NCBI GenBank assembly: GCA_958413985.1
Contig: CATYVZ010000006.1
Location: 2,072-66,071 of the forward strand
Direction of reading: 5' to 3'
Source: an uncultured Bacilli bacterium
Lineage (GTDB): Bacteria > Bacillota_I > Bacilli_A > RF39 > UBA660
DNA length: 64,000 bases
In this document: in pieces, positions 1 to 64,000 of the stretch
How positions within the stretch are numbered: the first letter of the stretch is position 1
Layout of the letters: every line of letters starts with the position of its first letter
Notes under the pieces: generated by a model
What the model saw: the letters and a program-made list of their open reading frames with translations, nothing else
What the model was told of the DNA's origin: nothing
Database searches by the model: none
Translations under genes and position numbers: made by a program

Positions 1-736
1 TCATCAAATAATCATCGACTAAATGAGCAAAATGGTAAGTTGGTAAGCCATCACCTTTAATGATAATTATATCCAAATCATTTTCTGGTAATTCTAATTT
101 TCCTTTAACCAAATCGGTATAAACGATTTTATTAGTAAATTTACCTGGTGATTTTAATCTTATAACATACTGTTCACCATTTTTAATCTTATTTAATACT
201 TCATCTTTTGATAAATATCTATCTCTAGCCCATTTCCCATAGTAACCGATTCTCTGTTTAAGTTCCTCTTGCTCTTTTCTAATATCGGCTAATTCTTCCT
301 CACTACAAAAACAAGCATACGCTAAATCATTGATAATTAAATATTTAGCAAAAGCCTGATATATATCTTTTCTTGCACTTTGAATATATGGACCATAATC
401 ACCGATCCATTCTTCCTCACTGATCATTCCCTCGTCAATAGCAATACCATAGTTTTTTAAATCTCTAATAATTCCAGATACACCATCAGTAATTTCACGT
501 TTTTTATCAGTGTCTTCAATTCTTAAAAAGAAAACTCCATTAGTCTGTTTTGCCATTTTGCTAGCTATAAAAGCCGAAAATAAAGCTCCCATATGGACAC
601 ATCCAGTTGGACTTGGTGCATATCTAGTGACGATTGCCTCTTTTGGCAAATCTCTTTTCGGATAAATCTTTATATATTCATCGATTGTTTTTTCTACATT
701 TGGCAATAAAATATCAGCAAACTCTTTATTAGTCAT
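1..736 (-). CDS. gltX: glutamyl-tRNA synthetase (GluRS), N-terminal part; the gene continues past the window start
   Basis: The minus-strand frame translates to MTNKEFADILLPNVEK...TRYAPSPTGCVHMGALFSA...DGLPTYHFAHLVDDYLM, i.e. the class-I HIGH-like and GluRS signature regions. A GGAGA RBS sits upstream of the ATG at 736. The ORF is missing from the track because it runs off the window edge. Confidence 0.7.
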   Translation of the reverse strand, partial: MTNKEFADILLPNVEKTIDEYIKIYPKRDLPKEAIVTRYAPSPTGCVHMGALFSAFIASKMAKQTNGVFFLRIEDTDKKREITDGVSGIIRDLKNYGIAIDEGMISEEEWIGDYGPYIQSARKDIYQAFAKYLIINDLAYACFCSEEELADIRKEQEELKQRIGYYGKWARDRYLSKDEVLNKIKNGEQYVIRLKSPGKFTNKIVYTDLVKGKLELPENDLDIIIIKGDGLPTYHFAHLVDDYLM

Positions 737-793
737 ACATTTATTCTCCTTCAAAATAATTATATCATAAAAAAAAGGATAATCTATACCTTT

Positions 794-1003
794 TTACATA
801 TATTTAGTCATCGATTTCATCATTTGATTAACTTGTTTTTGACTTGGTGTTCGTCCCATTTGTGTCATCATCGCTTTAATCATCTGTTCATTAATTGGTG
901 GATTTTTCTTAATTTGTTTTTGAATCAAACTACGAGCTACAAAGAACCCAATCACACCACCTACCACTAAACCAATAAGTAAATATATTATATTCCATAA
1001 CAT
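794..1003 (-). CDS. UPF0154/YneF-family small membrane protein
   Basis: 69 aa with one N-terminal TM followed by KKNPPINEQMIKAMMTQMGRTPSQKQVNQMM, the characteristic UPF0154 motif. Confidence 0.6.
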   Translation of the reverse strand: MLWNIIYLLIGLVVGGVIGFFVARSLIQKQIKKNPPINEQMIKAMMTQMGRTPSQKQVNQMMKSMTKYM

Positions 1004-1059
1004 TTTTTATCAACTCCTTTATTAATTTTACTATGTTTTTTGCTTTTTGTCTACTACTA

Positions 1060-1827
1060 TTACTTTAATCCTGAATATTTTTCTAATATATATTCTTTTA
1101 TTTTTTGCCTAGCTTTCATACTTTTTTTATTAATGTGAGATTTAGAACAAGCAAAATGTTTACTAAGTTGAATTTGCGTTAATGAATCACAATCAATACC
1201 ATAGCTCATTAAGATTAGATTTCTTTCAAATTCTGATAGATTATCGATTGCTTCTCTTATTATTTTAAGAGTTTCATTTCTAATACAAGTTTCTTCGACA
1301 TTATCATTAGCAATAACTAAATCAATCTTTAAATCATCGATATTATCTTCATTTAAATCATTGCTAATTGGAACATTTAAACTAGTGATCTCTCCAATTT
1401 TTCTAACTTTAAGTTTTCGTAAATACATAAGTATTTCATGATCAATACATTTAACAGCATATGTTGAAAATTTAAAATTCTTCTTATAGTCGAAACTATC
1501 GACAGCTTTAATTAAACCTATACAACCGATTTCGAATAGGTCCTCTTTTTCAATATAGCTAAATTCATCAGTTAAACTATAAAATTTTTTTAATTCATTG
1601 CTTACTAATTTTAAGTTTCCTTCAATCAACTTGTTTCGAATTTTTTCACTACCACCTTCATATGTTTTAAATAATTCAATGATTTCACTGCTTGTCAAAG
1701 CTTCTGGTAATTTAATATCCATATTAATCCCCCCTTTATACATTAACCAGCAAATCACTTGTTTTATTAACCCAAAAATAATCATTATTAATAAAATCAC
1801 AGGCGAATATATTTTTATTATATTCAT
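1060..1827 (-). CDS. Sporulation sigma factor, pro-sigmaE/sigmaK-like (sigma-70 family group 3). The start could be 1827 with a hydrophobic pro-sequence, or an internal Met near 1722.
   Basis: Regions 2 and 4 are recognisable (IEGNLKLV..., FSTYAVKCIDHEIL, C-terminal HTH). The N-terminus MNIIKIYSPVILLIMIIFGLIKQVICWLMYKGGINMDIKLPEALTSSE aligns with the pro-sequence and processing region of pro-sigmaE (YYIGGSEALPPPLS) and pro-sigmaK (YVKNNAFPQPLSSSEE). Confidence 0.7.
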   Translation of the reverse strand: MNIIKIYSPVILLIMIIFGLIKQVICWLMYKGGINMDIKLPEALTSSEIIELFKTYEGGSEKIRNKLIEGNLKLVSNELKKFYSLTDEFSYIEKEDLFEIGCIGLIKAVDSFDYKKNFKFSTYAVKCIDHEILMYLRKLKVRKIGEITSLNVPISNDLNEDNIDDLKIDLVIANDNVEETCIRNETLKIIREAIDNLSEFERNLILMSYGIDCDSLTQIQLSKHFACSKSHINKKSMKARQKIKEYILEKYSGLK

Positions 1828-2140
1828 TAAAATTTTTGATTATTTCGAAATTGCCTTTACTTCTTATGATGATTCTAGAATGTCTTAATTCGATAAAAGT
1901 TTTATCAATATAAAAAGTGCGTTCATTATCTAAAAGATATCTCTTATTTAAATAATATTTCCAATGAAATATATTTATTCGTTCACATAATTGATCATAC
2001 AAAGATATGCCATAATTAAAATCGTGTTTTAAATTATATAAATTCTTTAAAACATCAAATAAAAATAATGGATTTTTTTGATAGTAATCAAAGTATTCTT
2101 TTTTAATTATAAAAAGATTATATTCTCGCATTAAAATCAC
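1736..2140 (-). CDS. hypothetical protein (134 aa)
   Basis: A long ORF in an AT-rich genome. Its 3' end overlaps the 5' extension of the sigma-factor ORF by 92 nt in another frame. No recognisable motifs. Confidence 0.35.
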   Translation of the reverse strand: MILMREYNLFIIKKEYFDYYQKNPLFLFDVLKNLYNLKHDFNYGISLYDQLCERINIFHWKYYLNKRYLLDNERTFYIDKTFIELRHSRIIIRSKGNFEIIKNFNEYNKNIFACDFINNDYFWVNKTSDLLVNV

Positions 2141-2179
2141 CTAATTCGATTATATAATCTTTTATTTGAAAAATTTGTC

Positions 2180-4105
2180 TTATTTTAGTAGTTTAACAAT
2201 TTTTTGTAATATCTGGTCGTAATCAAAATTCATCTCTTTTAAAACTTCTTCTTTGGTTCCACTATAACCAAAACGATCTAAGGTTATAAGATACTTATCG
2301 CTGTAAACGAATCCTTCCCAACCATACTTACTACCAGCTTCGATCACAACTGTCCTAACACCTTTTGGTAAAATTTCTTCTTGATATTGTTTGGGCTGCT
2401 TTAAAAATAATTCTCTAGATGGCATGCTAACTACTCTAATGTCTAAACTATATTCTTCATATAGATAGTTAGCGATCTTGATAGCTAAGTTAACTTCACT
2501 TCCCGTAGATATAATAATGGCATAAAGATCTTTTTCTTTTCTAACGATGTAGCCACCTTTTGAAACTAGCTTACGATCAGTTAACTCATTTATCAATACC
2601 TTATTACGTGAAAGGACTAAACAACTAGGTTTTTTATTATTTATGATATATTCCCAACAACCAACTAACTCTAAAGCATCAGCTGGTCTAAAAACTAACA
2701 TGTTAGGAATACTTCGTAAAGATATTAATTGTTCAATCGGTTGATGTGATGGTCCATCTTGACCAATATTGATTGAATCATGAGTAAAGATATAGGTAAC
2801 CGGCAAATTCATCAAGGCAGTCATTCGAATCGCTGGTTTTAAATAATCACTAAAAACTAAAAATGTCGATCCGAAAGCATAGTAACCATTTAAAGCTAAG
2901 CCATTTAAAATAGCTCCCATGGCATGTTCTCTTACCCCAAAATAAATATTATTACCGATAAAATTGTTTAAATCATTAGGTAAAACTGCTTTAGTTGACG
3001 AACCAACATCAGCACTACCACCAATAAAATTGGGAACTCTTTTAGCTATTTCTAACATTATTTTGCCATTAGTAGTTCTTAATTCTTCTTCTAAATCATG
3101 TGGAAAAGATAAATCGCTCAAATCTAAATCTTTACTGTCATTTTGGTAATTTATCTCTTTAGCTATTTTGTTATATAATTCATATTTTTTTAAACTTCTC
3201 TCTTTAATTTGTTTGGCAAAGTTTTCTTTTGCTGCCATATCGACATAAAATTCAGTCGGTTCGATTTTCATTTTTAGTTTTAATTTATTAATATCGTCTT
3301 TATCTAATGGCTTACCATGAACTTTGTTGCTGTTTTCGTAGATTGATCCTTCACCGATAATCGTCTTCACTTCTATAAGTGTTGGACGATCACTTGCCTT
3401 AGCTTCCATTATAGCCTTATCGATACTTGAAATGGTATTATTCTTAACTAAAATAGTGTTCCAATTTAAAGCTTTAAAGCGATCGATAACATTTTCCGTA
3501 AATGTATTTTCTGTATTGCCATCTAAACTAAAATTGTTTGAATCATATAATACGATTAGATTATTTAATTTTAAACTACCAGCTAAAGATGTCGCTTCAT
3601 AGCTAATTCCTTCCATTAGGTCTCCATCACCACATAAAACATAAACATGATAATCAAATAAACTTTGCTCTTTACCTAATTTACTTTTTTTAGGTAACCG
3701 ATATTTTTCGTGGGATATTTTACCAGCTAAAGCCATACCGACAGCTGAAGCTATTCCTTGGCCTAATGGTCCTGTTGACATGTCAACACCAGCAGTGACA
3801 TTATATTCAGGGTGACCAGGTGTTTTAGAATGAATATGTCTAAATTGTTTTAAATCATCGATCGTCAAATCAAAACCTGCCATATATAATGTAGCATATA
3901 ACAAAGCTGAGCCATGACCAGCCGATAAAACAAATCTATCTCGATTTTCCCAAGTAGGATCATCGACATTGATGTTCATGTGTTTTGCATAAAGTGTATA
4001 AATAATATTAGCTGCTCCTAATACGATACCAGGATGGCCATTGTTAGCACAATCGATCATATCTATCCCTAAAGATTTAATATTATTGACAATTTCTCTA
4101 TCCAT
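2180..4105 (-). CDS. tkt: transketolase
   Basis: 641 aa with the TPP-binding N-terminus (GHPG...), GDG and other transketolase motifs. An AGGTGAG RBS and a TG-extended -10 lie just upstream. Confidence 0.9.
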   Translation of the reverse strand: MDREIVNNIKSLGIDMIDCANNGHPGIVLGAANIIYTLYAKHMNINVDDPTWENRDRFVLSAGHGSALLYATLYMAGFDLTIDDLKQFRHIHSKTPGHPEYNVTAGVDMSTGPLGQGIASAVGMALAGKISHEKYRLPKKSKLGKEQSLFDYHVYVLCGDGDLMEGISYEATSLAGSLKLNNLIVLYDSNNFSLDGNTENTFTENVIDRFKALNWNTILVKNNTISSIDKAIMEAKASDRPTLIEVKTIIGEGSIYENSNKVHGKPLDKDDINKLKLKMKIEPTEFYVDMAAKENFAKQIKERSLKKYELYNKIAKEINYQNDSKDLDLSDLSFPHDLEEELRTTNGKIMLEIAKRVPNFIGGSADVGSSTKAVLPNDLNNFIGNNIYFGVREHAMGAILNGLALNGYYAFGSTFLVFSDYLKPAIRMTALMNLPVTYIFTHDSINIGQDGPSHQPIEQLISLRSIPNMLVFRPADALELVGCWEYIINNKKPSCLVLSRNKVLINELTDRKLVSKGGYIVRKEKDLYAIIISTGSEVNLAIKIANYLYEEYSLDIRVVSMPSRELFLKQPKQYQEEILPKGVRTVVIEAGSKYGWEGFVYSDKYLITLDRFGYSGTKEEVLKEMNFDYDQILQKIVKLLK

Positions 4106-4139
4106 ATCAATCTCACCTTCTTCATTATATCATAATTTA

Positions 4140-4300
4140 TTAAAAAAAGTCCAAGAATGCGGGCCCTTAACGATAAAACCTAGTCTCTACCAGGTGGGCA
4201 TCACATCGTCAACTTTAGGATTCTCAAAATTAATTGAGCTTTCAACACCGTCGACGAATTAGATTCCCAATATTCGTTAATTAGTCGGTTTTTCTAAATG
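4140..4300. other. GC-rich, non-coding, possibly structured element upstream of the tkt promoter; identity unresolved
   Basis: A local segment of roughly 45-50 % GC (gcgggcccttaacg...ctaccaggtgggcatcacatcgtc...caccgtcgacg) in a background of about 25 % GC. The overlapping + strand ORFs are low-complexity and look spurious. Confidence 0.25.
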
Positions 4301-4407
4301 AGCTTGTCGCTATTCCTAGACATTTATATTATATCATATTTTTTAAATAAGTATACTGTTTATAATCGAAGTTTCATACTTTCCCAAAATGTTAATTATT
4401 TGTTTTA

Positions 4408-5178
4408 TTATTTTTTATATCCTAAAATAGTATTTAAATTAACATTTTTAGTACTTGTCATAATATTAACATCAGCTTTACTATATATTTTATTTAATTC
4501 TTTAACTAAATTTTTAATAACTATTCTTTGACCACTGTTTTTTTTCGTAACTTTACAAGCACAATCTAGAAATTCTAATTGGTTAGATTTGCTCCACTTG
4601 ATTATATCTTCTTCTTTAACATAATAAAGTGGTCTAATCAAAGTCATTCCTTCAAAATTAGTACTTTTTACTTTAGGAACCATGCTACTAAAAGTGCCAT
4701 TAAATATCATGTTTAGTAAAACTGTTTCAATGACATCGTTAAAATGATGACCTAAAGCTATTTTGTTGCATCCGATACTTTTGGCATAACTATAAAGATA
4801 ACCCCTTCGCATTTTCGCGCACATATAACAAGGATTATCTGTTGTATCGGCTATATCAAAAATCGGCGTTTCAAATATATGCGCTTCAATATTGAGGTGA
4901 TTTAAGTTCTCTTTTATTTTTTTTATATTTTTTTCACTATAACCCGGATTCATCACGATAAATTCTAATTCAAAATAAAATTTACCATGTTTTTTTATTT
5001 CTTGTAGACACTTAGCTAATAAAAATGAATCTTTACCACCACTGATGCAAACGGCAATTTTATCGTTTTCTTCAATTAAATTAAAGTCTTTAATCGCCTT
5101 AACAAATGGGACAAAAATTTTTTTTCGATATTTTTTAATAATACTTCTTTCAATTTCTTTTAATTCCATATATATCAC
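4408..5178 (-). CDS. PP-loop ATPase, TtcA-like tRNA 2-thiocytidine synthetase family
   Basis: SGGKDS PP-loop motif plus CxxC pairs (CYMCAKMRRG and CACK-like) typical of TtcA. Confidence 0.7.
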   Translation of the reverse strand: MIYMELKEIERSIIKKYRKKIFVPFVKAIKDFNLIEENDKIAVCISGGKDSFLLAKCLQEIKKHGKFYFELEFIVMNPGYSEKNIKKIKENLNHLNIEAHIFETPIFDIADTTDNPCYMCAKMRRGYLYSYAKSIGCNKIALGHHFNDVIETVLLNMIFNGTFSSMVPKVKSTNFEGMTLIRPLYYVKEEDIIKWSKSNQLEFLDCACKVTKKNSGQRIVIKNLVKELNKIYSKADVNIMTSTKNVNLNTILGYKK

Positions 5179-5219
5179 GTTAATTATTATACCAAAAAAA
5201 GTTTAAATATTTAAACTTT

Positions 5220-6542
5220 TTAAGCTAATTGATGATCATTTTCTAAAGTTTCTTTGTCGACTTTTACTGTTTCATTAGTCACATGATTGATCTGAATTAC
5301 TTCACCATCGACAATATTTTGACCATAAATACCAACATAATAACCTTTAACACCAGCTAGATAGTTATCATCCCCATAAGTACCATATGGCCAATTTTGA
5401 AGAAATGTCATAACATCTTTAAAGGAACTATACTGAGTTTGATCTAAGGAGTTAACAAATTTGACAGGATCTTCATGAGCAATTTTAACATACTTTAACC
5501 AGCCAGTATCTTCAAAATTTAAGACAACTTGCTCATAAGTGGAACCAATTTCATTAGCGTAAGCTGTAATGATTAAATCCATTAATCCTTGACCATAGTT
5601 ATAAGATTGTAAAGCTAAATTCTCATTACCACAATATTTTTCTAAAACATTTTGATAACGCATGACACCTATTTTAATATTTGTTTTTTTATCTAAAGCA
5701 TTCTCCATAGTTTCATATATTGTTTCCTCTTTACCACTACTATAATTAAAGGCGTTAATTTGTTGACCACTTGGTGTCTCTAATTGGCAAATACCAACAC
5801 CAAAGCCATTATAGTTTTTACCACCAGGGATCGTCGCTTCGTGATCTAAACTAGATTCTTTAATCATCAACGATAGGAAAATATATGGATCTATTCCAAA
5901 ATCATGAGCTACTTCTAAAAAATAGTTGCCATCAGTAGAGTTTAAAAACTGAACAATTTTATTTAGAGTATACTGATTTACTGCATTGCCAGTGGCCTGT
6001 TTAATTCGAACTTCTAAATCGAAATCTTCAGCTTGGGCAAGCTCGGTAAAGATATTGTTATCTTCTTTTTGTTCATCATCGATGGTTACAGATTCTATTA
6101 AGTCAGTAGCGATATCTTCTTTTTTCTTTAAAAGACTATCGCCGATAATCGCTGTGGATACTAAAGTAGCTAAAACAAATGTGACAACTCTTTTTTTATC
6201 TTCTTTTAGTTTTTTAACTATTTCTGCTAATTTGTTTTTATTATAATTAACTTTATTAACAATCGGAGTTGAAGCATCGATTTTATCTAAAATACTGCTA
6301 TATAATTTAGAGTTAAGATGTTGTTTATAATCTTTAAGTATTACGACATTTTGTTTACCATAAATTATTTTTAAATAATTTTCTCTAGTTTCAATAAGAG
6401 TCGGTTTTGTAGGTAAACTTCTTACTAACAACTGTATTTTATCCATATTGTTAGTTCTTTTGATCGTTTTATTTTTATCGTTTTTAGCAACGATCGTTTG
6501 TCTAAAACATCCGTTAATGTGTTCTATAATTATTTCCATCAT
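5220..6542 (-). CDS. membrane-anchored lytic transglycosylase (SLT domain) protein
   Basis: An N-terminal TM and an SLT-like catalytic region (ESSLDHEATIPGGKNYNGFGVGICQL). Confidence 0.5.
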   Translation of the reverse strand: MMEIIIEHINGCFRQTIVAKNDKNKTIKRTNNMDKIQLLVRSLPTKPTLIETRENYLKIIYGKQNVVILKDYKQHLNSKLYSSILDKIDASTPIVNKVNYNKNKLAEIVKKLKEDKKRVVTFVLATLVSTAIIGDSLLKKKEDIATDLIESVTIDDEQKEDNNIFTELAQAEDFDLEVRIKQATGNAVNQYTLNKIVQFLNSTDGNYFLEVAHDFGIDPYIFLSLMIKESSLDHEATIPGGKNYNGFGVGICQLETPSGQQINAFNYSSGKEETIYETMENALDKKTNIKIGVMRYQNVLEKYCGNENLALQSYNYGQGLMDLIITAYANEIGSTYEQVVLNFEDTGWLKYVKIAHEDPVKFVNSLDQTQYSSFKDVMTFLQNWPYGTYGDDNYLAGVKGYYVGIYGQNIVDGEVIQINHVTNETVKVDKETLENDHQLA

Positions 6543-7135
6543 ATCACCTTTTTGCTTATACTAATTCCATCGCCGACATCATAAAAATGTGTTTCATAAT
6601 CAGAATTTTCCTTTAAAAATTGTCGATATTGGCGAATTTTATCAGTAAGACGCCTTAAATTTTTACTTTTTTTCTCACAACTGTCAACTAAACCATGAAA
6701 ATTCAAATTGTCAGTTATAATGTATTTTTGATCGTTTAAATTTTCTGAAAATTTTTTAAAAAACTTAATATTTTGTGCTTTAGCAGCATCTAAAAAAATT
6801 AGGTCAAATTTTTCATTTAATTCAACATCAAAAGCATCGGCGTGAATTAATTTGATTCTATTTTCTAGTTTAAAATTTTTAACATTTTTAACTGCTTCTA
6901 AATATCTTTCCTCATCGCGTTCAACTGATATTATCTTGATGTTTACGTCGACTAAAGCCATTTTTATAGCGGAATAGCCAATAGCTGTTCCTATTTCTAA
7001 AATCGTTTTAATATTATTTTTACTAATGAAGTTAGTTAAAAAATCAATTCCATCTTTCTGCATAATTGGAATATTATATTTAAAAGCATATTCTTCGATT
7101 TGTTTTAACATGAATAACCTAAATACTCTAAACAC
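6539..7135 (-). CDS. class I SAM-dependent O-methyltransferase (YrrM-like)
   Basis: EIGTAIGYS SAM-binding motif. It sits next to mltG, as yrrM does in Bacillus. Confidence 0.7.
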   Translation of the reverse strand: MFRVFRLFMLKQIEEYAFKYNIPIMQKDGIDFLTNFISKNNIKTILEIGTAIGYSAIKMALVDVNIKIISVERDEERYLEAVKNVKNFKLENRIKLIHADAFDVELNEKFDLIFLDAAKAQNIKFFKKFSENLNDQKYIITDNLNFHGLVDSCEKKSKNLRRLTDKIRQYRQFLKENSDYETHFYDVGDGISISKKVI

Positions 7136-8157
7136 TTCTGTTGATGTTCAGCATAACTTAAAGAATAATAAGTTTTAGTAGAATTACTGTCAAAAACATT
7201 TGCTAGAAAAAATAGATAGTTGTTTTCTTCAGGATAAATAACTGCTTTAATGCTTGCTTCTCCTGGTAATCCACCAGGACCGACTGGTAAACCATAGTAT
7301 TTGTAAGTATTATATGGCGAATCAACCGCTAAATCTGCGCTAGTGTAAGTTAATTTCCACTCGTTTATAGCATAACCGATAGTAGCACAGCTTTCTAATT
7401 TTATTCCTCTATTAAGACGATTGTAAAACACTTGGGCAATCATTGGGCGATCTTCATCTAAAATCGCCTCATGTTCGACGATCGAAGCTAAGGTTAGAAT
7501 TTCATGAACAGTATAGTCACTACTTTCGATTTCATTTTTGTACTTAGTTAAAATTTCATTCATTTTATCTAACATTTTATAAGTTATTTCTTCGATTGTG
7601 CTAGTAGGATAAATTTCATAAGTTGCGGGAAAGAAATATCCTTCTAAGTTATATCTTAAATTATCATTTTTAACTTCGTTGGTAATAAACCAATATTTAT
7701 CGATTAATTTATCGATTACTTCCTCATTTTGCCAGTAGTCTAACAACTCGTCAGTAGTATGATCTGTGACTTCGCTTATATAAATAGCTACGTCAGTAAT
7801 ATGTTTACCTTCGGGAATTACGAAGGAAGTAGTTTCTGTTTTTCCACCTTTTTCTAATGTCTCAATTATTTTTTTGACCCCCATATTTTCGTTTAAAACA
7901 TAAGTACCTTTTTCTAAATTTTCTGGATTAAATATTTTAACATAGATTTTGTAAAATAATTCTGATCTAATTAGATTATTTTCTTTTAACAAAGGAGCTA
8001 ATGAAAGATATGTGGTATTTTCTTGGACTTCGAATACTACTTCTTTACTTTCTTTGCTAACTGCTCCTATTCCATAGTTATAAGATAAACAACCGACTAT
8101 TATTATTACAGCTAAAATGACGATAGCAAACTTATAAATATTAACATACTTCTTCAT
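7105..8157 (-). CDS. mltG: endolytic murein transglycosylase MltG (YceG-like)
   Basis: N-terminal TM and a YceG domain, in the conserved ruvX-DUF1292-mltG context. Confidence 0.85.
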   Translation of the reverse strand: MKKYVNIYKFAIVILAVIIIVGCLSYNYGIGAVSKESKEVVFEVQENTTYLSLAPLLKENNLIRSELFYKIYVKIFNPENLEKGTYVLNENMGVKKIIETLEKGGKTETTSFVIPEGKHITDVAIYISEVTDHTTDELLDYWQNEEVIDKLIDKYWFITNEVKNDNLRYNLEGYFFPATYEIYPTSTIEEITYKMLDKMNEILTKYKNEIESSDYTVHEILTLASIVEHEAILDEDRPMIAQVFYNRLNRGIKLESCATIGYAINEWKLTYTSADLAVDSPYNTYKYYGLPVGPGGLPGEASIKAVIYPEENNYLFFLANVFDSNSTKTYYSLSYAEHQQKCLEYLGYSC

Positions 8158-8173
8158 AATGATAAGACGAGCT

Positions 8174-8467
8174 TTATTGCTCGTTATCCTCCATACTAGA
8201 ATTAACTTCTTCTTGTAGTTCTTCTAAAATTGTTTCGATTATTTTCCATTCTTTTTCGGTTTCAATCGCAGTTAAATTTAGGTTTTCTGAATCTGGTGTA
8301 TAAATAGAGGCATAGACTTTGGTATTGCCTTGTTCATCTGTTGTGTTATCGGTATATACTATATAATTTTTATTAGTTTCGTCAGATTCAAAAGTAAATA
8401 AGACTTCACATTCTATTTCATTTCCTTTATCATCTATTACTTTAAATTTCATTTGTTCTTCTTTCAT
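8174..8467 (-). CDS. DUF1292 family protein (YrzB-like)
   Basis: 97 aa acidic protein with the conserved ...EVLFTFESDETNKNYIVYT... core, sitting between ruvX and mltG. Confidence 0.7.
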   Translation of the reverse strand: MKEEQMKFKVIDDKGNEIECEVLFTFESDETNKNYIVYTDNTTDEQGNTKVYASIYTPDSENLNLTAIETEKEWKIIETILEELQEEVNSSMEDNEQ

Positions 8468-8470
8468 ATT

Positions 8471-8875
8471 TTAATTTCCTTTCTTATCTAAAAATGTTTG
8501 CAATATAATAGTGGCGGCTAAAGAATCAACTTTTTCTTTTCTTTTTTTACGCGATAAATCAGCTGCAATCATATAGTTGTGAGCTGAAACTGTCGATAAT
8601 CGCTCATCTTGTAATATTACTTTGTAATTTTCGTTTTCAAGTTTTTCTTTGAAGGCTAATGTTTCTAAAGCTCTTGGACCTAATGTGTTATTCATGTTTT
8701 TTGGCAATCCTAATATGATCGTTTCGATCTTATATTCTTTGATTACCTCAGCTAGTTGTTTTAACAAAACCTGATCATTATCATAGGTTATTGTTTTTAA
8801 AGGTGTAGCAATTTGTCCTTTAGAAACAGCTAAACCTAATGTTTTAGTACCTAAATCTAGTCCTAAATAATTCAT
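8471..8875 (-). CDS. ruvX: Holliday junction resolvase-like protein RuvX/YqgF
   Basis: LGLDLGTKTLGLAVS N-terminus of the RNase H-like YqgF family. Confidence 0.85.
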   Translation of the reverse strand: MNYLGLDLGTKTLGLAVSKGQIATPLKTITYDNDQVLLKQLAEVIKEYKIETIILGLPKNMNNTLGPRALETLAFKEKLENENYKVILQDERLSTVSAHNYMIAADLSRKKRKEKVDSLAATIILQTFLDKKGN

Positions 8876-9123
8876 TTGATAAAATTAGTGACTAAAACTT
8901 CAAGAACTCTAGTTCGATCAAATTTTGTTATCTTGTTTCTTGCTTCTTTATGACTTGAAATATAACCAGGATCTCCGCTCATCAAATAACCGACTAACTG
9001 ATTTTTAGCGTTGTATCCTCTTTCTTCAAGTATTTCGATTACATCTTTGATTGTCTTAGCAATCAATTCGTCTTCTATTTCATTGGCTGTAAAGATTTTC
9101 GTTTCATCCATTATGAACACCAC
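8872..9123 (-). CDS. ireB: UPF0297/DUF965 protein IreB (YrzL-like)
   Basis: 83 aa containing ...GYLMSGDPGYISSHKEARNKI... Confidence 0.75.
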   Translation of the reverse strand: MVFIMDETKIFTANEIEDELIAKTIKDVIEILEERGYNAKNQLVGYLMSGDPGYISSHKEARNKITKFDRTRVLEVLVTNFIK

Positions 9124-9227
9124 CTTATCACAATTTAATTTTATCAGAATTTTAAATATTTTACAACATCTAAAACAATAAACATTATTAAATAGTTGTA
9201 AACAACTTAATTATTAGAAAAAAAGAC

Positions 9228-10541
9228 CTAGAGTTGATTATCTAAATCATTTCTTTGACCATCTTTTATTATATATTCTTCTTTAGTTCTTGAATCATAG
9301 ACATAGGTTACCTTTTGTGGTGTATTAACTTCTTCTTTTTTTATAAATATATTTTCTATCTTTTCTTTTACCTGTTCTTTGTTAAATGGTTTTGATATGT
9401 AATCTACAAATCCTTCTTTGATATATTTTTCTCTTGCTCCTGATACTGCATCAGCTGTTAATGCTATTACTGGTGTTTTAAATTCTTTATTTTCTTTTAA
9501 TTTGGCTAAAGCTCTTTCACCACTCATATTAGGCATCATTATATCCATCAATATTAAATCATATTCTTTTTCTTTTACTTTTTCGATGCACTCTATTCCA
9601 TCATAACATTCTTCTATTTCAAAGTTAAAATCTTGCAATGCTTTAATTGCTACTTTGATGTTTAATTTATTATCATCTACTATCAATATCTTTTTGCCTG
9701 ATAAATCTTTTTTGTTTTCGTTAGATAACTCATTTATATCGATATTTTCTCTTTTTTGATTACTTATTTTCTGAGGTAAATAAACTACAAATATCGATCC
9801 TTTTCCGTATTGACTTTGAACATTTATCTTACCACCCATCATCTCTACTAATGACTTAGTTATAGCTAGTCCTAATCCGGTTCCTTCGGTTGTTGAATTC
9901 ATCTCAACATCTAATCTTTCAAATTTAGTGAATAATTTGTTGATATTTTCTGCTTTTATTCCTTTCCCTGTGTCCTTAACACTTATGATTAATTTACATA
10001 TATCTTTTTCATTGATACATTTTATTCCTAATGTTATCATACCTTTTTCTGTATATTTGATCGCATTAGACAATAAATTGTTGATTACTTGTTTTATATG
10101 AATCCTATCCCCGATTAATTCTTCCGGTAAATCTTCAGCTATATCTAATTTAAATTCGATTGGTTTTTCTTTTATTCTACTAGTCGTCACTTTACATAAT
10201 GACACTATTTCTTTTTTTAAATTATATGGAGTATTGATAATTTCCATTTTTTCTGATTCGATCTTATTTATATCTAAGATATTACCTACTATTTCCAATA
10301 GCGTTTGTGAAGCATTTTGAATATCAGTAGCATCTAAAGCTACTTCGTTTGGTACTTGATCTTTATAGCTTACGATATCTTCACTTAATCCTACTATTGC
10401 ATTTAATGGCGTTCTTATCTCATGAGACATACTACTTAAAAAGTCACTCTTAGCTCGATTAGCTTTCTCAGCTAAATCTTTTGCTAGAGTCATTTGTTGT
10501 AACATCTTAACATCTGGATTTTCGATTGTAAAATACATGAT
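9228..10541. repeat. 1314-bp direct repeat, copy A. It is >99.7 % identical to 22500..23813 and covers the HisKA-HATPase-REC coding part.
   Basis: The two copies align base-for-base at an offset of 13272 bp, with 3 differences: 9231/22503 (g/a), 9258/22530 (a/g) and 10518/23790 (a/g). The latter two are synonymous. Identity stops abruptly after ...aaatacatgat. Confidence 0.9.
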
Positions 10542-11159
10542 TACACAAATTAAAGTCTCTATATATGTCATAATCAAAAGTTGAGGATTACTTATTTGAA
10601 TAGAAATCGCTATACCACCGATAATTAAAAATATAAAAACAGGTATATATTTTTTATTTTTAAGTTTATTAATATTTGTTACCAACATAAATAATATAAC
10701 AATAATTGCTAAAGCCGAAATAAGATAAGTAAAATAAACACTCGCTCCAGTTGTATATCTTATTTTGAAATCATTCTCAATAATTATATTGATAGGTAAA
10801 ATAGATAAAATAATACCTACAATTATATAATATATAATAAATATAACATATCTATTCTTCTTAATTTCTAAATCATTATTTATGATACTATAAATATAAT
10901 AAGCAAATGTAGAAATCCATAGAATTATATAAAACAGATAAATTTTATAAATAATTACACTAATTAAAGGATGGTCAAAATAAATAAAAGAAGCATAAGT
11001 GCATAATAATTCTATTATCAATCCTACAAAATTAGAAATTATCAAAACACTGAATATTTGTGTCTCTTTACTATTTATATGTCCCTTAACATAAAACAAA
11101 ATTATAACTAACAAACTAAAAGGTACTGCACATAAAGGAAAAAATATTCCACTTCCCAT
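9228..11159 (-). CDS. Hybrid sensor histidine kinase, copy 1. It has a multi-TM sensor domain, HisKA, HATPase_c and a C-terminal receiver (REC) domain.
   Basis: H-box SHEIRTPLNAIVG, G-boxes (GTGLGLAI) and a REC domain (ILIVDDN...LILMDIMMP). The likely start is the second Met at 11159, which has a GGAGG RBS; the track start at 11177 has none. The C-terminal ~437 aa are identical to copy 2. Confidence 0.85.
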   Translation of the reverse strand: MGSGIFFPLCAVPFSLLVIILFYVKGHINSKETQIFSVLIISNFVGLIIELLCTYASFIYFDHPLISVIIYKIYLFYIILWISTFAYYIYSIINNDLEIKKNRYVIFIIYYIIVGIILSILPINIIIENDFKIRYTTGASVYFTYLISALAIIVILFMLVTNINKLKNKKYIPVFIFLIIGGIAISIQISNPQLLIMTYIETLICVIMYFTIENPDVKMLQQMTLAKDLAEKANRAKSDFLSSMSHEIRTPLNAIVGLSEDIVSYKDQVPNEVALDATDIQNASQTLLEIVGNILDINKIESEKMEIINTPYNLKKEIVSLCKVTTSRIKEKPIEFKLDIAEDLPEELIGDRIHIKQVINNLLSNAIKYTEKGMITLGIKCINEKDICKLIISVKDTGKGIKAENINKLFTKFERLDVEMNSTTEGTGLGLAITKSLVEMMGGKINVQSQYGKGSIFVVYLPQKISNQKRENIDINELSNENKKDLSGKKILIVDDNKLNIKVAIKALQDFNFEIEECYDGIECIEKVKEKEYDLILMDIMMPNMSGERALAKLKENKEFKTPVIALTADAVSGAREKYIKEGFVDYISKPFNKEQVKEKIENIFIKKEEVNTPQKVTYVYDSRTKEEYIIKDGQRNDLDNQL

Positions 11160-11187
11160 ATCATAACCTCCATACATCTATTTTGAT

Positions 11188-11202
11188 GTAATTATACCAC
11201 AC
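11188..11202 (-). promoter_or_regulatory. TRTG-extended -10 promoter for kinase copy 1 (TGTGgTATAAT), with no obvious -35
   Basis: Minus strand reads ttttttttGTGTGGTATAATtacatc, about 25 nt upstream of the first ATG. Confidence 0.4.
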
Positions 11203-11219
11203 AAAAAAAAGAATAGCAA

Positions 11220-12986
11220 TTATATACTATTCTTCAATTTTAATACTTTTGAGGCATTTATTTTTTCAACTGCATCATTTTCTAAATAGTCATAGTCAAT
11301 TTTTTCTGTACCCTTTTTTCTAGGAATCTCTGAAACAAATTCAATATAAGTAGGTATTTCATAGCGTTTTAATTGTTCTACTTGTCCATTGGCAGTTATT
11401 ATCGGTTTATTAAACTGTTCTTTAATTTCTTCTAAAACTTGATCTGATTGTTCTACTCCATCATTTAAAACAATATACGCCTTATTAACATATAAAGAAT
11501 CTTTAGCTGGAACTTTAACAACAGCACATTCACTCACTTTATCAAAATAAGAAATAATGTTTTGAACACGATCACAATATACTTTATTTAATGTAGAAAT
11601 TATATAAAATCTTGACTGTCTTCCTGTTAAGGTAAAATAACCTTGACGATCAATGAAACCTAAAGTACCAGTTTTAAAGTATATTTTTCCATCTTTTTCA
11701 AATTTAGCTTCTTTAGTTAATTCTGGCTGTTTATAATATTCCTTAAAAACATGTTTACCACAAACACATAATAATCCTTCTTCGTTGTATTTTTTTTCTT
11801 CCATTGTATCAGGATCAACTATAATTGCCTCGGTTCCAACAAGAATCTTGCCAGCTGTTTCCGGTCTTATTTCGATTCCTGTTGGATTAGTTCCACAACT
11901 TACCGTTTCAGCATTTCCTGAACCATTACCTATTTCTACGTTCTTAGCTCCATGATTTTCAAAAAAGTCTTTACCTCTCTTATAATGATTTGGAGTCAAA
12001 AAATCTCCTCCAGAAATAAATGTAGTAATAGATGATAGATCTTGATCTTTAGGTGTATAACGCATAATTAATTCTAATAATGCTGGACTTCCAAAGATAA
12101 TATTAGGCTTTTTCTTCAAATAATAACAAATAGTATCTTTGGAAATATTAGGAGCAAGAATTGCTGTTTTTTTACTCAATAAAGTCATAATTGTTGATGT
12201 GGCAAAACCATAAGGATAAGAAAATGGTACGCATACGAGTGTTCTATCACCATTTAAAGATTTAATGTGACTAGAATTTTTTAAATATACTCCTGCCGCC
12301 AAAACATTTTCATTAGTTAAAACAACCGATTTTGGTTTACCTGTTGTACCACTGGTAAATAATATCAAAGCGTCATCTTTCCCAGAGTTATTTGCCAAAC
12401 CTTTGCTCTGATATTTAGAAATACTTCCTAAACTATTAAAGTCGATCTTACTGTCATCACTAGTAATATGATAATCTTCATTTAATGATAATGTATTTGT
12501 TTTTTGTTTATCTAAAGTAATAATATATTTAACATTTGTTTTATTTTTTATATTAATATTTTCTTCTTTACTTTTATCATAGTTAATGAAAACAGGTGAT
12601 TCGAATAAATTAAGATAATCACAAATTTCATCTACTTGTGCATTAATATCTAAAAATGTCATCACCGCACCAATTCGATTACAAGCTAAAAATGCTGCTA
12701 CCGCCTGATAATAATTGGGCATACACACTGAAATAATATCGTTTTTTTTGACACCTAATTCTTTTAAAGCTTTGGAAATAGTTATAGCATCTTTAAATAG
12801 TTGATCATAACTTACTGTTAGATCAAGACAATCAATAGCATCTTTTCCTTTATAAAATGAATTTATTAATTTAATAGAATTGTAAATACTCATATTAGGT
12901 ATAATTGGATTTTTAGCAAAAATTGAATAACCTTTATTCTGTGGTTTATCAAAACTAGGATAGTCTTTAAAGTTTTCTTCCTTCAT
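11220..12986 (-). CDS. adenylate-forming enzyme, copy 1 (AMP-dependent synthetase/ligase, acyl-CoA-ligase-like)
   Basis: A3/core motif LFTSGTTGKPKSV, a YGxTE-like motif and a C-terminal domain. Strong GGAAGGGGGA RBS. Confidence 0.8.
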   Translation of the reverse strand: MKEENFKDYPSFDKPQNKGYSIFAKNPIIPNMSIYNSIKLINSFYKGKDAIDCLDLTVSYDQLFKDAITISKALKELGVKKNDIISVCMPNYYQAVAAFLACNRIGAVMTFLDINAQVDEICDYLNLFESPVFINYDKSKEENINIKNKTNVKYIITLDKQKTNTLSLNEDYHITSDDSKIDFNSLGSISKYQSKGLANNSGKDDALILFTSGTTGKPKSVVLTNENVLAAGVYLKNSSHIKSLNGDRTLVCVPFSYPYGFATSTIMTLLSKKTAILAPNISKDTICYYLKKKPNIIFGSPALLELIMRYTPKDQDLSSITTFISGGDFLTPNHYKRGKDFFENHGAKNVEIGNGSGNAETVSCGTNPTGIEIRPETAGKILVGTEAIIVDPDTMEEKKYNEEGLLCVCGKHVFKEYYKQPELTKEAKFEKDGKIYFKTGTLGFIDRQGYFTLTGRQSRFYIISTLNKVYCDRVQNIISYFDKVSECAVVKVPAKDSLYVNKAYIVLNDGVEQSDQVLEEIKEQFNKPIITANGQVEQLKRYEIPTYIEFVSEIPRKKGTEKIDYDYLENDAVEKINASKVLKLKNSI

Positions 12987-13015
12987 TTATTAATCCCCCT
13001 TCCAAAATCAAATAT

Positions 13016-13044
13016 ATAATAACGCAAATAACATTTTATGTCAA
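13016..13044 (-). promoter_or_regulatory. sigmaA-type promoter for the ligase-1/kinase-1 operon (TTGACA-17-TATTAT)
   Basis: Minus strand reads TTGACAtaaaatgttatttgcgtTATTAT, about 30 nt upstream of the RBS. Confidence 0.45.
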
Positions 13045-13090
13045 TTTTATTAAAATGACTAAATAAACGTTTTTCCGCTTATATAATTTA

Positions 13091-13459
13091 TTATTTATAA
13101 TTTTTTATTCCTTCTATATATTTTTTATAAATTATTCTTAAATTCCATAACCAATTTACTACATAATCAGAAAATTCACTTTCACTACCTAACTTATCAT
13201 TACAGATATATTTTGTCTGAAGAATATCTGATTTTTCGTAAAGATTTATCAAAATTTCGTTATCAATCATGTCTAGTTTTCTAGTTTTTTCATATTGTGC
13301 TGCCCATTTTGATATTATTTCTAACATATTATTGTATATTTCAAAATCTTCTTTATAAGTATCAAATTGTAAAATCAAATTTAAATAACCCATAAGACTT
13401 ATAAAGCATTTGCTAATATTTTTATAAGTCGGATTTGAATCTATATATTTATTTTTCAT
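13091..13459 (-). CDS. hypothetical protein (122 aa)
   Basis: ORF with no recognisable motifs. Confidence 0.4.
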   Translation of the reverse strand: MKNKYIDSNPTYKNISKCFISLMGYLNLILQFDTYKEDFEIYNNMLEIISKWAAQYEKTRKLDMIDNEILINLYEKSDILQTKYICNDKLGSESEFSDYVVNWLWNLRIIYKKYIEGIKNYK

Positions 13460-13511
13460 AAATTTTCCTTTTTTTAATACATATTATAATTTTTTATTAT
13501 TTAGAAAATTA

Positions 13512-14028
13512 TTACAAATCAAATTCGTAAATATTTTCTATGATTTTCAATCCACCAACATTTCCATCTTCACTATCGATTATTTTTCCACCTAATGCCG
13601 TGTAAAAATTTTCAGATGGACTTCCTTTTAAACATCTAACTATTATATTTTTATATCCCATATTTTTTAACAAATCAAAACATTCTGTAATTAATTTTTT
13701 ACCAATTCCTTTTCTTTGATTTTCTTTTTCTATATATATTGAATAAACTTCACCCATATCTACATAATCATTTCCACGTCCTTTACCATAGCAAGCAAAA
13801 CCCAATATGTCATTATCTTCTTCATAAACAATATAATGATATTCATTATCTTTTTTTATAGCTTCTTTTATATTATTATTTCTTTGTTCAAAATTTTTCT
13901 CTTGATTTATAAATATTTCTTCAGGAAAAAACTCACTATAAGTTGTCTTCCATGAATTTATATGTATTCTAGTTATTTTTTTTATGTGTTTATAGGTAAT
14001 CTTTGAAATACTTTTACATTTTTTCCAT
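13512..14028 (-). CDS. GNAT family N-acetyltransferase whose 5' end is disrupted by a +1 frameshift in an A6 tract. This could be a pseudogene, a slippage site or a sequencing error.
   Basis: The GNAT body frame is open from 14033 down to 13512 (...ITRIHINSWKTTYSEFFPEE...YHYIVYEEDNDILGFACYG...QRKGIGKKL...) with no in-frame start. An ATG at 14028 is followed by ATGGAAAAAATGTAA. Removing one A from the tract (14019..14024) fuses the ATG in frame, giving MEKCKSISKITYKHI... A TRTG-extended -10 (TGTGgCATAAT) lies at 14070..14081. Confidence 0.5.
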
Positions 14029-14170
14029 AAATATCACTTAATTCTTTATCTATATTTGATTCAAGATGTGATTATGCCACACGAAAGAAAATGGATATTA
14101 AAAATAATCTTATGATTTAGGACTAATTCTATGATTTATTTATCAACTTTAATATCAATAATAAAACACA

Positions 14171-14887
14171 TCATATATTTAGAATACTTTTAACTTCTTT
14201 TGCAGCTTGACAAATCAATTTAGTGCCATTTGACAAACATATTTTTCCATGACCAGATAAAACTATATCAGCTTTATATTTTGTTAACTTTATTATACTA
14301 TTAACAATTGCTTCTTTATTAAAAGCTGGATCCCCTTCCCAACCAAATAAAAATTTATTTAAGAAGACGCCATCTGCTTCCAATGTGTCACCGGTAAACA
14401 AAACAAATTCACCATCAACTTTTGCCCTAATAGCCATTCCTCCATTTGTATGCCCTGGTATCATAATAAATTCAAATACAATACCATTGATAATCATTTC
14501 TTGATCTACAAATATTTCTACATCAGGAATAAACGCAGGAAATGATTGTTCTATGTCATCTGATGTTCCTTTTGGACCGCCTTGTTTACAATAATTTGTA
14601 TCACCTGCCCCTACTATTATCTTTGCACCTGTCATTTGTAATTCTTTAGCACCGCCACAGTGATCATGGTGTCCATGAGTAAGAATAACATGCGTTATAG
14701 GCGAATTAATATTAAATTTTTTTAACGTTTTTCTTATTATAGCAGGACCGTTTAAAGCCTCTCCGCAATCTATTAATATTAATCCTTGATCTGTATTTAT
14801 ACCATATACTTCGCCTAATGTCCCTTTATTATTTTCAGCAGCAAAGCAGCTACCACTTAAATAAAATAAATTATTTGAAATTATCAA
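14171..14887 (-). CDS. MBL-fold metallo-hydrolase
   Basis: HxHxDH motif (THGHHDHCGG) with the downstream His and Asp ligands. TTG start with a GGAGG RBS. Confidence 0.75.
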   Translation of the reverse strand: MIISNNLFYLSGSCFAAENNKGTLGEVYGINTDQGLILIDCGEALNGPAIIRKTLKKFNINSPITHVILTHGHHDHCGGAKELQMTGAKIIVGAGDTNYCKQGGPKGTSDDIEQSFPAFIPDVEIFVDQEMIINGIVFEFIMIPGHTNGGMAIRAKVDGEFVLFTGDTLEADGVFLNKFLFGWEGDPAFNKEAIVNSIIKLTKYKADIVLSGHGKICLSNGTKLICQAAKEVKSILNI

Positions 14888-14915
14888 TTAAATCATCCTC
14901 CTTAAGATAAATTAT

Positions 14916-15623
14916 TTAATCAGCAATATCTACTGTTTCATCATCATTTGAAATAAGTTCAATATTTCCTTTACAAATTCTATAACATTTCCCATAAATT
15001 TTATTATTAAATACATATGATTTATCAGGAAGTCCATAAATAATTCTATTATTTGATTCTTTTATTATTGCATCCATTTGAATCTTGTTAGGATTATCAC
15101 AATCAAAATGCGGCTCAACATTAATTGTAGTTAAATCAAGTCCTTCTAATATAGTAGGGTTAGTTAAATCTTTTTCATTTTCAGGACTACTAAATACAAT
15201 TTTTGCACTATTTATTGAACCAGCACTTATGCCAACAATACACGCATCAGTTTTTTTTATATATTTTTTAAGATTTATGTTATTAAAAAACTTGTTTTGT
15301 TGAAATGCATTACCACCACTAAGAAAAATAAGTGAACTATTATTAAGTACATTATCAATATCTTCTTTATTACGATTATCAAGTACAACATTTTCCTTGA
15401 AGTGAAGCCCAGATAACGCTAGGACTTTCATATCTAATTTTAGATACTCATCATTTTGTTCATAATTATCAGGATCGCTCGCAATAATAACAAATTTATT
15501 ATAATTATTTATATTTTCCTTCATATTTTTTAAAAAATTATTATCTTCAAAAAATTTTACTGGTATTTTTTTACCATTTTCTTTTTTTATCCCCCCAATA
15601 TTACTAGCTAAAAATAATTTCAT
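14916..15623 (-). CDS. S51 family peptidase (peptidase E/cyanophycinase-like; Asp-Xaa dipeptidase fold)
   Basis: LSGGN and GISAGS nucleophile-elbow motifs, plus conserved His and Glu. Strong AAGGAGGA RBS. Confidence 0.65.
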   Translation of the reverse strand: MKLFLASNIGGIKKENGKKIPVKFFEDNNFLKNMKENINNYNKFVIIASDPDNYEQNDEYLKLDMKVLALSGLHFKENVVLDNRNKEDIDNVLNNSSLIFLSGGNAFQQNKFFNNINLKKYIKKTDACIVGISAGSINSAKIVFSSPENEKDLTNPTILEGLDLTTINVEPHFDCDNPNKIQMDAIIKESNNRIIYGLPDKSYVFNNKIYGKCYRICKGNIELISNDDETVDIAD

Positions 15624-15633
15624 TTTATCCTCC

Positions 15634-16656
15634 TTATTTATTAATGTTATACAATAAACTATTTTCTATATTTTTTTGTAAAGTTAACACTTTGTAAAAC
15701 TCATCTTTTTTTTGTTCAAAACTAGAATGATATTCCGCACCCAAATAATTTATAATTAAATTAACTACATCTTCATTAGGATATTGTAATTGCTCATTCC
15801 AATAATTTAATACACGTAAATATTGCCTAAATTTCATTCTTAAATGCTTGGATGAATGATTAGTAACATCTTCTTTTAATAAAATTGCTACAGCTACTAA
15901 TGCATCAGCAAATTTTTCTTTCATAATAGAATCTATATCAAGAAAATCTGCTATTCTTGAGCTGGATACTGTTGAACTTGTACCAAATTTACACATTGAT
16001 AAAGCTAAGTTACTGATTCCCATATCGACAGCTAACTTTCTTTCATTATTTTCCATAACAACAAAAGAAGCAAAATTCAAAAACTCGTTTGTACCTTTTT
16101 TTTTAAGTCCTATATTAAAATCCCTTCCAAAAATATTTTTTTCATCCATACCATATCGATGTCTATAATGTTCAATACTTGATTGATCAACTAAACGAGT
16201 TATTTTACTATCAACATTTTCAGTAGCCTTTATTAAATCCTCATCCGTAGAACTTACCCTTATACAAAGATTTTCAGGAGAGATATGCAAATATTTTTCA
16301 TCAGTTAAATAATCAAAAGTATCTTTAACAATTCTTTCTAGTTCTGGTTTTGCTATTATTCCCATTCCTCTATAATAACAGCCAAATTTTTGCGGTACAT
16401 TTGTTTGTAAATATTTAAATGATTTAAATTTCATACACTCTTGCACGATATATCTTCCAACATCACCGTAATTTTCAGTCTCTAAGTATTTTTTTAATGG
16501 TGAAATATTAGAACCAATAAAGTCAACCGTTGGATCAATTTTTGAAGTAACATTAACTGCAAGTTCTTCAATGTATCCTTTCTCATTAAAACAAACTTTA
16601 AATTTTTCTTCTATAAAATCTAAATATTCGCTTTTGCTAATTTTTTTATCACTCAT
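15634..16656 (-). CDS. stand-alone paralog of the alanyl-tRNA synthetase catalytic core (class II aaRS-like, AlaRS N-terminal domain only)
   Basis: 340 aa that align by eye to the first ~250 aa of the alaS in this window. DPTVDFIGSNISPLKKYL matches DPSVLFNTAGMQPLIPYL, QECMKF matches QKCIRT, ISPENLCIRVS matches IPVERLAVTVF, and AVDMGISNLALS matches the motif-3 region NVDTGMGYERV. The tRNA-recognition and editing domains are absent. Confidence 0.55.
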   Translation of the reverse strand: MSDKKISKSEYLDFIEEKFKVCFNEKGYIEELAVNVTSKIDPTVDFIGSNISPLKKYLETENYGDVGRYIVQECMKFKSFKYLQTNVPQKFGCYYRGMGIIAKPELERIVKDTFDYLTDEKYLHISPENLCIRVSSTDEDLIKATENVDSKITRLVDQSSIEHYRHRYGMDEKNIFGRDFNIGLKKKGTNEFLNFASFVVMENNERKLAVDMGISNLALSMCKFGTSSTVSSSRIADFLDIDSIMKEKFADALVAVAILLKEDVTNHSSKHLRMKFRQYLRVLNYWNEQLQYPNEDVVNLIINYLGAEYHSSFEQKKDEFYKVLTLQKNIENSLLYNINK

Positions 16657-16661
16657 TTATA

Positions 16662-18506
16662 TCACTCTACTTCTTTTTTATCGTTAGACATTTTTAATAG
16701 TTCTCCTAAATAATAACTAATATTAGATTCAGTTACACTATTATTAATACTACCTTTATACGAATCAAGTTTTAAAAAACTATCAATTTCTTTTCCCAAT
16801 TGTTTAACAGTTTCTTTATACATTTGTGTATTAAATCTAGGAGTACATATTAATATACTTTTTGTAAGATTTATTTTATGTTTTTTAATTAATTCAACTG
16901 TTTTAGCCACTGATTCATTAGTATCCCCCATCATACCAAGCATAAAGAAACCATTATAATTAATTCCTGCTTTTTTGATTGCATATAGGGCTTTTAATAA
17001 TTGTTCATTAGAATAATTCTTGTTATTAATTTTACGAACATTTTCATCAAAACTTTCAATTCCTAACCAAATTAATTGGCAACCTGCTTTTTTCATAACA
17101 ACAAGAGTATCATAATCTATTGAATTTATACAAATCTGACATTGCCATTTGATTTGAATATTAGCCTTTATCATTTCTTTACATAAATTTTTTGCGTAAT
17201 TTTTATCAAGTATGAAATTCTGATCTAAGAAAAATATTTCTGTTATTCCACGTTTTTGTATTTCTTTTAATTCAGCTACTACTGATTCTATTTTTCTAAA
17301 ACGAACACTTTTGGCAAAAAAGTTGTAACAAAAAGCACAATTAAATGGACACCCTCTACTTGCCTGAACAATACTCCAGTGCAATTTTCTTACTGGCATA
17401 TTGTCATGATACCTATAACCAAAATAACAATCTAAATGAATCAAATCATAATTAGGTATATATTTACACCATTCAGTTGGATGTTGTTCATTCAAATCTT
17501 CTCTTGTTTTAATTAATTTTTTATTCTTTTTATAAATAATATTGGGAAGATTTTCAATTGGAAGATTTTGATCCATATCCCTAATTATATTAGCAAGCTG
17601 GATATCAAATTCGCCTTTTAATATATAATCTGGGTTACAATCTTTAAAGACGATATCTGGTCTCACAGTACCATGTCCTCCGCATACAATAATTGGTATA
17701 TTATTAAACTTATTTTTGATAGTTTTTACATATTTTGTAAAAACTACATAACGATAATCAACAAAATAATTATGTACTTGATCAACTGTTGAAGAACAAA
17801 TGACTATTCCTTTTTTGTAATCACGTATAATATTAAGTAAATCAGTTAATGAATAATTATAAATTCGATTATCAAGAATATCAACATCTATAAAAAAATT
17901 ATTTTTTAAATAAGTTGCACAATTCATTAAAGCTAAAGGCGGTTGAACAAAAGTTGTTCCATTTAAAAATTCTGGTATTAAGAATATGTATTTCCCTTTT
18001 TTCTTGAATTTTTTACTCATATCATTATTTAAACTTGTAATTGCATCAGTTAAATAATCTGGGGCTTCTTTAGTAATTTCTTCTATTTTCTTTTTACTTA
18101 TATCAAGTTGTTTTGGGCTATAAACACGATGCGTATTTTTTATAAAGTATAATATAGCAACAAGTTTTCTGGGTTTCATATCCTCGATAGCAAAAATTGC
18201 ATCAAATATTTCATTCTGTAAAGATTTTGTAGTATACTTATAAATTATTGATGATAATTCAATGATCTGTGCTATAAAATTTGATTGTTTTTTAATGCTA
18301 CTAACAACTTTTCTAACATATTCTCTTTTTTCCACTAAAGTTGCCTGTTTTAAAAAATATGTACGCATAATAAGCAATAAATTAATTTGTTCTGATTCAC
18401 TAAATTTATCAATTTTTTTTATAGTTTCATCATAAATTTCTTTTTGTTTCTTATTATTATATGTATTTATTCTTTTTATTTTTAATAATAATGTTTCTTT
18501 ATCCAC
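16662..18506 (-). CDS. B12-binding-domain radical SAM enzyme (class B radical SAM) with an unassigned ~170-aa N-terminal domain
   Basis: CxxxCxxC (RGCPFNCAFCYN), a preceding Rossmann-like B12-binding region (...IPIIVCGGHGT...), and a GTG start with an AGGAGA RBS. It lies 17 nt downstream of the preceding gene. Confidence 0.75.
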   Translation of the reverse strand: MDKETLLLKIKRINTYNNKKQKEIYDETIKKIDKFSESEQINLLLIMRTYFLKQATLVEKREYVRKVVSSIKKQSNFIAQIIELSSIIYKYTTKSLQNEIFDAIFAIEDMKPRKLVAILYFIKNTHRVYSPKQLDISKKKIEEITKEAPDYLTDAITSLNNDMSKKFKKKGKYIFLIPEFLNGTTFVQPPLALMNCATYLKNNFFIDVDILDNRIYNYSLTDLLNIIRDYKKGIVICSSTVDQVHNYFVDYRYVVFTKYVKTIKNKFNNIPIIVCGGHGTVRPDIVFKDCNPDYILKGEFDIQLANIIRDMDQNLPIENLPNIIYKKNKKLIKTREDLNEQHPTEWCKYIPNYDLIHLDCYFGYRYHDNMPVRKLHWSIVQASRGCPFNCAFCYNFFAKSVRFRKIESVVAELKEIQKRGITEIFFLDQNFILDKNYAKNLCKEMIKANIQIKWQCQICINSIDYDTLVVMKKAGCQLIWLGIESFDENVRKINNKNYSNEQLLKALYAIKKAGINYNGFFMLGMMGDTNESVAKTVELIKKHKINLTKSILICTPRFNTQMYKETVKQLGKEIDSFLKLDSYKGSINNSVTESNISYYLGELLKMSNDKKEVE

Positions 18507-18523
18507 AATTCATGTCTCCTATA

Positions 18524-20707
18524 TTATTTTTTAAAATCAGTTTCACTAATTTTACTTTCAACTATTTTAAACTTTTTATTTTCATATACTATTTTACAAT
18601 AATCAATATCAATATATTGTTCACCATCAATTGCTGACTTCAAATTACTCATTGTTGCTCCATGAGTAATGATTGCAAACTTCTTATAAGAACTATTAAC
18701 TAAATATTTTTCTAAAAAATACATTAATCTTTCCCTAACATGATTAATACTTTCACCATCAGCTACAACTTTATTATAATTAACAATTGCCTCTTTACCT
18801 TCTTGACTATTTAAAAAATCAGAAAGTGGTTTACCTTGAAATTTTCCCACATTCCAAGCTCTTAACTCTTTATGAAAAGATACTGGTATTTTAAAACCAT
18901 TATTAGCTAGTTCAACGGTTCTTCTAGTCCTAATAAGATCTGATGAATAAATATATTCAATTTCATTTTTCTTTAATTCTAAAGCAATTTTATTAATTTG
19001 CTCTAATCCTTTATCAGTAAATTTCAAAGATGCATCTTCAAATGTTCCTCTAATTTTATTTTCAACATTCCAATTAGTTTCACCATGTCTAAAAATATAA
19101 ATTTCTTTTTTGTCATTTTTTTTACTATTCTTCTCTTCTAACTTTTTCATTGGAGATAATCTATCTCTTAATCTGAAATCCATATTTTTATTATCGTTAA
19201 CAAAATCTTCTATTTTATTTATTTTTTTATCTGGAAAAAACATATTATAATATGCAATTGCTGTTTGAACATCTTGTTCTGACATTTCAAAGTGTCCTAG
19301 TTTAACTAACCCTAAGAAATCTTTATACTTATCCCTATCTAGTTGTTCACTTAATTCTTGATTTAATATTGAAGTATTAGAATTTAGATAATATTTTTTT
19401 ATAACATTTTTAGGTGATTTTATTAATTTTTGCATACTAACAGGCATGTTTTCTATTAATTTTTCATTTACAAGCCCTTGCTTTATGTAATCTTGTAATA
19501 TTCTAATATAAGCATAAAGCCTTATTTTTGCATCAGCAAAAAGGATTGCACTTGCATAATCTCTAATACCATTAGCTTTCATTAACGTAACTGTTTTAGG
19601 TGATATTTCTAATACAATTTTTTCTCTATATTTTGAACCATTATCAATATATGCTCTTGTAATTAAATTTGTCAATGTATGATTTAATGATGTTTCGTAA
19701 TTATCTTCATAGATATTTAATTGATCATCTTGAATACTATTTTGCCATGTACTAATGTTGCCATTATATTCTACAAGCCAATCTAATCCAAATCCACCAT
19801 CAGAATTATATACACGTGACGGAAAATAATTTTGTGATTCATCTAAATCTATGTCATACAGTTCTACCATTTTCATAAATGATTCATTATTATGTAGATT
19901 TGGTCTAAATGATGGATAAAATACCCTTGATATTCCAATTATTATTTCAAAACCAGAATCGAGTATTAATTTTGATTTCCAAGGCATTATCTTAATAATT
20001 TTATCATCATCAGATTTATTAGGTTGAAACTTTTCAATTTTATATTTTCTCCCAATTGTTTTTAGATTATTTTCTAATGTTGAATCTTCTTTAAATGTTT
20101 TTATTTGTAAAGTAAAGTTTTTATTATATCTATATTTAGATTCAAATATATTAATTAAGTTTTCTAACGGAAGATGTTTTAATTTAATACTATGATATTG
20201 ACTAACACTTAATCTAATAGAGATACGTGCTTTCTTTTTTCTTTTTTTGATAGCTTGATATATTTCATCTAAATATTTTTCCGCTCTTTCTTTATTATAT
20301 GCCCATAGACCACCAGTAACTAAAACTATCCTATCAGCGTTTATTTTTTCAATACTTTTTAATAGTGCTTCTTTTTCTAAAAAAGGCTCTCCGCCACCAG
20401 ATATTTGTAAATAACCAACATTTGCTTTATTAGCAAAATCAATAAATTTATCAACACCTTCAGGAGTAAATTGATTCTTAATATTCTTTTTACTAGCTGA
20501 CGATAAAGCTTTAAAACAGCAGAAAGGACAGCCAACATCACACACTGATGTAAACATAACCAATACCAATGATTTTCCTGCATATTTTTTCTTATCAATT
20601 TTTAATAAACCTTCTTGTTTATTAATTGAATCTATATACATTTCTGGATAATTAAATATATTTTCTATATTACAATCAATATTTTTTATTTCTTCTTTTT
20701 TCACCAT
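18524..20707 (-). CDS. fusion protein: N-terminal radical SAM domain, a central domain of unknown function, and a C-terminal histidine phosphatase (phosphoglycerate-mutase-like) domain
   Basis: CDVGCPFCC radical-SAM cysteine triad with a QISGGGEP SAM-binding motif. The C-terminus has IYIFRHGETNWN (RHG catalytic motif) and ...IITHGATM... typical of the His_Phos_1 superfamily. Confidence 0.75.
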   Translation of the reverse strand: MVKKEEIKNIDCNIENIFNYPEMYIDSINKQEGLLKIDKKKYAGKSLVLVMFTSVCDVGCPFCCFKALSSASKKNIKNQFTPEGVDKFIDFANKANVGYLQISGGGEPFLEKEALLKSIEKINADRIVLVTGGLWAYNKERAEKYLDEIYQAIKKRKKKARISIRLSVSQYHSIKLKHLPLENLINIFESKYRYNKNFTLQIKTFKEDSTLENNLKTIGRKYKIEKFQPNKSDDDKIIKIMPWKSKLILDSGFEIIIGISRVFYPSFRPNLHNNESFMKMVELYDIDLDESQNYFPSRVYNSDGGFGLDWLVEYNGNISTWQNSIQDDQLNIYEDNYETSLNHTLTNLITRAYIDNGSKYREKIVLEISPKTVTLMKANGIRDYASAILFADAKIRLYAYIRILQDYIKQGLVNEKLIENMPVSMQKLIKSPKNVIKKYYLNSNTSILNQELSEQLDRDKYKDFLGLVKLGHFEMSEQDVQTAIAYYNMFFPDKKINKIEDFVNDNKNMDFRLRDRLSPMKKLEEKNSKKNDKKEIYIFRHGETNWNVENKIRGTFEDASLKFTDKGLEQINKIALELKKNEIEYIYSSDLIRTRRTVELANNGFKIPVSFHKELRAWNVGKFQGKPLSDFLNSQEGKEAIVNYNKVVADGESINHVRERLMYFLEKYLVNSSYKKFAIITHGATMSNLKSAIDGEQYIDIDYCKIVYENKKFKIVESKISETDFKK

Positions 20708-20761
20708 TTTTCAACATCTACTTTCTTTGTTTTTTTTACAAGATTCCTATTATTAAACATA

Positions 20762-22201
20762 CTATCTTTTATTAAATTCTTTTATCTTTCTTTTTGCATA
20801 AGTGGTCTGTGCTTTATTTATCCAATCTTCTCTTGGCCCAAATGATAAATCATCAGTAACTATTCTAACTCTATCTTTATTTTGTAATACATAATCTACT
20901 GGTACATATTCATCATTTACAAACACTCCAACCATTGTGTTTCCTATATCTGTATGAATTTTATAGGCAAAATCTATCGCTGTCGCCCCTTTGGGAAGCT
21001 CTATAATATCTCCTTTAGTTGTATAAACATATACTCTATCAGCAAATAATTCACTTTTTACTTGATTTATAAATTGTTGATTATCTCCAAACATAGAATT
21101 TATTTCTGTTAACGATTTAAAAAATTGAAATTTTTCTTTTAGATTCTCTTGCATCACATCTCTTGCTTTTCCTTTTTGTTCATCCCAATATGCCGTTAAA
21201 CCAAACGATGCTACTTTGTCCATATCGAAAGTTCTAATTTGAGTTTGAACTAATCTATCATCAGGACCAAACACTGTCGTATGTAAACTTCTATACATAT
21301 TTGTTTTTGGATTACATATATAATCTTTAAATTTATCATTTATTGGATGATATTCTTGATGAATCAAACCTAATGTTAAGTAACAATTTTCTATTTCATC
21401 AACCATTATTTTTAAAGCAAGCAAATCATGAATATCTGATAATTTATGACCTTCATTTAATCTTTTGTATATACCATATATATTTTTAGTTCTTACTTTT
21501 ATTTCATTAGGTATATTCCTATTTTTTAATAATGTTTCTATTTTATATAGCATTTCCTTAAGACAGTTTTTACTTGTTTCTTCAATCTTTGTTTTTCTTT
21601 CTTCAATTTTTTTATACATGTCTGGTTTAAGATATTGTAAAGATAAATCTTCTAGTTCTGACTTTATTCTATATGCTCCGATATAATATGCAAGTGGTAC
21701 AAATATTTCCATCGTTTCAAGGGCATTTTCTTTTTGCTTAAATTCTGATTTAAACTCTAATGTTCTCATATTATGAAGTCTATCGGCAAGTTTTATTATA
21801 ATTATTCTTACATCTTCTGTTATTCCTGTTATTATCTTTCGAGTATTTGCTAAATTTTGATCTTGTTTCGAAGAAAAATTCATTTTAGATAGTTTTGTTA
21901 CTCCATCTACTAAATTAGCAATATTTTGGTTAAAATCATGGGCAATATCTTCTTTAGTAATATTAGTATCTTCTAAAGTATCATGTAAAAGACCTGCACA
22001 TACTGTATCTTTATCAGCATGCATGTCAGATAAAATATATGCAACATTCAAAGGATGACTTATATATGGTTCACCACTTTGTCTCATTTGTCCTTTATGC
22101 AAAGCATCTGCATATTCATAAGCCTTTTTTACAATTCCTATCTCATCTGGATTATATTCTTCTAGTTTATTTAATAAATCTTGTAACACAATATTATTCA
22201 T
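20762..22201 (-). CDS. RelA/SpoT homolog (long RSH; HD hydrolase + synthetase + TGS) that lacks the C-terminal helical/ACT(RRM) region. The true start is at 22201.
   Basis: HD motif LLHDTLEDT, synthetase motifs (IHDLLALKIMV; RSLHTTVFGPDDRLVQTQIRTFDMDKVASFGLTAYW) and a TGS domain (VYVYTTKGDIIELPKGATAIDFAYKIHTDIG). The ATG at 22201 has a GGAGGTG RBS. The 24-codon upstream extension in the ORF track lacks one. Confidence 0.8.
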   Translation of the reverse strand: MNNIVLQDLLNKLEEYNPDEIGIVKKAYEYADALHKGQMRQSGEPYISHPLNVAYILSDMHADKDTVCAGLLHDTLEDTNITKEDIAHDFNQNIANLVDGVTKLSKMNFSSKQDQNLANTRKIITGITEDVRIIIIKLADRLHNMRTLEFKSEFKQKENALETMEIFVPLAYYIGAYRIKSELEDLSLQYLKPDMYKKIEERKTKIEETSKNCLKEMLYKIETLLKNRNIPNEIKVRTKNIYGIYKRLNEGHKLSDIHDLLALKIMVDEIENCYLTLGLIHQEYHPINDKFKDYICNPKTNMYRSLHTTVFGPDDRLVQTQIRTFDMDKVASFGLTAYWDEQKGKARDVMQENLKEKFQFFKSLTEINSMFGDNQQFINQVKSELFADRVYVYTTKGDIIELPKGATAIDFAYKIHTDIGNTMVGVFVNDEYVPVDYVLQNKDRVRIVTDDLSFGPREDWINKAQTTYAKRKIKEFNKR

Positions 22202-22250
22202 CAAAACACCTCCGAATAGAAAAATAATCGGTGCTAAAAACACATAATGT

Positions 22251-22388
22251 TTAACTAGCACCGATATTATCATATTTGTTATTTAAAGCAGAATAGAAAC
22301 ATGAACAAATAATGTCAGTAAAATATTGATTTCTAACACTTAATTCTTTTACATAATCAATGATTAATTCATCAATTAGTTTTATCAT
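22251..22388 (-). CDS. small protein (45 aa), first gene of the operon
   Basis: MIKLIDELIIDYVKELSVRNQYFTDIICSCFYSALNNKYDNIGAS. It has a very strong RBS (GAGGGGGAA + 6 nt + ATG) directly downstream of the operon promoter. Confidence 0.45.
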   Translation of the reverse strand: MIKLIDELIIDYVKELSVRNQYFTDIICSCFYSALNNKYDNIGAS

Positions 22389-22420
22389 ACTAAATTCCCC
22401 CTCAAATAAATTTAAGCAAT

Positions 22421-22448
22421 ATTTTACTACTTTACAAAAAAATGTCAA
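22421..22448 (-). promoter_or_regulatory. sigmaA-type promoter (TTGACA-16-TAAAAT) for the operon small ORF -> rel-like -> rSAM/His-phosphatase -> B12-rSAM -> AlaRS-like -> S51 peptidase -> MBL hydrolase
   Basis: Minus strand reads TTGACAtttttttgtaaagtagTAAAAT, followed by intergenic gaps of only 5-54 nt down to 14171. Confidence 0.45.
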
Positions 22449-22499
22449 TAGTTTTATAAAAATAAATCACCGTTAAAACAATTAATATCTAAAATACAT

Positions 22500-23813
22500 C
22501 TAAAGTTGATTATCTAAATCATTTCTTTGGCCATCTTTTATTATATATTCTTCTTTAGTTCTTGAATCATAGACATAGGTTACCTTTTGTGGTGTATTAA
22601 CTTCTTCTTTTTTTATAAATATATTTTCTATCTTTTCTTTTACCTGTTCTTTGTTAAATGGTTTTGATATGTAATCTACAAATCCTTCTTTGATATATTT
22701 TTCTCTTGCTCCTGATACTGCATCAGCTGTTAATGCTATTACTGGTGTTTTAAATTCTTTATTTTCTTTTAATTTGGCTAAAGCTCTTTCACCACTCATA
22801 TTAGGCATCATTATATCCATCAATATTAAATCATATTCTTTTTCTTTTACTTTTTCGATGCACTCTATTCCATCATAACATTCTTCTATTTCAAAGTTAA
22901 AATCTTGCAATGCTTTAATTGCTACTTTGATGTTTAATTTATTATCATCTACTATCAATATCTTTTTGCCTGATAAATCTTTTTTGTTTTCGTTAGATAA
23001 CTCATTTATATCGATATTTTCTCTTTTTTGATTACTTATTTTCTGAGGTAAATAAACTACAAATATCGATCCTTTTCCGTATTGACTTTGAACATTTATC
23101 TTACCACCCATCATCTCTACTAATGACTTAGTTATAGCTAGTCCTAATCCGGTTCCTTCGGTTGTTGAATTCATCTCAACATCTAATCTTTCAAATTTAG
23201 TGAATAATTTGTTGATATTTTCTGCTTTTATTCCTTTCCCTGTGTCCTTAACACTTATGATTAATTTACATATATCTTTTTCATTGATACATTTTATTCC
23301 TAATGTTATCATACCTTTTTCTGTATATTTGATCGCATTAGACAATAAATTGTTGATTACTTGTTTTATATGAATCCTATCCCCGATTAATTCTTCCGGT
23401 AAATCTTCAGCTATATCTAATTTAAATTCGATTGGTTTTTCTTTTATTCTACTAGTCGTCACTTTACATAATGACACTATTTCTTTTTTTAAATTATATG
23501 GAGTATTGATAATTTCCATTTTTTCTGATTCGATCTTATTTATATCTAAGATATTACCTACTATTTCCAATAGCGTTTGTGAAGCATTTTGAATATCAGT
23601 AGCATCTAAAGCTACTTCGTTTGGTACTTGATCTTTATAGCTTACGATATCTTCACTTAATCCTACTATTGCATTTAATGGCGTTCTTATCTCATGAGAC
23701 ATACTACTTAAAAAGTCACTCTTAGCTCGATTAGCTTTCTCAGCTAAATCTTTTGCTAGAGTCATTTGTTGTAACATCTTAACATCTGGGTTTTCGATTG
23801 TAAAATACATGAT
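22500..23813. repeat. 1314-bp direct repeat, copy B (partner of 9228..10541)
   Basis: See copy A. Confidence 0.9.
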
Positions 23814-24413
23814 AATAACAATTAGCGAAAAAACATATCCTATTAAAAATAATTGTGGATAAAAAACACCTAAAACAAAAACTAAACCACCTAAAAAAAT
23901 TAAGGCATATAATGGTGTAAATTTAGATTTTACAATTTTCTTCATATATTTTATGCAAATAATTATATCAAACATTAAAAATAGCAAACACAAACCGTAA
24001 GTTAAATAAATTGATAATCCTTGCGGAATTATGGTATCGTCAACTCTAATAAAGTTGATTGGTAACAACAATATAATTAATACGATAAAAGCAACAATAA
24101 AATTAAATATTCTATTTCTATTTTCTTTATAGTTACATATATTTAACAAATAATTTAAAAACAATGCGCTCCAAACAGCATAATATGAAGATGTTAATTT
24201 AGAAAACAACTTATATATAGTTGTTTCAACAGATATTCCAGATTCATACCAAATACAAGTTAATATTTCTAAAAATAACCCCAATAATGTAACTATTAAT
24301 AACTTACTATAAATAGTTGTTTCACTATTTTTTACTCTTTGTTTTGAAAAAAACATAAATGACAAAATTAACAATATTAGTAATGAACTAATTGAAAAAT
24401 ACACACCCATCAT
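22500..24413 (-). CDS. Hybrid sensor histidine kinase, copy 2. Its multi-TM sensor domain differs from copy 1; the transmitter and receiver are identical to copy 1.
   Basis: The C-terminal ~437 aa are identical to copy 1. The N-terminal ~200 aa (about 6 TM segments) are unrelated in sequence. Start is ambiguous between GTG at 24422 and ATG at 24413 or 24410. Confidence 0.85.
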   Translation of the reverse strand: MMGVYFSISSLLILLILSFMFFSKQRVKNSETTIYSKLLIVTLLGLFLEILTCIWYESGISVETTIYKLFSKLTSSYYAVWSALFLNYLLNICNYKENRNRIFNFIVAFIVLIILLLPINFIRVDDTIIPQGLSIYLTYGLCLLFLMFDIIICIKYMKKIVKSKFTPLYALIFLGGLVFVLGVFYPQLFLIGYVFSLIVIIMYFTIENPDVKMLQQMTLAKDLAEKANRAKSDFLSSMSHEIRTPLNAIVGLSEDIVSYKDQVPNEVALDATDIQNASQTLLEIVGNILDINKIESEKMEIINTPYNLKKEIVSLCKVTTSRIKEKPIEFKLDIAEDLPEELIGDRIHIKQVINNLLSNAIKYTEKGMITLGIKCINEKDICKLIISVKDTGKGIKAENINKLFTKFERLDVEMNSTTEGTGLGLAITKSLVEMMGGKINVQSQYGKGSIFVVYLPQKISNQKRENIDINELSNENKKDLSGKKILIVDDNKLNIKVAIKALQDFNFEIEECYDGIECIEKVKEKEYDLILMDIMMPNMSGERALAKLKENKEFKTPVIALTADAVSGAREKYIKEGFVDYISKPFNKEQVKEKIENIFIKKEEVNTPQKVTYVYDSRTKEEYIIKDGQRNDLDNQL

Positions 24414-24461
24414 AACACCCACTTATTAATAAAATTTAACATCATTTACTTATCTCTAAAA

Positions 24462-26180
24462 TTATTTTTTTAGTGCCAATACTTTAGCTCTTTCTTCTGT
24501 TATAGTTTCACTATCTATTTGAGATAAATCTTTAGACTGATAATAAGATATATCAACCTTTGAGTTACTCATTCTTTTTAACGGCTCATAAGAATATTCA
24601 ATATATCCTGGTAACCAATTTTCACTTAAATTCTTTTTAACAAAAGATTTTAATTTCTTTTCGAATTGTTCTATATTTAAATTCTTATCATATAACGAAA
24701 TGTGATAGCTAGGAATAAATTGTCTAATTTCATCAGGCACACCAGTTACTAGTACTTCTCTAACTTGAGGAAAAGACATAATCAAGTTTTCTAATTCCTC
24801 AGGATAAATATTTTCAATACCAGAGACAAAATTTCTTTTTTGTCTTCCTACATATTTGTATTCACCAGTTTCTGTATTTTGAATATAGTCCCCTAGATTA
24901 CACCATTTTTTTCCATGTTCATCGTAAGAAATCACTTTTTTTGTTTCGTCAGGATTATTAAAGTAACCTAGCATTACAGATGGACCAGATACATAAAGCA
25001 ATCCTTTTTCACCATTATTGACTTCTTTTTTTGTTTCTGGGTCAACTAATTTAATTTCTAAACACGATAAAGCTTGACCAATCGTTCCGGGCGTGTGTTT
25101 TTTACCATTATTAATCATAATAGATGACCAAGTTTCCGTAGCGCCTAATCCATCACCTAATACTGCATCACTTCCACATAACTTTAATGCTTCATTAATA
25201 GCTTTTTCGGTTGTCGCTTTTTTAGCTTCCCCACCTGATGTAGCATAATGCAAATGAGATAATGAATCTTGTTTCAATCTACTGCTTGGAACGAAGTCAT
25301 CTCCTTTTTTTTCGATCAATGAAACCCAATGCGGTGGACCACCTACTGCTGCATTTGCTTTAGTCCTTACTAATTCATCATAAAAATCTTCTGGCTTAGC
25401 TTTCAATGTTAAAGCTAATTCCATGTTATTGCATAATGAATAATGCATAATCATTCTACCATAAACCATATGGCCGATTGGAATATTACCTAAATGGATC
25501 ATGCCCGGCTCAGCATCAAAAATGCCGTTCATACTTGCTACAACATGATTTAAGCCTTTTCCAGATAATTCTACACCTTTGTGAATCCCAGTCGAACCAC
25601 CAGTGAACATTACATCAGTAACCTCATCATCTATATAGATACCTTTTTTAAAGTCAGTACCATCATCCTTTTTAATAATCGAATTTAAATTTGAATTTCT
25701 TGACAATTTAAAATTACCTTTTTTTAATTGTAAAATTTTATATCCTAATTTTAATTTCATATCATTTACAGATTCTAATGGTGAATAAAGTATAGTCGAA
25801 AAATTTAAAGCCTTTTCATATTCCTTAAAATTACTATAACTCATATCGACAGAAATAATCATTTTCGGATGCGTTAATTCGATATCTTTTCCTACTTTTA
25901 TTTTATTATCGATAGGGCTTATACCTACCACTTCTGCACCTAATAAATCTAAAGCATATAACAAAAACACAGATTCAGGAGTATTTAAAGCGCAGACACC
26001 TATCATATCTCCTTGTCTAATTCCTCTTTGATATAATATTTTTGCATATTTATTTATCCTATCATGTAATTCTTCATAAGATATTTTTCTATCAAAAAAA
26101 GTTAATGCTGTATAATTCATATACTTGTCGTTATTGTTCAACAAAAAATTATACTTTCTATCATTTGGATTTGCCACCAT
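24462..26180 (-). CDS. adenylate-forming enzyme, copy 2 (AMP-binding superfamily), diverged from copy 1
   Basis: MFTGGSTGIHKGV P-loop-like adenylation motif. AAAGGGGGAAAA RBS. A TRTG-extended -10 (TGTGtTATAAT) lies at 26231..26247. Confidence 0.75.
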   Translation of the reverse strand: MVANPNDRKYNFLLNNNDKYMNYTALTFFDRKISYEELHDRINKYAKILYQRGIRQGDMIGVCALNTPESVFLLYALDLLGAEVVGISPIDNKIKVGKDIELTHPKMIISVDMSYSNFKEYEKALNFSTILYSPLESVNDMKLKLGYKILQLKKGNFKLSRNSNLNSIIKKDDGTDFKKGIYIDDEVTDVMFTGGSTGIHKGVELSGKGLNHVVASMNGIFDAEPGMIHLGNIPIGHMVYGRMIMHYSLCNNMELALTLKAKPEDFYDELVRTKANAAVGGPPHWVSLIEKKGDDFVPSSRLKQDSLSHLHYATSGGEAKKATTEKAINEALKLCGSDAVLGDGLGATETWSSIMINNGKKHTPGTIGQALSCLEIKLVDPETKKEVNNGEKGLLYVSGPSVMLGYFNNPDETKKVISYDEHGKKWCNLGDYIQNTETGEYKYVGRQKRNFVSGIENIYPEELENLIMSFPQVREVLVTGVPDEIRQFIPSYHISLYDKNLNIEQFEKKLKSFVKKNLSENWLPGYIEYSYEPLKRMSNSKVDISYYQSKDLSQIDSETITEERAKVLALKK

Positions 26181-26372
26181 ACAATTTTCCCCCTTTAATT
26201 AATATCAAAACTTCAATAGCGCTGCACGAAGTGATTATAACACAAAATTTTTTTTATGCTGGTTTTATGTTTGAAATAGGAAACCAAATGTTTTAACAAA
26301 AAAATAATTGTCTAAAACATATATTTTTATGTCTATTTTATTATAATCTTCAAAAGATTATCAAAAAAAAGA

Positions 26373-28133
26373 CTATTCTAAAATAGCCTTAATTCTTCTA
26401 ACTCCTGCACTACTTGCTTCCTCTTTAACGATCTTAAACTTACCTAATTCACTGGTATTTTTCACATGTGGACCGCCACATAACTCTTTAGAAATATCAC
26501 CAATGCTATAAACAGTTACAATATCTGGATACTTCTCGATAAACATGCATTCAGCTCCAGATTTTATCGCTTCTTCCTTGCCCATTTCTACAACAGTGAC
26601 ATCTAATCCTTCATCGATCCAATCATTGACTAATTGTTCTGTTTTTTGCTTTTCTTCATCAGTTAATTTATGGTCACATGAAAAATCGAAACGCATTCTT
26701 TCACTAGTAATATTACTTCCTTTTTGATGAATATTTTTATCGACGACAATTTTTAAAGCTGCATTTAACAAATGAGTAGCTGTGTGATATTTTATTTCTT
26801 TATCTGAATCACCAGCTAAGCCACCTTTAAATTTACCACTTGAAGCAGTACGTGACAATTCCTGATGAGCTTTAAATTTCTCATTAAAACCTTCGATATC
26901 GACAACAATTCCTTTTTCATTAGCTAGTTCAACTGTCAATTCAATAGGAAAACCATAAGTATCGTATAGTTTAAACGCTAAATCTTTATTTAGTGATTTT
27001 TCTTTTAAATTGTCAGTTATTTTTTCAAACTCTTTTAATCCTTTAGCTAAAGTGCGGTTAAACTTATTTTTTTCATTAGTCAAACCTTCTAAAATGACTT
27101 CTTTATTTTTAGTTAATTCAGAATAGTATTGTGCATATTTATCGATAATCATATTAGCAATGATAACTTCCCAATTACTATTTTCATCAATCTCTAATTT
27201 TTTAGCATGTCGAATCGCACGTCTAATCAATCTTCTTAAAATATAACCTTGATCTGTATTAGAAGGTTTAATGCCAGCTTCATCACCTAATATAAAGACA
27301 GCCGTTCTGATATGGTCAGCAATTATTCTTATACTATTAGGATTTTCTTCATATGTATATTTTGCTAATTGTTCGATCTTTTTAACAATATCTATCCATA
27401 CACTTGATAGATAGTTGTCAGTAACACCTTCTAAAACAGCAACAACTCTTTCATATCCCATCCCAGTATCGACATTTTTTTGTGGTAGTTCAGTAATGTG
27501 ACCATCGTTATCTTTATAAAACTCCATAAATACATTATTCCATATTTCGACCCAACGTTCATCGTTTGGATCAAATTTAGCTGGTATTTCATCATTGCTT
27601 CGAAAATAAAATATTTCTGTATCTGGTCCGCAGGGCCCAGAATCGCCAGCAATCCAAAAATTATCTTCTTTTCCTAAATAGGCAATATGTTGATCACTTA
27701 TTCCTAAACTTTTCCAAATGTCAGCAGAGACATCATCTTTAGGAATATTGCCTTCACCTTTAAAAACTGTTACCGCTAATCTTTCGACAGGTATTTTTAA
27801 AATCTTAGTTAAAAATTCAAAACTATATCCAATACTTTCTTTTTTAAAGTAATCTCCTAATGACCAATTACCCAACATCTCAAAAAAAGTATGGTGTGTC
27901 ATATCGCCAACGCTGTCTAAATCGTTAGTTCGAATACATTTTTGATAGTCGACTAATCTTGTTCCATATGGATGTGGTCGTCCCATTAAATAAGGAATCA
28001 ACGGTTGCATTCCCGCTGTATTAAATAAAACGGAAGGATCATTTTCAGGAACCACCGGAGCTGAAGGGATCTGTTTGTGCCCTTTACTTATAAAAAAATC
28101 AATATATAAATCTTTAAGATTCATCTTTACCAC
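26373..28133 (-). CDS. alaS: alanyl-tRNA synthetase, short form (586 aa; catalytic, tRNA-recognition and editing domains, no C-Ala domain)
   Basis: N-terminus ...NDPSVLFNTAGMQP...HHTFFEMLGNWSLGDYFK..., editing-domain end ...HTATHLL...CGGPHV. Confidence 0.85.
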   Translation of the reverse strand: MVKMNLKDLYIDFFISKGHKQIPSAPVVPENDPSVLFNTAGMQPLIPYLMGRPHPYGTRLVDYQKCIRTNDLDSVGDMTHHTFFEMLGNWSLGDYFKKESIGYSFEFLTKILKIPVERLAVTVFKGEGNIPKDDVSADIWKSLGISDQHIAYLGKEDNFWIAGDSGPCGPDTEIFYFRSNDEIPAKFDPNDERWVEIWNNVFMEFYKDNDGHITELPQKNVDTGMGYERVVAVLEGVTDNYLSSVWIDIVKKIEQLAKYTYEENPNSIRIIADHIRTAVFILGDEAGIKPSNTDQGYILRRLIRRAIRHAKKLEIDENSNWEVIIANMIIDKYAQYYSELTKNKEVILEGLTNEKNKFNRTLAKGLKEFEKITDNLKEKSLNKDLAFKLYDTYGFPIELTVELANEKGIVVDIEGFNEKFKAHQELSRTASSGKFKGGLAGDSDKEIKYHTATHLLNAALKIVVDKNIHQKGSNITSERMRFDFSCDHKLTDEEKQKTEQLVNDWIDEGLDVTVVEMGKEEAIKSGAECMFIEKYPDIVTVYSIGDISKELCGGPHVKNTSELGKFKIVKEEASSAGVRRIKAILE

Positions 28134-28773
28134 CCTCTATAACTTTAGAAAATTCTGATACAACTTCTTCGATCGATAAATTAGTAGAATCAATATAAAC
28201 TTGCTCACTAGTTCGTTTTAAAGCTCCAACCTCTTTATGCATATCGTTATAATCTCTAAATTTTATGTTTTCTAACACATCATCATAACTAATATCGATG
28301 CCTTTTTCTTTGTTTTGCAACATTCTTCTCGCAACCCTTTGTTCTAACGATGCATCTAAATAAAACTTATATTGTGCGTCTGGAAAGACGACCGTAGTAA
28401 TATCTCTGCCTTCCATGACAACATCGTAATTACTGGCCATTTTTCTTTGCAAATCAACCATATTTTTTCTTACTTCAACGATACTTGAAATCGGTGAGAC
28501 AATTTCTGTCACTGCCTTACTTCTAATTTCATCAGTTACATCTTCACCATTTAAATAAACTTTATTATCCAAATCGATTCTAATATCGATCTTTCTAGAT
28601 AATTTTATAATTGCTTCTTTATCATTTAAAGTTAAATTGTTTTTCAAACAAGCTAAAGCTACACAACGATAAGTTGCCCCTGTATCGATGTTTACTAAAT
28701 TATACTTTTTCGATAATAGACTAGCTATGGTTCCTTTCCCACTGCCACAAGGACCATCGATTGCTACTTTCAT
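28114..28773 (-). CDS. cmk: cytidylate kinase
   Basis: MKVAIDGPCGSGKGT P-loop and the overall Cmk layout. Confidence 0.85.
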   Translation of the reverse strand: MKVAIDGPCGSGKGTIASLLSKKYNLVNIDTGATYRCVALACLKNNLTLNDKEAIIKLSRKIDIRIDLDNKVYLNGEDVTDEIRSKAVTEIVSPISSIVEVRKNMVDLQRKMASNYDVVMEGRDITTVVFPDAQYKFYLDASLEQRVARRMLQNKEKGIDISYDDVLENIKFRDYNDMHKEVGALKRTSEQVYIDSTNLSIEEVVSEFSKVIEGGKDES

Positions 28774-29310
28774 TTAAGAAACCTCCTTTAAAATATTTAT
28801 AATCTGTTTTTTTGTTTCGTTAATATCATTATTGTAAACGACATAATCAAAACCTTGATAATCATCTAAATTAGTTTCAGTTATATGATTTTTCTGTTCT
28901 AACGTTAAATTATTATCATCCTTATTAATTCTAATAGTTATACAATCAAATAAACTTTTAGGTATTTCTATTTCTTCGATCAATCGTGCATCAGTGATAA
29001 TAATAATATCAAAGAAACAACTATAAACTTTAATGTCTTCAACTAACCTTCTAATCAATAACTTATCGTCAATTTTTTTAACTAAATCTATTCCTAATGA
29101 TTGTAATAAATCACGTGGTTTATCTTGCTCACTACCATCCCAAGTAGTTATTTTTTTGATATATTGTTTTAAGTAATAAGCATAAGATAACTGAATGCAT
29201 TTTTTATCATGATAGTATTCTTCGATAAAGTCAGCTATTAAATTTTTACCACTTTTAGCTTTGCCAGATAAAATAAATATTTTAGGATTTCTATTATTAT
29301 ATTGCATCAT
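28774..29310 (-). CDS. P-loop NTPase, putative nucleoside/nucleotide kinase
   Basis: Walker A FILSGKAKSGKN and Walker-B-like IIITDAR. Family not resolved. Confidence 0.4.
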   Translation of the reverse strand: MMQYNNRNPKIFILSGKAKSGKNLIADFIEEYYHDKKCIQLSYAYYLKQYIKKITTWDGSEQDKPRDLLQSLGIDLVKKIDDKLLIRRLVEDIKVYSCFFDIIIITDARLIEEIEIPKSLFDCITIRINKDDNNLTLEQKNHITETNLDDYQGFDYVVYNNDINETKKQIINILKEVS

Positions 29311-29362
29311 CGATCACCAAATATAGTATATCAAAAAATAAAACAAAATTAAAGAAAAAAGA

Positions 29363-30520
29363 CTAGCTTTCGCTATCTTTTTGAAAATTTAAGAAATCAT
29401 ATTTTTCATCAAAATAATTTACCAATTCCTTAATTGCACCAATGATCGGTGTCGATAGAACCATACCGACGATCCCAAAGAAATAACCGAATACTAACAA
29501 TCCCAAGATAATCGTCACTGGATTTAATTTAGTTGTTTTACTCATTATATATGGCTGTAACAAATTACCCTCGACAGCTTGAACGACAATTATGAAAATT
29601 AAAATAGCAATTCCAATCGTTGGTGATTGAGTAAGTCCTACTAATACAGCAGGAGCACCTCCAATATAAGGTCCTGCATAAGGAATAACATTAGTTATAG
29701 CACAAAATACAGCAAACAACAATGGTGCTTTTAAACCAATGATAGAAAAACCAATCGCTGTAACGACAAAAATCACAGTACAATCGATTAAAGCTCCGTT
29801 GACAAATCTTTTTAATGGTTTATTGATAGCATTTAAACATTTCTTAGTTTCCTCGCGATGTCTTTTAGGAATTAACGTATACAAAGTATCAACATGTTTA
29901 TCAAAATCAAGCAATAGATAAAAACCAATAATCAAACCGATAGCAAATGTACCGATTCCAGAAAAAAGAGATTTTCCTAAATTAACGATAATTTCTGGTA
30001 ATGAACTAGTTAAATTAGTGGCAATTAATTCTATTTTTTTAAATATTTCACTTTTAACAGCCATCGCATCAAAACTAGCTGTACCATCAAGTTTACTAAA
30101 AACATCATCGATCCATCCTGTAACAGATTCAAGTAATTTAGGAATTGTCGATGTAACAAAATCATTTATTTGTTCTGACAAAACAGGAATTAAAGCTATA
30201 ATAACTAAAGAGATTATCCCTAAGAACAAAATATATGATAATGCTGCTGCTAGTCCACGTTTTAATCCTTTTTTATTTAAAAATTTTACAAATGGATCAA
30301 ACAACCAAGCAATTACAATACCGATAAACAAAGGAGCCAATATTTTTAAAATTGTAAAAATAAACGGTAAAATTTGTACTTCTTTGATCAATTTTATAAT
30401 ATAGTAAGCTCCAATTACAATCAAAAGGATAACCAATATTTTTAAAATAATATGACCCAATGAAACAAGATCATTTAATTTATTATAGTTTAAACCTTTA
30501 TCGTCTTTTTTTTTCAACAT
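29363..30520 (-). CDS. AI-2E family transporter (PerM/YtvI-like permease)
   Basis: 385 aa, 8 TM segments, characteristic layout. Confidence 0.65.
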   Translation of the reverse strand: MLKKKDDKGLNYNKLNDLVSLGHIILKILVILLIVIGAYYIIKLIKEVQILPFIFTILKILAPLFIGIVIAWLFDPFVKFLNKKGLKRGLAAALSYILFLGIISLVIIALIPVLSEQINDFVTSTIPKLLESVTGWIDDVFSKLDGTASFDAMAVKSEIFKKIELIATNLTSSLPEIIVNLGKSLFSGIGTFAIGLIIGFYLLLDFDKHVDTLYTLIPKRHREETKKCLNAINKPLKRFVNGALIDCTVIFVVTAIGFSIIGLKAPLLFAVFCAITNVIPYAGPYIGGAPAVLVGLTQSPTIGIAILIFIIVVQAVEGNLLQPYIMSKTTKLNPVTIILGLLVFGYFFGIVGMVLSTPIIGAIKELVNYFDEKYDFLNFQKDSES

Positions 30521-30531
30521 ATAAATTCCCC

Positions 30532-31074
30532 CTATATGCTTAATAATTCTTTTTCTTTTAAAGCTAATTTTTCATCGATTATTTTATTATATTTGTTAAT
30601 TAGTTCTTGAATTTCATCACAAGCATACTTTATGTCGTCTTCAGGGATCTCTAGCTTTTTGACATCGTTATTAGCTTCTTGGCGAATATTCCTTAAAGCT
30701 ATTTTAGCGTCTTCAGCAATCGTTTTTGCCTGTTTAACATAATCCTTTCTTGTTTCTTCTGTCAAGGCCGGAATGTTTAAGATAATAATCTCACCATTAT
30801 TATTTGGCGTAAGGCCAATATTAGCTTCATAGATCCCTTTTTCAATAGCATTTAAAGCACTTTTATCAAAAGGTTTAATCGCTAATTGTCTAGCTTCAGG
30901 AATCGAAATGTTCGCTAATTGTTTTAAAGGTGTATCGACACCATAATAATTAACGACGACGCTATCTAAAATAGCTGGATTAGCACGACCTGCTCTAATA
31001 TTTAGCAATCTTTTATCTAAGCTATCGATAGTCCCTTCCATTCTACTTTCAGTTTCTAATAAAATATCATCCAT
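30532..31074 (-). CDS. frr: ribosome recycling factor
   Basis: ...NIRAGRANPAILDSVVVNYYG...PALTEETRKDYVK... matches RRF throughout. Confidence 0.9.
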   Translation of the reverse strand: MDDILLETESRMEGTIDSLDKRLLNIRAGRANPAILDSVVVNYYGVDTPLKQLANISIPEARQLAIKPFDKSALNAIEKGIYEANIGLTPNNNGEIIILNIPALTEETRKDYVKQAKTIAEDAKIALRNIRQEANNDVKKLEIPEDDIKYACDEIQELINKYNKIIDEKLALKEKELLSI

Positions 31075-31693
31075 AAATTTTCTCCTTTATATTTTTAATC
31101 CTTTCTTCGTAGTCACCATTAGTAATATAACTACCTACTACAATTATATCAGCATTTTTTACTAAATCAATAGTATCAATATTAATACCACCATCAACTT
31201 CGATTAAGAAATGGTCACCTATCTCCTTTAACTTGTTAATCTTATCTACTGCACTTAAAAGAAATGATTGTCCACCAGTTCCCGGTTCGACACTCATAAC
31301 CAGTACTAAATCGATATAAGGTAAAAATGGCTTAATTTGTTCAACAGTCGTCTTTGGTTTGATCGATAATCCAACTTTAATACCATATTGTTTAATATAT
31401 TCGATCACCTTCATTATATCATAATTTGTTTCATAATGAAATGTAATATAATCTGGTTTTAAAGTTTGAAATTGATCGATATATTTATAAACATCATCCA
31501 CCATTAAATGAACATCTAAAGGTTTATTATGATTGATCAAGTTCTTAATTTGTTCAATATCCCAAGTTTTATTTACGACAAAACGACCATCCATTATATC
31601 TAAATGAAGATAATCGATATCTGTTTTAGTTAACTTAGCAATGTTTTCTTTTAAATTATCCTTGATCGATAAAAATGAAGCCGAAATTTTCAT
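31067..31693 (-). CDS. rpe: ribulose-phosphate 3-epimerase
   Basis: ...DIMDGRFV... and ...VDGGIN... motifs; conserved position after rsgA. Confidence 0.85.
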   Translation of the reverse strand: MKISASFLSIKDNLKENIAKLTKTDIDYLHLDIMDGRFVVNKTWDIEQIKNLINHNKPLDVHLMVDDVYKYIDQFQTLKPDYITFHYETNYDIMKVIEYIKQYGIKVGLSIKPKTTVEQIKPFLPYIDLVLVMSVEPGTGGQSFLLSAVDKINKLKEIGDHFLIEVDGGINIDTIDLVKNADIIVVGSYITNGDYEERIKNIKEKIYG

Positions 31694-32517
31694 ATTGTTT
31701 CCTTCCTTAAAAATTTAATGTAATTTTCATAACGTGAAGGCAAAATATCTTTACCTAATCTTCTTTTAATTTCACAATCTTCCTCTTTGTCATGAAAGCA
31801 ATCTTTATATGCACAATATTGACGGTAATTATTAAACTCCACAAAATTATCTTTAATATCTTCTTTAGTTAATTCTTTTAGTGAAAGAGAAGAAAAACCG
31901 GGAGTATCGGCACATAGGCCACCTAAAACAGATAATAATTCGACATGTCTAGTCGTATGCTTTCCCCTACCTAAAGCTTGTGAAATAACATTGGTTTTTA
32001 AATTTAAAGTGTTATCTAAAATGTTTAATAAAGTCGATTTGCCTGCTCCTGATTGACCAGCAAAGACTGTTATTTTATCTTTAAATATTTCTTTTATTTT
32101 GGGATCTTGATTATCGAAAACTTGATAACCAATTTTTTGATAATAATCTTTTATTTTAGAAATTTGTTTACAATCATCTAGTAAATCTAATTTGGTAAAA
32201 CAAATAAGCGGCCTGATGTTGTTTGCTTCGATTAAACAAAGTAACTTATCTAATAAATACAAATCTAAATCTGGTTCTTTTACACTAACCACGATTAAAG
32301 ACTGATCGATATTAGCAATCGGTGGTCTAATTAAACTATTGCGTCTTGGTTTAACTTCTAAAATAATTTTTTTGTTCTCATCAAAAACCACATTGTCGCC
32401 AACTAGCAAGGTCGTTTTCATATTTCTAAACTTTCCCCTTGCCTGACACGTATATTCTTTGTCTGATAAAACGGTAAAAGAATTGCTGATAATTTTGATT
32501 ATCTTGCCTTCCATCAA
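31690..32517 (-). CDS. rsgA: ribosome small-subunit biogenesis GTPase RsgA
   Basis: GQSGAGKSTLLN G1 motif and a C-terminal zinc-finger cysteine cluster. Confidence 0.85.
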   Translation of the reverse strand: MMEGKIIKIISNSFTVLSDKEYTCQARGKFRNMKTTLLVGDNVVFDENKKIILEVKPRRNSLIRPPIANIDQSLIVVSVKEPDLDLYLLDKLLCLIEANNIRPLICFTKLDLLDDCKQISKIKDYYQKIGYQVFDNQDPKIKEIFKDKITVFAGQSGAGKSTLLNILDNTLNLKTNVISQALGRGKHTTRHVELLSVLGGLCADTPGFSSLSLKELTKEDIKDNFVEFNNYRQYCAYKDCFHDKEEDCEIKRRLGKDILPSRYENYIKFLRKETI

Positions 32518-34238
32518 TCAATATCCTCAAGTGAATCTGATGTACCAATCGGTGTTTTCTCAGTAACTGTAATTGTCAAAGTAGAACCACTGATAACTTC
32601 TCCGGTTCGGTTTTGACTAATAATAGTGCCTGCTTCATATTCATCTCTTACTACATACTCAATATTTAAAGTAATATCGTTCTTTGCACAGAAATCACTT
32701 ACTTCATCGACACTATAACCTTCTTGAACAAAATCAGGATACTCGATTGTGAAAACAGCATAATATAGTACGATTGTATCACCTGGTTCTAGAACAGTTC
32801 CTTTCTTTGCACTTTGATCGATGACATCGAACTCTTTATATTTAAAGTTTTCTTGTTCTTCTTTTTCAACTTTTCTCTGTTCGACAATAACATTTAAGCC
32901 CGCATTTTTTAAATTAGCTTCGGCCGTTTTATAATTGATTCCAGAATAATCATCCATGGTTATATTATCGCTTTTTTTAGCAATGATGATCGTCACTTCA
33001 GTCCCTTCTTTAACTGTCCTTCCTACTTGTGGACTAGTTCCGATAACTTTACCAGCTTCGATATCGTCGGTTTCTCTTTCTTGAATTTCACTAGCTACTG
33101 ATAGTCCATACTCTTTTAACTTAGCTTCGGCTTCAACTACTGTCAAATTATTAACATCCGGTATTGTGACATCGGGTACGGCAACTAAACGTGGATAAAT
33201 AATGACAAATAAACAAATCAAAGCAACTAATCCAGCACAGATTCCTCCTGTTATCCATAAAGCTTTATCCTTGGTTCGTTTCTTTTCTTTTACTTTTGGC
33301 ACTTCTAATTCCTCCTTCGCACTTTTATCTACCCGGTTTAAATTAGGCATCACTTTAGTTTCATCTAGATCGTTTTCAGCATATTTATAGACGAGTCTTT
33401 GTTGTTGTAAACCATCAGGAGTCAAAGCATTTTGAATATCGTCGTACATTTCTTTAGCTGAGTCATATCTATTTTTAGGATTCTTAGCACAAGCTTTCAA
33501 AACAATATTTTCAATCGATTGGGGAATATCAGGATTTTGTTTGCAGATTGAAGGAATTGGTTCTTTCATCTGTTTGATCGCAATTTCAACAGCATTATCG
33601 CCTTTAAAAGGCACCTTCCCAATTAATAACTCATACATTAAAATTCCTAAAGAATAAATATCTGATTTGATCGTCGAACCACTGCCATTAGCCTGTTCTG
33701 GCGGTAAGTAGTGAACTGAACCCATTACAGAGTTGGTTTGGGTTAGTTCATTACTATTTAAAGCCATCGCAATTCCAAAGTCCATGATCTTAACTTTACC
33801 ATCTTCTAAAATCATGACATTCTGAGGTTTGATATCGCGATGAATAATATAACTATCGTGAGCACACATAACCGCACTTAACAACTGAGTCATTATATCC
33901 ATGACTTCCGGAAGGGTTAAAGCTCCTCTTTTTTTAACTAAACTTTTAAGCGTTTTACCACTTACATATTCCATGACAATGTAATATTGCCCATTGTCTT
34001 CACCAACATCATACATCTCGACGATATTAGGGTGATTTAATTTACTAGCAGACAAAGCCTCTCTTTGAAAACGTCTAACAAACTTTTCATCGTCAGCCAA
34101 ATCACCTCTTAAAATTTTTACGGCAACTTGTCTATTTAAGATCGTATCTAAAGCTAAGTAAACATTAGCCATACCACCTTCACCGATCGTCTTAATAATT
34201 TGATATCTATCGTTTATCTTATCTCCTTTTGTAATCAT
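32514..34238 (-). CDS. prkC: Ser/Thr protein kinase with PASTA repeats (PrkC/Stk1-like)
   Basis: Hanks kinase motifs (HRDIKPQN, DFGIA), a TM segment and C-terminal PASTA repeats. Confidence 0.85.
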   Translation of the reverse strand: MITKGDKINDRYQIIKTIGEGGMANVYLALDTILNRQVAVKILRGDLADDEKFVRRFQREALSASKLNHPNIVEMYDVGEDNGQYYIVMEYVSGKTLKSLVKKRGALTLPEVMDIMTQLLSAVMCAHDSYIIHRDIKPQNVMILEDGKVKIMDFGIAMALNSNELTQTNSVMGSVHYLPPEQANGSGSTIKSDIYSLGILMYELLIGKVPFKGDNAVEIAIKQMKEPIPSICKQNPDIPQSIENIVLKACAKNPKNRYDSAKEMYDDIQNALTPDGLQQQRLVYKYAENDLDETKVMPNLNRVDKSAKEELEVPKVKEKKRTKDKALWITGGICAGLVALICLFVIIYPRLVAVPDVTIPDVNNLTVVEAEAKLKEYGLSVASEIQERETDDIEAGKVIGTSPQVGRTVKEGTEVTIIIAKKSDNITMDDYSGINYKTAEANLKNAGLNVIVEQRKVEKEEQENFKYKEFDVIDQSAKKGTVLEPGDTIVLYYAVFTIEYPDFVQEGYSVDEVSDFCAKNDITLNIEYVVRDEYEAGTIISQNRTGEVISGSTLTITVTEKTPIGTSDSLEDID

Positions 34239-34975
34239 TTGTTCACACCATCCTTTAAATACGCTATCGATATATTGTCAGTTCCCCCGCGATTATTACA
34301 TTTGACAACTAATTTTTTTAACCTTTCATCTAACGAAACATCTTCGTCTAATAAAACTTTTGCAATCTGTTCATCATCTAACATGTTAGTTAAACCATCG
34401 CTACATAATAAGATTCCATCGACATCTCTTTCGACATCAAAAATATCCATCTCGACAGTATTGGTAGCTCCTAAAGCTCTCATTAAAACATTCTTTCGTG
34501 GGTGTTCTTTCGCTTCGTCCAAAGTCAATTCACCAGATTTAACTAAAAGACTTACCAAAGTATGATCTGTTGTGATTTTGTGTAATTTATTTTTTCTTAA
34601 AACATAACCAGAAGAATCACCAATGTTGCCAAATAAAAGAAAATCTTTAGTTAAAATTGCCAAGACGATCGTTGTCCCCATACCTGAACTTTCTTTATGT
34701 TCACTAGTATATTTATATAATAAGACATTAGCCTCGCTAACTATTTCTTTAATAAAACTAATAGCATCCTCTTTGGTTCCAACTGAACTAATAGAACCGA
34801 AACGTTTACCGATATGCGAAATTGCAATCGAAGAAGCAATTTCACCACCACAATGGCCACCCATACCATCGGCAACCGCTAGTAAAATTTCACCCATTTG
34901 GTTTTCTTTGATAATAACACTATCTTCGTTATGATCTCTAACTTTACCAGGATCAGTCAAATATGCATATTCCAT
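34235..34975 (-). CDS. prpC: PP2C-family Ser/Thr phosphatase (PrpC/Stp)
   Basis: DGMGGH and ...CSDGL... PP2C motifs; operon partner of prkC. Confidence 0.85.
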   Translation of the reverse strand: MEYAYLTDPGKVRDHNEDSVIIKENQMGEILLAVADGMGGHCGGEIASSIAISHIGKRFGSISSVGTKEDAISFIKEIVSEANVLLYKYTSEHKESSGMGTTIVLAILTKDFLLFGNIGDSSGYVLRKNKLHKITTDHTLVSLLVKSGELTLDEAKEHPRKNVLMRALGATNTVEMDIFDVERDVDGILLCSDGLTNMLDDEQIAKVLLDEDVSLDERLKKLVVKCNNRGGTDNISIAYLKDGVNK

Positions 34976-34977
34976 CG

Positions 34978-36003
34978 TTATTCCTCCCTATGATTAGCGC
35001 GCAGTTGTCCACATGCAGCGCTGACATTTTTACCAAATTCTTTTCTTATCGTCACATTGATTTTATTTTGCTTTAAAACATCAAAAAATTTTAAAATCGT
35101 TTTTTGAACACTTTTTTTTAAATTAATATAACTTGTTTCATTATACGGAATCAAATTAACATAACAATTCATTCCCTTTAAAAGATCAACTAATTCTAAA
35201 GCATTTTCTAATTTATCATTAACACCATCTAATAAAATATATTCAAACGTAACTCGTCTATTAGTCACTTTAATATATTCCTTTAAAACTTTAATTAATT
35301 GGTCTAATTTATATACTTTGTTAATTGGCATTATCTCGCTTCTTAATTTATCGTTAGAAGCATGAAGACTAATCGCTAAATTAACTTGTTTGCCATCTTT
35401 AATAAACTGTCTTATCTTAGGAACTAATCCACAAGTAGAAACAGTAATATGGCGACTTCCTAAAGCAATTCCTTTAGGATGATTGATAATATTGATAAAT
35501 TTAATAACATTATCATAATTATCAAAAGGTTCACCGATACCCATTAAAACTAGATGTGTAATCCGACAGTTTAAATCTTTTTCGATTGCTAAAAGTTGCA
35601 AAACCATTTCGCTAGTTTCTAGATTACGAACTTTTTTTAGTCTTCCACTTTCACAAAATTTACAACCCATATTACAACCAACTTGAGTTGAAATACATAA
35701 ACTAAGACCATAGTCATGTCTCATCAAAACGGCCTCTATTTTGTTGCCATCTTCTAGTTTAAATAAATACTTACAAACATCTACATCGTTTTGTTTGACG
35801 ACAATTTTTAAATCACTAATAACAAAATCATTTTTTAAAGATGCAATTATATCTTTTCTAAGGTTAGTCATTTCTTCAAAAGATGTAACTCTTTTACGAT
35901 ATAACCATTCAAATACTTGAGTTGCCTTAAATTTTTTTTCGCCTTTTTCTAAAAAATATTGTTCTAATTGTTCTATTGAATAATCATATATATTCATAAT
36001 CAC
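34978..36003 (-). CDS. rlmN: 23S rRNA (adenine2503-C2)/tRNA methyltransferase RlmN (radical SAM)
   Basis: CNMGCKFCESG radical SAM motif and the conserved rlmN-prpC-prkC-rsgA-rpe order. Confidence 0.85.
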   Translation of the reverse strand: MIMNIYDYSIEQLEQYFLEKGEKKFKATQVFEWLYRKRVTSFEEMTNLRKDIIASLKNDFVISDLKIVVKQNDVDVCKYLFKLEDGNKIEAVLMRHDYGLSLCISTQVGCNMGCKFCESGRLKKVRNLETSEMVLQLLAIEKDLNCRITHLVLMGIGEPFDNYDNVIKFINIINHPKGIALGSRHITVSTCGLVPKIRQFIKDGKQVNLAISLHASNDKLRSEIMPINKVYKLDQLIKVLKEYIKVTNRRVTFEYILLDGVNDKLENALELVDLLKGMNCYVNLIPYNETSYINLKKSVQKTILKFFDVLKQNKINVTIRKEFGKNVSAACGQLRANHREE

Positions 36004-36098
36004 ACCCTAATAATATTATATCATAAATTGCTTTTTTTTTAAATTAATATACGATAAGAAAAAACTACTGTCAAGTAGTTGTAATAAGTATTTATCTT

Positions 36099-36317
36099 TT
36101 ATTTTAAATTTTTAATTTCATCTAAAAAAATTTTATCTGGTTTGGTTTTAAATATTTTAGCAATTTTGAAAGCCATACTGTATTTTAAAGTTCTTTGTCC
36201 ATTTTCTATTTGCCAATAATAACATTTACTAATATTTAACTTATCAGCCATCTTTTGATAAGTAAGCCCTTCTTTTTTTCGCAATTCCTGCAATTTTTTA
36301 AAACATGTTTCAGTCAT
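36099..36317 (-). CDS. XRE-family HTH transcriptional regulator (72 aa)
   Basis: HTH_3 motif LTYQKMADKLNISKCYYWQIENGQR. Confidence 0.6.
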   Translation of the reverse strand: MTETCFKKLQELRKKEGLTYQKMADKLNISKCYYWQIENGQRTLKYSMAFKIAKIFKTKPDKIFLDEIKNLK

Positions 36318-36432
36318 AAATTAATCCCTTTCTTTTTTTATTTTAACATATTTTTAACACAAAGTACATATATTAAATGTAGTTGTTTTCTATTTGTTTA
36401 TGAGAAGATTTATTTGAATGACAGGTGATTTT

Positions 36433-36672
36433 ATGAAAATCGATAAAGATGATAACAAATACATATATGTAATTGTCGGTAAGAACATTAAAAGAATTAG
36501 AAAATCAAAAGGTTTAACGCAAGTACAACTAGCTGATTTAGTTAAATATAACGAAGGAACGATCGCTAATATTGAAAACGACAGTTATCAGACTTTTAGT
36601 CTTGAATTTGTCTATGTTGTATCTAAAGAACTTAAAGTTCCTATCGAAGAATTCTTTAAAGATATTGATTAA
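36433..36672 (+). CDS. XRE-family HTH transcriptional regulator (79 aa), divergent from 36099..36317
   Basis: LTQVQLADLVKYNEGTIANIEN HTH. The start at 36433 has an AGGTGA RBS. Confidence 0.55.
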   Translation: MKIDKDDNKYIYVIVGKNIKRIRKSKGLTQVQLADLVKYNEGTIANIENDSYQTFSLEFVYVVSKELKVPIEEFFKDID

Positions 36673-36733
36673 CAATCTTTCTTAATTCTTACAGAACAAA
36701 AATATGCTTTCAAATTAGCATATTTTTTAATTG

Positions 36734-38476
36734 TTATAAAATATTGGTCTTATTTTTTATTTCTTCTTTTAGTTTATCGATAAACTCAAGTCTACTAATA
36801 GTGATAGTTTCCTCACTACCTATATGACGATAACTTATTAAATTATCATCAACTTCTTTTTGTCCTAACACCAAAGTATATGGATACTTGTTAATAACAC
36901 TTTCTCTCATTCGATAACCGACCTTTTCTTCGCGATTATCTAGTTCTACTCTGACACCATTGCTAAACAATTCATCGTAAATTTCCCTAGCATATTTTAA
37001 ATGATGTTCATTATTAACTGGAATAATGTTAACTTGAACTGGCGCTAACCAAGTTGGAAATGCTCCCGCATAATGTTCAGTAATGATACCAATGAATCTT
37101 TCGATCGAACCAAAGATAACGCGATGGAGCATGATCGGTCTTTTTTTACTTCCATCACTAGCAACATAGGTTAAATCAAATCGTTCAGGTAGATTCATAT
37201 CTAATTGAATCGTACCACATTGCCAAACTCTTCCTAATGAATCTTTGACATGAAAATCTAATTTAGGGCCATAGAAAGCGCCATCTCCCTGATTGATTTT
37301 GCATTCTTTACCTGTTTTCTTGCAAGCTTCTAACAAAGTTTTTTCAGATTTGTCCCAAACCTCAATACTGCCGATATATTTACTAGGACGAGTCGATAAT
37401 TCGATCGTATAAGATAAATTAAATATCGAATAGATGCGATCGATAAAATTGATTAATTTAATTATTTCTGATTCGATCTGTTCTTCCGTCATAAAAATAT
37501 GGGCATCATCTTGCGTAAAAGTTCTTACGCGAAATAGTCCATTTAAAGCCCCGCTTGCTTCGTGGCGATGAACAAGTCCTAATTCACCCATTCTTAAAGG
37601 GAGCTCTTTATAGGAATGTAAACCATTTTTATAAACTAACATACCACCTGGACAATTCATCGGTTTAATCGCAAATTCTTTTTCATCGATTAAAGAAGTA
37701 TACATATTTTCTTTGTAATTAGCCCAATGACCAGATACTTCCCATAGATCACGGTTCAACATAATTGGTGTTTTGATAAATAAATATCCTTCTTTAGTAT
37801 GTTCTTGATACCAAAAGTCTTCTAACTCTTTTCTTAGAACCATTCCTTTAGGCAACCAAAAAGGAAATCCCGGACCATATTCACTAAACATAAATAATCC
37901 TAAATCTTTACCTAATTTTTTGTGATCACGTTTTTTAGCTTCTTCTAAATAGTTTAGATGTTCTTGTAAAGCTTCTTCTGTGTCAAAACAAACGCCATAG
38001 ATTCTTTGAAGCATTTTATTTTTTGAGTCGCCTTTAAAATAAGCACCACTTACTTTAAGGAGTTTAAAGTTTTTAAGTAACTTAGTACTTTCGACATGTG
38101 GTCCTTTGCAAAGATCGGTAAAATCTCCTTGTGTATAACAAGAAATGACTGTATCATCACTCATATTGTTAATTAAGTCGATTTTATATGGATCATTTTT
38201 AAACAATTCCAAAGCTTCTTCTTTTTTTAATTCTTCACGATAAATTCGCTTGCCATCCTTAGCAAGTTTTTTCATCTCTTTTTCGATTTTTTCTAGGTCT
38301 TCTTCTTTAATTACTTCATCACCTAAATCGATATCATAGTAAAAACCTTCTTCGATAACCGGACCAACCCAGAATAGAGCTTTAGGATATAAATGTTTAA
38401 CGGCTTGCGCTAAAAGATGTGCACAACTATGATTTAAAATATTTAATTTTTCATCTTCTTTGATATTTTTTAACAT
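36734..38476 (-). CDS. thrS: threonyl-tRNA synthetase lacking the N-terminal TGS (N1) domain
   Basis: It begins at the editing-domain HSCAHLLAQA motif. Class II motifs and the anticodon-binding domain are present (580 aa). Confidence 0.85.
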   Translation of the reverse strand: MLKNIKEDEKLNILNHSCAHLLAQAVKHLYPKALFWVGPVIEEGFYYDIDLGDEVIKEEDLEKIEKEMKKLAKDGKRIYREELKKEEALELFKNDPYKIDLINNMSDDTVISCYTQGDFTDLCKGPHVESTKLLKNFKLLKVSGAYFKGDSKNKMLQRIYGVCFDTEEALQEHLNYLEEAKKRDHKKLGKDLGLFMFSEYGPGFPFWLPKGMVLRKELEDFWYQEHTKEGYLFIKTPIMLNRDLWEVSGHWANYKENMYTSLIDEKEFAIKPMNCPGGMLVYKNGLHSYKELPLRMGELGLVHRHEASGALNGLFRVRTFTQDDAHIFMTEEQIESEIIKLINFIDRIYSIFNLSYTIELSTRPSKYIGSIEVWDKSEKTLLEACKKTGKECKINQGDGAFYGPKLDFHVKDSLGRVWQCGTIQLDMNLPERFDLTYVASDGSKKRPIMLHRVIFGSIERFIGIITEHYAGAFPTWLAPVQVNIIPVNNEHHLKYAREIYDELFSNGVRVELDNREEKVGYRMRESVINKYPYTLVLGQKEVDDNLISYRHIGSEETITISRLEFIDKLKEEIKNKTNIL

Positions 38477-38948
38477 AATCTTTCCCTCCTAATTCATCTA
38501 TTTTCGATGATTTGTTAATTTCATCTAAAAGATCGATTGTTAATTCAATTTGTCTTTTTTCATACAGTAAAACCTGCATTTTACTCCACAAACTGATCAA
38601 CTTTGACAACTGATCTAAACGAACTTTTTTAAGTATTTTTATCTGTTCATCGATCGCTTCTAATTTTTCTAGTTTTCGTAATTCATCGGGATTAACGTAA
38701 GGAGCAATATTGTTGTAGCGATCGGTAACTAAAATGATTTTATTTGTCAATATTAGTTCCCGATTAGTCGAAGCAAACTCATAAGAAACAGTTACGACAT
38801 AAGGATTGTTAAAACTTTTTAAATCACGATGCGTCAATTTTTGACAATTTATGGTAATACCGTCATTTAAATAAAAAGTCACAAAATCACTGATACTAAT
38901 CGTATCTTTTTTTCTATCGAAAATATTTAAAGTTTTTTTGTTTTTCAT
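38451..38948 (-). CDS. hypothetical protein (165 aa) between the T-box leader and thrS, overlapping thrS by 26 nt
   Basis: ORF with an AGGGAG RBS immediately after the T-box terminator. No recognisable domain. Confidence 0.4.
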   Translation of the reverse strand: MKNKKTLNIFDRKKDTISISDFVTFYLNDGITINCQKLTHRDLKSFNNPYVVTVSYEFASTNRELILTNKIILVTDRYNNIAPYVNPDELRKLEKLEAIDEQIKILKKVRLDQLSKLISLWSKMQVLLYEKRQIELTIDLLDEINKSSKIDELGGKDYVKKYQRR

Positions 38949-38954
38949 ATACTA

Positions 38955-39185
38955 CTCCCTAAAAACAAAACACTCCTTTAAAACCAAGGAGTGTTTAAAC
39001 ACGGTACCATCCTAATTACGACTTAATTAAAATAACGGCTTTACCCGGAAATCTCTTTCGAGCTCTACTCATAGGTAGTAATTTTTAAACATCGTTTATT
39101 GGTCTTGCACTATCACCAACTCGCTAATAACTAATTTTAAAAACCATGTCCTAATCAACGTATTTAATTATATTCTAACACAAAG
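38955..39185 (-). promoter_or_regulatory. T-box riboswitch leader; candidate specifier ACC (Thr)
   Basis: Minus strand carries AATTAGGATGGTACCGTG (T-box consensus AATTAGGGTGGTACCGCG), then the terminator AACACTCCTTGGTTTTAAAGGAGTGTTTTGTTTTT. An upstream stem-I-like region has ...GCAAGACCAATAAA... A TTGACA-17-TAGAAT promoter lies at ~39171..39199. Confidence 0.6.
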
Positions 39186-39195
39186 ATGTGATTTG

Positions 39196-40452
39196 TCAAT
39201 AAGTATTTACTTTTAAATTATAATTATTTACCACTTTATCAGCTTGGTCTTGTGGAACTGTTATAGTGTCTTTATCACCATCTGATATATAACGGTTACC
39301 TTCTAATATTTTAAAATTCATCTCGATATCAAATTCTACACCATTGTTATCATATGCTCTGATCCTTTTAAGGAAAGTTGGATCGAATTTTGAACTAAAT
39401 GGCGAATAATCGGCTTCCCAACCAACTCTTAAAGTAGAGATGGTTTGATAGGTCTTATCATTATAGCTTCCATTTAAAATAGCACTGAAATTACTGTGAT
39501 CTTTATCGTATGGTGAGCCAAAAGGAAGAGCGACAATATTGACATATTTATTAGGAATGTATTTATCTAAAAGGTTATAAACGCTACCGATTTCATAAAC
39601 GGCTTTTTCTTTTGAAATGGTCGTAAAATCAGCATGAGAATAGCTATGATTACCAATATCATAACCATTGTCGACTAACCAATTTAATATTTTTTCATTA
39701 TATTGACTCTGTTGGAACAAGCCACCGTTTACAAAAAACGTTGCCGTCACATTGAAATCTGGATATTTCTTCTTAAATTGTTCTAAAACGCCAACCGCAG
39801 AATTAGGATCGATAATAATATTACCTTCTTCGTCTAATCCTGTTACTTTAATGTTGTTTTCTAAGCCATCGTCAAAAGTTAAAATAATTGGACTATATCC
39901 TGCTTCGACATCGATAATGCCATTGACATAGTCTTCTAGCCTGATCATTCGATAGCCACTGTTATAATAAAACTCTAAATCTTTAGCAAATGCGTCTTTG
40001 GTTCTTTGATAACCATCTTTATCGACGTTACCTCCAGTATATTCATTGTTGTCAATATTGTGAATGCCATGGTACATCATGATTGGAACATTACCTAATT
40101 CGTTTACCTTTAATTCTTCATAATTGATACCTAAAGAAACATACACTGTTAAAGTATCATTTTCTTTTATTTCTGTGTTAACAGCAATACTCTGTTTAAA
40201 AATCTTATCCTTTTCGACAATATTGTTTTGTTCTTCTAAAACTAAATTTAATTTGTGTTTATCAGCAAATTCTTTAGCCTCTAAAGCGGTTTTACCGGTT
40301 AGATCGATCATAAGAGTAGCTTCGTGATGCGGAACCAAAAAATAAATTAAGGCAAATACTATTATTATTAGAATAATTACTGCTAATAAAACACGGTTAA
40401 CATTTATTTTTCTTTTCATACTACCACCAATAGTTATTATACACCCAATCAA
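39196..40452 (-). CDS. membrane-anchored polysaccharide deacetylase (NodB homology; PdaA-like)
   Basis: TFDDG, ...HSYSHADF... motifs and an N-terminal TM. Confidence 0.65.
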   Translation of the reverse strand: MIGCIITIGGSMKRKINVNRVLLAVIILIIIVFALIYFLVPHHEATLMIDLTGKTALEAKEFADKHKLNLVLEEQNNIVEKDKIFKQSIAVNTEIKENDTLTVYVSLGINYEELKVNELGNVPIMMYHGIHNIDNNEYTGGNVDKDGYQRTKDAFAKDLEFYYNSGYRMIRLEDYVNGIIDVEAGYSPIILTFDDGLENNIKVTGLDEEGNIIIDPNSAVGVLEQFKKKYPDFNVTATFFVNGGLFQQSQYNEKILNWLVDNGYDIGNHSYSHADFTTISKEKAVYEIGSVYNLLDKYIPNKYVNIVALPFGSPYDKDHSNFSAILNGSYNDKTYQTISTLRVGWEADYSPFSSKFDPTFLKRIRAYDNNGVEFDIEMNFKILEGNRYISDGDKDTITVPQDQADKVVNNYNLKVNTY

Positions 40453-40490
40453 TAATTTTATATATACATAAAATAAAATAGGTGATTAAT

Positions 40491-40661
40491 ATGTTCAGAA
40501 GATGGAACCGTGGTACATGGTCGATCTGTTTATGTATCCTCGTTATTATTTTTTGTTGGCAAGTATTTATAACCTTCTTTATAATCACAAGATTTAATTT
40601 GTTTTTATTGTTTCTTTTATGGTTATTTATACTATATATCTTGTTTCGCATAATATGGTGA
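40491..40661 (+). CDS. candidate small hydrophobic membrane peptide (56 aa)
   Basis: AGGTGA RBS + 7 nt + ATG. Translates to MFRRWNRGTWSICLCILVIIFCWQVFITFFIITRFNLFLLFLLWLFILYILFRIIW. Not in the ORF track, probably too short. Confidence 0.3.
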   Translation: MFRRWNRGTWSICLCILVIIFCWQVFITFFIITRFNLFLLFLLWLFILYILFRIIW

Positions 40662-41522
40662 AATTAAGCTTTCTGTTTTGAATAAAATATCCATTTCCCG
40701 ACTAATTTCTCTTGTCATTTCATAGACACTTTTATTAAAATCAAGTTTGTCTGGTAAAGTAATTAAAATAAACAAAAGCTTTCTTTCATCTTTTTGTAAT
40801 GGGTAACTTTGTTCATAATGTTTTAAGATTTCTGAAAAATCATAATCTAAAGCATGATGTTTATATAAAACATAAAGATCGAAGATCGGAATTCCAATTT
40901 TTGATTTATCCCAACTGATCAAATAACTACTATCATTTTTTAAAAAATGACTTAAATCTAAATTATTATGTAATACTACTACGCGCTGTTTGGTTTTTTC
41001 TTTAACTAATTCATACCAATTTTCGACTTCGTAAGAGCAAAAGTTCAAAGCATTGAAAACACGCGATATATTGCGAGCCAGAAGATATTCGCTTGGGCTC
41101 ATATAGACATGGGTATCGATAAAGGTTATCATATCACTATAATAACTGTTTAAATATTCAATATTATTTTTAATATCTTCATATATTTGCTTATAATCAG
41201 CAAAATCAACTTCTTTATAATGTGTAGTCTTATTATGTAACAAACTAACTAAAGATATTAGATCTAACATTTTTTGTTCATTTGGATAGTCTAATTCTTC
41301 AATATATTCAATAATGTCATAATCTTCATTTTCCTCGTTGACAGTTTTAGGATAATAATCAAAACTCCGTGATTTTAAATAGTCGAAAATCTTTTTATCT
41401 TTGATATTTTTTTTTACTACAAAACGCCCCATCTGTGTATCAACGATAGTTGCTTTGCCAGTAGTCGTATAGCGATGGGGTTTTATTTGATATTTTTTTA
41501 AAATGTCATTAATTTGCTTCAT
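40632..41522 (-). CDS. CotS/aminoglycoside-phosphotransferase-like kinase family protein
   Basis: 296 aa with a kinase-like fold pattern (...HNNLDLSHFL..., ...DLYVLYKHH...). Weak assignment. Confidence 0.4.
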   Translation of the reverse strand: MKQINDILKKYQIKPHRYTTTGKATIVDTQMGRFVVKKNIKDKKIFDYLKSRSFDYYPKTVNEENEDYDIIEYIEELDYPNEQKMLDLISLVSLLHNKTTHYKEVDFADYKQIYEDIKNNIEYLNSYYSDMITFIDTHVYMSPSEYLLARNISRVFNALNFCSYEVENWYELVKEKTKQRVVVLHNNLDLSHFLKNDSSYLISWDKSKIGIPIFDLYVLYKHHALDYDFSEILKHYEQSYPLQKDERKLLFILITLPDKLDFNKSVYEMTREISREMDILFKTESLISPYYAKQDI

Positions 41523-42150
41523 AAACTGATGGAATAATTAGTTTATCGCCTATTTTAATATCACTGATATCATTATATTGTTCCAACATTTCTTTAGTTA
41601 TATTGTATTTTAAAACAATACTTTCGATCGTATCGCTTTCTTTGACGATACACACTTTATAAGTTGCATAAGTTTCATTTGAATCGTCGAAACTCTCGAA
41701 TAACGACTTGACATCTTCTGTATCTAATCTTGACATATCGGTCTGTTTAGCAACTTCTTGTGTCTGTTCGACTGGTTCAACTACTTTCTCAATTTTTTCT
41801 TCTTCATATTTAAAAGGTGGTAAGGCTTCTTCTTCTAAATTATCTAAACCAATTTCAATATTAACACTCAACAGATTATTATTTACTATCTCATAATAAA
41901 AATCATCAATATTGATCGTCATATCATCTAATTTGTAACGTCCACCAATTTCGATATTAACAGGAATAGTATAATTAAATTCTTCAGTATTGACACTAGT
42001 ATCGTTTATTTTATAGCTACCACTTACCGTCAAATCACCTTTGATTGTTCTATCTTCTAAGTTTAATTCATGATCTAAAGCAATGCTGGTGATTTCGGCT
42101 ACGTTAGTCTTAAAAGCTAGATCCTTCTTTAAAGGTACAATTTTTTTCAT
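41509..42150 (-). CDS. SpoVID/SipL-like protein: N-terminal SPOCS (DUF3794)-like beta domain with a C-terminal LysM
   Basis: C-terminal LysM (YKVCIVKESDTIESIVLKYNIT...IKIGDKLIIP) and a beta-rich N-terminus. Confidence 0.5.
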   Translation of the reverse strand: MKKIVPLKKDLAFKTNVAEITSIALDHELNLEDRTIKGDLTVSGSYKINDTSVNTEEFNYTIPVNIEIGGRYKLDDMTINIDDFYYEIVNNNLLSVNIEIGLDNLEEEALPPFKYEEEKIEKVVEPVEQTQEVAKQTDMSRLDTEDVKSLFESFDDSNETYATYKVCIVKESDTIESIVLKYNITKEMLEQYNDISDIKIGDKLIIPSVYEAN

Positions 42151-42200
42151 AACATCTCCTCCACTAAATTATATGAAAAAAAAGAATTTTTATTCTTTTC

Positions 42201-42923
42201 TTATTTTTTTAAAAGTTTATGGAAATTGTTAGTATTTCTTTGAATGAATTTCTTTTCAATTGATGTATGATTGGATTTTTTTATTTCATGTTTTTTATTT
42301 AAATCAATGATTTTTTTCACTCTTGTTCTGAATGTTTCATTTTCTAATATTTCAGGATATTCAGATAGTATAGCGTTTAAGCTATTAAAATAATACATAT
42401 CTATTTTAAATAAATCGATTTCTTCTTCGAAGTCTTTTTCTTTTATAAGATCAGAATGATAAGTTAATATTATATAATCATTACCCATTGATTCTTCAAC
42501 GATACCTTTATAATTTTCGTATTCATCTTCATCGATACTGATATCTTTTGTAATATTAAATCTTTTAACAATTTCGCAAAGATAATATTCCTCATCTTCG
42601 ATTTCTTTAGCGACATTTAAGATGATGATAGCATCATTAAATATCTCGTTAATTCTACTTTTTTCTTCTAAAGTAAAATTATTGTTTTCCTTAATATATT
42701 CTATTATTCGATAAGCTTTATCTTTAACTTTTGGAGTTAAAAACTTAGCTTCAGCTACAAAAGTTTTTAAATAGCTGACAAATTCTATGGCAAAATTAAT
42801 ATTCAAGATACTATTATCATATACATGCTCTTTAATTATTTTTTCAAAAATATAATCATTATGAAGAACAAATTGAATAAATTTAACTTGAATATAGTCA
42901 TCTAGATTATTATCGTTTGTCAT
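42201..42923 (-). CDS. hypothetical acidic protein (240 aa)
   Basis: ORF only. Confidence 0.4.
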   Translation of the reverse strand: MTNDNNLDDYIQVKFIQFVLHNDYIFEKIIKEHVYDNSILNINFAIEFVSYLKTFVAEAKFLTPKVKDKAYRIIEYIKENNNFTLEEKSRINEIFNDAIIILNVAKEIEDEEYYLCEIVKRFNITKDISIDEDEYENYKGIVEESMGNDYIILTYHSDLIKEKDFEEEIDLFKIDMYYFNSLNAILSEYPEILENETFRTRVKKIIDLNKKHEIKKSNHTSIEKKFIQRNTNNFHKLLKK

Positions 42924-45222
42924 TTATAAACACCTCATATACTTCCTTAAAATTTTTTACTTTAATAAATTTTATTTTATCTTTAACTTCGCTAGGTAAT
43001 TCGATTACATCTTTTTCGTTATCGCTAGGAATAATCACTGTTTTAATGCCACTTCTTAACGCACCGATTGTTTTTTCTTTTAAACCACCGATCGCTAAAA
43101 CCTTTCCTCTTAAAGTTATTTCACCGGTTAAAGCTAAATCGCTAGCAATTTTTTGATTTGTCAATGCACTTAAAATAGCTAAAGTTAAAGCGATACCTGC
43201 ACTAGGACCATCCTTTTTAATCGCACCTTCAGGAACATGAATATGGATATCGTTATCGATCAACTTATCATAATTTATGTGATATTTTTTGTAATTAGAT
43301 TTTAGATAACTAAGAGCGATCGAAGCACTTTCTTTCATCACTTCTCCTAAACTACCAGTTAAAATTAAATTACCTTTCCCCTTAAAGTAATTGACTTCGA
43401 TTGGTAGAATATCACCGCCATAGACAGTATAAGCAAGACCGTTAACTACTCCAACTTGACTTTTATTTTTTAAATTGTATTTATATTTTTCTTTTCCCAA
43501 ATACTTTTCTAAAACTTTCTCATCAATATTAACCTTATTGATTTTAATGTTATTAATTAATATTTGAGTCACTACTTTACGAATGATTTTATCTAATTGT
43601 CTTTCTAATTCTCTTACGCCTGCTTCTTTCGTATAATTTCTAATTATTTTTAAAACAACATCATCTTTAATCGTAATGAAATCAGCTTTCAAACCATTTT
43701 TAGCAATTATTTTAGGAATGAGATGATTAGTTGCTATATCTAATTTTTCAAATTCAGTATATCCTGAAATATCGATTATTTCTAAACGATCTTTTAAAGC
43801 TTCAGGAATATTTTCAATATAATTAGCGGTTAGAATAAATAAGACATTAGATAAATCAAATTCTTCTTCGATATAATTATCACTAAAGTATTTATTTTGT
43901 TCAGGATCTAAAACACTTAACAAACTGCTAGTTGGATCACCTTTATAGTCACTACTCATTTTGTCAATTTCATCGATCAAAAGTAACGGATTGGAACTTT
44001 TAGCCTTTTTCATTGAACTGATAATGCGTCCTGGACTAGCTCCGATATAAGTTTTACGATGACCAATTATCTCAGCTTCATCTCTAATTCCGCCGACTGT
44101 TATTTTGACAAAATTACGATTGATCGCACGAGCAATACTAAAAGCTAAGCTTGTCTTCCCAACACCAGGAGGACCAACTAAACAAATGATTGGGCTATTA
44201 GCGTCTTTACTCATTTGCTTAACAGCTAAGTATTCGATTATCCGTTGTTTAACTTCCTCTAAGCCATAATGGGACTCGTCCAAACTTTGTCTAACTTGTC
44301 TTAAGTTATTGTTATCAGTGGTGAAATTATTCCAAGGTAAAGCTAACAACCATTCAATATAATCTCTTATTATACTAGTTTCAGGTGATGTACTAATCGA
44401 AGTCTCATAACGTTTTAATTCAGCTGATAGTCGTTCTTTTACTTTTAAAGGACAATTTAAATCAGCTATTTTTTTTCTTAAGTCGTCGATTTCATTTTCC
44501 TTACTTAAGGTGTCACCTAATTCCTCTTTAATCATCTTCATCTTTTCGCGCAATAAAAATTCTTTTTGAGTTTCATCCATTTCTTTTTTTACACGCATAT
44601 CAAGATTTCTTTCGATATTGAATATTTCCTTTTCGCGATAAATATCTTGCAATAACATCTCACTTCTTTTTAGCGGATCACTAGTATTTAAGTATTTTAA
44701 AATTCTATCTTTTGACGCAATCAAAGTAGGAACGACGATATCAGTAAAACTATCAAGTTTCTTTTCGTTTTCAATCAAAGAAATAATACTGTTACTAATA
44801 TACGGAATATTTTTAATATAAGTTTTAATTTCTTTCATCAATTTATTGATTATTATTTCTTCGTTTTCAACAGGCTTTAATTCGATCTCACTAACAATAG
44901 ATTCAAGCGGTTCTTTTGTTTTAGTCAAATTTAAAAATTCTAAAGTTTTGACTCGCCTTAAACCTTTTATATCGACACGCATATTACCGTTAGGTAACTT
45001 TATGCTGTTTTCAATTTTCGATAAAACACCAATTTCATTAGTATTAGCTGGATTATATTCACTAACTACTAATATATATCCATTATGAAGTAATAACGCC
45101 ATATCGATAACATTATTATCGATATTTTTATTATCAAATTCTAATTTTAAAGTATTTTGTGGTAACAAAACTATCCCTTTTAAAAGAATAACTGGTAAGT
45201 TATATTTCTGCATTTCGGTCAC
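42910..45222 (-). CDS. lon: ATP-dependent Lon protease
   Basis: LON N-domain, AAA+ (GPPGVGKTS) and S16 protease domain (...DGPSAGIA...). Confidence 0.9.
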   Translation of the reverse strand: MTEMQKYNLPVILLKGIVLLPQNTLKLEFDNKNIDNNVIDMALLLHNGYILVVSEYNPANTNEIGVLSKIENSIKLPNGNMRVDIKGLRRVKTLEFLNLTKTKEPLESIVSEIELKPVENEEIIINKLMKEIKTYIKNIPYISNSIISLIENEKKLDSFTDIVVPTLIASKDRILKYLNTSDPLKRSEMLLQDIYREKEIFNIERNLDMRVKKEMDETQKEFLLREKMKMIKEELGDTLSKENEIDDLRKKIADLNCPLKVKERLSAELKRYETSISTSPETSIIRDYIEWLLALPWNNFTTDNNNLRQVRQSLDESHYGLEEVKQRIIEYLAVKQMSKDANSPIICLVGPPGVGKTSLAFSIARAINRNFVKITVGGIRDEAEIIGHRKTYIGASPGRIISSMKKAKSSNPLLLIDEIDKMSSDYKGDPTSSLLSVLDPEQNKYFSDNYIEEEFDLSNVLFILTANYIENIPEALKDRLEIIDISGYTEFEKLDIATNHLIPKIIAKNGLKADFITIKDDVVLKIIRNYTKEAGVRELERQLDKIIRKVVTQILINNIKINKVNIDEKVLEKYLGKEKYKYNLKNKSQVGVVNGLAYTVYGGDILPIEVNYFKGKGNLILTGSLGEVMKESASIALSYLKSNYKKYHINYDKLIDNDIHIHVPEGAIKKDGPSAGIALTLAILSALTNQKIASDLALTGEITLRGKVLAIGGLKEKTIGALRSGIKTVIIPSDNEKDVIELPSEVKDKIKFIKVKNFKEVYEVFINDKR

Positions 45223-45297
45223 TTCCTTTAAAATATGTTATTTATTATAGCATATTTTAAATTTTTGTCCACAAATTTTGATATATTACTGCTTTAT

Positions 45298-46143
45298 TTA
45301 TTCATCTAATAACTCAGCTAATGTGACAATATCTAAATCCTTAGAATGAATGTATTCGATAATAAGTGAAAGTTCATTGTTTAATTGATCGTTTATTTTT
45401 AACGATATGATACTGCCACTAGTCATATTTTTTTTAATTGTAATAAGTGGATACTTATCGACAATAAGGCTAGGTTTGATAGTATAGCTACGATTATTAT
45501 TACAGATATTTAAAATATCAGCGTTATTTTCTTCGACATAACAGTAAGTTGCATTTTGATGGCCGACTTTGGTAACGATCGTATTCATCCAACTGATACC
45601 AGATGTATCGTATCGATAGTTATAACCTAAATTACCGATGACATGACCATCCTCGATCATACTAATTATTTTTTCGTTATTTTGTTCAAACCAATTACCA
45701 TCGACATAAAAGGTAGCCTTTATATCATACTTTTTTAAAACAGCTATTATTTTATCAATATTAGTTCGATTCTCAACTAAAAATAGTAGACCAACTTCTT
45801 TTTTACTTTTATTGCCACTTATTATATATTTATCATATACACCACTGACACTCACATTTGGCTTTACATCTTCGTAAACTAATAAGTTACTATTAAAAGT
45901 GTTTACTTTCTTCATCTTTTTATAACTGCTGTTAACATCGATCTTACTACCTGAAACACCGGGAATGATAGTATCACCATCGATAACTGCATCGATGGCC
46001 TCTACTTTATATTGTTGTTTTATTTCTTCTATTTGTTTTAAAAGATCGTCGTTTCCTCTAATAACTGTACTAATTTTTTCAGTATAAAAAAAACTGAAAC
46101 AAACTAAACTTATTAAACCGATCACTTCAAATATTTTTTTCAA
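45298..46143 (-). CDS. polysaccharide deacetylase family protein (PdaB/YlxY-like)
   Basis: N-terminal TM and a degenerate NodB-like region (...ATFYVDGNWFEQN...GHVIGNLGYN...). Confidence 0.5.
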   Translation of the reverse strand: MKKIFEVIGLISLVCFSFFYTEKISTVIRGNDDLLKQIEEIKQQYKVEAIDAVIDGDTIIPGVSGSKIDVNSSYKKMKKVNTFNSNLLVYEDVKPNVSVSGVYDKYIISGNKSKKEVGLLFLVENRTNIDKIIAVLKKYDIKATFYVDGNWFEQNNEKIISMIEDGHVIGNLGYNYRYDTSGISWMNTIVTKVGHQNATYCYVEENNADILNICNNNRSYTIKPSLIVDKYPLITIKKNMTSGSIISLKINDQLNNELSLIIEYIHSKDLDIVTLAELLDE

Positions 46144-46231
46144 AATATCACCTAATAAATTATATGACTTTCATACTATATTTTCACCTTTTTAGTCATT
46201 TTTCATAGTATAAAATGAAAGGAGTAATACT

Positions 46232-46462
46232 ATGTATCAAAATGTACCTATAAATTATCAAAATATGCCAGCAAACTATCAAGTTAATCCAAAATACCCA
46301 AATGATGATAGATTAGTTGGGGGATTTGTCTTTCCATTTCTTTTAGGTGGCGTAACTGGAGCAGCTTTGGCTCCAAATTTCTGGCGACCTCCATACAATC
46401 GACCAGTATATCCATACCCACCTTATCCTTACTACCCGCCTTATGGCCCATATTACCGTTAA
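46232..46462 (+). CDS. Tyr/Pro-rich small protein (spore-coat-like low-complexity peptide)
   Basis: GGAG RBS. C-terminus PPYNRPVYPYPPYPYYPPYGPYYR, followed by a bidirectional terminator. Confidence 0.5.
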   Translation: MYQNVPINYQNMPANYQVNPKYPNDDRLVGGFVFPFLLGGVTGAALAPNFWRPPYNRPVYPYPPYPYYPPYGPYYR

Positions 46463-46497
46463 AACTAGAGCAATCTAGTTTTTATTTTAAAAAAAAA

Positions 46498-46514
46498 TAG
46501 ACCTTTGTGGTCTA
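46498..46514. terminator. bidirectional rho-independent terminator hairpin shared by 46232..46462 (+) and rny (-)
   Basis: tagacc-tttgt-ggtcta stem-loop flanked by A-run/T-run. Confidence 0.55.
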
Positions 46515-48065
46515 TTTTGCTTCTTCTTGAGCTCTCGTTTCTCTAATTACAATAACCTTAATGGTTCCTGGATACTGCAATGTTTCTTCAATTTTATTTT
46601 TAATATCACGCGCTACTTTATAGCTAGCTGCATCGTCGATTTTTTCAGGCTTAACAATAACTCGTAATTCACGACCAGCTTGCATTGCATAAGATTTTTC
46701 AACACCTGGAATTTCATTGCCAATTTTTTCTAATTCTTGTAATCTTTGAACATAGTTTTCTAATGAATCATTTCTAGCTCCTGGACGAGAAGCCGATAAG
46801 GCATCAGCGATTGCGACTAGAACTGATATGACATTGTTGGCGTCTTTATCACCATGATGGGACTCGATCGCATTGATAACGACATCGTTTTCTTTATATT
46901 TTTTAGCTAAAGAAGCACCCAATTCAACGTGAGAACCTTCAACTTCATGATCGATTGCTTTACCGATATCATGAAATAATCCAGCTCTTTTAGCAAGTCC
47001 AACATTCTCACCTAGTTCGCCAGCCATAATGCCAGCTAAATGAGCAACTTCGATGGAATGACGCAATGCGTTTTGGCCAAAACTTGTTCTAAAATGTAAT
47101 TTACCTAATAATTCTTGTAATTCTGGATCGACTTTAGTAATACCTAATTCGAATAAAGCTTCTTCACCATATTCTAGTAGTTTAGCTTTCATTTCTTTAG
47201 CTGTTTTATCATAAATTTCCTCGATCCGTCCTGGATGAATTCGGCCATCTTTAATTAAAGCCTCGATTGCTACACGGGCAATTTCACGACGATATGGATC
47301 AAAGCTAGATAAAACTATTGCTTCTGGTGTATCATCGATAATTAAATCGACACCAGTCACTGCTTCGATCGATCTAATGTTTCGACCTTCACGACCAATT
47401 AACCGACCTTTCATATCATCACTTGGTAAGCTAACTACTGTTACAGTTTGGTCACTAGCAACATCGCCGGAATATTTCTGCATTGAAGATACTAATAAGC
47501 TTTTAGCTTTACGATCAACTTCTAGCTTAGCTTCTATTTCCCTATCCTTAATATAAGCAGCAATTTCTAAGTTCATCATTTCTTCAACTTTTTTCAACAC
47601 TAATTCTCTAGCTTCATTCTTTGAATAACCAGCAATTTTTTCTAATAGATCGACTTGTTGCTTTTTTATTTCCTCCACTTTATCTTGTTCTTTTTGAATT
47701 TCTCTTTGTTTATTTACTAAATTATTTTCTTTTTCTTCTAAAATTTGTTCGCGATTTTGTAAAGTTTGATCTCTTTTATCAATATTATTTTCACGTAAAA
47801 GAAGGCGCTCCTCTGATTCTTTTATCTCCTGTTTTTTATCTTTGATTTCTTTTTCTACTTCTATTTTTAGTTTATGAGCTTCTTCCTTAGCATCTAATAA
47901 ATAATTTCTTTTTATCTTATCTGCTTCTTTATTTGCTTTATCGATAATTGATTCTGCTTTTTTACCAGACATATTTATTTTTATATAATTTAGTATGATC
48001 ATTCCGATGATCCCGACAAAAAGTCCCAATATTACAAATAAAATGGAGAGCATAATATTATCCAT
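46512..48065 (-). CDS. rny: ribonuclease Y
   Basis: N-terminal TM, coiled coil, KH domain (GREGRNIR) and HD domain (...HDIGK...). Confidence 0.9.
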
Positions 48066-48287
48066 ATATTACCTCCACTTTCTATATATTAGAGTATTAA
48101 CTCTACTATTATTTTAATATTTATAGAATAATAAGTCAAGAAAAAAATAAATTGTTAATTATACCGATTGGTTTGAAAACCCAAAATATGATTCCAATTA
48201 TATTTATAATGAAAGTGAATTATTTAAAATTTATAATATTAATAACAAATATTCATTATAGATTTGGACCATAATGGTATATCTATT

Positions 48288-49190
48288 TTAATTATTATCT
48301 AAATCTAATATTTCAATAATGTTTTTAAGTTGCTTTAAAATTTTATTTTTTTCTTCTTCTAAATATATATTTTTATAAATATTTGGTTCAAATAAGTCTT
48401 TCTTATTTTCTAATAAAATGCCTATTCTATTATCAACAAAACAAATAAATAACTTTAGTTTTAATTTTTTTTTGATTTTCTTAACCTTTTCAATAATATT
48501 AGGCGTTAAAATTTTTGAGACATCAATGTTGCTTTCCACAAAAACATTAAATTGATTGTCAAATTCCAAATCATCTGTTTTTATTTCTTTATATTTTTTT
48601 CCACGTAACAATCCCATTTTTTTATTACCCTTGAATGTCTTACAAAATATTTGAATACTATTTTCAAGTTTCTTATTTCTTTCCAATACTAACCATTGAC
48701 CTTTAAATGAAGTATGAGCCCAACTATTGCTTGGTCTTCCTAATTGTTCTACCATTTCAATATCCGCAAATTCAAACCTTAAATTTTTATAATTAGCTGA
48801 TATGTAATCATTAAAGATATTCCCTCCTGATATTTTTATATCTTCCACTATTTCAATAAATTTTTTAGGTAATAAACCATCGGGGAAGTCATCTTCTGAC
48901 AACTTATATTCAACATTCATAAAATTTTCTTTTAAACAGTTTAATAAAATATTTTTTTTGTATATTTCTTTATAAAGTTGTTTATCTTTTTTAATAACAA
49001 ACATTTTTATAATTGTATTTGTAAATAATAATCCTAAAGGTAACATAAAAATTAAAATTTGAAATACATCTGATAAATTATTACTATCGGATATAAGTAA
49101 AGTTAAAAATAAAATGAATATTAAAAGTATAAGTATAGTTTTTATATAAATTCGTCTTCTTATTTTTTTTAATTCATCTAAAAATTTCAT
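48288..49190 (-). CDS. membrane protein, DUF3137-like (two N-terminal TM segments and a cytoplasmic domain)
   Basis: Hydropathy pattern and size only. Family guess is weak. Confidence 0.4.
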   Translation of the reverse strand: MKFLDELKKIRRRIYIKTILILLIFILFLTLLISDSNNLSDVFQILIFMLPLGLLFTNTIIKMFVIKKDKQLYKEIYKKNILLNCLKENFMNVEYKLSEDDFPDGLLPKKFIEIVEDIKISGGNIFNDYISANYKNLRFEFADIEMVEQLGRPSNSWAHTSFKGQWLVLERNKKLENSIQIFCKTFKGNKKMGLLRGKKYKEIKTDDLEFDNQFNVFVESNIDVSKILTPNIIEKVKKIKKKLKLKLFICFVDNRIGILLENKKDLFEPNIYKNIYLEEEKNKILKQLKNIIEILDLDNN

Positions 49191-49204
49191 TAAGAATCAC
49201 ATTT

Positions 49205-50272
49205 TTATTTTTTAAATGTTCTTTCAAATGTTTCATTGTAATTTATATTCTTTACTTTGAAAATGATAGTATTATTTTTAAACTCTATTGTTCCATTTGA
49301 TTCTAATGTTTTAAATGTAGCTGTATTATTGCTTATATTTGCACTTATATTTTTTTCCCCACATAATCCAGATAATGTATAATCAAATATAATTATATTG
49401 TTTTCTATTGTTTTAATATTCAATATATCATTTCCTATCGATACATCTACATTATTCTCATCAGTATACCAAGTACCTTTATAATTTTCTAAATTTCCAT
49501 TAGAATAATTTAATGGATTTAAAATAATATTTACTATAACAAACACTACCAATATTACTATTGCCATCCAAATATTTGTGCCACCTTTATTCTTACAAAT
49601 ATTAACTAATTCATTTTCATTAGCAACGGGATTATTTGTTTTAATTTTACCTATTTGTTTTTTTGCGTAAGCAATGTACCATTTATTAAAATTAATTCCT
49701 AATACTATAACAAATATTAAAGCTATTATTGAAAAGATCAAATTAGGTAGAAAACCTAAAATTGCAAATGCTATCATTCCTATTATTGAAGGGACATAAA
49801 CTTTCCTATAAAGTGTATAAATCCAACTTAAAAATAAAGCAGAGAAAGAGAATTTTTGTTGCATTATTTGTTGATAGTTATTTCCTATATATGCGATAAG
49901 TAATTTTTCATCTAAAGATTTCGCATTATTAATCATATTATCTATTTGATAGTCATTTTGTATTTCTTCATATGGTCTTTTTCTTTTATATTTTGCTGTC
50001 ACAATTATTAAAGATGGTATCACCATAAGCCAACATATAAATGCTAACCACCTAAAAGACATTATAATTGGATTTTTTAATAAAGTTGACTCCAATACTA
50101 AATCTTCTTGTGATTCAACTATTATAGAAACAACTATATTAATTATAAACATTAACAAACCACAAAAAAATAATACTACTGGTATCCACCATTTTAATTT
50201 TTCTTTTTTTTCAAAATTATTATCTTGATTAAATTGATTATTGTTATTTAAATTCATTTCTAATTCCTCCAT
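49205..50272 (-). CDS. membrane protein with a DUF2628-like motif
   Basis: FSFSALFLSWIYTLYRKVYVPSIIGMIAF resembles the DUF2628 signature (xFSWNWxAFLFGxxWxLYRKMY). It has an Asn-rich C-terminal extracellular region. Confidence 0.45.
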   Translation of the reverse strand: MEELEMNLNNNNQFNQDNNFEKKEKLKWWIPVVLFFCGLLMFIINIVVSIIVESQEDLVLESTLLKNPIIMSFRWLAFICWLMVIPSLIIVTAKYKRKRPYEEIQNDYQIDNMINNAKSLDEKLLIAYIGNNYQQIMQQKFSFSALFLSWIYTLYRKVYVPSIIGMIAFAILGFLPNLIFSIIALIFVIVLGINFNKWYIAYAKKQIGKIKTNNPVANENELVNICKNKGGTNIWMAIVILVVFVIVNIILNPLNYSNGNLENYKGTWYTDENNVDVSIGNDILNIKTIENNIIIFDYTLSGLCGEKNISANISNNTATFKTLESNGTIEFKNNTIIFKVKNINYNETFERTFKK

Positions 50273-50383
50273 TTCACATATCTTTTTTATATCATTTTAA
50301 TATTCTAATAATATGTGATATTTTTGATGTGAGGAATTGGTTTTATTTTAGGCAGATAGCTATTTATTTTGTAAAGGGTTATG

Positions 50384-50392
50384 CCCCCCCCC
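50384..50392. repeat. poly(C)9 homopolymer in the divergent promoter region
   Basis: tatgCCCCCCCCCatgtg, in a genome of about 25 % GC. Confidence 0.8.
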
Positions 50393-50712
50393 ATGTGTGC
50401 TATTTGCTAATTTAATCATCTTTCTTAACATCTAACTACACCTACTTTCTATATTCTAATTATAGCATATATTTACATTTTTGTAGCTAGTTATTTATAA
50501 TAACGTTACTTTTTCAATCTTTACAATTTTCAAATAAAGCAGCACTAACATTAGTAATTATATTAAAAGAACTACTATCCTTACCTGTTTGTAATATTAC
50601 TACATAAAAACCAATGCGCTCAAAATGATTGTTAATAAAACACACAATATTTTATAGATTTTTCTTAAAAAATATTATATAATTATTTATAGAATAAATG
50701 AGGGGTGATTTT

Positions 50713-52464
50713 ATGTTAGGTAAAATCGTTTATATGAGCAACAATATCGCTCATGTTCAAATTCCACCTAATATTTCTATTTCAACCAATTTAATGAATA
50801 TGCATGTAATATTTGAAGATGACAAGAAAAAGGTAATAGGTGAAATTGACGATATTGGTAAAGATCTAATTAAAATTAGATTTTTAGGCGAAATTGTCGA
50901 TAATAAATTTGTCGGTGGCGTAATTAGAAAACCTAATATTTCATCTAATGTCCGCATCATAAATGGTGAGGAATTAAAGATTATCGTTGGCGAAAATGAT
51001 CAAAATAGTTTTATGTTAGGTACTAGTGCTTTATATGATAACTATCCAATTATGGTTAATATCAACGAATTATTTTCTAACCACATGGCCATCTTTGGTA
51101 ACAGTGGTTCTGGTAAATCTTGTGGCGTGGCTCGTCTTTTACAAAACTTATTTAGTAATCCTAATTTTAAACCATATCGAGCTAACATCTTTATTTTTGA
51201 TGCTTATGGTGAATATCACAACGCCTTCTCTAACTTTAACCAAATAAACCCTAATTATCAATTTAAGTATTATACAACTAATAAAAACGATCTTAATGGT
51301 GAACCTTTAAGAATTCCTCTATGGCTACTTGATAATGATGATTTGGCTATCTTATTAAGCGCTACTGAACATGCGCAATTACCAATAATCGAAAGAACTA
51401 CTAAATTAGTTAAGATATTTGCCTCAAATAGTGAAATGGCAATCAAATATAAAAACCATTTGATCGCTAAAGCAATTATGAGTATTTTATACAATAATCA
51501 AAATGCTAGTAGTAAAAGAAATGATGTTTTTGCTATATTTAATTCATGTACTACCGAACAGTTTAATCCTGAGGCAGTAGTTCAGGGAGTCGGTTACACA
51601 AGAAAGTTTAGAGAATGTTTTTTAATTAACAACGATGATAATTTTTCAGAAAGTGTCTTATTATCTGAGTATGTCTCTAGTTTTATCGATGAAAGTCTTG
51701 AGCAATATGAAGAAAATGAAATCAATTATTATACTTTAGAAGATTTAGAAAAAGCTTTAAATTTTACTTTAATTTCTGAAGGACTACTTAAAAATGAAAA
51801 AGCTTATAGTAGTGCGATCGCTTTAAAGGTTAGATTGCATTCGATTATCATTAGTCAATACTCTGAATATTTTAAAATGCCTAATTTTATGACTAAAGAT
51901 CAGTATATTGCTTCACTTGTCAGTAAAAATAATAAAAAAGCTCAAATAATCAATTTTAATTTGGAAGATGTCGAAGATTGGTTTGCTAAGTTTGTAACTA
52001 AATCATATGTAAAACTATTGTTTAATTATGTTAAAAACATGAACAATAGAGCGACAATTCCTTTTCATATCTTTTTGGAAGAAGCACACCGTTATGTGCA
52101 GAAGGATAGTGATTCTTATCTTCTTGGTTATAACATCTTCGATCGTGTTGCTAAAGAAGGACGTAAATATGGATTGATATTAGATCTAATATCTCAAAGA
52201 CCAGTTGAATTATCTGATACTGTTATATCACAGATGGCTAATTTTTTGATATTTAAAATAACCCATCCTTTAGATGTTGAGTATATACAAAAGATGTTGC
52301 CAAACATCAGCATCGATATTATTGAAAAACAAAAAAGTTTACAACCAGGTACATGTATGGCCTTTGGTAGAGCTTTTAAAATACCGATGATCGTTAGAAT
52401 GCAAATGCCTAATCCAATGCCAGAAAGCAGTAATTGCAATATCATAGGGACTTGGAAATCATAA
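50713..52464 (+). CDS. HerA/FtsK-superfamily ATPase (DUF87-like; HAS-barrel plus RecA-like ATPase)
   Basis: Walker A IFGNSGSGKS, a Walker B/arginine-finger region (FLEEAHRY... and ...SQRP...) and an N-terminal beta-barrel. A GAGGGGTGA RBS precedes the ATG at 50713. A terminator lies at ~52470..52500 (cctattcttatgaatagg + T-run). Confidence 0.65.
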   Translation: MLGKIVYMSNNIAHVQIPPNISISTNLMNMHVIFEDDKKKVIGEIDDIGKDLIKIRFLGEIVDNKFVGGVIRKPNISSNVRIINGEELKIIVGENDQNSFMLGTSALYDNYPIMVNINELFSNHMAIFGNSGSGKSCGVARLLQNLFSNPNFKPYRANIFIFDAYGEYHNAFSNFNQINPNYQFKYYTTNKNDLNGEPLRIPLWLLDNDDLAILLSATEHAQLPIIERTTKLVKIFASNSEMAIKYKNHLIAKAIMSILYNNQNASSKRNDVFAIFNSCTTEQFNPEAVVQGVGYTRKFRECFLINNDDNFSESVLLSEYVSSFIDESLEQYEENEINYYTLEDLEKALNFTLISEGLLKNEKAYSSAIALKVRLHSIIISQYSEYFKMPNFMTKDQYIASLVSKNNKKAQIINFNLEDVEDWFAKFVTKSYVKLLFNYVKNMNNRATIPFHIFLEEAHRYVQKDSDSYLLGYNIFDRVAKEGRKYGLILDLISQRPVELSDTVISQMANFLIFKITHPLDVEYIQKMLPNISIDIIEKQKSLQPGTCMAFGRAFKIPMIVRMQMPNPMPESSNCNIIGTWKS

Positions 52465-52579
52465 CAACTTTATTACCTATTCTTATGAATAGGTTTTTTT
52501 CATCGATTTTACTAAACTATTTTCGCTTGATATAACAAAAAGAATAGAACTTTTAAATCTTCTATTCTTCAATTAATAT

Positions 52580-53596
52580 TTATTTTTCTTCTTTTTTTAT
52601 TTCTTTTGGTTTTAATCCATAATGTTCTCTTACTTTATTTTCTATTTCATCAGCTAACTTAGGATTTTTCTTTAACATCTCTTTAACAGTTTCTTTACCT
52701 TGACCAATTTTTTCGCCTTTATAAGAATACCATGCTCCACTTTTTTCGATGATATTAGCTTCACTAGCCAAATCAACTAACTCACCTTCATGAGAAACTC
52801 CTTCACCATACATGATATCTACTGTACAGCTTTTAAAAGGTGGCGCCATCTTATTTTTGACAACTTTAATTGTCGTTTTATTACCAATTATATCGTTACC
52901 TTGTTTTAATTGTTCAGCCCTTCTTATATCTAATCTGATCGACGCATAAAATTTTAATGCTCTACCACCAGGTGTTACTTCCGGATTGCCGAACATAACG
53001 CCAACTTTTTCTCTTAATTGGTTGATAAATATAGCGATAGTATTAGTTTTATTGATAACACCAGCTAATTTTCGTAGAGCTTGGCTCATAAGTCTAGCTT
53101 GTAATCCGACATGTGAATCGCCCATTTCACCCTCGATTTCCGCTTGTGGAACTAAAGCAGCAACGGAATCGATAACGATAACGCTAATTGCTCCACTTCT
53201 AACTAAAGCTTCACAGATTTCTAGTGCTTGTTCACCGTTATCTGGTTGTGATAATAATAACTCATCGATATTGACACCTAGTTTTTTAGCATATTGTGGA
53301 TCTAATGAATTTTCAGCATCGATAAAAGCTACCCTGCCACCTAGTTTTTGCGCTTCAGCGATTGCATGCAAAGCAAATGTCGTTTTACCACTTGATTCAG
53401 GACCATATATTTCGATTATTCTTCCTTTAGGATAACCACCTATTCCTAAAATCATATCTAAAGCGATCGATCCACTTGGAATAACATCTATTTGTCTAAC
53501 TTCGTTATTACCTAATTTCATGACTGAACCTTTTCCAAATTGTTTTTCGATATCTTGTAAAACCTGATCTAATGTTTTGTCGTTACTTTTTGTCAT
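52580..53596 (-). CDS. recA: recombinase RecA
   Basis: GPESSGKTT Walker A and RecA loops L1/L2; 338 aa. Confidence 0.9.
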
Positions 53597-53627
53597 ATTT
53601 CCTCCTATTTTTAACTCCTACGATATA

Positions 53628-53678
53628 ATTATAAAACAAAAAAAAACGAAAGTCAATACAAAAACGAACTAAAGTTTG
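53628..53678 (-). promoter_or_regulatory. recA promoter (TTGACT-17-TATAAT) with a LexA/Cheo-like box (CGAACTAAAGTTTG, one mismatch to GAAC-N4-GTTC) just upstream
   Basis: Read on the minus strand: ...CAAACTTTAGTTCGtttttgtaTTGACTttcgtttttttttgtttTATAATtatatcg. Confidence 0.4.
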
Positions 53679-53714
53679 TGTTTTTGGGTAAAAAAATAAG
53701 ACTGTTACGTCTTA

Positions 53715-54317
53715 TTAACTTAGTAAAACTTTCTTGTTGATCTGATAATATTGAATAGCTGAGTAAACAGCTAATACTGTCGCAATAATAAGTAATACGT
53801 CAGATACTTTTATATTGATAAGTTCAAACGGCAAATTATTAAATAAAGTTAAAACTATACCAATCATTAGAAAAGCTGTCTTATATTTTCCTGATTTAAT
53901 TGCCGCAACTACTTCTTTTTTACTGCCGACTATCATCTTGATTATATCGACAACAGTGTCACGAGTAACGATAATAACTGGAATAATCGGATGTATCAAC
54001 CCTTGACTAGCTAAGATAATCAAAACAGAATTAACTAAAAACTTATCAGCGATAGCATCTAACATTTTACCCAAGTCAGTTATCAAATTATGCTTTCGTG
54101 CTAAATAGCCATCTAAAAAATCAGTTAACGATGCTATGATAAACAAAAATCCTGCGATAAAATATTTAATATCGACGACGATCGCTTCGTTGATAAATAA
54201 CTTAGTTGAACTAAGTCCTACTGCATCAAAAGGAAAAATTAAAATAATGACAATTAAAATTGTTAAAAATATTCGTGCTAAAGTTATTTTATTCGGTAAA
54301 TTCATAAGTACCTCCAT
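53715..54317 (-). CDS. pgsA: CDP-diacylglycerol--glycerol-3-phosphate 3-phosphatidyltransferase
   Basis: CDP-alcohol phosphatidyltransferase motif DGYLARK...G...DAIADK. Confidence 0.8.
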   Translation of the reverse strand: MEVLMNLPNKITLARIFLTILIVIILIFPFDAVGLSSTKLFINEAIVVDIKYFIAGFLFIIASLTDFLDGYLARKHNLITDLGKMLDAIADKFLVNSVLIILASQGLIHPIIPVIIVTRDTVVDIIKMIVGSKKEVVAAIKSGKYKTAFLMIGIVLTLFNNLPFELINIKVSDVLLIIATVLAVYSAIQYYQINKKVLLS

Positions 54318-54765
54318 ATACTAAATTCTCAGTTTCTTCATCTTTATCAGCAACGATATTATAAAGAAGAACGATAATTGTGATCAACAAAACGACAATG
54401 GCCACATAGATAATATTTTGATATATCTTTTCACTTTTTCTTTCAACCGTATATGGCGATCTTATTTTGTTTTCATCTTTCTTATTTTTAGCCTCATTTT
54501 TTATATCGTCAAGTGATAATTTAGAAGTATAATCAAATAAATACTCATTAAAATCATCGACGACTTCTTCTTTATCTAGTCCTAAATATTTAGCATAATC
54601 TCTTATAAAAAACTTTAAACTAAAAACATCTTGAAAGGTCTCGATATTTCCTTCTTCTATATCTACGATCTGGGAGGGAGCAATTTTTAAATCTTCTGCT
54701 GCTTCTTCGATTGAAATACCGATATTTTCTCTTGTGGATTTTAGTTTCTCACCAATTTCTTTCAT
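54289..54765 (-). CDS. RodZ/YmfM-like membrane protein with an N-terminal XRE HTH
   Basis: HTH (...IGISIEEAAEDLKI...) and a single TM; conserved position upstream of pgsA. Confidence 0.55.
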   Translation of the reverse strand: MKEIGEKLKSTRENIGISIEEAAEDLKIAPSQIVDIEEGNIETFQDVFSLKFFIRDYAKYLGLDKEEVVDDFNEYLFDYTSKLSLDDIKNEAKNKKDENKIRSPYTVERKSEKIYQNIIYVAIVVLLITIIVLLYNIVADKDEETENLVYGGTYEFTE

Positions 54766-54788
54766 TTATTCACCTCAAAAGCTAAAAA

Positions 54789-55131
54789 AAATAATACTTA
54801 TAAGCCATGTTCTGTCCTTGATACCAAGGGGCAAACATCTATCTACCATCACTGGTTCTAAAGCAAGTTTTATTCCCTACTTTAAACTCCCCTACCATAA
54901 ATTTGGGTTTCTTGCTTGTGGGGTTTACCGCGTTTCACTCTCCTATCACTAGGAGATTCGTCACTGTGGCACTTTAAGTCTACTTTAATCTAAAGATAGA
55001 TTAGTTCGACGCCGTTAGTTTAAAACTACCATAGGTTATTTTTTCCCTATGCACAATCACTACTACCATTTCAGGATAGTGCAAGCATGGACTTTCCTCT
55101 ATATTAAATACAGCGTTTGCCAAGTATTATT
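54789..55131 (-). ncRNA. rnpB: RNase P RNA, type B (Firmicute type)
   Basis: Minus strand has GAGGAAAGTCCATGCTTGCAC (P4 5' strand), ...AAAGTGCCACAGTGACGAA..., ...GAGAGTGAAACGCGGTAAACCCCACAAGCAAGAAACCCAAATTTATGGTAGGGGAG... and ...GATGGTAGATAGATGTTTGCC...ACAGAACATGGCTTATAAG. These match the B. subtilis rnpB pattern nearly motif-for-motif. The P1 stem is AATAATACTT/AAGTATTATT. Confidence 0.9.
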
Positions 55132-55438
55132 CTTTACCATATATAATTTTTTCAAGATTAGACAATCTTCTTAAAACATCGACACTATTGGTACCAGATT
55201 CACTATCCGCGCTCTCTTTAAGAATGTCTAATTTGGTTTTTAAGTTTCTGATTTCTTGTTTTAGTTTTATATTGTCATTAGTCAATTCTCTAATCTCATT
55301 AGTTAGTTCTTTATTAATGGCAATAAATTCCTCATAATCACGCATGACAACATCTAAAAACTTATCAACCTCTTGAGGACGATAACCTCTTGTATCCAAT
55401 TTAAAATCTTTGTCATAAATATCTTTGACAGTAAGCAT
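55127..55438 (-). CDS. gpsB: cell-cycle protein GpsB (DivIVA-domain)
   Basis: MLTVKDIYDKDFKLDTRGYRPQEVDKFLDVVMRDYE... The likely start is the internal Met. It is adjacent to rnpB, as in Bacillus. Confidence 0.75.
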   Translation of the reverse strand: MLTVKDIYDKDFKLDTRGYRPQEVDKFLDVVMRDYEEFIAINKELTNEIRELTNDNIKLKQEIRNLKTKLDILKESADSESGTNSVDVLRRLSNLEKIIYGKE

Positions 55439-55732
55439 TATTCGATCTTGATACATACTATACCACCCAGATAAATTATATAACAAAATCGAACCTCTTG
55501 TCAACCAAAATCACTTCCTTATATTTTTAAAATAAGTTGCCATTTTGATAAACTTTACATCTTCCAACATCGTATCAAAAATTTGTTCAACATGATCGTT
55601 CATGCTATCACCCAATAGTATTAAAACACACAACTAAAAAAGTTTCAGCAAATTCGACAAAAGTTGTCAAAATAATTTTTAATTATCTTCAAAAATAACA
55701 AAATGTATAGTATAATATTAATGGTGAAATTG

Positions 55733-56287
55733 ATGAATTATCCAAATGGTTTAAAAAAAACATTTAAAATGACGACAAGTAACCGCGGTATGAGTTTAGA
55801 AAACGATATTAATGATTCTAATCTTTATTATCGTAACCACGATATAGCTGTTATATATAAAAAACCAGTCCCAATTACTATAAATAAAGTCGATTATAAA
55901 TCAAGAAAAAATGCCGTTATTAAAGAAGCACACTTTATTGTTCCATCAACTACCGATTATAATGGAATTTATAAAGGATTATATATCGATTTTGAAGCTA
56001 AAGAAACAAGGCAAAATTATTTTCCTTTGGCAAATATCCACAAGCATCAAATCGAGCATTTAAAACAGATTAGAAAATGTGGAGGAATCGGTTTTATTAT
56101 CGTGAGATTTGTCAAGGACAATAAAACTTATCTATTAGAAATTGACAAATTGGTTAATTTTTTAGATAATAATAAGAGAAAATCTATTCCGCAAAAATAT
56201 TTTGCTTTGAATGGTTTTTTAATTAAACAAGGATATAACCCCTATTTAGATTATTTAAAAATAGTTGATGTTATTAAGGAGAGATAA
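55733..56287 (+). CDS. recU: Holliday junction resolvase RecU
   Basis: NYPNGLKKTF...NRGMSLENDIN... matches the RecU N-terminus and catalytic core. GGTGA RBS before 55733. Confidence 0.8.
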   Translation: MNYPNGLKKTFKMTTSNRGMSLENDINDSNLYYRNHDIAVIYKKPVPITINKVDYKSRKNAVIKEAHFIVPSTTDYNGIYKGLYIDFEAKETRQNYFPLANIHKHQIEHLKQIRKCGGIGFIIVRFVKDNKTYLLEIDKLVNFLDNNKRKSIPQKYFALNGFLIKQGYNPYLDYLKIVDVIKER

Positions 56288-56288
56288 A

Positions 56289-59162
56289 ATGAAAAAAATA
56301 CGTCCTAAAGAAAATAAAAAAGAAAATAAATTGATAAAAAAAATAAAAGAGAAATCGAAAATAATAATTTTTGCTTTAATCTGTTTGATAGCTTTAATTA
56401 TTGGTTCATTTACAATCGGCTTTGTATCAACTTTAATCCTTTTGATTATAGCTAGTTTAATTTATTATTTTGTAACTAAACCTAAAAAGAAAACTAAAAA
56501 AAGTGGCAAAGAAATATTAAAAACGGTTCTTATATTTTGTTTTTCTTTCGCAATTTTCTTTTTGATTGTCGCTGTTGGCTTTGCTAGTTATATTATCTTA
56601 ACTGCACCAGAATTTAATGTCGAAAACTTATACAATAAAGATGCTTCTATTTTATATGGTGCGGATGGTACGGAAATAGCTAAAATCGGTTCAGAAATCA
56701 GACAAAAAGTTACTTATGACGAATTATCACAAGATTTGATCGATGCGATTATTGCAACTGAAGATTCACGCTTTTTCCAGCATAGTGGAGTTGATTTACC
56801 AAGGTTTTTAAAAGCTTCATTTAGTCAACTTCTAGGTAAAGGTGGCGGGGGTGCTTCAACTTTAACTATGCAAGTATCAAAAAATGCCTTCACTTCGACT
56901 GAAGATGAAGGATTACAAGGTATCATCCGTAAATTTACTGATGTTTACTTATCAGTCTTTAAAATTGAAACCCATTATACTAAAGAACAGATTATCGAAT
57001 TTTATGTTAATTCAAATAATCTAGGTAGTTCTAACCGTGGTGTCGAACAGGCTAGTCAAGACTATTTTGGAAAAAGTGCTAGTGAACTAAATTTAGCTGA
57101 ATCAGCAATGATAGCCGGACTTTTTCAGGCTCCCGGTGCTTATAACCCATATTTATATCCTGAGGCTTGTGAGCAAAGAAGATTAACTGTTTTAAGCCTA
57201 ATGTTAAGACATGGTTATATTACTGAAGAAGAATACAATATTGCAAAAGAGTTGACTGTCGAAGAACTCTTAACTCACGATAACGATGAAGTTTCTTCTG
57301 ATGTTTATCAAGATTTTATCGATACTGTGGTCGAAGAAGTTATCGATCGAACTGGAAATGATCCTTACATTGTACCAATGCGAATATATACGACAATGGA
57401 TAAGACAATGCAAGAAACCATGGCTGGAGTTATGAATGGAACACTATATGAATGGAAAGATGATGTCGTTCAAGGGGCAGCTATCGTTATCGACGTTGAA
57501 AACGGTGAAATTAAAGCTGTCGGTGGTGGTCGAGATCGTGTCGTAAGAGGAGAAAACTTTGCCACTAACTTAAATCGTCAAATTGGATCGACAGCTAAAC
57601 CTCTTTACGATTATGGACCAGGAATTCAATATAATAATTGGTCGACTTATACTCCATTTACTGATGAACCTTATTCATATTCTGACGGTATTTCAATTAA
57701 AAACTGGGATAGTTCTTATTACTATTTCCAAACTTTACACGATGCTTTAAAACATTCACGTAATATTCCGGCAGTCAAAGCTTTTCAACAAATTAAAAAT
57801 AGCAATATAAAAGAATTTGTAACCAATTTAGGTTTATCGCCAGAAATCAAAAATGGTTTACTTTATGAATCTCACGCTTTAGGTGGATATAATGGTGAAT
57901 CCCCACTTACTATGGCTGCTGCTTATGCTGCTTTCTCAAATGGTGGCTATTATATCGAACCTCACAGCTTTACTAAGATTGAATATATCGACTCTGATGA
58001 TACTTATGAAGTTAAACCGATTACAAGAAAAGCAATGAGTGAAGATACAGCCTACATGATCACTAAAGTTTTAGAAGATACATCTAGTTATGCAGTTGGA
58101 TTAAGTGTCAATGGTGTTAACTATGCTGCTAAAACTGGTACTACTAATCTAGATTCTGATACAATTAGAGATTATGATTTACCTAGAAATGCAATTAGTG
58201 ATAAATGGATAGCAAGCTTTAATGATTCATATTCTATTGCCGTTTGGTATGGATATCAATATCTCGATAAAGATTATTGCCTAACTACTTCAGATTATTC
58301 GATCAAAAGGGTTTTCCAAACTATCGCTAAATCGGTCTACACTAAAAATTCTACTTGGAAACAACCAGCAGGAGTTGTCAAAGCTATTGTTGAAGATGAA
58401 TTACCTACTGCTATGTTAGCTAGTGAATTTACACCAAAAGATCAACAGATTACAGCTTACTTTAAAAAAGGTTTTGAACCAACTAGCACATCGACTAGAT
58501 ATAGTCAATTAGAAAATGTTACTAGTTTAAATTACGACAACAATACTAATACTTTATCATGGCAACCAATTGCTACTCCTGATTTTATTAATAATGAATA
58601 TTTATCTAAACTGTTTGATCAATTATATACAGATGATAAAACTAAAGAAAGCCAATTAAACAAACGAATTGCTTATAATAACGAAAATATTGGTTCTATT
58701 GTATACGATATCTACATCAAAGATAGTGCTGGTAATTTAAGTTTACTTACAACTACTACTAATAACAATATCGTATATCCTGTTACCGAAACAACTACTT
58801 TTGTCGTTAAATCAGCTTACTCGATCTTTAAAGATAATGCTAGTAGCGGCGCTGAATTTACGATCGAAAAAGATAGTTCAACGATTATCACATCGGAACT
58901 TAACAGTGCTTATACTGTAACTGTGCCAGTTGGACAAAAATATATAGAACCAGATAAACCAGTCATTGTGTTACAAAATGGTATAACTGATGTTACTAGT
59001 TTAGCAACTATTACTTATACAGTTAGAAGAAATTCTGACAATCAAGTTTTTAACAGTGTTTCTTATATTAATACAAGTGTTGCTGATTCATATACAATTA
59101 CATATTATATCAATTATGGTAGTTACCAAAATACTTTGACAAAAATAGTACAAATTCAATAA
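56289..59162 (+). CDS. ponA: class A penicillin-binding protein PBP1A (glycosyltransferase + transpeptidase)
   Basis: GT51 motifs (EDSRFFQHSGVD), transpeptidase STAKP (SxxK), TM anchor, AAGGAGAG RBS. Conserved recU-ponA operon. Confidence 0.85.
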   Translation: MKKIRPKENKKENKLIKKIKEKSKIIIFALICLIALIIGSFTIGFVSTLILLIIASLIYYFVTKPKKKTKKSGKEILKTVLIFCFSFAIFFLIVAVGFASYIILTAPEFNVENLYNKDASILYGADGTEIAKIGSEIRQKVTYDELSQDLIDAIIATEDSRFFQHSGVDLPRFLKASFSQLLGKGGGGASTLTMQVSKNAFTSTEDEGLQGIIRKFTDVYLSVFKIETHYTKEQIIEFYVNSNNLGSSNRGVEQASQDYFGKSASELNLAESAMIAGLFQAPGAYNPYLYPEACEQRRLTVLSLMLRHGYITEEEYNIAKELTVEELLTHDNDEVSSDVYQDFIDTVVEEVIDRTGNDPYIVPMRIYTTMDKTMQETMAGVMNGTLYEWKDDVVQGAAIVIDVENGEIKAVGGGRDRVVRGENFATNLNRQIGSTAKPLYDYGPGIQYNNWSTYTPFTDEPYSYSDGISIKNWDSSYYYFQTLHDALKHSRNIPAVKAFQQIKNSNIKEFVTNLGLSPEIKNGLLYESHALGGYNGESPLTMAAAYAAFSNGGYYIEPHSFTKIEYIDSDDTYEVKPITRKAMSEDTAYMITKVLEDTSSYAVGLSVNGVNYAAKTGTTNLDSDTIRDYDLPRNAISDKWIASFNDSYSIAVWYGYQYLDKDYCLTTSDYSIKRVFQTIAKSVYTKNSTWKQPAGVVKAIVEDELPTAMLASEFTPKDQQITAYFKKGFEPTSTSTRYSQLENVTSLNYDNNTNTLSWQPIATPDFINNEYLSKLFDQLYTDDKTKESQLNKRIAYNNENIGSIVYDIYIKDSAGNLSLLTTTTNNNIVYPVTETTTFVVKSAYSIFKDNASSGAEFTIEKDSSTIITSELNSAYTVTVPVGQKYIEPDKPVIVLQNGITDVTSLATITYTVRRNSDNQVFNSVSYINTSVADSYTITYYINYGSYQNTLTKIVQIQ

Positions 59163-59175
59163 AAAGTGCAAGAAA

Positions 59176-59790
59176 TTATCTTGCACTTTTATATTTACAA
59201 ATCGATTTTAATTTACAATCTTCACAAAGCGGTTTAGTTGCCTTGCAATAATATCTACCAAATAAAACTAATTGATGATGAACTCGACATAAGTTATAAT
59301 TTTTAAACTTTTTAGTTAATTTAATTTCTGTTTTGTAAACATCGTCGTTCTTATTTGCTAACCCTAGTCTAATACTGACACGATGAACATGGGTATCGAC
59401 AGCAATACACTCTATATTATATATATTGCTTAAAACCACATTAGCTGTCTTTCTTCCAACTCCCGGTAAACTTTCTAAAAATTCACGATCATTTGGGACA
59501 ATATCACCAACTTGTTGTAATCTTTTTGCTATTTCGATAATATTATTTGCTTTCTTATTAAAAGTTCCAATCGGTTTAATTATATCTATTAAATCATCTA
59601 TTTTAGCATTGCGTAATTTTTCTAAACTATCATATTTTTTAAATAAGATACTAGTAACCATATTAACCCTTTTATCAGTGGTTTGAGCACTTAACATCGT
59701 CGCTAATAGCAGTTCATAGTCTTTATTATAATTTAACTCACATTTGGGATTAGGGATCAATTCATCTAAATAATCAATTATCTCGTTCAT
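59176..59790 (-). CDS. nth: endonuclease III
   Basis: HhH-GPD domain and a C-terminal 4Fe-4S cysteine cluster (CEDCKLKSIC). Confidence 0.85.
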   Translation of the reverse strand: MNEIIDYLDELIPNPKCELNYNKDYELLLATMLSAQTTDKRVNMVTSILFKKYDSLEKLRNAKIDDLIDIIKPIGTFNKKANNIIEIAKRLQQVGDIVPNDREFLESLPGVGRKTANVVLSNIYNIECIAVDTHVHRVSIRLGLANKNDDVYKTEIKLTKKFKNYNLCRVHHQLVLFGRYYCKATKPLCEDCKLKSICKYKSAR

Positions 59791-60415
59791 TTAACCAATC
59801 ATAATCGAATAATTCCTTATTCGCTTTCTTGTTTTGAAACTTTTGTCGATCGTTAATAATGTCTTGCTCTGTTTTAATCCCTTTTTTGTGCCAATCGTGA
59901 ATTATTTTATCTATGTATCTTAAGTTATTAACTCCATTAAAGACCGCTTCTTTTAAAGCTAGTAAAATTAATTCATCACTAAAATCTTTTTGCCATTCAC
60001 TTATGATTTGATAATCCATTGGCGATAAAGTACGCCCAAATTCTTTTTCAAAAGCATCAAAAATATTAGTTGTTTGATTTTTAGTTTCATTGTTGATAAT
60101 AATAAAAGCTAACTTTTTATATAATTCGTCTAAATTAATTATTTCTTCTCTTATTTTCTTGTTGACAACATCGATTTTTAAAACGTTCTTTTCTACTAAA
60201 GAATTAATAATATTCATTACTTCATCTAGTTTGAAATTTAAATCTTTAACTATTTGTTTGGGGTTAAAACAACTATCCGAATTTAATAGGTAAATTAAGA
60301 CTATCAATTCTGAATCTGTTATATCTAATTTGCGATAGTTTTTAAGTAAGATATTAGGAACATAAAATGGTTCTTTTTTTAATATTTCAACAAATTTTTC
60401 TAACATATTTATCAC
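59774..60415 (-). CDS. dnaD: DnaD-domain replication initiation protein
   Basis: Winged-helix N-domain and a C-terminal DnaD/DnaB-like domain (...ISEWQKDFSDELILLALKEAV...). Conserved dnaD-nth pair. Confidence 0.7.
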   Translation of the reverse strand: MINMLEKFVEILKKEPFYVPNILLKNYRKLDITDSELIVLIYLLNSDSCFNPKQIVKDLNFKLDEVMNIINSLVEKNVLKIDVVNKKIREEIINLDELYKKLAFIIINNETKNQTTNIFDAFEKEFGRTLSPMDYQIISEWQKDFSDELILLALKEAVFNGVNNLRYIDKIIHDWHKKGIKTEQDIINDRQKFQNKKANKELFDYDWLNERDN

Positions 60416-60429
60416 CCACCTTGAATTTA

Positions 60430-61377
60430 TTAGTTAGCTTTAAAATCAGCACACACGTCGTCTAATTCTTTTAACATTTGATCAACTTCTATAAAAGAGT
60501 TAGGTCTAGCTCCACTAGCGTAAATGTGTCCGCCACCTTCATAATGATTTGCTACTGTGTTTATAACTGGTCCCCTTGATCTAATTGAACATTTAATATA
60601 GTTATTACCTTTATCTTCGCTACAAAAAGCGATGACCTTAACTTGTTCAATATTGTTAAAGTTTTCGATCAAATTACCAGCGGTAGAAGGATCTACTTCA
60701 TATTTTTTTAATGTTTCATCAGTTATTTTAATGTATGCTAAACCATTTTCAGTAATATTTAGATTTGATGCTATAAAACCAAAAAATACTATTTCTTTCA
60801 ATGGTCTAAGATATAGATTGCTATATAGCTCAGTGAATTTAAGATTAGTTGTTTTTATCATCCAAGCTACTAATTCAAAGGTTTTATATGAAGTATACTC
60901 ATATAAAAAACGGTTTGTATCAGCTACTAAACCGATATATAGTTTAGCGGCAGCTTGTTCGTTTATTTTTAATTTTGTTTCTTTGGCTAATTGGATCACA
61001 AGTTGACTTGCGCTACTAGCTTTATCGTCGATCAACTCGATATTGGCATACTTTTCAACAAATGGATGGTGATCTATTTTGATGACATAATTAAAGTCTT
61101 TAGGATTAACGCCATCGATTCTTTTTAAATCAGGAGTATCAGTTACAATTAATAATGATTTAGTAAAATCCATTTCCGGTAAACGATCTACTGTACCAAT
61201 ATAACGAAAGCGAGCGGCTGGAGCACCAACTACGTAAACTTTTTTATTAGGGAAATTGGCTATAATTAGTTCTTTTAATCCAAGCGTACTACCTAAAGCA
61301 TCAGGATCAGCGCCAACATGTCTTGCAATTACAATCGTATCATATTTTTTAATTTTATTGTATATTTTTTTAAACAT
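60430..61377 (-). CDS. nrnA: DHH/DHHA1 phosphoesterase NrnA (nanoRNase/pAp phosphatase)
   Basis: DHH motif region and DHHA1 GGGH (YEGGGHIYASG). Confidence 0.75.
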   Translation of the reverse strand: MFKKIYNKIKKYDTIVIARHVGADPDALGSTLGLKELIIANFPNKKVYVVGAPAARFRYIGTVDRLPEMDFTKSLLIVTDTPDLKRIDGVNPKDFNYVIKIDHHPFVEKYANIELIDDKASSASQLVIQLAKETKLKINEQAAAKLYIGLVADTNRFLYEYTSYKTFELVAWMIKTTNLKFTELYSNLYLRPLKEIVFFGFIASNLNITENGLAYIKITDETLKKYEVDPSTAGNLIENFNNIEQVKVIAFCSEDKGNNYIKCSIRSRGPVINTVANHYEGGGHIYASGARPNSFIEVDQMLKELDDVCADFKAN

Positions 61378-61468
61378 AAACTCACACTTTCTACTTATTT
61401 AGTATACTATATTTATTTTTAATAGTCTATATTTTTTTATTTAAAAAGAAAATGTGTCTATCTTTAGA

Positions 61469-62650
61469 TCACATTTCAATTAAGTTATAAGTATCTCTTG
61501 CAATCATTACTTCTTCATCAGTTGGAATGATATAAACTGGAATGCTAGAATCAGATGTTGTAATTAATTGTTCTTTACCACGAACATTGTTTTTTTCTTC
61601 GTCTAGTTTTATTCCTAAAACTTTAAGTTTATCGACAACGCCTTTTCTAACGTTAACTGAATTTTCGCCAATTCCAGCTGTAAAAGCTATTGCATCAACG
61701 CCTTCTAACAATACATAGTATTTAGCTATATAGTCGACAATTTTTTGAATAAACATCTGTTGCGCTAAAATGCATCTTTCATTTCCTTCTTGAATTCCAG
61801 CTTCGATATCACGAGAATCACTACTAACTCCACTGATACCTAATAAGCCACTTTGTTTATTGATAACATTATCAATATCTTGATAGTTGATTCCTGTTTG
61901 TTTAATCATATAAGGAATAATACTAACATCGATATCACCACATCTAGTTCCCATAATGATTCCAGCATTAGGCGTAAATCCCATCGATGTATCGACACAT
62001 TTGCCATTTTTTACAGCTGTAATACTACCGCCATTGCCAATATGACATACGATAACTTTACAATCTTTTTTGTTTAAGATTTCACTTAATCTATTAGCCA
62101 CATATTTATGACTAGTTCCATGAGCCCCATATTTTCTAACTTTATATTTTGTATACCATTCATATGGTAAAGCATACAAGTAAGTTTTTAATTCCATTGT
62201 CTGATGAAAAGATGTATCAAACACAGCGACTGCTTGAGCATGTGAGACAATTTCTTTAAATGCTTTAATACCAGTTACAGCAGCAGGATTATGAAGTGGA
62301 GCTAAAGGGCTTAAATCTTGAATTGTTTGAATTACTTGATCATCAATTATAACAGATTGGTTAAATTGATCAGCACCTTGAACTATTCTATGACCAATTC
62401 CTTTGATTTCATCTAAAGAATTAATTATTTTATTTTCAAATAATTCATCTACTAATATTTTTACTGCTTGTTTATGATCAGTTAAGACTGCCTCTTTTAC
62501 TATTTTCTCTCCATTTATTTTTATTGTATAAAAACTATTTTCAATACCAATTCTTTCAAATACTCCTGAAATCAAAACTTTTTCTTCTGGCATTTCATAC
62601 ATTTGAAATTTTAATGATGAACTACCTGCATTAACTGCTAATATTTTCAT
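61469..62650 (-). CDS. ackA: acetate kinase
   Basis: MKILAVNAGSSSLKFQ N-terminus and ...HLGNG... motifs. Confidence 0.9.
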   Translation of the reverse strand: MKILAVNAGSSSLKFQMYEMPEEKVLISGVFERIGIENSFYTIKINGEKIVKEAVLTDHKQAVKILVDELFENKIINSLDEIKGIGHRIVQGADQFNQSVIIDDQVIQTIQDLSPLAPLHNPAAVTGIKAFKEIVSHAQAVAVFDTSFHQTMELKTYLYALPYEWYTKYKVRKYGAHGTSHKYVANRLSEILNKKDCKVIVCHIGNGGSITAVKNGKCVDTSMGFTPNAGIIMGTRCGDIDVSIIPYMIKQTGINYQDIDNVINKQSGLLGISGVSSDSRDIEAGIQEGNERCILAQQMFIQKIVDYIAKYYVLLEGVDAIAFTAGIGENSVNVRKGVVDKLKVLGIKLDEEKNNVRGKEQLITTSDSSIPVYIIPTDEEVMIARDTYNLIEM

Positions 62651-62661
62651 TTTTCCTCCTC

Positions 62662-63195
62662 TTAAATTTCATATTCAAAAACTTCACAGTTTTTGATCGT
62701 GATTTCACTTAATATACCATCTTTAGGTATTCCTTTAAAATAATAGTATAGTACTCGCATAATTCCACTATGCGTTACTACTATGATATTTTTGTCTTGA
62801 TATGTTTCTTTTAATTCTTCAATTAATTTAGCAACTCTATCGTAAAGTTGTCGGACACTTTCAGCTTTTTTATATTGAATATTTTTATTGTAATTCCAAT
62901 ATTCATCAAAATCAATGGATTCTTTAGGTTTTCCTGTAAATTCACCGTGATCACGGCCTAATAAACTATCAGAATAAATAATTGGAATTCTATTATCACT
63001 GATTATTTCTGCTGTTTTTTTGCATCTGTCTAACGGTGAACTAACGATTAGATCAATATTTTTATTTTTAAAATATTCACTAACTTGTTTAGCTTGGTTA
63101 ATTCCTTTTTCTGTTAATGAGGTATTTATTCTACCTACTAAACAGTCATTGGCATTTTCGATTGTTTCGCCATGTCTTACTACATATAGTTTCAT
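62662..63195 (-). CDS. histidine phosphatase family protein (phosphoglycerate-mutase-like)
   Basis: LYVVRHGET RHG motif; 177 aa. Confidence 0.6.
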   Translation of the reverse strand: MKLYVVRHGETIENANDCLVGRINTSLTEKGINQAKQVSEYFKNKNIDLIVSSPLDRCKKTAEIISDNRIPIIYSDSLLGRDHGEFTGKPKESIDFDEYWNYNKNIQYKKAESVRQLYDRVAKLIEELKETYQDKNIIVVTHSGIMRVLYYYFKGIPKDGILSEITIKNCEVFEYEI

Positions 63196-64000
63196 TATTC
63201 ACTCCAATCTACAATATCACAGAATGGATTATCAGAGTCATAACCACTTTGATTACCTAAAAAGGTATCCATCAAAAATGCTAGTATCACTGGTACTAGA
63301 AATAACAACACTGCTGCTATTAGTCTCGTTCCGAATCTTTTAAATGCACTTTTCATTTCTTTATCTGCATCGCCACTGGCTACTACTTTAACAAAGTCTA
63401 ATGTTCCTAAACCAACTGCTAAAATTGGTCCTGCAATTTTAATAATATCTAATACCCATACTAATTTGTCACGTATATCTTTTGATAATATTCCACAACT
63501 ATTAGAATAATCTTCAATAACATTATTTTTTACTATATCTTTATAGAACTCCGTAAAAGAAATGCATTCATCTATACGTTTATTACTGATAGTGCTCGAC
63601 TCACTATAATTTTTATACATTCCTTGACAATAATAAGCAACATCTGAAAGTTTTTGCTTAACTTCATATGGTAAGTTATTTGCACATTGATCACCATTGC
63701 AACTATAAGTATAACTATATCCCCAAGTACCACATGGTATTTCTTCAATAGTGTAATTAACTGATAAATTACTATTCAAATCATAAAATTCTAATTCTGA
63801 ATTTAAGTCTTGATTAGTTAGCTCTAATATGTATGGTTTTAAAGCACAAACTTTATCTTTAAAATCAAAACCAAGATATTTTTTACTATCAGTGCTACTG
63901 ATAGCATTATCCCACAAGGAATCACTCTTTGTCTTCGATATATAATATTTTCCTGCTGTATATTCATTGTAATAAATCGGGCTAGGATCAATTAAAGTAC
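63195..64000 (-). CDS. Cys-rich secreted/membrane-anchored hypothetical protein, 5'-partial; the frame stays open to the window end
   Basis: The frame is open upstream of the track's TTG at 63917, through to 64000. It has a C-terminal TM (LIAAVLLFLVPVILAFL) and multiple Cys residues. Confidence 0.45.
   Translation of the reverse strand, partial: TLIDPSPIYYNEYTAGKYYISKTKSDSLWDNAISSTDSKKYLGFDFKDKVCALKPYILELTNQDLNSELEFYDLNSNLSVNYTIEEIPCGTWGYSYTYSCNGDQCANNLPYEVKQKLSDVAYYCQGMYKNYSESSTISNKRIDECISFTEFYKDIVKNNVIEDYSNSCGILSKDIRDKLVWVLDIIKIAGPILAVGLGTLDFVKVVASGDADKEMKSAFKRFGTRLIAAVLLFLVPVILAFLMDTFLGNQSGYDSDNPFCDIVDWSE

What the first reader, a model, noticed from the sequence alone, without database searches (positions are those of the whole stretch)
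18524..20707. Unusual fusion of a radical SAM domain with a histidine phosphatase (PGAM-like) domain
One 727-aa polypeptide carries an N-terminal CxxxCxxC radical-SAM core (CDVGCPFCC, GGEP motif), a ~270-aa middle region of unknown function, and a C-terminal His_Phos_1 domain (IFRHGETNWN ... ITHG). Fusing a radical-SAM catalyst to a phosphatase suggests sequential chemistry on a phosphorylated substrate such as a nucleotide or sugar phosphate. I do not recognise this as a described architecture.
Basis: seen in the sequence. Interest (0 to 1): 0.75.

Follow-up and report, generated by a model that had tools for sequence, protein, structure and literature searches.

The report
Radical-SAM/phosphatase fusion in nucleoside-type gene cassette
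The gene really does encode one protein that joins a radical-SAM enzyme to an intact histidine phosphatase; it belongs to a rare, uncharacterised family that almost always travels with nucleotide-handling enzymes, here alongside a cut-down alanyl-tRNA-synthetase look-alike and a small peptidase, which suggests an undescribed pathway that makes or processes a modified, possibly aminoacylated, nucleoside.

Summary
Window 18524-20707 (minus strand) is an intact 727-aa ORF with a CxxxCxxC/GGGEP radical-SAM barrel, a conserved ~190-aa helical domain and a His_Phos_1 domain (E=6e-29) that keeps all its catalytic residues. The AF2 model has pLDDT 90 and pTM 0.90.

It is not a frameshift artefact. The identical protein occurs in independent assemblies, and about 65 full-length fused homologues (40-100% identity) occur in gut Bacilli (RF39-like), Clostridia, Alphaproteobacteria, CPR bacteria and a DPANN archaeon.

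The rSAM core is a rare family without an NCBIfam model of its own. Elsewhere it is fused or adjacent to other phosphohydrolases (NUDIX, PHP, DUF89, IMPase), nucleotide deaminases, nucleotide kinases and methylating rSAMs. This supports a nucleotide-type phosphorylated substrate.

The phosphatase-linked subtype co-occurs specifically with two partners:
- an S51 peptidase, replaced by an S66/MccF-type peptidase in one locus.

Best reading: a mobile accessory cassette performs radical modification and dephosphorylation of a nucleotide, then reversible aminoacylation. No chemistry was demonstrated, and no paper describing the architecture was found.

The parts
18524..20707 (-). The fusion gene: a 727-aa radical-SAM / helical domain / histidine-phosphatase protein
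19718..20620 (-). Radical-SAM partial TIM-barrel domain (about residues 30-330). It holds the only three conserved Cys (C56, C60, C63; nt 20519-20542) and the GGGEP SAM-binding motif
19118..19699 (-). Family-specific helical domain (about residues 337-530), rich in invariant Arg/Lys/Asp (R361, K377, R382, D383, R396, R402, H472, R516, K521). It has no Pfam family. Inferred to be a substrate-binding lid
18590..19102 (-). His_Phos_1 (PGAM-like branch 1) phosphatase domain, residues 536-706. Catalytic residues are R540/H541 (nt 19085-19090), R592, E651 and H681
16662..18506 (-). B12-binding (class B) radical-SAM protein, 614 aa, starting 17 nt downstream of the fusion gene. A probable methylase-type partner
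   Evidence: Pfam Radical_SAM plus B12-binding; the best NCBIfam hit is the PhpK family, far below its cut-off; same gene order in L037/L044 and present in the CPR locus L023; another member of the rSAM core family, P0180, is fused to a B12-rSAM, though that half is only 24% identical
15634..16656 (-). Truncated AlaRS-like class II aaRS paralogue, 340 aa (aminoacylation core plus part of the tRNA-recognition domain). A specific partner of the phosphatase-linked rSAM
14916..15623 (-). Peptidase S51 (PepE/cyanophycinase-like) serine hydrolase, 235 aa
   Evidence: Pfam E=2e-15; weak NCBIfam PepE hit; GxSAG nucleophile motif visible in the sequence; found in 18 of 23 HisPhos-linked loci versus 1 of 41 others; fused to the rSAM-phosphatase in P0060; an S66 peptidase takes its place in L009
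14171..14887 (-). Metallo-beta-lactamase-fold hydrolase, 238 aa, the last gene of the tight same-strand run. Peripheral: found only in the window's own clade
   Evidence: Pfam Lactamase_B E=1e-23; present only in the window, L037 and L044
20762..22273 (-). RelA/SpoT homologue, 503 aa, ending 54 nt upstream of the fusion gene. It may be co-transcribed; a functional link is uncertain
   Evidence: Pfam and NCBIfam; also adjacent in L037/L044, and divergently oriented in a CPR locus, L010; a promoter-like site lies at 22448-22421 (weak evidence in AT-rich DNA)

Best explanation
The gene encodes a genuine bifunctional enzyme of a rare, uncharacterised radical-SAM family.

Proposed mechanism. The single [4Fe-4S] cluster (C56/C60/C63) cleaves SAM to give a 5'-deoxyadenosyl radical. 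That radical abstracts a hydrogen atom from a phosphorylated nucleoside-type substrate, most likely from the sugar of an adenine or other nucleotide. The family-specific Arg/Lys-rich helical domain holds the phosphate. The C-terminal histidine phosphatase then removes a phosphate from the product, using H541 as nucleophile and E651 as the acid.

The rest of the cassette in this window:
- the B12-binding rSAM adds a further, probably methylating, step;
- the truncated AlaRS-like protein attaches an amino acid to the modified nucleoside, probably from aminoacyl-tRNA as AcmF does in ascamycin biosynthesis, because the class II ATP-binding arginines appear to be lost;
- the S51 serine peptidase removes that aminoacyl group, either as processing or as self-protection.

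The cassette is an accessory, horizontally mobile unit.

Shown here: the domain architecture, intact catalytic motifs, the folds, conservation of the fusion, and gene-neighbourhood and fusion statistics.

Inferred: the nucleotide substrate, the order of steps, aminoacyl transfer, and the nature of the product.
For: The architecture and catalytic motifs are intact, and a confident two-catalytic-domain model matches known folds.

The fusion is conserved at 40-100% identity across phyla and in one archaeon.

There is a fission/fusion relationship with a separate His_Phos gene in L009: the two genes overlap by 4 nt, and the separate phosphatase is 31% identical to the window's domain.

Alternative partners of the same rSAM core, fused or adjacent:
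- NUDIX, in about 17 loci and fused in L056;
- adenosine deaminase, fused in L052/L053/L058/P0169 and adjacent in L051;
- a dCTP-deaminase/dUTPase-like domain (P0177);
- PHP (P0156) and DUF89 phosphatase (P0206);
- an IMPase-family gene next to a remote plasmid relative;
- dNK-like, adenylate and NDP-kinase-like genes;
- an RpiB-NUDIX fusion.

A second, methylase-type rSAM recurs in these loci: B12-binding here and in L023, and RlmN/Cfr-like without the N-terminal domain in 8 loci.

S51 is fused to the rSAM-phosphatase in P0060 and is replaced by the S66/MccF family in L009.

Precedents in the literature: AcmF, a truncated AlaRS-like aa-tRNA-dependent transferase acting on a nucleoside, with hydrolase AcmE reversing it (PMC12945691); and the tunicamycin cluster, which has TunB rSAM, TunG histidine phosphatase and TunN pyrophosphatase as separate genes (PMC6965331).

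Signs of mobility: a patchy cross-phylum, cross-domain distribution at about 48% identity, a serine recombinase next to the cassette in 8 gut-Bacilli loci, and slightly lower GC than the flanks.
Against: There is no biochemical evidence, and no member of the rSAM core family is characterised.

The loss of the aaRS arginines rests on a low-probability profile alignment (hhalign probability 46%). The Asp that binds the amino-acid amino group in AlaRS is retained (D211), so ATP-dependent activation cannot be excluded.

The loci used for the co-occurrence statistics are not phylogenetically independent.

No transporter is part of the core cassette; an MFS gene appears only in L029. The cassette occurs in very small CPR and DPANN genomes, where a secondary-metabolite pathway is unusual.

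No riboswitch or T-box was found that would name the ligand.
Confidence: 0.5

Rival explanations
1. Nucleotide salvage, repair or 'house-cleaning' module. The rSAM-phosphatase converts a scavenged or damaged nucleotide into a usable nucleoside, for example by sugar deoxygenation or epimerisation followed by dephosphorylation. This would serve organisms that cannot make nucleotides de novo. On this reading the AlaRS-like protein and the peptidase have regulatory or unrelated roles.
For: The family is concentrated in reduced, host- or partner-dependent lineages: CPR, DPANN, Chlamydiae, Legionellaceae, Paracaedibacteraceae and RF39-type Bacilli. Neighbours include dNK-like, adenylate and NDP kinases, NUDIX, phosphoribosyltransferases, PRPP synthase and RpiB. 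A DUF89 'damage-control' phosphatase is fused in P0206. A Vut_1-family transporter lies in L009.
Against: The family is very rare (145 representatives at E<=1e-30 out of 1.84 billion) and patchy within these lineages. It lies next to recombinases and moves between phyla, which is not what an essential salvage step would look like. This reading does not explain the tight, overlapping coupling to an AlaRS-like gene and an S51/S66 peptidase.
Confidence: 0.17
2. Antiviral or conflict system analogous to prokaryotic viperins. The rSAM makes a modified nucleotide (a chain terminator or a signal), and the kinases and phosphatases tune its phosphorylation state.
For: Nucleotide kinases next to an rSAM recall the neighbourhoods of prokaryotic viperins (my own knowledge, not tested here). 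One family member is fused to a SIR2_2 domain (P0164). Type-C loci carry a LuxR/NB-ARC/TPR (STAND-like) neighbour. Loci also lie next to AbiE and HipA genes (L009). The distribution is mobile and patchy.
Confidence: 0.12
3. RNA-directed system. The AlaRS-like protein binds tRNA (or aminoacyl-tRNA), the rSAM and the RlmN-like or B12 methylase modify an adenosine in the RNA, the phosphatase trims a terminal phosphate, and S51 deacylates.
For: The partner retains part of the AlaRS tRNA-recognition domain (312 of 340 residues aligned to an AlaRS fragment). The second rSAM in 8 loci is RlmN/Cfr-like, a family that methylates adenine in rRNA and tRNA. A class IIb aaRS gene lies next to the fusion gene in L023.
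Against: The RlmN-like partner lacks the N-terminal domain, matching the RlmN model only from position 70. The wider family is linked to small-molecule nucleotide enzymes such as NUDIX, deaminases and kinases. The nearest phosphatases act on small phosphomonoesters: PhoE, CobC and the riboflavin-pathway phosphatase. Nearby tRNA genes have no consistent identity.
Confidence: 0.1
4. Peptide (RiPP/PEARL-like) pathway. An EpeE-like rSAM modifies an amino acid that the AlaRS-like enzyme has appended to a scaffold peptide, and S51 releases the product.
For: The best structural match of the rSAM barrel is the peptide epimerase EpeE/YydG, followed by SuiB, ChlB, PqqE and SkfB. A peptidase is part of the cassette.
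Against: No small ORF is conserved across lineages near the cassette. There is no auxiliary-cluster/SPASM cysteine set. The phosphatase, NUDIX, deaminase and kinase partners have no place in such a pathway.
Confidence: 0.05

Closest known systems
Tunicamycin biosynthesis: TunB (radical SAM), TunG (histidine phosphatase) and TunN (pyrophosphatase)
   Same: A radical-SAM enzyme works on a nucleoside-derived substrate in the same gene cluster as a PGAM-type histidine phosphatase and a pyrophosphatase (PMC6965331). The family studied here shows the same pairing logic, with His_Phos or NUDIX partners.
   Different: In the tun cluster these are separate small genes (TunB is about 337 aa). Here the rSAM has an extra ~190-aa helical domain and is covalently fused to the phosphatase. 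Homology between TunB and this core was not tested because no TunB sequence was available. The other tun genes (glycosyltransferase, acyltransferase and so on) are absent.
AcmF / AcmE of ascamycin biosynthesis (truncated AlaRS-like aa-tRNA-dependent aminoacyl transferase plus a de-alanylating hydrolase)
   Same: The partner gene encodes a truncated AlaRS-like protein limited to the aminoacylation domain and part of the tRNA-recognition domain, apparently lacking ATP-binding arginines. It sits beside a hydrolase and nucleoside-type enzymes (PMC12945691).
   Different: AcmF is an actinomycete enzyme, and its hydrolase partner is an alpha/beta-hydrolase rather than S51 or S66. Here the Asp equivalent to AlaRS D235 is kept, whereas AcmF is reported to have D232E. 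No sulfamate-forming genes are present. Sequence relatedness to AcmF was not tested.
EpeE/YydG radical-SAM peptide epimerase (PDB 8ai1)
   Different: EpeE is reported to have an auxiliary Fe-S cluster and to act on a ribosomal peptide (my own knowledge). The protein here conserves only the three SAM-cluster cysteines, has no conserved precursor peptide nearby, and carries a helical domain and a phosphatase.
PhoE/YhfR, CobC (alpha-ribazole-5'-phosphate phosphatase) and the riboflavin-pathway histidine-family phosphatase
   Same: The C-terminal domain shares their fold and all catalytic residues. By name, CobC and the riboflavin-pathway enzyme dephosphorylate small cofactor-pathway intermediates.
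   Different: Those enzymes are stand-alone proteins of about 200 aa. All NCBIfam equivalog scores for the domain here are far below their cut-offs, so it belongs to none of those specific families.
Viperin / prokaryotic viperins, and other nucleotide-acting rSAMs (MoaA, BlsE, AbmM)
   Different: There is no family-level sequence match. The accessory domains and gene partners differ.

Membership tests
Radical SAM superfamily | CxxxCxxC motif ligating the [4Fe-4S] cluster | tested here: met
   C56, C60 and C63 are invariant in 43 of 43 aligned homologues
Radical SAM superfamily | GGE-type SAM-binding motif and partial TIM-barrel fold | tested here: met
   [not shown]
Radical SAM superfamily | Pfam PF04055 above its gathering score | tested here: inconclusive
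   The score is 25.7 bits against a cut-off of 29.5. The related PF13353 (Fer4_12) scores 33.6 against a cut-off of 22
SPASM/twitch rSAM enzymes (EpeE/YydG-like) | Additional conserved cysteines for an auxiliary Fe-S cluster | tested here: not met
   No conserved Cys exists outside the CxxxCxxC motif
Histidine phosphatase superfamily, branch 1 (PF00300) | RHG motif with the nucleophilic His, plus a second Arg, an acid Glu and a C-terminal His | tested here: met
   R540-H541-G542, R592, E651 and H681 align with the PhoE catalytic positions and are conserved in fused members. Pfam gives E=6e-29, 101.5 bits against a cut-off of 21.7
Specific phosphatase equivalogs (GpmB, CobC, PspA, SixA and others) | NCBIfam equivalog score above the curated cut-off | tested here: not met
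   The best score is 74.6 bits against a cut-off of 261 (GpmB); CobC scores 67.6 against 162.9
Prokaryotic viperin / known defence systems | Match to a PADLOC defence-protein model | tested here: not met
   The fusion protein, the AlaRS-like protein and S51 have no hits
Canonical alanyl-tRNA synthetase (for the partner gene 15634-16656) | AlaRS aminoacylation-domain fold | tested here: met
   [not shown]
Canonical alanyl-tRNA synthetase (for the partner gene 15634-16656) | Class II motif-2 and motif-3 arginines (ATP binding), plus the editing and C-Ala domains | tested here: not met
   In hhalign, QKCIR aligns to QECMK (Arg to Lys76) and GMGYER to GISNLA (no Arg) (alignment probability is only 46%). 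The protein is 340 aa and has no editing or C-Ala domain. NCBIfam gives 27 bits against a cut-off of 529
AcmF-like aa-tRNA-dependent aminoacyl transferases | Truncated AlaRS-like architecture with impaired amino-acid activation residues | tested here: inconclusive
   The architecture matches and the arginines appear lost. However, the Asp corresponding to AlaRS D235 is retained, and no AcmF sequence was available for comparison
AcmF-like aa-tRNA-dependent aminoacyl transferases | Use of aminoacyl-tRNA as the acyl donor onto a nucleoside | not testable with these tools
   This needs an enzyme assay
Peptidase S51 (for gene 14916-15623) | Pfam PF03575 above its cut-off, and a Ser nucleophile motif | tested here: met
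   The score is 57.4 bits against a cut-off of 23.9. 'GISAGS' and a downstream 'PHFD' are present in the sequence
TunB-type rSAM of tunicamycin clusters | Sequence homology to TunB | not tested
Only the gene-cluster analogy comes from PMC6965331

The most novel reading that the evidence does not exclude
The cassette (rSAM-phosphatase, methylating rSAM, truncated AlaRS-like transferase and S51/S66 hydrolase) is a horizontally mobile pathway. It is shared by gut Bacilli and Clostridia, Alphaproteobacteria, CPR bacteria and DPANN archaea. It makes a previously unknown aminoacyl-nucleoside antimetabolite of the aaRS-inhibitor 'Trojan horse' type. The pathway would use a new radical-SAM reaction on a nucleotide sugar, aminoacyl-tRNA as the acyl donor, and the peptidase as the self-protection or activation step.
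Probability: 0.22. Interest if true: 0.85.

Novelty: new variant of a known kind. Interest (0 to 1): 0.66.

Why it matters
If this reading is right, the family defines an unstudied radical-SAM reaction on nucleotides. Its domain-fusion repertoire (five classes of phosphohydrolase fused or adjacent, two nucleotide deaminase types, methylases) marks it as a versatile nucleoside-tailoring module.

The phosphatase-fused subtype would add a second example of a cut-down AlaRS recruited to aminoacylate a small molecule. It occurs outside actinomycetes, in human and animal gut Bacilli and in ultra-small CPR and DPANN organisms that are not normally regarded as producers of specialised nucleosides.

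That would open a directly testable route to new nucleoside antimetabolites, and to understanding chemical interactions of episymbiotic microbes.

Even on the conservative reading, the fusion gives a clear handle for assigning a function to a family that public annotation currently labels only as 'histidine phosphatase family protein' or '4Fe-4S cluster-binding domain-containing protein'.

Tried and rejected
- Frameshift or assembly artefact: rejected. The identical ORF occurs in independent assemblies, and the fusion is conserved down to 40% identity.
- Known defence system: PADLOC gave no hits for the core proteins.
- Phage or plasmid origin: there were no hits in the phage collection or in IMG/VR. 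The only plasmid hit was one remote relative at 21% identity on a Rhizobium plasmid.
- Riboswitch or T-box that might name the ligand: Rfam found nothing in window 12-27 kb at E<=1, and only tRNAs in 9 related loci.
- Dedicated tRNA gene: nearby tRNA genes differ in identity between loci.
- RiPP precursor: no small ORF is conserved across lineages.
- Promoter and terminator scan: uninformative in 26% GC DNA, with 88 sites found against 96 expected and no terminators.
- Sequence search of PDB with the partner protein alone found nothing meaningful. A profile gave only a weak AlaRS hit. The fold search settled the question.
- The adjacent class IIb aaRS in L023 was considered as a 'resistant target copy'. 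It is seen directly adjacent in only one compact CPR locus, so it is left as an observation.
- The RelA/SpoT neighbour was considered as a hint of a (p)ppGpp-type substrate. It is adjacent in only two lineages, once divergently, so it was judged weak.
- P0180's B12-rSAM half is only 24% identical to the window's B12-rSAM, so it supports a class-level link, not orthology.
- The afdb50 fold library was unavailable. Foldseek against PDB returned only phosphatase matches among the 50 listed and said nothing about the helical domain.
- Literature searches for the architecture returned nothing relevant beyond the tunicamycin and AcmF papers.
Full report
**1. Observation**

The interval 18524-20707 holds a single uninterrupted ORF of 727 codons on the minus strand.
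- C56-x3-C60-x2-C63 within 'SVCDVGCPFCCF';
- 'SGGGEPF' at 103-109;
- 'IFRHGETNWN' at 538-547;
- 'IITHG' at 678-682.

Pfam finds His_Phos_1 at residues 536-706 (E=6e-29). It also finds Fer4_12 at 44-150 (E=6e-8, above its cut-off) and Radical_SAM at 51-147 (25.7 bits, just under the 29.5-bit gathering score). NCBIfam has no model for the protein as a whole, and every equivalog hit is far below its cut-off.

The phosphatase catalytic set is intact: R540/H541, R592, E651 and H681 align with the PhoE catalytic positions. Only the three cysteines of the SAM cluster are conserved, so there is no auxiliary cluster.

Part of it is the remainder of the rSAM barrel. The rest is a helical domain of about 190 residues (about 337-530) that is strongly conserved, rich in invariant Arg, Lys and Asp, and present in all relatives whether fused or not.

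**2. Not an artefact, and not unique**

The identical protein is carried by 4 contigs; the 3 shown come from different sequencing runs. A search of 5.8 billion protein clusters returned about 65 full-length fused homologues at 40-100% identity. It also returned about 25 versions of 510-540 aa that lack the phosphatase, and one 951-aa version that additionally carries a Peptidase_S51 domain.

In the species-level genome collection the family occurs in 58 genomes. These include:
- 'Mycoplasma sp. CAG:611' and other uncultured gut Bacilli (87-88% identity, evidently the window's own clade);
- Clostridium sp. CAG:417 and gut Alphaproteobacteria (Enterousia);
- Patescibacteria, Woesearchaeota and Micrarchaeota;
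- Chlamydiae, Legionellaceae, Paracaedibacteraceae and Verrucomicrobia;
- a few free-living Proteobacteria.

An exhaustive profile search of 1.84 billion representatives found only 145 proteins at E<=1e-30 and 279 at E<=1e-10. The family is therefore rare but widely scattered.

**3. What travels with the rSAM core**

I called ORFs in 64 loci, clustered them and mapped the neighbourhoods.

A phosphohydrolase accompanies the core in most loci:
- His_Phos is fused in 20 loci and lies as a separate adjacent gene in 3. In L009 it overlaps the rSAM stop codon by 4 nt and is 31% identical to the window's domain.
- NUDIX is adjacent or fused in about 17 loci.

Other members of the family carry further fusions:
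- adenosine deaminase (L052/L053/L058 and P0169; a separate gene in L051);
- a dCTP-deaminase/dUTPase-like domain (P0177);
- a PHP phosphoesterase (P0156);
- a DUF89/ARMT1 phosphatase (P0206);
- a class I methyltransferase (P0237);
- a B12-binding rSAM (P0180);
- a SIR2-like domain (P0164);
- His_Phos inside giant Omnitrophota proteins (P0212).

Recurrent neighbours include a dNK-like kinase (8 loci), adenylate kinase (5 loci), an NDP-kinase-like protein with an MFS transporter (L029) and an RpiB-NUDIX fusion (L047). RmlD-like and GFO/IDH/MocA oxidoreductases also recur. A remote relative on a Rhizobium conjugative plasmid sits beside an inositol-monophosphatase-family gene.

Five different classes of phosphohydrolase are thus linked to the core: four fused to it and the IMPase-family gene adjacent. 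The base-specific partners differ between lineages (adenosine deaminase in some, dCTP-deaminase-like in another). I therefore infer that the radical step more likely targets the sugar than the base. This is inference only.

**4. The phosphatase-linked subtype has two specific partners**

A 320-350-aa protein with no Pfam family lies next to the fusion gene in most loci. It is present in 16 of 23 His_Phos-linked loci against 1 of 41 others (Fisher p=7e-9). An S51 peptidase is present in 18 of 23 against 1 of 41 (p=1.6e-10); the single exception, L030, is a fragmented copy of the fusion gene. These loci are not phylogenetically independent, so the p-values overstate the case. Even so, the pattern spans Bacilli, Clostridia, Alphaproteobacteria and CPR bacteria, plus one archaeon for the S51 gene.

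In 12 loci the unknown gene overlaps the rSAM start by 13-16 nt or ends 14-15 nt before it.

In a global profile alignment to the window's own AlaRS:
- the motif-2 arginine (QKCIR) is replaced by lysine (QECMK);
- FFEMLGN becomes YYRGMGI;
- the motif-3 arginine (GMGYER) has no counterpart (GISNLA);
- the aspartate that binds the amino-acid amino group in AlaRS is kept (D211, invariant).

That alignment has only 46% probability, so the loss of the arginines is likely but not proven.

A 2026 review describes exactly such a protein. AcmF of ascamycin biosynthesis is a truncated AlaRS-like enzyme that has lost amino-acid activation. It uses Ala-tRNA to aminoacylate a nucleoside sulfamate, and a separate hydrolase (AcmE) removes the alanine again (PMC12945691).

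In L009 an S66 peptidase sits where the S51 peptidase sits in other loci. S66 is the family that includes LD-carboxypeptidases and, from my own knowledge, the microcin C immunity enzyme MccF, which cleaves aminoacyl-nucleotides. I take this substitution as support for a deacylating role on an aminoacylated small molecule.

**5. The window's own version**

Six genes run head to tail on the minus strand with gaps of 5-54 nt:
- RelA/SpoT (20762-22273);
- the fusion gene (18524-20707);
- a B12-binding rSAM (16662-18506);
- the AlaRS-like gene (15634-16656);
- S51 (14916-15623);
- an MBL-fold hydrolase (14171-14887).

The same order is found in L037 and L044. A second rSAM of a methylase-type class is a recurring feature. 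It is B12-binding here and in a Staskawiczbacteria locus. In 8 other loci it is an RlmN/Cfr-like protein that lacks the N-terminal domain: it hits TIGR00048 at E=3e-72 but below the cut-off, matching only from model position 70.

The MBL gene is confined to the window's clade. RelA is adjacent in only one other lineage, and there it is divergently oriented. I treat both as peripheral.

The cassette region has slightly lower GC (25-26%) than its flanks (29-32%). In 8 related gut-Bacilli loci a large serine recombinase follows the cassette. Together with identities of about 48% between phyla, and to an archaeon, this marks the cassette as an accessory, horizontally transferred unit.

**6. Mechanism proposed**

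Shown:
- an intact SAM-cluster site, SAM-binding motif and barrel;
- an intact histidine-phosphatase active site on the same chain;
- fission and fusion with phosphohydrolases;
- nucleotide-enzyme partners;
- an AlaRS-fold partner and a serine peptidase.

Inferred:
- Reductive cleavage of SAM gives the 5'-deoxyadenosyl radical, which abstracts a hydrogen from the sugar of a bound nucleoside phosphate. The conserved basic helical domain probably grips the phosphate.
- The rearranged or modified product is dephosphorylated in cis by the phosphatase.
- The second rSAM methylates.
- The AlaRS-like protein transfers an amino acid, probably from aminoacyl-tRNA, to the nucleoside.
- S51 reverses this step, as self-protection, activation or recycling.

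I put about 0.9 on 'real bifunctional enzyme of a conserved family' and about 0.65 on 'nucleotide-type substrate'. I put about 0.3-0.35 on the full aminoacyl-nucleoside scheme. Overall confidence in the explanation as stated is 0.5.

**7. Rivals**

- *Nucleotide salvage or damage control in reduced genomes.* It fits the taxonomic bias and the kinase, NUDIX and DUF89 partners. It does not fit the rarity, the mobility or the AlaRS-like and peptidase coupling.
- *An RNA-directed system.* It fits the AlaRS fold and the RlmN-like partner. The wider small-molecule context argues against it.
- *A RiPP/PEARL-like pathway.* It fits the EpeE-like fold. However, there is no conserved precursor ORF and no auxiliary cluster, and it cannot account for the nucleotide enzymes.

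**8. Relation to known systems and novelty**

The closest analogies are two:
- The tunicamycin cluster has TunB rSAM, TunG histidine phosphatase and TunN pyrophosphatase as separate genes (PMC6965331).
- The AcmF/AcmE pair of ascamycin biosynthesis is the second analogy (PMC12945691).

Membership in any characterised rSAM or phosphatase subfamily fails on curated cut-offs. The partner is not a canonical AlaRS. Full-text searches found no paper describing an rSAM-histidine-phosphatase fusion or its cassette.

The folds and the general logic (a radical enzyme plus a phosphatase in nucleoside tailoring, and an AlaRS-like aminoacyl transferase) have precedents. I therefore rate this as a new variant of a known kind rather than categorically new. 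The rSAM core family, its helical domain and the cassette as a whole remain uncharacterised.

**9. Limits**

No chemistry was tested. The loss of the aaRS arginines depends on a weak alignment. The AFDB fold library was unavailable, and AcmF and TunB sequences could not be compared. No regulatory RNA was found that would name a ligand.

Noticed in passing
[not shown]
   Followed up: yes
window 16662-18506 (-): This B12-binding radical-SAM protein has a ~180-aa N-terminal extension with no match. Its best family hit, the PhpK-type P-methyltransferases, is far below the cut-off. The organism is a reduced gut Bacilli type, so it presumably depends on imported cobamide.
   Followed up: partly
window 26373-28133 (-) and 20762-22273 (-): The housekeeping AlaRS is a short 586-aa form that ends straight after the tRNA_SAD domain. 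The RelA/SpoT homologue is only 503 aa and ends shortly after the TGS domain, so it is shorter than the 687-position RelA/SpoT family model.
   Followed up: no
window 13512-13805 (-): A 97-aa GNAT ORF with a TTG start matches only the C-terminal part of the acetyltransferase domain (profile positions 46-115). A 365-nt gap lies upstream of it. It is probably a truncated gene or pseudogene.
   Followed up: no
window 11220-12986 (-) and 24462-26180 (-): Two paralogous AMP-binding (acyl-CoA-synthetase-like) genes bracket the cassette region. The bracketed stretch, about 12-24 kb, has lower GC (25-26%) than its flanks (29-32%).
   Followed up: partly
L014, L018, L021, L036 and other gut-Bacilli loci (for example L014 11062-12714): A large serine recombinase (Resolvase, Recombinase and Zn_ribbon_recom domains) lies directly downstream of the S51 gene in 8 loci. 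This suggests the cassette sits at the edge of, or within, an integrative element.
   Followed up: partly
P0164, P0156, P0206, P0212/P0298, P0213 (proteins from the profile search): The same rSAM core is embedded in very long proteins of 1,400 to 6,600 aa. Among those scanned, fusions include SIR2_2, PHP, and DUF89 plus peptidase M54. The core also occurs in Omnitrophota giant proteins that carry His_Phos_1 and DUF218. Most of their length has no Pfam match.
   Followed up: partly
L031-L035, L043, L008, L045, L046 (Chlamydiae/PVC loci): The unfused rSAM core is flanked by two conserved proteins with no family (c3, about 360 aa, often in two copies; c8, about 275 aa). A ~200-aa nucleotidyltransferase-like protein (c12) also flanks it. 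This looks like a different, equally uncharacterised cassette built around the same core.
   Followed up: no
L070 (Rhizobium sp. B230/85 plasmid NZ_CP072159, 125420-128613): A remote 444-aa relative of the rSAM core lies on a conjugative plasmid. It is followed by two small hypothetical genes and an inositol-monophosphatase-family gene, and is flanked by a Fic protein, a MATE exporter and IS elements.
   Followed up: partly
L023 6598-8016 (Staskawiczbacteria): In this CPR locus a complete class IIb aminoacyl-tRNA synthetase (Asp/Asn/Lys type, 472 aa) sits where the AlaRS-like gene sits elsewhere, between the B12-rSAM and the rSAM-phosphatase. This could be coincidence in a compact genome, or it could be a dedicated or resistant synthetase copy.
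   Followed up: no

Follow-up and report, generated by a model that had tools for sequence, protein, structure and literature searches.

A truncated RelA/SpoT homologue with a substituted synthetase site heads a radical-SAM operon and belongs to a leader-preceded module that recurs in related gut Bacilli

The window, that is, the whole 64,000-nt stretch of contig CATYVZ010000006.1 that was analyzed, encodes on its reverse strand a short RelA/SpoT homologue (RSH), preceded by a leader region and followed by enzyme genes (Table 1). As the preliminary description had proposed, RSH opens a radical-SAM operon as its first large gene; the co-directional genes are tightly packed behind it, following after 54, 17, 5, 10, and 28 nt in the order radical SAM-His_Phos_1 fusion, B12-radical SAM enzyme, 340-aa protein, Peptidase_S51, and metallo-beta-lactamase-fold hydrolase. 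No terminator-like sites were found between RSH and these genes, and they would be co-transcribed. The adjacency of RSH to the radical SAM-His_Phos_1 gene was confirmed in the independent assemblies L001 and L002. The protein cluster of the 340-aa protein recurs in another type of gene cassette (L125), and S51 proteins are present in four cassette protein clusters. Orthology of this cassette to that of locus L003 was considered and rejected, since the B12-radical SAM enzymes are 24% identical, the S51 match is marginal, and the 340-aa protein shows no relationship to the AlaRS-like paralogue. Comparison with known defence systems gave weak generic-domain matches only (PADLOC PDC-S33, E = 1e-7).

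Table 1. Features of the RSH operon, its leader, and the surrounding unit, in window coordinates
Feature	Coordinates	Strand	Basis or details
Sigma-70-like module promoter, TTGACA, 16 nt, TAAAAT	22421..22448	-	11/12 consensus matches
Leader uORF, 45 codons + stop, MIKLIDELIIDYVKELSVRNQYFTDIICSCFYSALNNKYDNIGAS, RBS GAGGGGG	22251..22388	-	Sequence reading
Terminator-like hairpin	22220..22265	-	5' arm ATCGGTGCTA 22265-22256, 3' arm TAGCACCGAT 22236-22227, T-run
GGAGGTG ribosome-binding site of RSH	22207..22213	-	Sequence reading; GGAGG column invariant across leader alignment
Short RSH, 479 aa, HD + synthetase-like + TGS	20762..22201	-	Pfam, TIGR00691, 6yxa alignment, AlphaFold2 + Foldseek
HD hydrolase domain, residues 27-172	21686..22123	-	Pfam HD_4 E = 7e-42
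Synthetase-like domain, residues 237-340; Gln319 codon 21247-21245	21182..21493	-	Pfam RelA_SpoT E = 3.6e-29
TGS domain, residues 390-449	20855..21034	-	Pfam TGS E = 1.1e-20
Radical SAM (Fer4_12/Radical_SAM, N-terminal) fused to His_Phos_1 phosphatase, 727 aa	18524..20707	-	Pfam + profile matches
B12-binding radical SAM enzyme, 614 aa	16662..18506	-	Best matches PhpK, HpnJ, BchE-type families, below cutoff
340-aa protein, no Pfam family	15634..16656	-	Weak AlaRS-like N-terminal match, PRK01584 E = 1.4e-6, far below cutoff
Peptidase_S51 family protein, 235 aa	14916..15623	-	Pfam
Metallo-beta-lactamase-fold hydrolase, 238 aa, last tightly spaced operon gene	14171..14887	-	Pfam, spacing
AMP-binding (adenylate-forming) ligase, 588 aa, own promoter-like site 13044-13016	11220..12986	-	
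Hybrid histidine kinase with receiver domain, 649 aa, membrane N-terminal region	9228..11177	-	
Direct repeat copy 1, 1,323 nt	22491..23813		Inside upstream hybrid kinase gene 22500-24422
Direct repeat copy 2, 1,323 nt	9219..10541		C-terminal 440 codons of kinase + 9 nt

The operon lies within a 13.3-kb unit between alaS and ruvX that is bracketed by the two direct repeats, 99.5% identical to each other, and this bears out the accessory-looking context that had been proposed. The gene was also placed correctly outside the apt-rel-dtd context, neither apt nor dtd being found within the window. The repeats fall in two hybrid kinase genes, whose proteins are identical over the repeat and divergent in the N-terminal sensor region. 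The junction from kinase through leader to RSH was confirmed in assembly L001, and a pair of AMP-binding and hybrid kinase-response regulator genes likewise closes the units at L093, L164, and L177.

The RSH open reading frame spans 20762..22273 on the reverse strand, its upstream ATG at 22273 falling within the leader region. A ribosome-binding site (GGAGGTG, 22213-22207) precedes the ATG at 22201, and 120/120 of the closest homologues are 475-481 aa long, so that the 24-codon N-terminal extension was rightly taken for an artefact. The truncated Rel-like gene itself is real: HD, RelA_SpoT, and TGS domains were recognized by Pfam with no domain after them, and the C-terminal end lies about 30 residues past TGS. 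Both the HD residues and the RelA_SpoT fold place the protein in the RelA/SpoT homologue superfamily, as the N-terminal half of a long RSH. It covers positions 1-450 of the 687-position model TIGR00691 (529.8 bits against a cutoff of 499.2) and aligns to residues 9-482 of Bacillus subtilis Rel (6yxa; 440 bits over residues 6-478), and thus stops at the start of the helical domain, without the remaining C-terminal half. The AlphaFold2 model (pLDDT 92.4) had B. subtilis Rel, 6yxa, as its top Foldseek match and superposed on the N-terminal half of Staphylococcus aureus Rel (7oiw) with TMt 0.96 and 1.7 A. The regulatory half of Rel, with its helical, zinc-finger/CC, and RRM/ACT domains, is absent by both the TIGR00691 and the 6yxa alignments, and no similarity to a Rel C-terminal domain was found in any retrieved locus of this group of bacteria.

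The HD-hydrolase motif is intact as described, with H49, H73-D74, E77-D78, D140, and N144 invariant in 41/41 short representatives and 92/92 close copies. The synthetase motifs, which had been called intact as well, are not: Gln319 stands in place of the catalytic Glu of the EVQIRT motif (E324 of B. subtilis Rel, E323 of RelSeq), accompanied by Arg to Lys in DLLAVRI and His to Tyr in AAHW. Position 319 is Gln in 92/92 close copies. When 41 short (450-520 aa) and 99 long RSH representatives were compared, the position was occupied in the short forms by Q (30/41), K (4/41), and E (4/41), and in the long forms by E (99/99). The exchange E323Q abolished the synthetase activity of RelSeq, according to PMC13299517, which cites Hogg 2004. 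Across the 92 close copies Q319, R237, K239, D259, K299, N301, Y303, H307, and every HD residue are invariant, and purifying selection acts on each of the three domains, with dN/dS values of 0.09 for HD, 0.12 for SYNTH, and 0.10 for TGS.

From these residues RSH is predicted to be a hydrolase-only enzyme, whose HD site would degrade (p)ppGpp or a close relative. The protein fits the sequence definition of the [Hs] type (PMC9974481), in which the HD residues are kept, the synthetase-critical residues lost, and the domain itself retained; the label refers to the mode of working and not to SpoT descent. The synthetase-like domain is most likely a non-catalytic, allosteric nucleotide-binding domain, its nucleotide-binding residues being kept, and a pseudo-synthetase retained in a hydrolase-only long RSH has a precedent in Moraxellaceae SpoT (PMC9974481). 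Gln319 could also bind Mg weakly, or catalysis could be altered given the strongly conserved substrate-binding residues. Rel docks on starved ribosomes by domains that this protein lacks, so the ribosome cannot switch it to synthesis. If these genomes should have no (p)ppGpp synthetase, (p)ppGpp would not be the substrate.

In a neighbour-joining tree, the genuine short RSHs formed one clade without Glu at the catalytic site, and the four "short with Glu" sequences fell among long Rel. RSH thus belongs to a distinct clade of roughly 460-510 aa that, by its sequences, never carries the catalytic Glu and has invariant hydrolase motifs. Among the 600 candidates listed from a scan of a genome collection there were three short forms, L003, L006, and L062, the last of which, from Elusimicrobia, has retained the catalytic Glu and represents a truncation of its own, independent of the others. 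The profile of distant short RSHs matched almost solely the over-sampled genus of the nearer copies, and their contexts were therefore examined singly. Two distant members of the clade are lone genes in housekeeping surroundings, L006 by dnaE/polC and L094 by radC-mreC. Related low-GC gut Bacilli retain a normal Rel of 709-721 aa. A query with the nearest full-length Rel (L004), made in search of a canonical Rel beside the short form, matched only its own genus, "Firmicutes bacterium CAG:822" with a Rel of 721 aa, and no second RSH type was found in the 1.44 Mb of retrieved loci, a search of low power. In plasmid and phage collections no match exceeded 60% identity to RSH; the best matches were ordinary chromosomal Rel/SpoT in mislabelled records and so give no evidence of the module riding a known plasmid or phage.

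Upstream of RSH, a short ORF with its own ribosome-binding site lies between promoter and gene, and its end overlaps a structure-conserved intrinsic terminator, which is the layout of a leader-ORF attenuator. The uORF was called as a gene in the independent assembly L001, and a Cys-rich uORF of 32-50 codons with a strong RBS was found in nearly every related locus with enough upstream DNA. Its stop codon (22253-22251) lies just within the loop of the terminator hairpin, which has a fold energy of -20.8 kcal/mol. The stop codon falls within the hairpin in 59/62 distinct leaders, and, judged from their folds, about 58 of the 62 distinct leader tails form a strong stem with a T-run. RNAalifold on 33 leaders gave nine pairs, with compensatory changes in 9/9. 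No known RNA family in Rfam matched the leader. The uORF peptide is conserved at the amino-acid level (..RN.YYTN.IYSC..) and could for this reason be a functional peptide and not just a sensor. Its Cys codons are enriched yet scattered.

Translation-coupled attenuation probably controls how RSH and its cassette are expressed. The terminator would be melted, and read-through permitted, once a ribosome arrives at the uORF stop, and it would form if the ribosome lags behind. The sign of this regulation is a guess, since inspection of the leader sequences revealed no alternative pairing that could serve as an antiterminator.

Promoter, Cys-rich uORF, the terminator hairpin overlapping the uORF end, and RSH make up a module of about 1.7 kb that is shared with relatives as a block. 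DNA homology begins just upstream of the promoter, within window 22456-22484, and is limited to 22456->20763; the module is 91.5, 82.6, and 80.8% identical in nucleotide sequence to those of L089, L091, and L083, respectively, and the flanks differ on both sides among relatives. Orthologues of RSH at 77-95% identity occupy different loci with different neighbours. Within a genus-level group of low-GC, small-genome gut Bacilli, relatives carry the module in several copies per genome. On contig OIYS01000085.1, two copies that are 85% identical in nucleotide sequence stand 18.5 kb apart, and the two loci overlap with 2,959/2,959 identical bases. In one assembly two copies had coverages of 68.7 and 65.4, and module units occur in tandem, too. 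This multi-copy status was seen in relatives at 76-91% identity, and the 64-kb window itself holds one copy. The preliminary description would have regarded the gene as simply the housekeeping rel if it were the sole RSH and had orthologues of the same reduced form at a conserved locus in relatives. The relatives' loci and neighbours vary, and a single contig bears no fewer than two copies, which speaks otherwise.

Behind the module, at different chromosomal sites of the relatives, at least 32 cassette types with 228 protein clusters were counted, and RSH always opens the cassette, which is co-directional and biosynthesis-like. The recurrent proteins are radical SAM enzymes (12 clusters), S51, S66 (MccF-like), and GNAT proteins; radical SAM/SPASM enzymes, a C39-like peptidase, SAM synthetase, and kinase-like proteins also occur. 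Paralogues resembling aminoacyl-tRNA synthetases (aaRS) were found in 13/30 cassette types, accounting for 20/247 downstream against 5/187 upstream genes; among them are AlaRS forms with the catalytic domain only and class Ib forms that are HAD-fused or divergent. That an aaRS always follows RSH held for the first six contexts and was then given up for an enrichment only. Some copies head a GNAT gene alone and others sugar-nucleotide genes, a hybrid histidine kinase without a DNA-binding output closes several units, and no single enzyme or obvious intermediate is common to the cassettes. The RSH sequence follows lineage and not cassette type: one cassette occurs with RSH copies that are 76-100% identical in nucleotide sequence, and near-identical leader types head different cassettes. 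We found no published description of a module of leader peptide, terminator, and RSH that heads varied accessory operons.

The reading that we favour, and consider reasonably probable, is that RSH is a predicted synthetase-dead, hydrolase-only enzyme of a distinct subfamily and one copy of a multi-copy, attenuator-led module heading accessory operons. It replaces the earlier choice between a minimal housekeeping Rel and a single island-borne enzyme with a family of modules in front of many unrelated cassettes. Counted against it is that each of these cassettes would have its own hydrolase, a need for which it does not account. That the protein should instead be the only Rel of a reduced genome, trimmed to HD-SYNTH-TGS, bifunctional, and merely adjoining the radical-SAM genes, is highly improbable. 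The lineage does trim other proteins (AlaRS of 586 aa without C-Ala and ThrRS of 580 aa without TGS), the 479-481-aa form is kept in all 120 nearest homologues, the lone L006 and L094 genes sit at housekeeping sites, and the low-power search of the retrieved loci yielded no second RSH type. Such a Rel is at odds with Gln for the catalytic Glu in every copy, the same exchange as in the RelSeq E323Q mutant that PMC13299517 gives as synthetase-dead, and with at least two diverged copies on one contig, the locus that varies among orthologues, the near-identical direct repeats around the unit, and the full-length Rel of related gut Bacilli. An enzyme of the pathway itself, with the HD or synthetase-like domain modifying or processing a nucleotide, aminoacyl-nucleotide, or tRNA 3' end for the downstream enzymes and TGS holding the tRNA, could account for the constant position of RSH at the head of biosynthesis-like cassettes, the enrichment of aaRS-like paralogues, the recurrence of radical SAM, S51, MccF-like S66, and GNAT proteins, and the purifying selection on the synthetase-like and TGS domains with invariant nucleotide-binding residues. 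We regard it as unlikely, given that the cassettes share no one enzyme or evident intermediate, RSH diverges by lineage irrespective of cassette, the general base for pyrophosphate transfer is missing, and some copies precede nothing other than a GNAT gene. Pyrophosphorylation of tRNA or a pathway intermediate in the manner of toxSAS, as had been suggested, likewise appears less likely from the sequences, because the general base/Mg ligand is missing in 92/92 copies and the cassettes have no common chemistry.

Two further readings give the weight to the position of RSH and to the leader. In Bacteroides fragilis, UpxY/UpxZ paralogues head each capsule locus, and by the same logic each RSH paralogue might control its own or competing cassettes, with TGS binding RNA/tRNA and the dead synthetase site sensing nucleotides. 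The multi-copy paralogues at the 5' end of variable loci behind a conserved leader and terminator, the divergence of same-contig copies to 85% nucleotide identity without homogenization, and the closing hybrid kinases without DNA-binding output would suit such a regulator; we know of no RSH that works in this way, and the invariant HD catalytic residues argue for real hydrolase chemistry, so that we rate it as quite unlikely. RiPP operons classically have a terminator directly behind the structural gene. The Cys-rich small ORF, with its strong RBS and conservation at the amino-acid level, might accordingly be a RiPP- or pearlin-like precursor or scaffold, the terminator leaky, RSH a maturation or recognition component, and the cassettes, with their radical SAM/SPASM, C39-like peptidase, SAM synthetase, kinase-like, and aaRS-like proteins, the tailoring enzymes. 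This seems very unlikely: the same peptide type can accompany unrelated cassettes, and different peptide types a single cassette type, many cassettes (e.g., those of sugar-nucleotide genes or GNAT only) have no peptide-modifying enzyme, and a simple leaky terminator would not need the stop codon inside the hairpin, as it is in 59/62 leaders. A cassette-specific precursor was rejected as the main reading of the leader peptide for the same uncoupling of peptide and cassette types. A bolder proposal, which we put forward as tentative and rather doubtful, makes the truncated synthetase-dead Rel a portable operon head and not a global stringent factor; its diverged copies would license or regulate dozens of accessory (biosynthesis- or resistance-like) operons behind Cys-rich uORF attenuators, with nucleotides sensed by the dead synthetase site, RNA/tRNA by TGS, and a possible link to the hybrid kinases.

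Long RSH enzymes are regarded as core, low-copy, vertically inherited factors of the stringent response. Extra long RSH copies have been described as rare (Atkinson 2011, PMC3153485). Unlike the usual long RSHs, the whole clade considered here is without the ribosome-sensing half and carries the classic inactivating synthetase change, with strong selection retained, and in one gut lineage multiplication of the short form, as a 1.7-kb module, has placed it at the head of at least 32 different operons. If the favoured hydrolase-only prediction is true, alarmone removal or sensing would be tied to individual accessory operons, a new wiring of (p)ppGpp signalling. The module leaders make up a large natural set of uORF-terminator pairs with clear covariation, useful for work on translation-coupled attenuation, and the uncharacterized cassettes a catalogue, from abundant uncultured human gut bacteria, in which aaRS-like paralogues, radical SAM enzymes, and S51/S66 peptidases are frequent.

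Several known systems share parts of this arrangement. In the attenuator of the Escherichia coli pyrBI type, the 3' end of a translated leader overlaps the 5' arm of an intrinsic terminator, and a closely following ribosome prevents termination. The end of the module uORF overlaps the 5' arm of its terminator in the same manner; the leader differs in having no link to pyrimidine genes and in its Cys-rich peptide with a conserved internal motif. The toxSAS genes (Jimmy et al. 2020, PMC7229694) are likewise accessory, mobile-looking members of the RSH family, found in small conserved gene pairs, but they encode small proteins that have the synthetase alone, with its catalytic site active, and they are accompanied by a neutralizing neighbour, whereas the window RSH has HD and TGS domains and a substituted catalytic Glu and gave only a weak domain-level PADLOC match. 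The bifunctional Firmicutes Rel (6yxa, 7oiw, and RelSeq 1vj7) provides the best sequence and fold matches and has the HD motifs and TGS in common with the window RSH, which is without the helical, zinc-finger, and RRM domains of Rel and departs from the Rel[HS] type in its catalytic Glu, its C-terminal half, and the single copy at a stable locus.

The Moraxellaceae SpoT[Hs] (Acinetobacter baumannii SpoT, 7qpr; PMC9974481) is alike in having lost synthesis-critical residues and kept the pseudo-synthetase, which presumably stabilizes or regulates its HD domain. It differs in a full C-terminal half wrapping the core and in being single-copy and paired with RelA in Proteobacteria, whereas the window RSH descends from a Firmicutes-type Rel and is truncated and part of a multi-copy family. 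Some strains of the Bacillus cereus group have RshC, a truncated long RSH of the accessory kind (Atkinson, Tenson & Hauryliuk 2011, PMC3153485), which is distinct from the core Rel as an additional and more divergent copy; by its published description, it resembles the window RSH in its truncation within the helical domain with TGS kept. It was scored as [HS], with the synthetase motifs present, in contrast to the Gln at the catalytic Glu position here, and six Bacillus strains were reported to have it, as a single copy in addition to Rel, RelP, and RelQ (PMC3153485), whereas the family of the window RSH has multiple copies, each with a uORF-terminator leader and each heading an operon.

The open reading frame of the RelA/SpoT homologue (RSH) reaches from an upstream ATG that falls inside the leader region, and GGAGGTG precedes a second, downstream ATG (table). 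All 120 nearest database homologues were 475-481 aa long, and from these lengths and the ribosome binding site the product was therefore set at 479 aa; the 24-codon N-terminal extension was, as suspected in the preliminary description, an artefact. Pfam assigned HD_4, RelA_SpoT, and TGS domains, and no Pfam domain was found C-terminal of TGS in the 479 aa. The protein covered positions 1-450 of the 687 in the NCBIfam model spoT_relA (529.8 bits; cutoff, 499.2). Its best solved relative was Bacillus subtilis Rel (6yxa), aligned across residues 9-482, with the C-terminal end of the RSH at the start of the helical domain. The AlphaFold2 model was confident (pLDDT 92.4, pTM 0.89), and its catalytic half superposed with S. 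aureus Rel at 1.7 Å. The host, a member of Bacillota with a GC content of ~28%, has 'Clostridium sp. CAG:710' as its nearest named relative.

The observation of a truncated Rel-like gene stands, except for the synthetase motif, which had been described as intact. When the RSH is aligned with B. subtilis Rel, Gln319 occupies the glutamate position of EVQIRT (E324 in B. subtilis Rel; E323 in RelSeq, the bifunctional reference 1vj7). Synthetase activity was no longer detectable in RelSeq E323Q, according to Hogg et al. as cited in PMC13299517. The RSH was aligned with 150 representatives of a library clustered at 50% identity, including 41 short (450-520 aa) and 99 long (at least 640 aa) proteins. 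The hydrolase residues were invariant across the short set, and at the catalytic position 30 of its members had Q, 4 had K, and 4 had E, versus E in 99/99 long proteins. The Arg of DLLAVRI was replaced by Lys in 29/41 and the His of AAHW by Tyr in 27/41 short proteins, both being kept in 99/99 long ones. In a neighbour-joining tree, the genuine short RSHs formed one clade with the catalytic Glu in none, and the four Glu-bearing short sequences, probably fragments or separate truncations, nested inside long-Rel clades. The synthetase-like domain is not decaying: Q319 was invariant in 92 close copies, as were the residues that bind the nucleotide (R237, K239, D259, K299, N301, Y303, and H307), and dN/dS was 0.09 (HD), 0.12 (SYNTH), and 0.10 (TGS).

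Another Rel ending after TGS, of 483 aa and overlapping lpxB in an Elusimicrobiaceae MAG (L062), has the catalytic Glu in place (IIEIQIRT...AAHW). This probably bifunctional Rel was truncated independently, and the truncation agrees with the Elusimicrobium Rel without ACT (Atkinson 2011).

Nearly every locus with sufficient upstream sequence carried a Cys-rich small ORF (uORF) of 32-50 codons with a strong ribosome binding site, frequently with the motif ..RN.YYTN.IYSC.., and the type of leader peptide was independent of the cassette type, i.e., of the variable gene array downstream of RSH. In about 58 of 62 distinct leader tails, a strong hairpin with a T-run behind it was predicted immediately 5' of the invariant RSH GGAGG. 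The median stem was 12 bp in the 62 leaders, and the uORF stop lay inside the hairpin in 59 of them (19 in the 5' arm, 40 in the loop). The consensus fold of 33 diverse leaders had 9 pairs, all with compensatory changes, and no Rfam family matched the leader. This geometry is compatible with translation-coupled attenuation, in which a ribosome completing the leader would melt the terminator and might thereby relieve attenuation.

In the window, the RSH is followed by genes for a radical SAM-His_Phos_1 fusion, a B12-radical SAM enzyme, a 340-aa protein, a Peptidase_S51, and an MBL-fold hydrolase, with successive gaps of 54, 17, 5, 10, and 28 nt and no terminator-like sites found between the RSH and these five genes. 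Beyond them lie a gene for an AMP-binding ligase and one for a hybrid histidine kinase, and a second ligase-kinase pair is located directly upstream of the RSH unit. The two kinases share identical C-terminal 440 residues but diverge, with only weak similarity, in the N-terminal membrane-sensor part. Direct repeats of 1,323 nt (99.5% identity) inside both kinase genes flank a 13,272-bp unit of leader, RSH, cassette, ligase, and kinase, a layout that would be expected from single-crossover integration, or loss, via the common kinase segment. The repeats look like recent recombination or gene conversion, by which sensor modules are exchanged while the kinase-receiver body stays constant. The block sits between alaS and ruvX-mltG-O-methyltransferase, genes that adjoin in B. 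subtilis, and the kinase-leader-RSH-radical SAM junction was confirmed by two independent assemblies.

Several other features were observed in the window. A 413-nt gap past the MBL gene and the 81-codon ORF after it resemble a disrupted GNAT-type acetyltransferase (...YHYIVYEEDNDILGFACYGKGRGNDYVD), which may be a pseudogene at the operon end. The 340-aa protein could be placed in none of the Pfam families; over the first 180 residues it weakly matched the short AlaRS model PRK01584 (E = 1.4e-6), and its cluster is also present in another cassette type (L125). The alaS product is only 586 aa without the C-Ala domain and the thrS product 580 aa without the N-terminal TGS; the lineage seems to trim protein domains. 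At gathering thresholds, the regions upstream of alaS and thrS showed neither a T-box nor any other Rfam element, and the lineage may be without T-box control. A partial GluRS/GlnRS-like gene at the window edge is 53% identical to a tRNA-synt_1c gene seven genes downstream of RSH in the related loci L083-L088, and the two are probably distinct class Ic synthetases within the group.

Features of the RSH locus and of loci from relatives
Feature	Sequence	Position	Detail
RSH ORF, extended	window (-)	20762..22273	upstream ATG at 22273
RSH ribosome binding site	window (-)	22213-22207	GGAGGTG; ATG at 22201
HD_4	RSH protein	residues 27-172	Pfam
RelA_SpoT	RSH protein	residues 237-340	Pfam
TGS	RSH protein	residues 390-449	Pfam
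Hairpin arms	window	22265-22256 and 22236-22227	read from sequence
uORF stop	window	22253-22251	read from sequence
Direct repeats	window	9219-10541 and 22491-23813	hybrid histidine-kinase genes
DNA similarity to relatives	window	22456->20763	just upstream of -35 box to RSH stop codon
Disrupted GNAT-like stretch	window	13512-14170
340-aa protein	window	15634-16656
alaS	window	26373-28133
thrS	window	36734-38476
Partial GluRS/GlnRS-like gene	window (-)	1-736	edge-cut
Non-housekeeping aaRS	L003	11447-12703
Non-housekeeping aaRS	L089	11609-14787
Non-housekeeping aaRS	L123, L151
S66, GNAT or extra aaRS	L127	14198-15241
S66, GNAT or extra aaRS	L171, others
Mobile-type genes	L091/L092	8427-9453	just upstream of module
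Mobile-type genes	L083-L086	6657-8800	just upstream of module
Mobile-type genes	L089	8983-9642	just upstream of module
Truncated Rel	L062	10001-11452
Neighbours	L083-L088		upstream comEA-comEC; downstream GNAT gene
Neighbours	L089		upstream ftsA-ftsZ-Fic; downstream two TyrRS/TrpRS-like genes, one HAD-fused
Neighbours	L091		upstream dnaJ...Mob_Pre remnants; downstream sugar-nucleotide genes, two class Ia aaRS
Neighbours	L093		upstream polA-fpg-scpAB; downstream PLP decarboxylase, phosphodiesterase, class Ia aaRS, radical SAM, AMP ligase, hybrid kinase
Neighbours	L003		upstream Peptidase_S51, PNP_UDP_1 phosphorylase; downstream catalytic-domain-only AlaRS paralogue, three radical SAM enzymes, S51

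In relatives with an RSH protein 77-95% identical, the gene lay elsewhere in the chromosome, and the adjacent genes differed on either side. DNA similarity to the window was limited to the module of promoter, leader, and RSH, with identities of 91.5% (L089), 82.6% (L091), and 80.8% (L083). Scanning metagenome contigs brought in another 80 loci (protein identity, 76-91%). Across 93 loci, co-directional arrays of 5-9 genes followed the RSH, comprising at least 32 cassette types and 228 protein clusters; the window's cassette was found again in L120 and L157, at another site. A 58%-identical relative had the same layout (leader-RSH-NUDIX-Metallophos-class Ib aaRS-like-GNAT-AMP ligase-hybrid kinase). 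Since more distant members of the short clade stand alone in housekeeping surroundings, the module-and-cassette habit seems to be an elaboration inside one lineage. Mob_Pre relaxase remnants, YhcG-type nuclease genes, and a Fic gene just upstream of modules in relatives hint that the RSH units arrive with, or near, mobile DNA.

Loci L100 and L108, both from contig OIYS01000085.1, were identical over their overlap (2,959/2,959 bases); therefore, this contig holds a pair of RSH modules on one strand, separated by 18.5 kb and 85.0% identical in DNA. Tandem units were also indicated by L145, whose upstream genes -9..-2 are the downstream genes +2..+9 of L161 and L169. Two copies within one assembly had coverages of 68.7 and 65.4. 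The window has one copy within 64 kb, and from its relatives we infer that its own genome is multi-copy.

Among 149 cluster representatives of the cassettes, the commonest Pfam families included Radical_SAM (12), tRNA-synt_1b (6), Peptidase_S51 (4), and GNAT (4), as well as class Ia and ArgRS-type synthetase domains, Peptidase_S66, AMP-binding enzymes, and hybrid kinases. Individual scans identified full TyrRS and ArgRS, TrpRS-like paralogues, an archaeal-type SAM synthetase, a C39-like peptidase, and an APH-type kinase. Genes for aaRS-like proteins occurred in 13/30 well-sampled cassette types and at 20/247 downstream versus 5/187 upstream genes, an enrichment and no rule.

Some cassette aaRS paralogues cannot be housekeeping, e.g., a lone AlaRS catalytic domain (418 aa) and a TyrRS/TrpRS-like fusion with a HAD hydrolase (660 aa), and some single cassettes hold two or three TrpRS-like genes. 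Peptidase_S66, GNAT acetyltransferases, and extra aaRS copies recur. Peptidase_S66 includes MccF, which confers immunity to microcin C, and all three are typical self-resistance determinants against aminoacyl-nucleotide antibiotics; this suggests that such compounds are made or resisted by some cassettes. In the cassette of the commonest RSH variant (L083-L088), ~3.3-4.5 kb downstream of RSH, an HD-domain protein of 170 aa is encoded together with a CYTH (triphosphate tunnel) protein. Since in other systems the two act on phosphorylated nucleotides, they could be tied to alarmone metabolism.

The evidence best supports a predicted hydrolase-only short RSH that has kept a nucleotide-binding pseudo-synthetase and TGS. 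It would be expressed through a translation-gated leader, heading an accessory operon, and is one of a multi-copy family. The alternative raised in the preliminary description, a single housekeeping Rel in a conserved position, was contradicted by loci of relatives differing on both sides and by two copies on one contig. A catalytic role of the RSH in the cassettes, a locus-specific regulator, and a peptide-centred system are each possible at a lower probability than the hydrolase-only operon head.

No description of such a multi-copy short-RSH operon-head arrangement was found in the searchable literature. In function, the closest precedent is the SpoT of Moraxellaceae, a hydrolase-only enzyme in which a pseudo-synthetase is retained (PMC9974481); in architecture it is, by its published description, RshC (PMC3153485), a truncated long RSH that some B. 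cereus strains have as an accessory enzyme.

Follow-up and report, generated by a model that had tools for sequence, protein, structure and literature searches.

To our knowledge, every characterised threonyl-tRNA synthetase (ThrRS) is a homodimer built from a single polypeptide, and what its N-terminal N1 (TGS) domain does is still poorly defined. In Bacillus subtilis, the ThrRS genes thrS and thrZ are controlled by T-box leaders with an ACC specifier codon, and in T-box regulation the UGGU of the T-box bulge would pair with the NCCA 3' end of the tRNA. Some Mycoplasma ThrRSs have ~564 aa and are short enough to lack N1. Of 14 Mycoplasma species, only some are reported to have TGS domains (PMC3155973).

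The locus described here lies in a window of 64,000 nucleotides from an uncultured Bacilli bacterium of the RF39 lineage, and places a 165-aa ORF (ORF165) between a Thr-type T-box and a thrS gene that lacks the N1-coding region. The minus strand carries the whole arrangement, in the order promoter, T-box leader, terminator, ORF165 and thrS, which forms one transcription unit with two cistrons, gated by a Thr-specific (ACU) T-box attenuator (Table 1). From this gene context we propose, with a probability of about one half, that ORF165 represents a new family of ThrRS-linked proteins whose expression is co-regulated and translationally coupled with that of the enzyme, and which work with the N1-less ThrRS. 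The -35 hexamer of the promoter overlaps the TGA stop codon of an upstream PASTA/polysaccharide-deacetylase gene (sequence, ORF list and Pfam). At the other end of the unit, the hairpin beyond thrS, which a consensus terminator scan did not report, is possibly a weak bidirectional terminator.

Table 1. Features of the T-box-ORF165-thrS locus (positions in the window)
Feature	Position	Strand	Basis and remarks
Sigma-70-type promoter	39172..39199	-	TTGACA, 16-nt spacer, TG-extended TAGAAT; 11/12 matches, near-consensus
T-box leader	38984..39167	-	Stem I with K-turn and specifier loop, Stem III, antiterminator; full-length RF00230 match
Specifier codon ACU (Thr)	39077..39079	-	Rfam alignment; next come purine A (39076) and the CCUA helix strand
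T-box bulge UGGUACC	39003..39009	-	Conserved; AGGATGGTACCGT invariant in all aligned leaders
Intrinsic terminator	38968..38996	-	11-bp stem, 7-nt loop, U-run
Shine-Dalgarno AGGGAG of ORF165	38955..38960	-	Sequence; 6 nt before ATG
ORF165 (165 aa)	38451..38948	-	ORF list, homologues, dN/dS, AF2
Shine-Dalgarno AGGAGGG of thrS	38484..38490	-	Within the 3' end of ORF165; 7 nt before the thrS ATG
thrS, 580-aa threonine--tRNA ligase without N1/TGS	36734..38476	-	TIGR00418, Pfam, alignment
A/U-rich hairpin, 11 bp	36698..36727	.	Between convergent thrS and HTH genes; -11.8 kcal/mol, z -2.4

The leader matches the T-box model RF00230 over model positions 1-219 with 79.8 bits (E 8.6e-18 in a local search, and E 1.2e-15 when both strands of the whole window were searched). 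The Rfam gathering score for RF00230 is 93 bits, and thus a default search does not list this T-box. Orthologous leaders score between 66 and 96 bits, with one (L010, 95.6) passing the cut-off and the others at 66-91.5. In an alignment of 17 diverse orthologous leaders, 17 of the 30 predicted pairs show compensatory changes that keep the pairing. The ACU specifier is unpaired between two covarying helices, in a TTACTAC segment that is invariant among these leaders, and the codon is also invariant among 15 close leaders. In the RF00230 alignment, ACACUCCUU serves both as the 5' arm of the terminator and as the 3' arm of the antiterminator, making the two structures mutually exclusive; the antiterminator, formed by AGGAUGGUACCGUG and the ACACUCCUU arm that it has in common with the terminator (38996..38968), carries the UGGN bulge. 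The Thr-type T-box with terminator described in the original prediction is thus borne out on the gene strand by the covariance model and by covariation, even though its score lies below the curated cut-off of Rfam. The prediction was also right in reading a Thr codon in the specifier loop, but chose the wrong triplet: its ACC consists of the purine A that follows the specifier and the first two bases of the CCUA helix strand, while the true specifier is ACU, both triplets coding for Thr. A scan of the window and of three loci detected no gene for tRNA-Thr.

The second cistron encodes a ThrRS that matches the TIGR00418 equivalog with 727.7 bits (cut-off 383.65) and contains the class-II core (PF00587), the anticodon-binding domain (PF03129) and the tRNA_SAD editing (N2) domain (PF07973), with the HSCAH and CKGPH editing motifs intact in the translation. 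Pfam gave no TGS match (PF02824) in this protein, which aligns from its residues 5-8 onward with residues 62-67 onward of the E. coli (1qf6) and S. aureus (1nyq) enzymes, and the ORF list leaves no in-frame room upstream of thrS for an N1 domain. The enzyme therefore lacks the N1/TGS domain only, and retains the others. This agrees with the earlier claim of an N1-less thrS, with the correction that the protein starts 15 residues before the HSCAHLL motif and not exactly at it. When the ThrRS N-terminus was used in a protein search, all matches were N1-less fragments located at contig ends.

The first cistron is, as had been predicted, a gene other than the synthetase with its own AGGGAG ribosome-binding site, and its overlap with thrS measures exactly the 26 nt that had been claimed. 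The ribosome-binding site and start codon of thrS are located in the last 40 nt of ORF165, where the thrS Shine-Dalgarno sequence encodes the conserved LGG of the ORF165 tail (ELGGKxYVKKY in alignment A1), and the overlap suggests translational coupling of the two genes. A frameshift fusion of ORF165 and ThrRS was considered and rejected in favour of simple coupling, because the overlap in one locus (L018) is in a different phase from the one phase of most overlaps and no fused protein occurs among the matches.

The thrS loci of relatives, some of them located with the narrower alignment A4, were compared, leaving out two likely assembly chimeras (L024, where a tail-protein-like C-terminus is joined to ORF165, and L033, with a hybrid thrS). 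The predicted order of leader, ORF165 and thrS is kept in each of the 14 genome loci that come from RF39-type MAGs, with an overlap of 17 or 26 nt. Among the resolved lineages, an ORF165 gene lies directly upstream of an N1-less thrS in 15 of 16, down to about 25-35% identity, and within the T-box unit in 13 of 16, where it usually overlaps the thrS start. The order T-box, ORF165 and N1-less thrS is kept by distant members with about 25-42% identity (L015, L017, L018, L020, L022, L027, L028, L030, L031, L034, L035 and L036), with overlaps of 8-47 nt or gaps of 1-5 nt. Every thrS seen adjoining a gene of the ORF165 family is N1-less. The flanks vary by lineage while the trio stays constant: upstream are found a deacetylase, tRNAs, dnaI or an uncharacterised 600-700-aa protein (X), which is absent from the window, and downstream rlmN, infC or an mnmA-like gene. 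In two lineages (L025/L026 and L037/L038) the ORF165 family gene precedes both promoter and T-box, and an unrelated 103-108-aa ORF lies between T-box and thrS. In one lineage (L029), the ORF165 family gene adjoins X and a further gene whose product we take to resemble SpoIIIAH at its N-terminus, with no T-box or thrS nearby. A blastp comparison gave no similarity of the ORF165 family to X or to the 103-108-aa substitute ORFs.

The structure of ORF165 was predicted by AF2 from a 52-sequence alignment (pLDDT 87.8, pTM 0.81); a model from 20 close homologues only, with a poor N-domain (pLDDT about 60), was not used. The predicted protein consists of an N-terminal alpha/beta domain of ~85 aa and a C-terminal antiparallel helical hairpin, and is mainly helical, with a strand, three or four helices and a beta-hairpin followed by the long antiparallel hairpin. 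Conserved residues of the N-domain are Y26, L27, H40, L43, K44, V74, D76, Y84, N86 and P87 (alignments A1 and A3). The family has no match in Pfam, NCBIfam, PHROGs or PDB, and looking up its clusters yielded no names; a profile search of PDB sequences returned coiled-coil noise only, and a Foldseek search with the model gave a best E of 1.4. A literature search found no description of the family or of a gene between T-box and thrS. Isoelectric points in the family range from 4.8 to 9.6, and thus do not support a general RNA-binding character.

The nature of ORF165 allows several readings. In this AT-rich genome (28.5% GC), an ORF without database annotation might have arisen by chance or encode a leader peptide in a long thrS leader, as the original prediction had considered. 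This can practically be dismissed: ORF165 has its own Shine-Dalgarno sequence, dN/dS values in the family are 0.07-0.36, the protein is conserved full-length down to about 25% identity and in every relative examined, with 31 close clusters and 163 clusters at 50% identity (a repeat search with the broad alignment A3 added almost no further homologues), and its predicted fold is confident. ORF165 is a real gene. It occupies the exact place of the N1 coding sequence next to a ThrRS without N1, and its 'YLNDG' superficially resembles the 'LPDG' start of TGS, all of which would suit a diverged N1 domain that has split off as a separate polypeptide, again a reading offered at the outset. That origin is nevertheless very improbable, since none of the 52 family members has a TGS match at E <= 1 (Pfam), hhalign gives a probability of 0.07% against E. 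coli N1, the predicted structure contains no beta-grasp, and the protein, at 165 aa or longer, exceeds the ~60 aa of N1. Moreover, the best 150 of the 163 homologues all have 350 aa or fewer, and hence none of those is fused to ThrRS. The family is deeply conserved, previously unannotated and unrelated to TGS. Its secondary-structure order is compatible with regulators that join a winged helix to a coiled coil, and the protein encoded in the window has a basic pI (9.35), which could indicate a nucleic-acid-binding regulator of the operon or a tRNA binder that is not directed at ThrRS, with a winged-helix-like N-domain and the hairpin as dimerisation module. This seems unlikely, given that many family members are acidic, that no HTH family is matched by any of the 52 (Pfam and NCBIfam), that Foldseek found nothing better than the E value above, and that RNA-based regulation of the operon is already in place.

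The main rival to a ThrRS-linked function is that ORF165 merely travels with thrS, having a job unrelated to Thr charging (e.g. in replication, the cell envelope or a sporulation-linked process) and an inherited position in an order dnaB-dnaI-(X)-ORF-thrS, with the T-box upstream by chance. Several distant loci (L018, L020, L031, L035 and L036) have dnaB (DnaB_2) and dnaI upstream, and thus part of the linkage could be inherited gene order. In B. subtilis the order is dnaB-dnaI-ytxB-ytxC-thrS, which has an unrelated gene directly before thrS and suggests that such an upstream gene is ancestral in Bacilli. The placement of the gene outside the T-box unit in L025 and L037, and its retention with X in L029, where thrS is lost, point in the same direction. 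Against this, where the flanks have been reshuffled (the window, L001-L014, L015 and L034), ORF165 stayed with the T-box and thrS, and not with dnaI or X; most resolved lineages, as counted above, keep it inside the T-box unit; its usual overlap with the thrS start ties its expression to thrS; and none of the 52 family members matches the YtxC-like models PF08812 or TIGR02834 (Pfam and NCBIfam). A purely positional linkage is therefore possible but on the less probable side; the locus would then be a common type of T-box-controlled thrS operon that happens to contain one more conserved hypothetical gene.

By the established T-box mechanism, accumulating uncharged tRNA-Thr would pair with the ACU specifier and the UGGU bulge and stabilise the antiterminator, such that ORF165 and thrS would both be transcribed, and translational coupling would lead to their being made together. 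On the proposed reading, ORF165 would work with the N1-less ThrRS, either as a bound accessory subunit or as a factor directed at tRNA-Thr or ThrRS, and may take over the part that N1 plays elsewhere among bacteria. An accessory factor co-regulated with Thr charging was among the readings originally offered; the co-regulation is upheld by the deep conservation of the gene pair, and the accessory role is suggested by gene context. A more specific proposal, which we consider doubtful, is that the ThrRS of RF39-type and related uncultured Bacilli is heteromeric, with N1/TGS replaced by an unrelated, separately encoded subunit of new fold that is T-box- and translation-coupled and without which tRNA-Thr would not be charged or edited normally.

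Deeply conserved and coupled to an N1-less ThrRS with which it shares a Thr T-box, ORF165 is a concrete candidate for a new synthetase partner, and a partner role would offer a way to learn about the function of N1. The family belongs to abundant, uncultured gut bacteria (RF39 and relatives). Because the specificity of a T-box is accepted as a guide to the annotation of uncharacterised genes (PMC2494555), the Thr T-box provides a first functional hint for this family.

The closest known systems include the T-box-controlled thrS and thrZ of B. subtilis, with which the locus shares a sigma-A-type promoter, a Stem I with K-turn, a specifier loop with a Thr codon followed by a purine, the conserved T-box bulge, alternative antiterminator and terminator structures, and control of a threonyl-tRNA synthetase gene. 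The locus differs in its ACU specifier, in a leader score below the Rfam gathering cut-off (79.8 against 93), and in that the synthetase gene is not the first, a 165-aa cistron lying between leader and thrS and overlapping the latter. As in the N1-less ThrRSs of Mollicutes, the sequence of the window enzyme begins at the N1-N2 linker, with its N2, catalytic and anticodon-binding domains retained, and RF39, formerly placed in the Tenericutes, is a related lineage that also has a reduced genome. By contrast with the Mollicutes enzymes, the HSCAH and CKGPH motifs are intact here, and thrS is under T-box control and preceded by a conserved, partner-like gene; if Mycoplasma lacks both N1 and the ORF165 family, such a partner is not obligatory. 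In its position directly upstream of thrS, and in the dnaB-dnaI pair found upstream in several distant loci, ORF165 recalls B. subtilis ytxC, from which it differs in size (165 aa against about 281-292 aa), in the lack of a YtxC-like match in the 52 members, and in its usual location downstream of the T-box, inside the regulated unit. The idea of a separate, co-expressed polypeptide that assists a synthetase is familiar from yeast Arc1p, Trbp111 and the free-standing AlaX, ThrRS-ED and YbaK proteins. ORF165 is unlike these in sequence and fold, with no OB-fold match and no Pfam match to a tRNA_SAD or YbaK-type domain in the window protein or the 52 family members, and its likeness to such non-catalytic synthetase partners and trans-acting modules is one of analogy and not of membership.

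The threonyl-tRNA synthetase gene thrS is preceded by a T-box leader and a 165-aa ORF, whose homologues are here called the family (loci L001-L038). A covariance-model search of both strands of the window found a single T-box, in the thrS leader (E = 8.6e-18 for the leader alone, 1.2e-15 in the 64-kb window). Its score lies below the curated Rfam gathering score of 93, so a default Rfam scan of the window returns only the RNase P and 6S RNAs. In the Rfam model alignment, the 3' arm of the antiterminator is the 5' arm of the terminator, and RNAalifold, run on 17 leaders from close and distant relatives, gives 30 pairs, 17 of them with compensatory double changes; TTACTAC is unchanged in all 17 leaders. 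Along the 3' side of Stem I, ACU and the next A are the only bases left unpaired between its upper and its lower helix; in the Rfam alignment they occupy the codon slot with its conserved purine beside the CCUA helix. The T-box is real and Thr-specific, with ACU as the specifier codon. The original prediction of a T-box with a terminator is borne out by the model match and the U-run-bearing stem; the ACC that it took as specifier consists of the purine and two helix bases, and its threonine assignment stands because both codons specify Thr. The TGA stop of the upstream PASTA-deacetylase gene falls within the -35 hexamer. No terminator-like site was detected in the interval from that gene to the leader, and the T-box terminator may therefore gate read-through from upstream as well. 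Pfam (E <= 1e-3) gave nothing for a 296-aa ORF that lies two genes upstream of the leader.

Features of the window and of loci of relatives
Sequence	Feature	Coordinates	Strand	Detail
Window	6S RNA	4144-4325	-	72.5 bits
Window	XRE-family HTH genes, divergent pair directly downstream of thrS	36099-36317, 36418-36672	-, +	72 and 84 aa
Window	A/U-rich hairpin between convergent thrS and HTH genes	36698-36727		11 bp, -11.8 kcal/mol, z -2.4
Window	thrS	38476..36734	-	ORF
Window	165-aa ORF	38948..38451	-	AGGGAG six nt ahead of ATG
Window	Intrinsic terminator	38996..38968	-	11-bp stem, U-run; terminator scan
Window	T-box leader	39167..38984	-	79.8 bits, full-length Rfam match
Window	Promoter	39199..39172	-	near-consensus: TTGACA, 16 nt, TG-extended TAGAAT
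Window	-35 hexamer	39194-39199	-	TTGACA
Window	TGA stop of upstream gene	39196-39198	-
Window	PASTA + polysaccharide-deacetylase gene	39196..40452	-	418 aa, upstream of leader
Window	296-aa ORF	40632-41522	-
Window	Class B RNase P RNA	54796-55128	-	267.4 bits
L020	600-700-aa protein	2652-4742
L021	Family member P0113	82-1166		294 aa
L024	Family/phage-tail-like ORF	93-1178
L025	ORF between T-box and thrS	820-1146		108 aa
L028	612-aa protein	1411-3249
L029	600-700-aa protein	56-382
L030	600-700-aa protein	674-2275
L033	Composite thrS	886-1808
L035	600-700-aa protein	1727-3763
L036	Divergent HTH pair	975-1513
L037	ORF between T-box and thrS	1074-1385		103 aa

The product of the 165-aa ORF is real and conserved: its close homologues form 31 clusters, all of them full length, and a profile search against 1.8 billion representative proteins retrieved 163 clusters with E <= 1e-3. 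Lengths among the best 150 of these run from 37 to 350 aa, which excludes a ThrRS fusion among them. Pairwise dN/dS within the family is 0.07-0.36, and the AlphaFold2 model (52-sequence alignment) has a pLDDT of 87.8 and a pTM of 0.81; the suggestion of an annotation artefact or leader peptide is thereby dismissed. The model comprises a short strand, several helices and a beta-hairpin (residues 16-85), followed by a long antiparallel helical hairpin (helices 87-108 and 115-143), and its N-terminal domain may be distantly winged-helix-like. Residues kept family-wide are Y26, L27, H40, L43, K44, V74, D76, Y84, N86 and P87. The ORF has its own AGGGAG ribosome-binding site and overlaps thrS by 26 nt, both as predicted; in the close family, its ELGGKxYVKKY(QRR) tail also encodes the thrS SD AGGAGGG, the ATG and the first thrS codons, which probably accounts for the conservation of the tail.

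The window protein matches no Pfam, NCBIfam or PHROG family, and no Pfam or NCBIfam family was matched consistently across 52 family members. A PDB-sequence profile search with the family gave coiled-coil noise only, and Foldseek with the predicted model reached at best E = 1.4 (PDB) and 0.33 (BFVD). Models for YtxC, tRNA_SAD, YbaK and HTH matched none of the 52 members. A split-off N-terminal TGS module, as originally proposed, was rejected: the TGS model likewise matched none of them, and hhalign of the family profile with the E. coli ThrRS N-terminal domain (N1) gave a probability of 0.07%.

The thrS product is an equivalog-level ThrRS (TIGR00418, 727.7 bits versus a cut-off of 383.65) with Pfam tRNA_SAD, class II core and anticodon-binding domains, no TGS match, and both editing motifs (HSCAH and CKGPH). 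Residues 8-576 align with 67-642 of S. aureus ThrRS (1nyq), and 5-576 with 62-635 of E. coli ThrRS (1qf6); the enzyme lacks N1 alone, in agreement with the TGS-less thrS first described. Its start is not exactly at HSCAHLL, as then stated, but 15 residues ahead, in the N1-N2 linker of full-length enzymes. The hairpin beyond thrS, not called by the consensus terminator scan, may be a weak bidirectional terminator, and the adjoining HTH pair could function like a switch or be a mobile module; a comparable pair lies upstream of dnaB in one distant relative (L036).

The order leader, ORF, thrS occurs in all 14 close loci, with overlaps of 17 or 26 nt. Their sources are MAGs with the label uncultured Bacilli or Tenericutes, together with Candidatus Faecisoma merdavium, of a genus that NCBI puts in Mycoplasmatota and that its description (PMC8035907) puts in GTDB order RF39, family CAG-822. 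The window has a GC content of 28.5%, and its class B RNase P is consistent with a Firmicutes/Mycoplasmatota origin. T-box, ORF and N1-less thrS also occur together in distant members of ~25-42% identity (L015, L017, L018, L020, L022, L027, L028, L030, L031, L034, L035 and L036), with overlaps of 8-47 nt or gaps of 1-5 nt. Flanks vary by lineage, both upstream (PASTA-deacetylase gene, tRNA genes, dnaI or a 600-700-aa uncharacterized protein) and downstream (rlmN, infC or an mnmA-like gene), so that the trio travels as a unit. In several distant relatives, the gene for the 600-700-aa protein, which is absent from the window and has no Pfam match, separates dnaI from the T-box; the L020, L030, L035 and L029 copies are homologous by blastp, and the 612-aa L028 protein in the same slot matches none of them. 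In L021, a family member with an extra C-terminal domain, which recurs in the next ORF (common 'ILYPDG...' stretch), follows a truncated T-box, and the contig ends before any thrS. Two probable assembly chimeras were set aside: in L024 only the first 100 residues belong to the family protein, the C-terminus being Gly/Ser-rich and phage-tail-like, and in L033 the thrS begins as the N1-less form and then switches to another, Bacillus-type thrS.

The operon architecture, Thr specifier, overlap, real protein and deep linkage to N1-less thrS are established, the family gene lying within ~1 kb upstream of N1-less thrS in 15 of 16 resolved lineages and within the T-box unit in 13. T-box antiterminators are stabilized by uncharged tRNA, and by this general principle uncharged tRNA-Thr would permit transcription of both genes. 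Since the thrS SD and ATG lie inside the 165-aa ORF, translation of the two proteins is presumably coupled. We give a probability of about 0.5 to the reading in which this T-box-regulated, translationally coupled protein has a ThrRS-linked function, as a bound accessory subunit or a tRNA-Thr/ThrRS-directed factor, possibly compensating for N1; that it is an obligatory new ThrRS subunit seems improbable.

The main rival, inherited gene order as the reason for the position before thrS, we regard as rather doubtful. It draws on dnaB-dnaI lying upstream in five distant loci, resembling the B. subtilis order, dnaB-dnaI-ytxB-ytxC-thrS, and on three exceptional lineages, which indicate that the family gene need not lie within the T-box unit to be expressed. 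In two of these (L025/L026 and L037/L038) it sits just ahead of the promoter and T-box, and ORFs of 108 and 103 aa, without Pfam matches and unrelated by blastp to each other or to the family, overlap the thrS start. In the third (L029) it follows the 600-700-aa protein and precedes a gene whose N-terminus we read as SpoIIIAH-like, with neither T-box nor thrS nearby. Some coupled ORF precedes thrS in every clade locus with a resolved junction.

T-box control of thrS is classical, and ThrRS without N1 is probably already known elsewhere, some Mycoplasma enzymes being ~564 aa long. Among 14 Mycoplasma species, TGS domains are reported for some but not for all (PMC3155973). The novelty lies in a conserved protein family without annotation that sits between T-box and thrS and is presumably coupled to thrS; no description of it was found in the literature.
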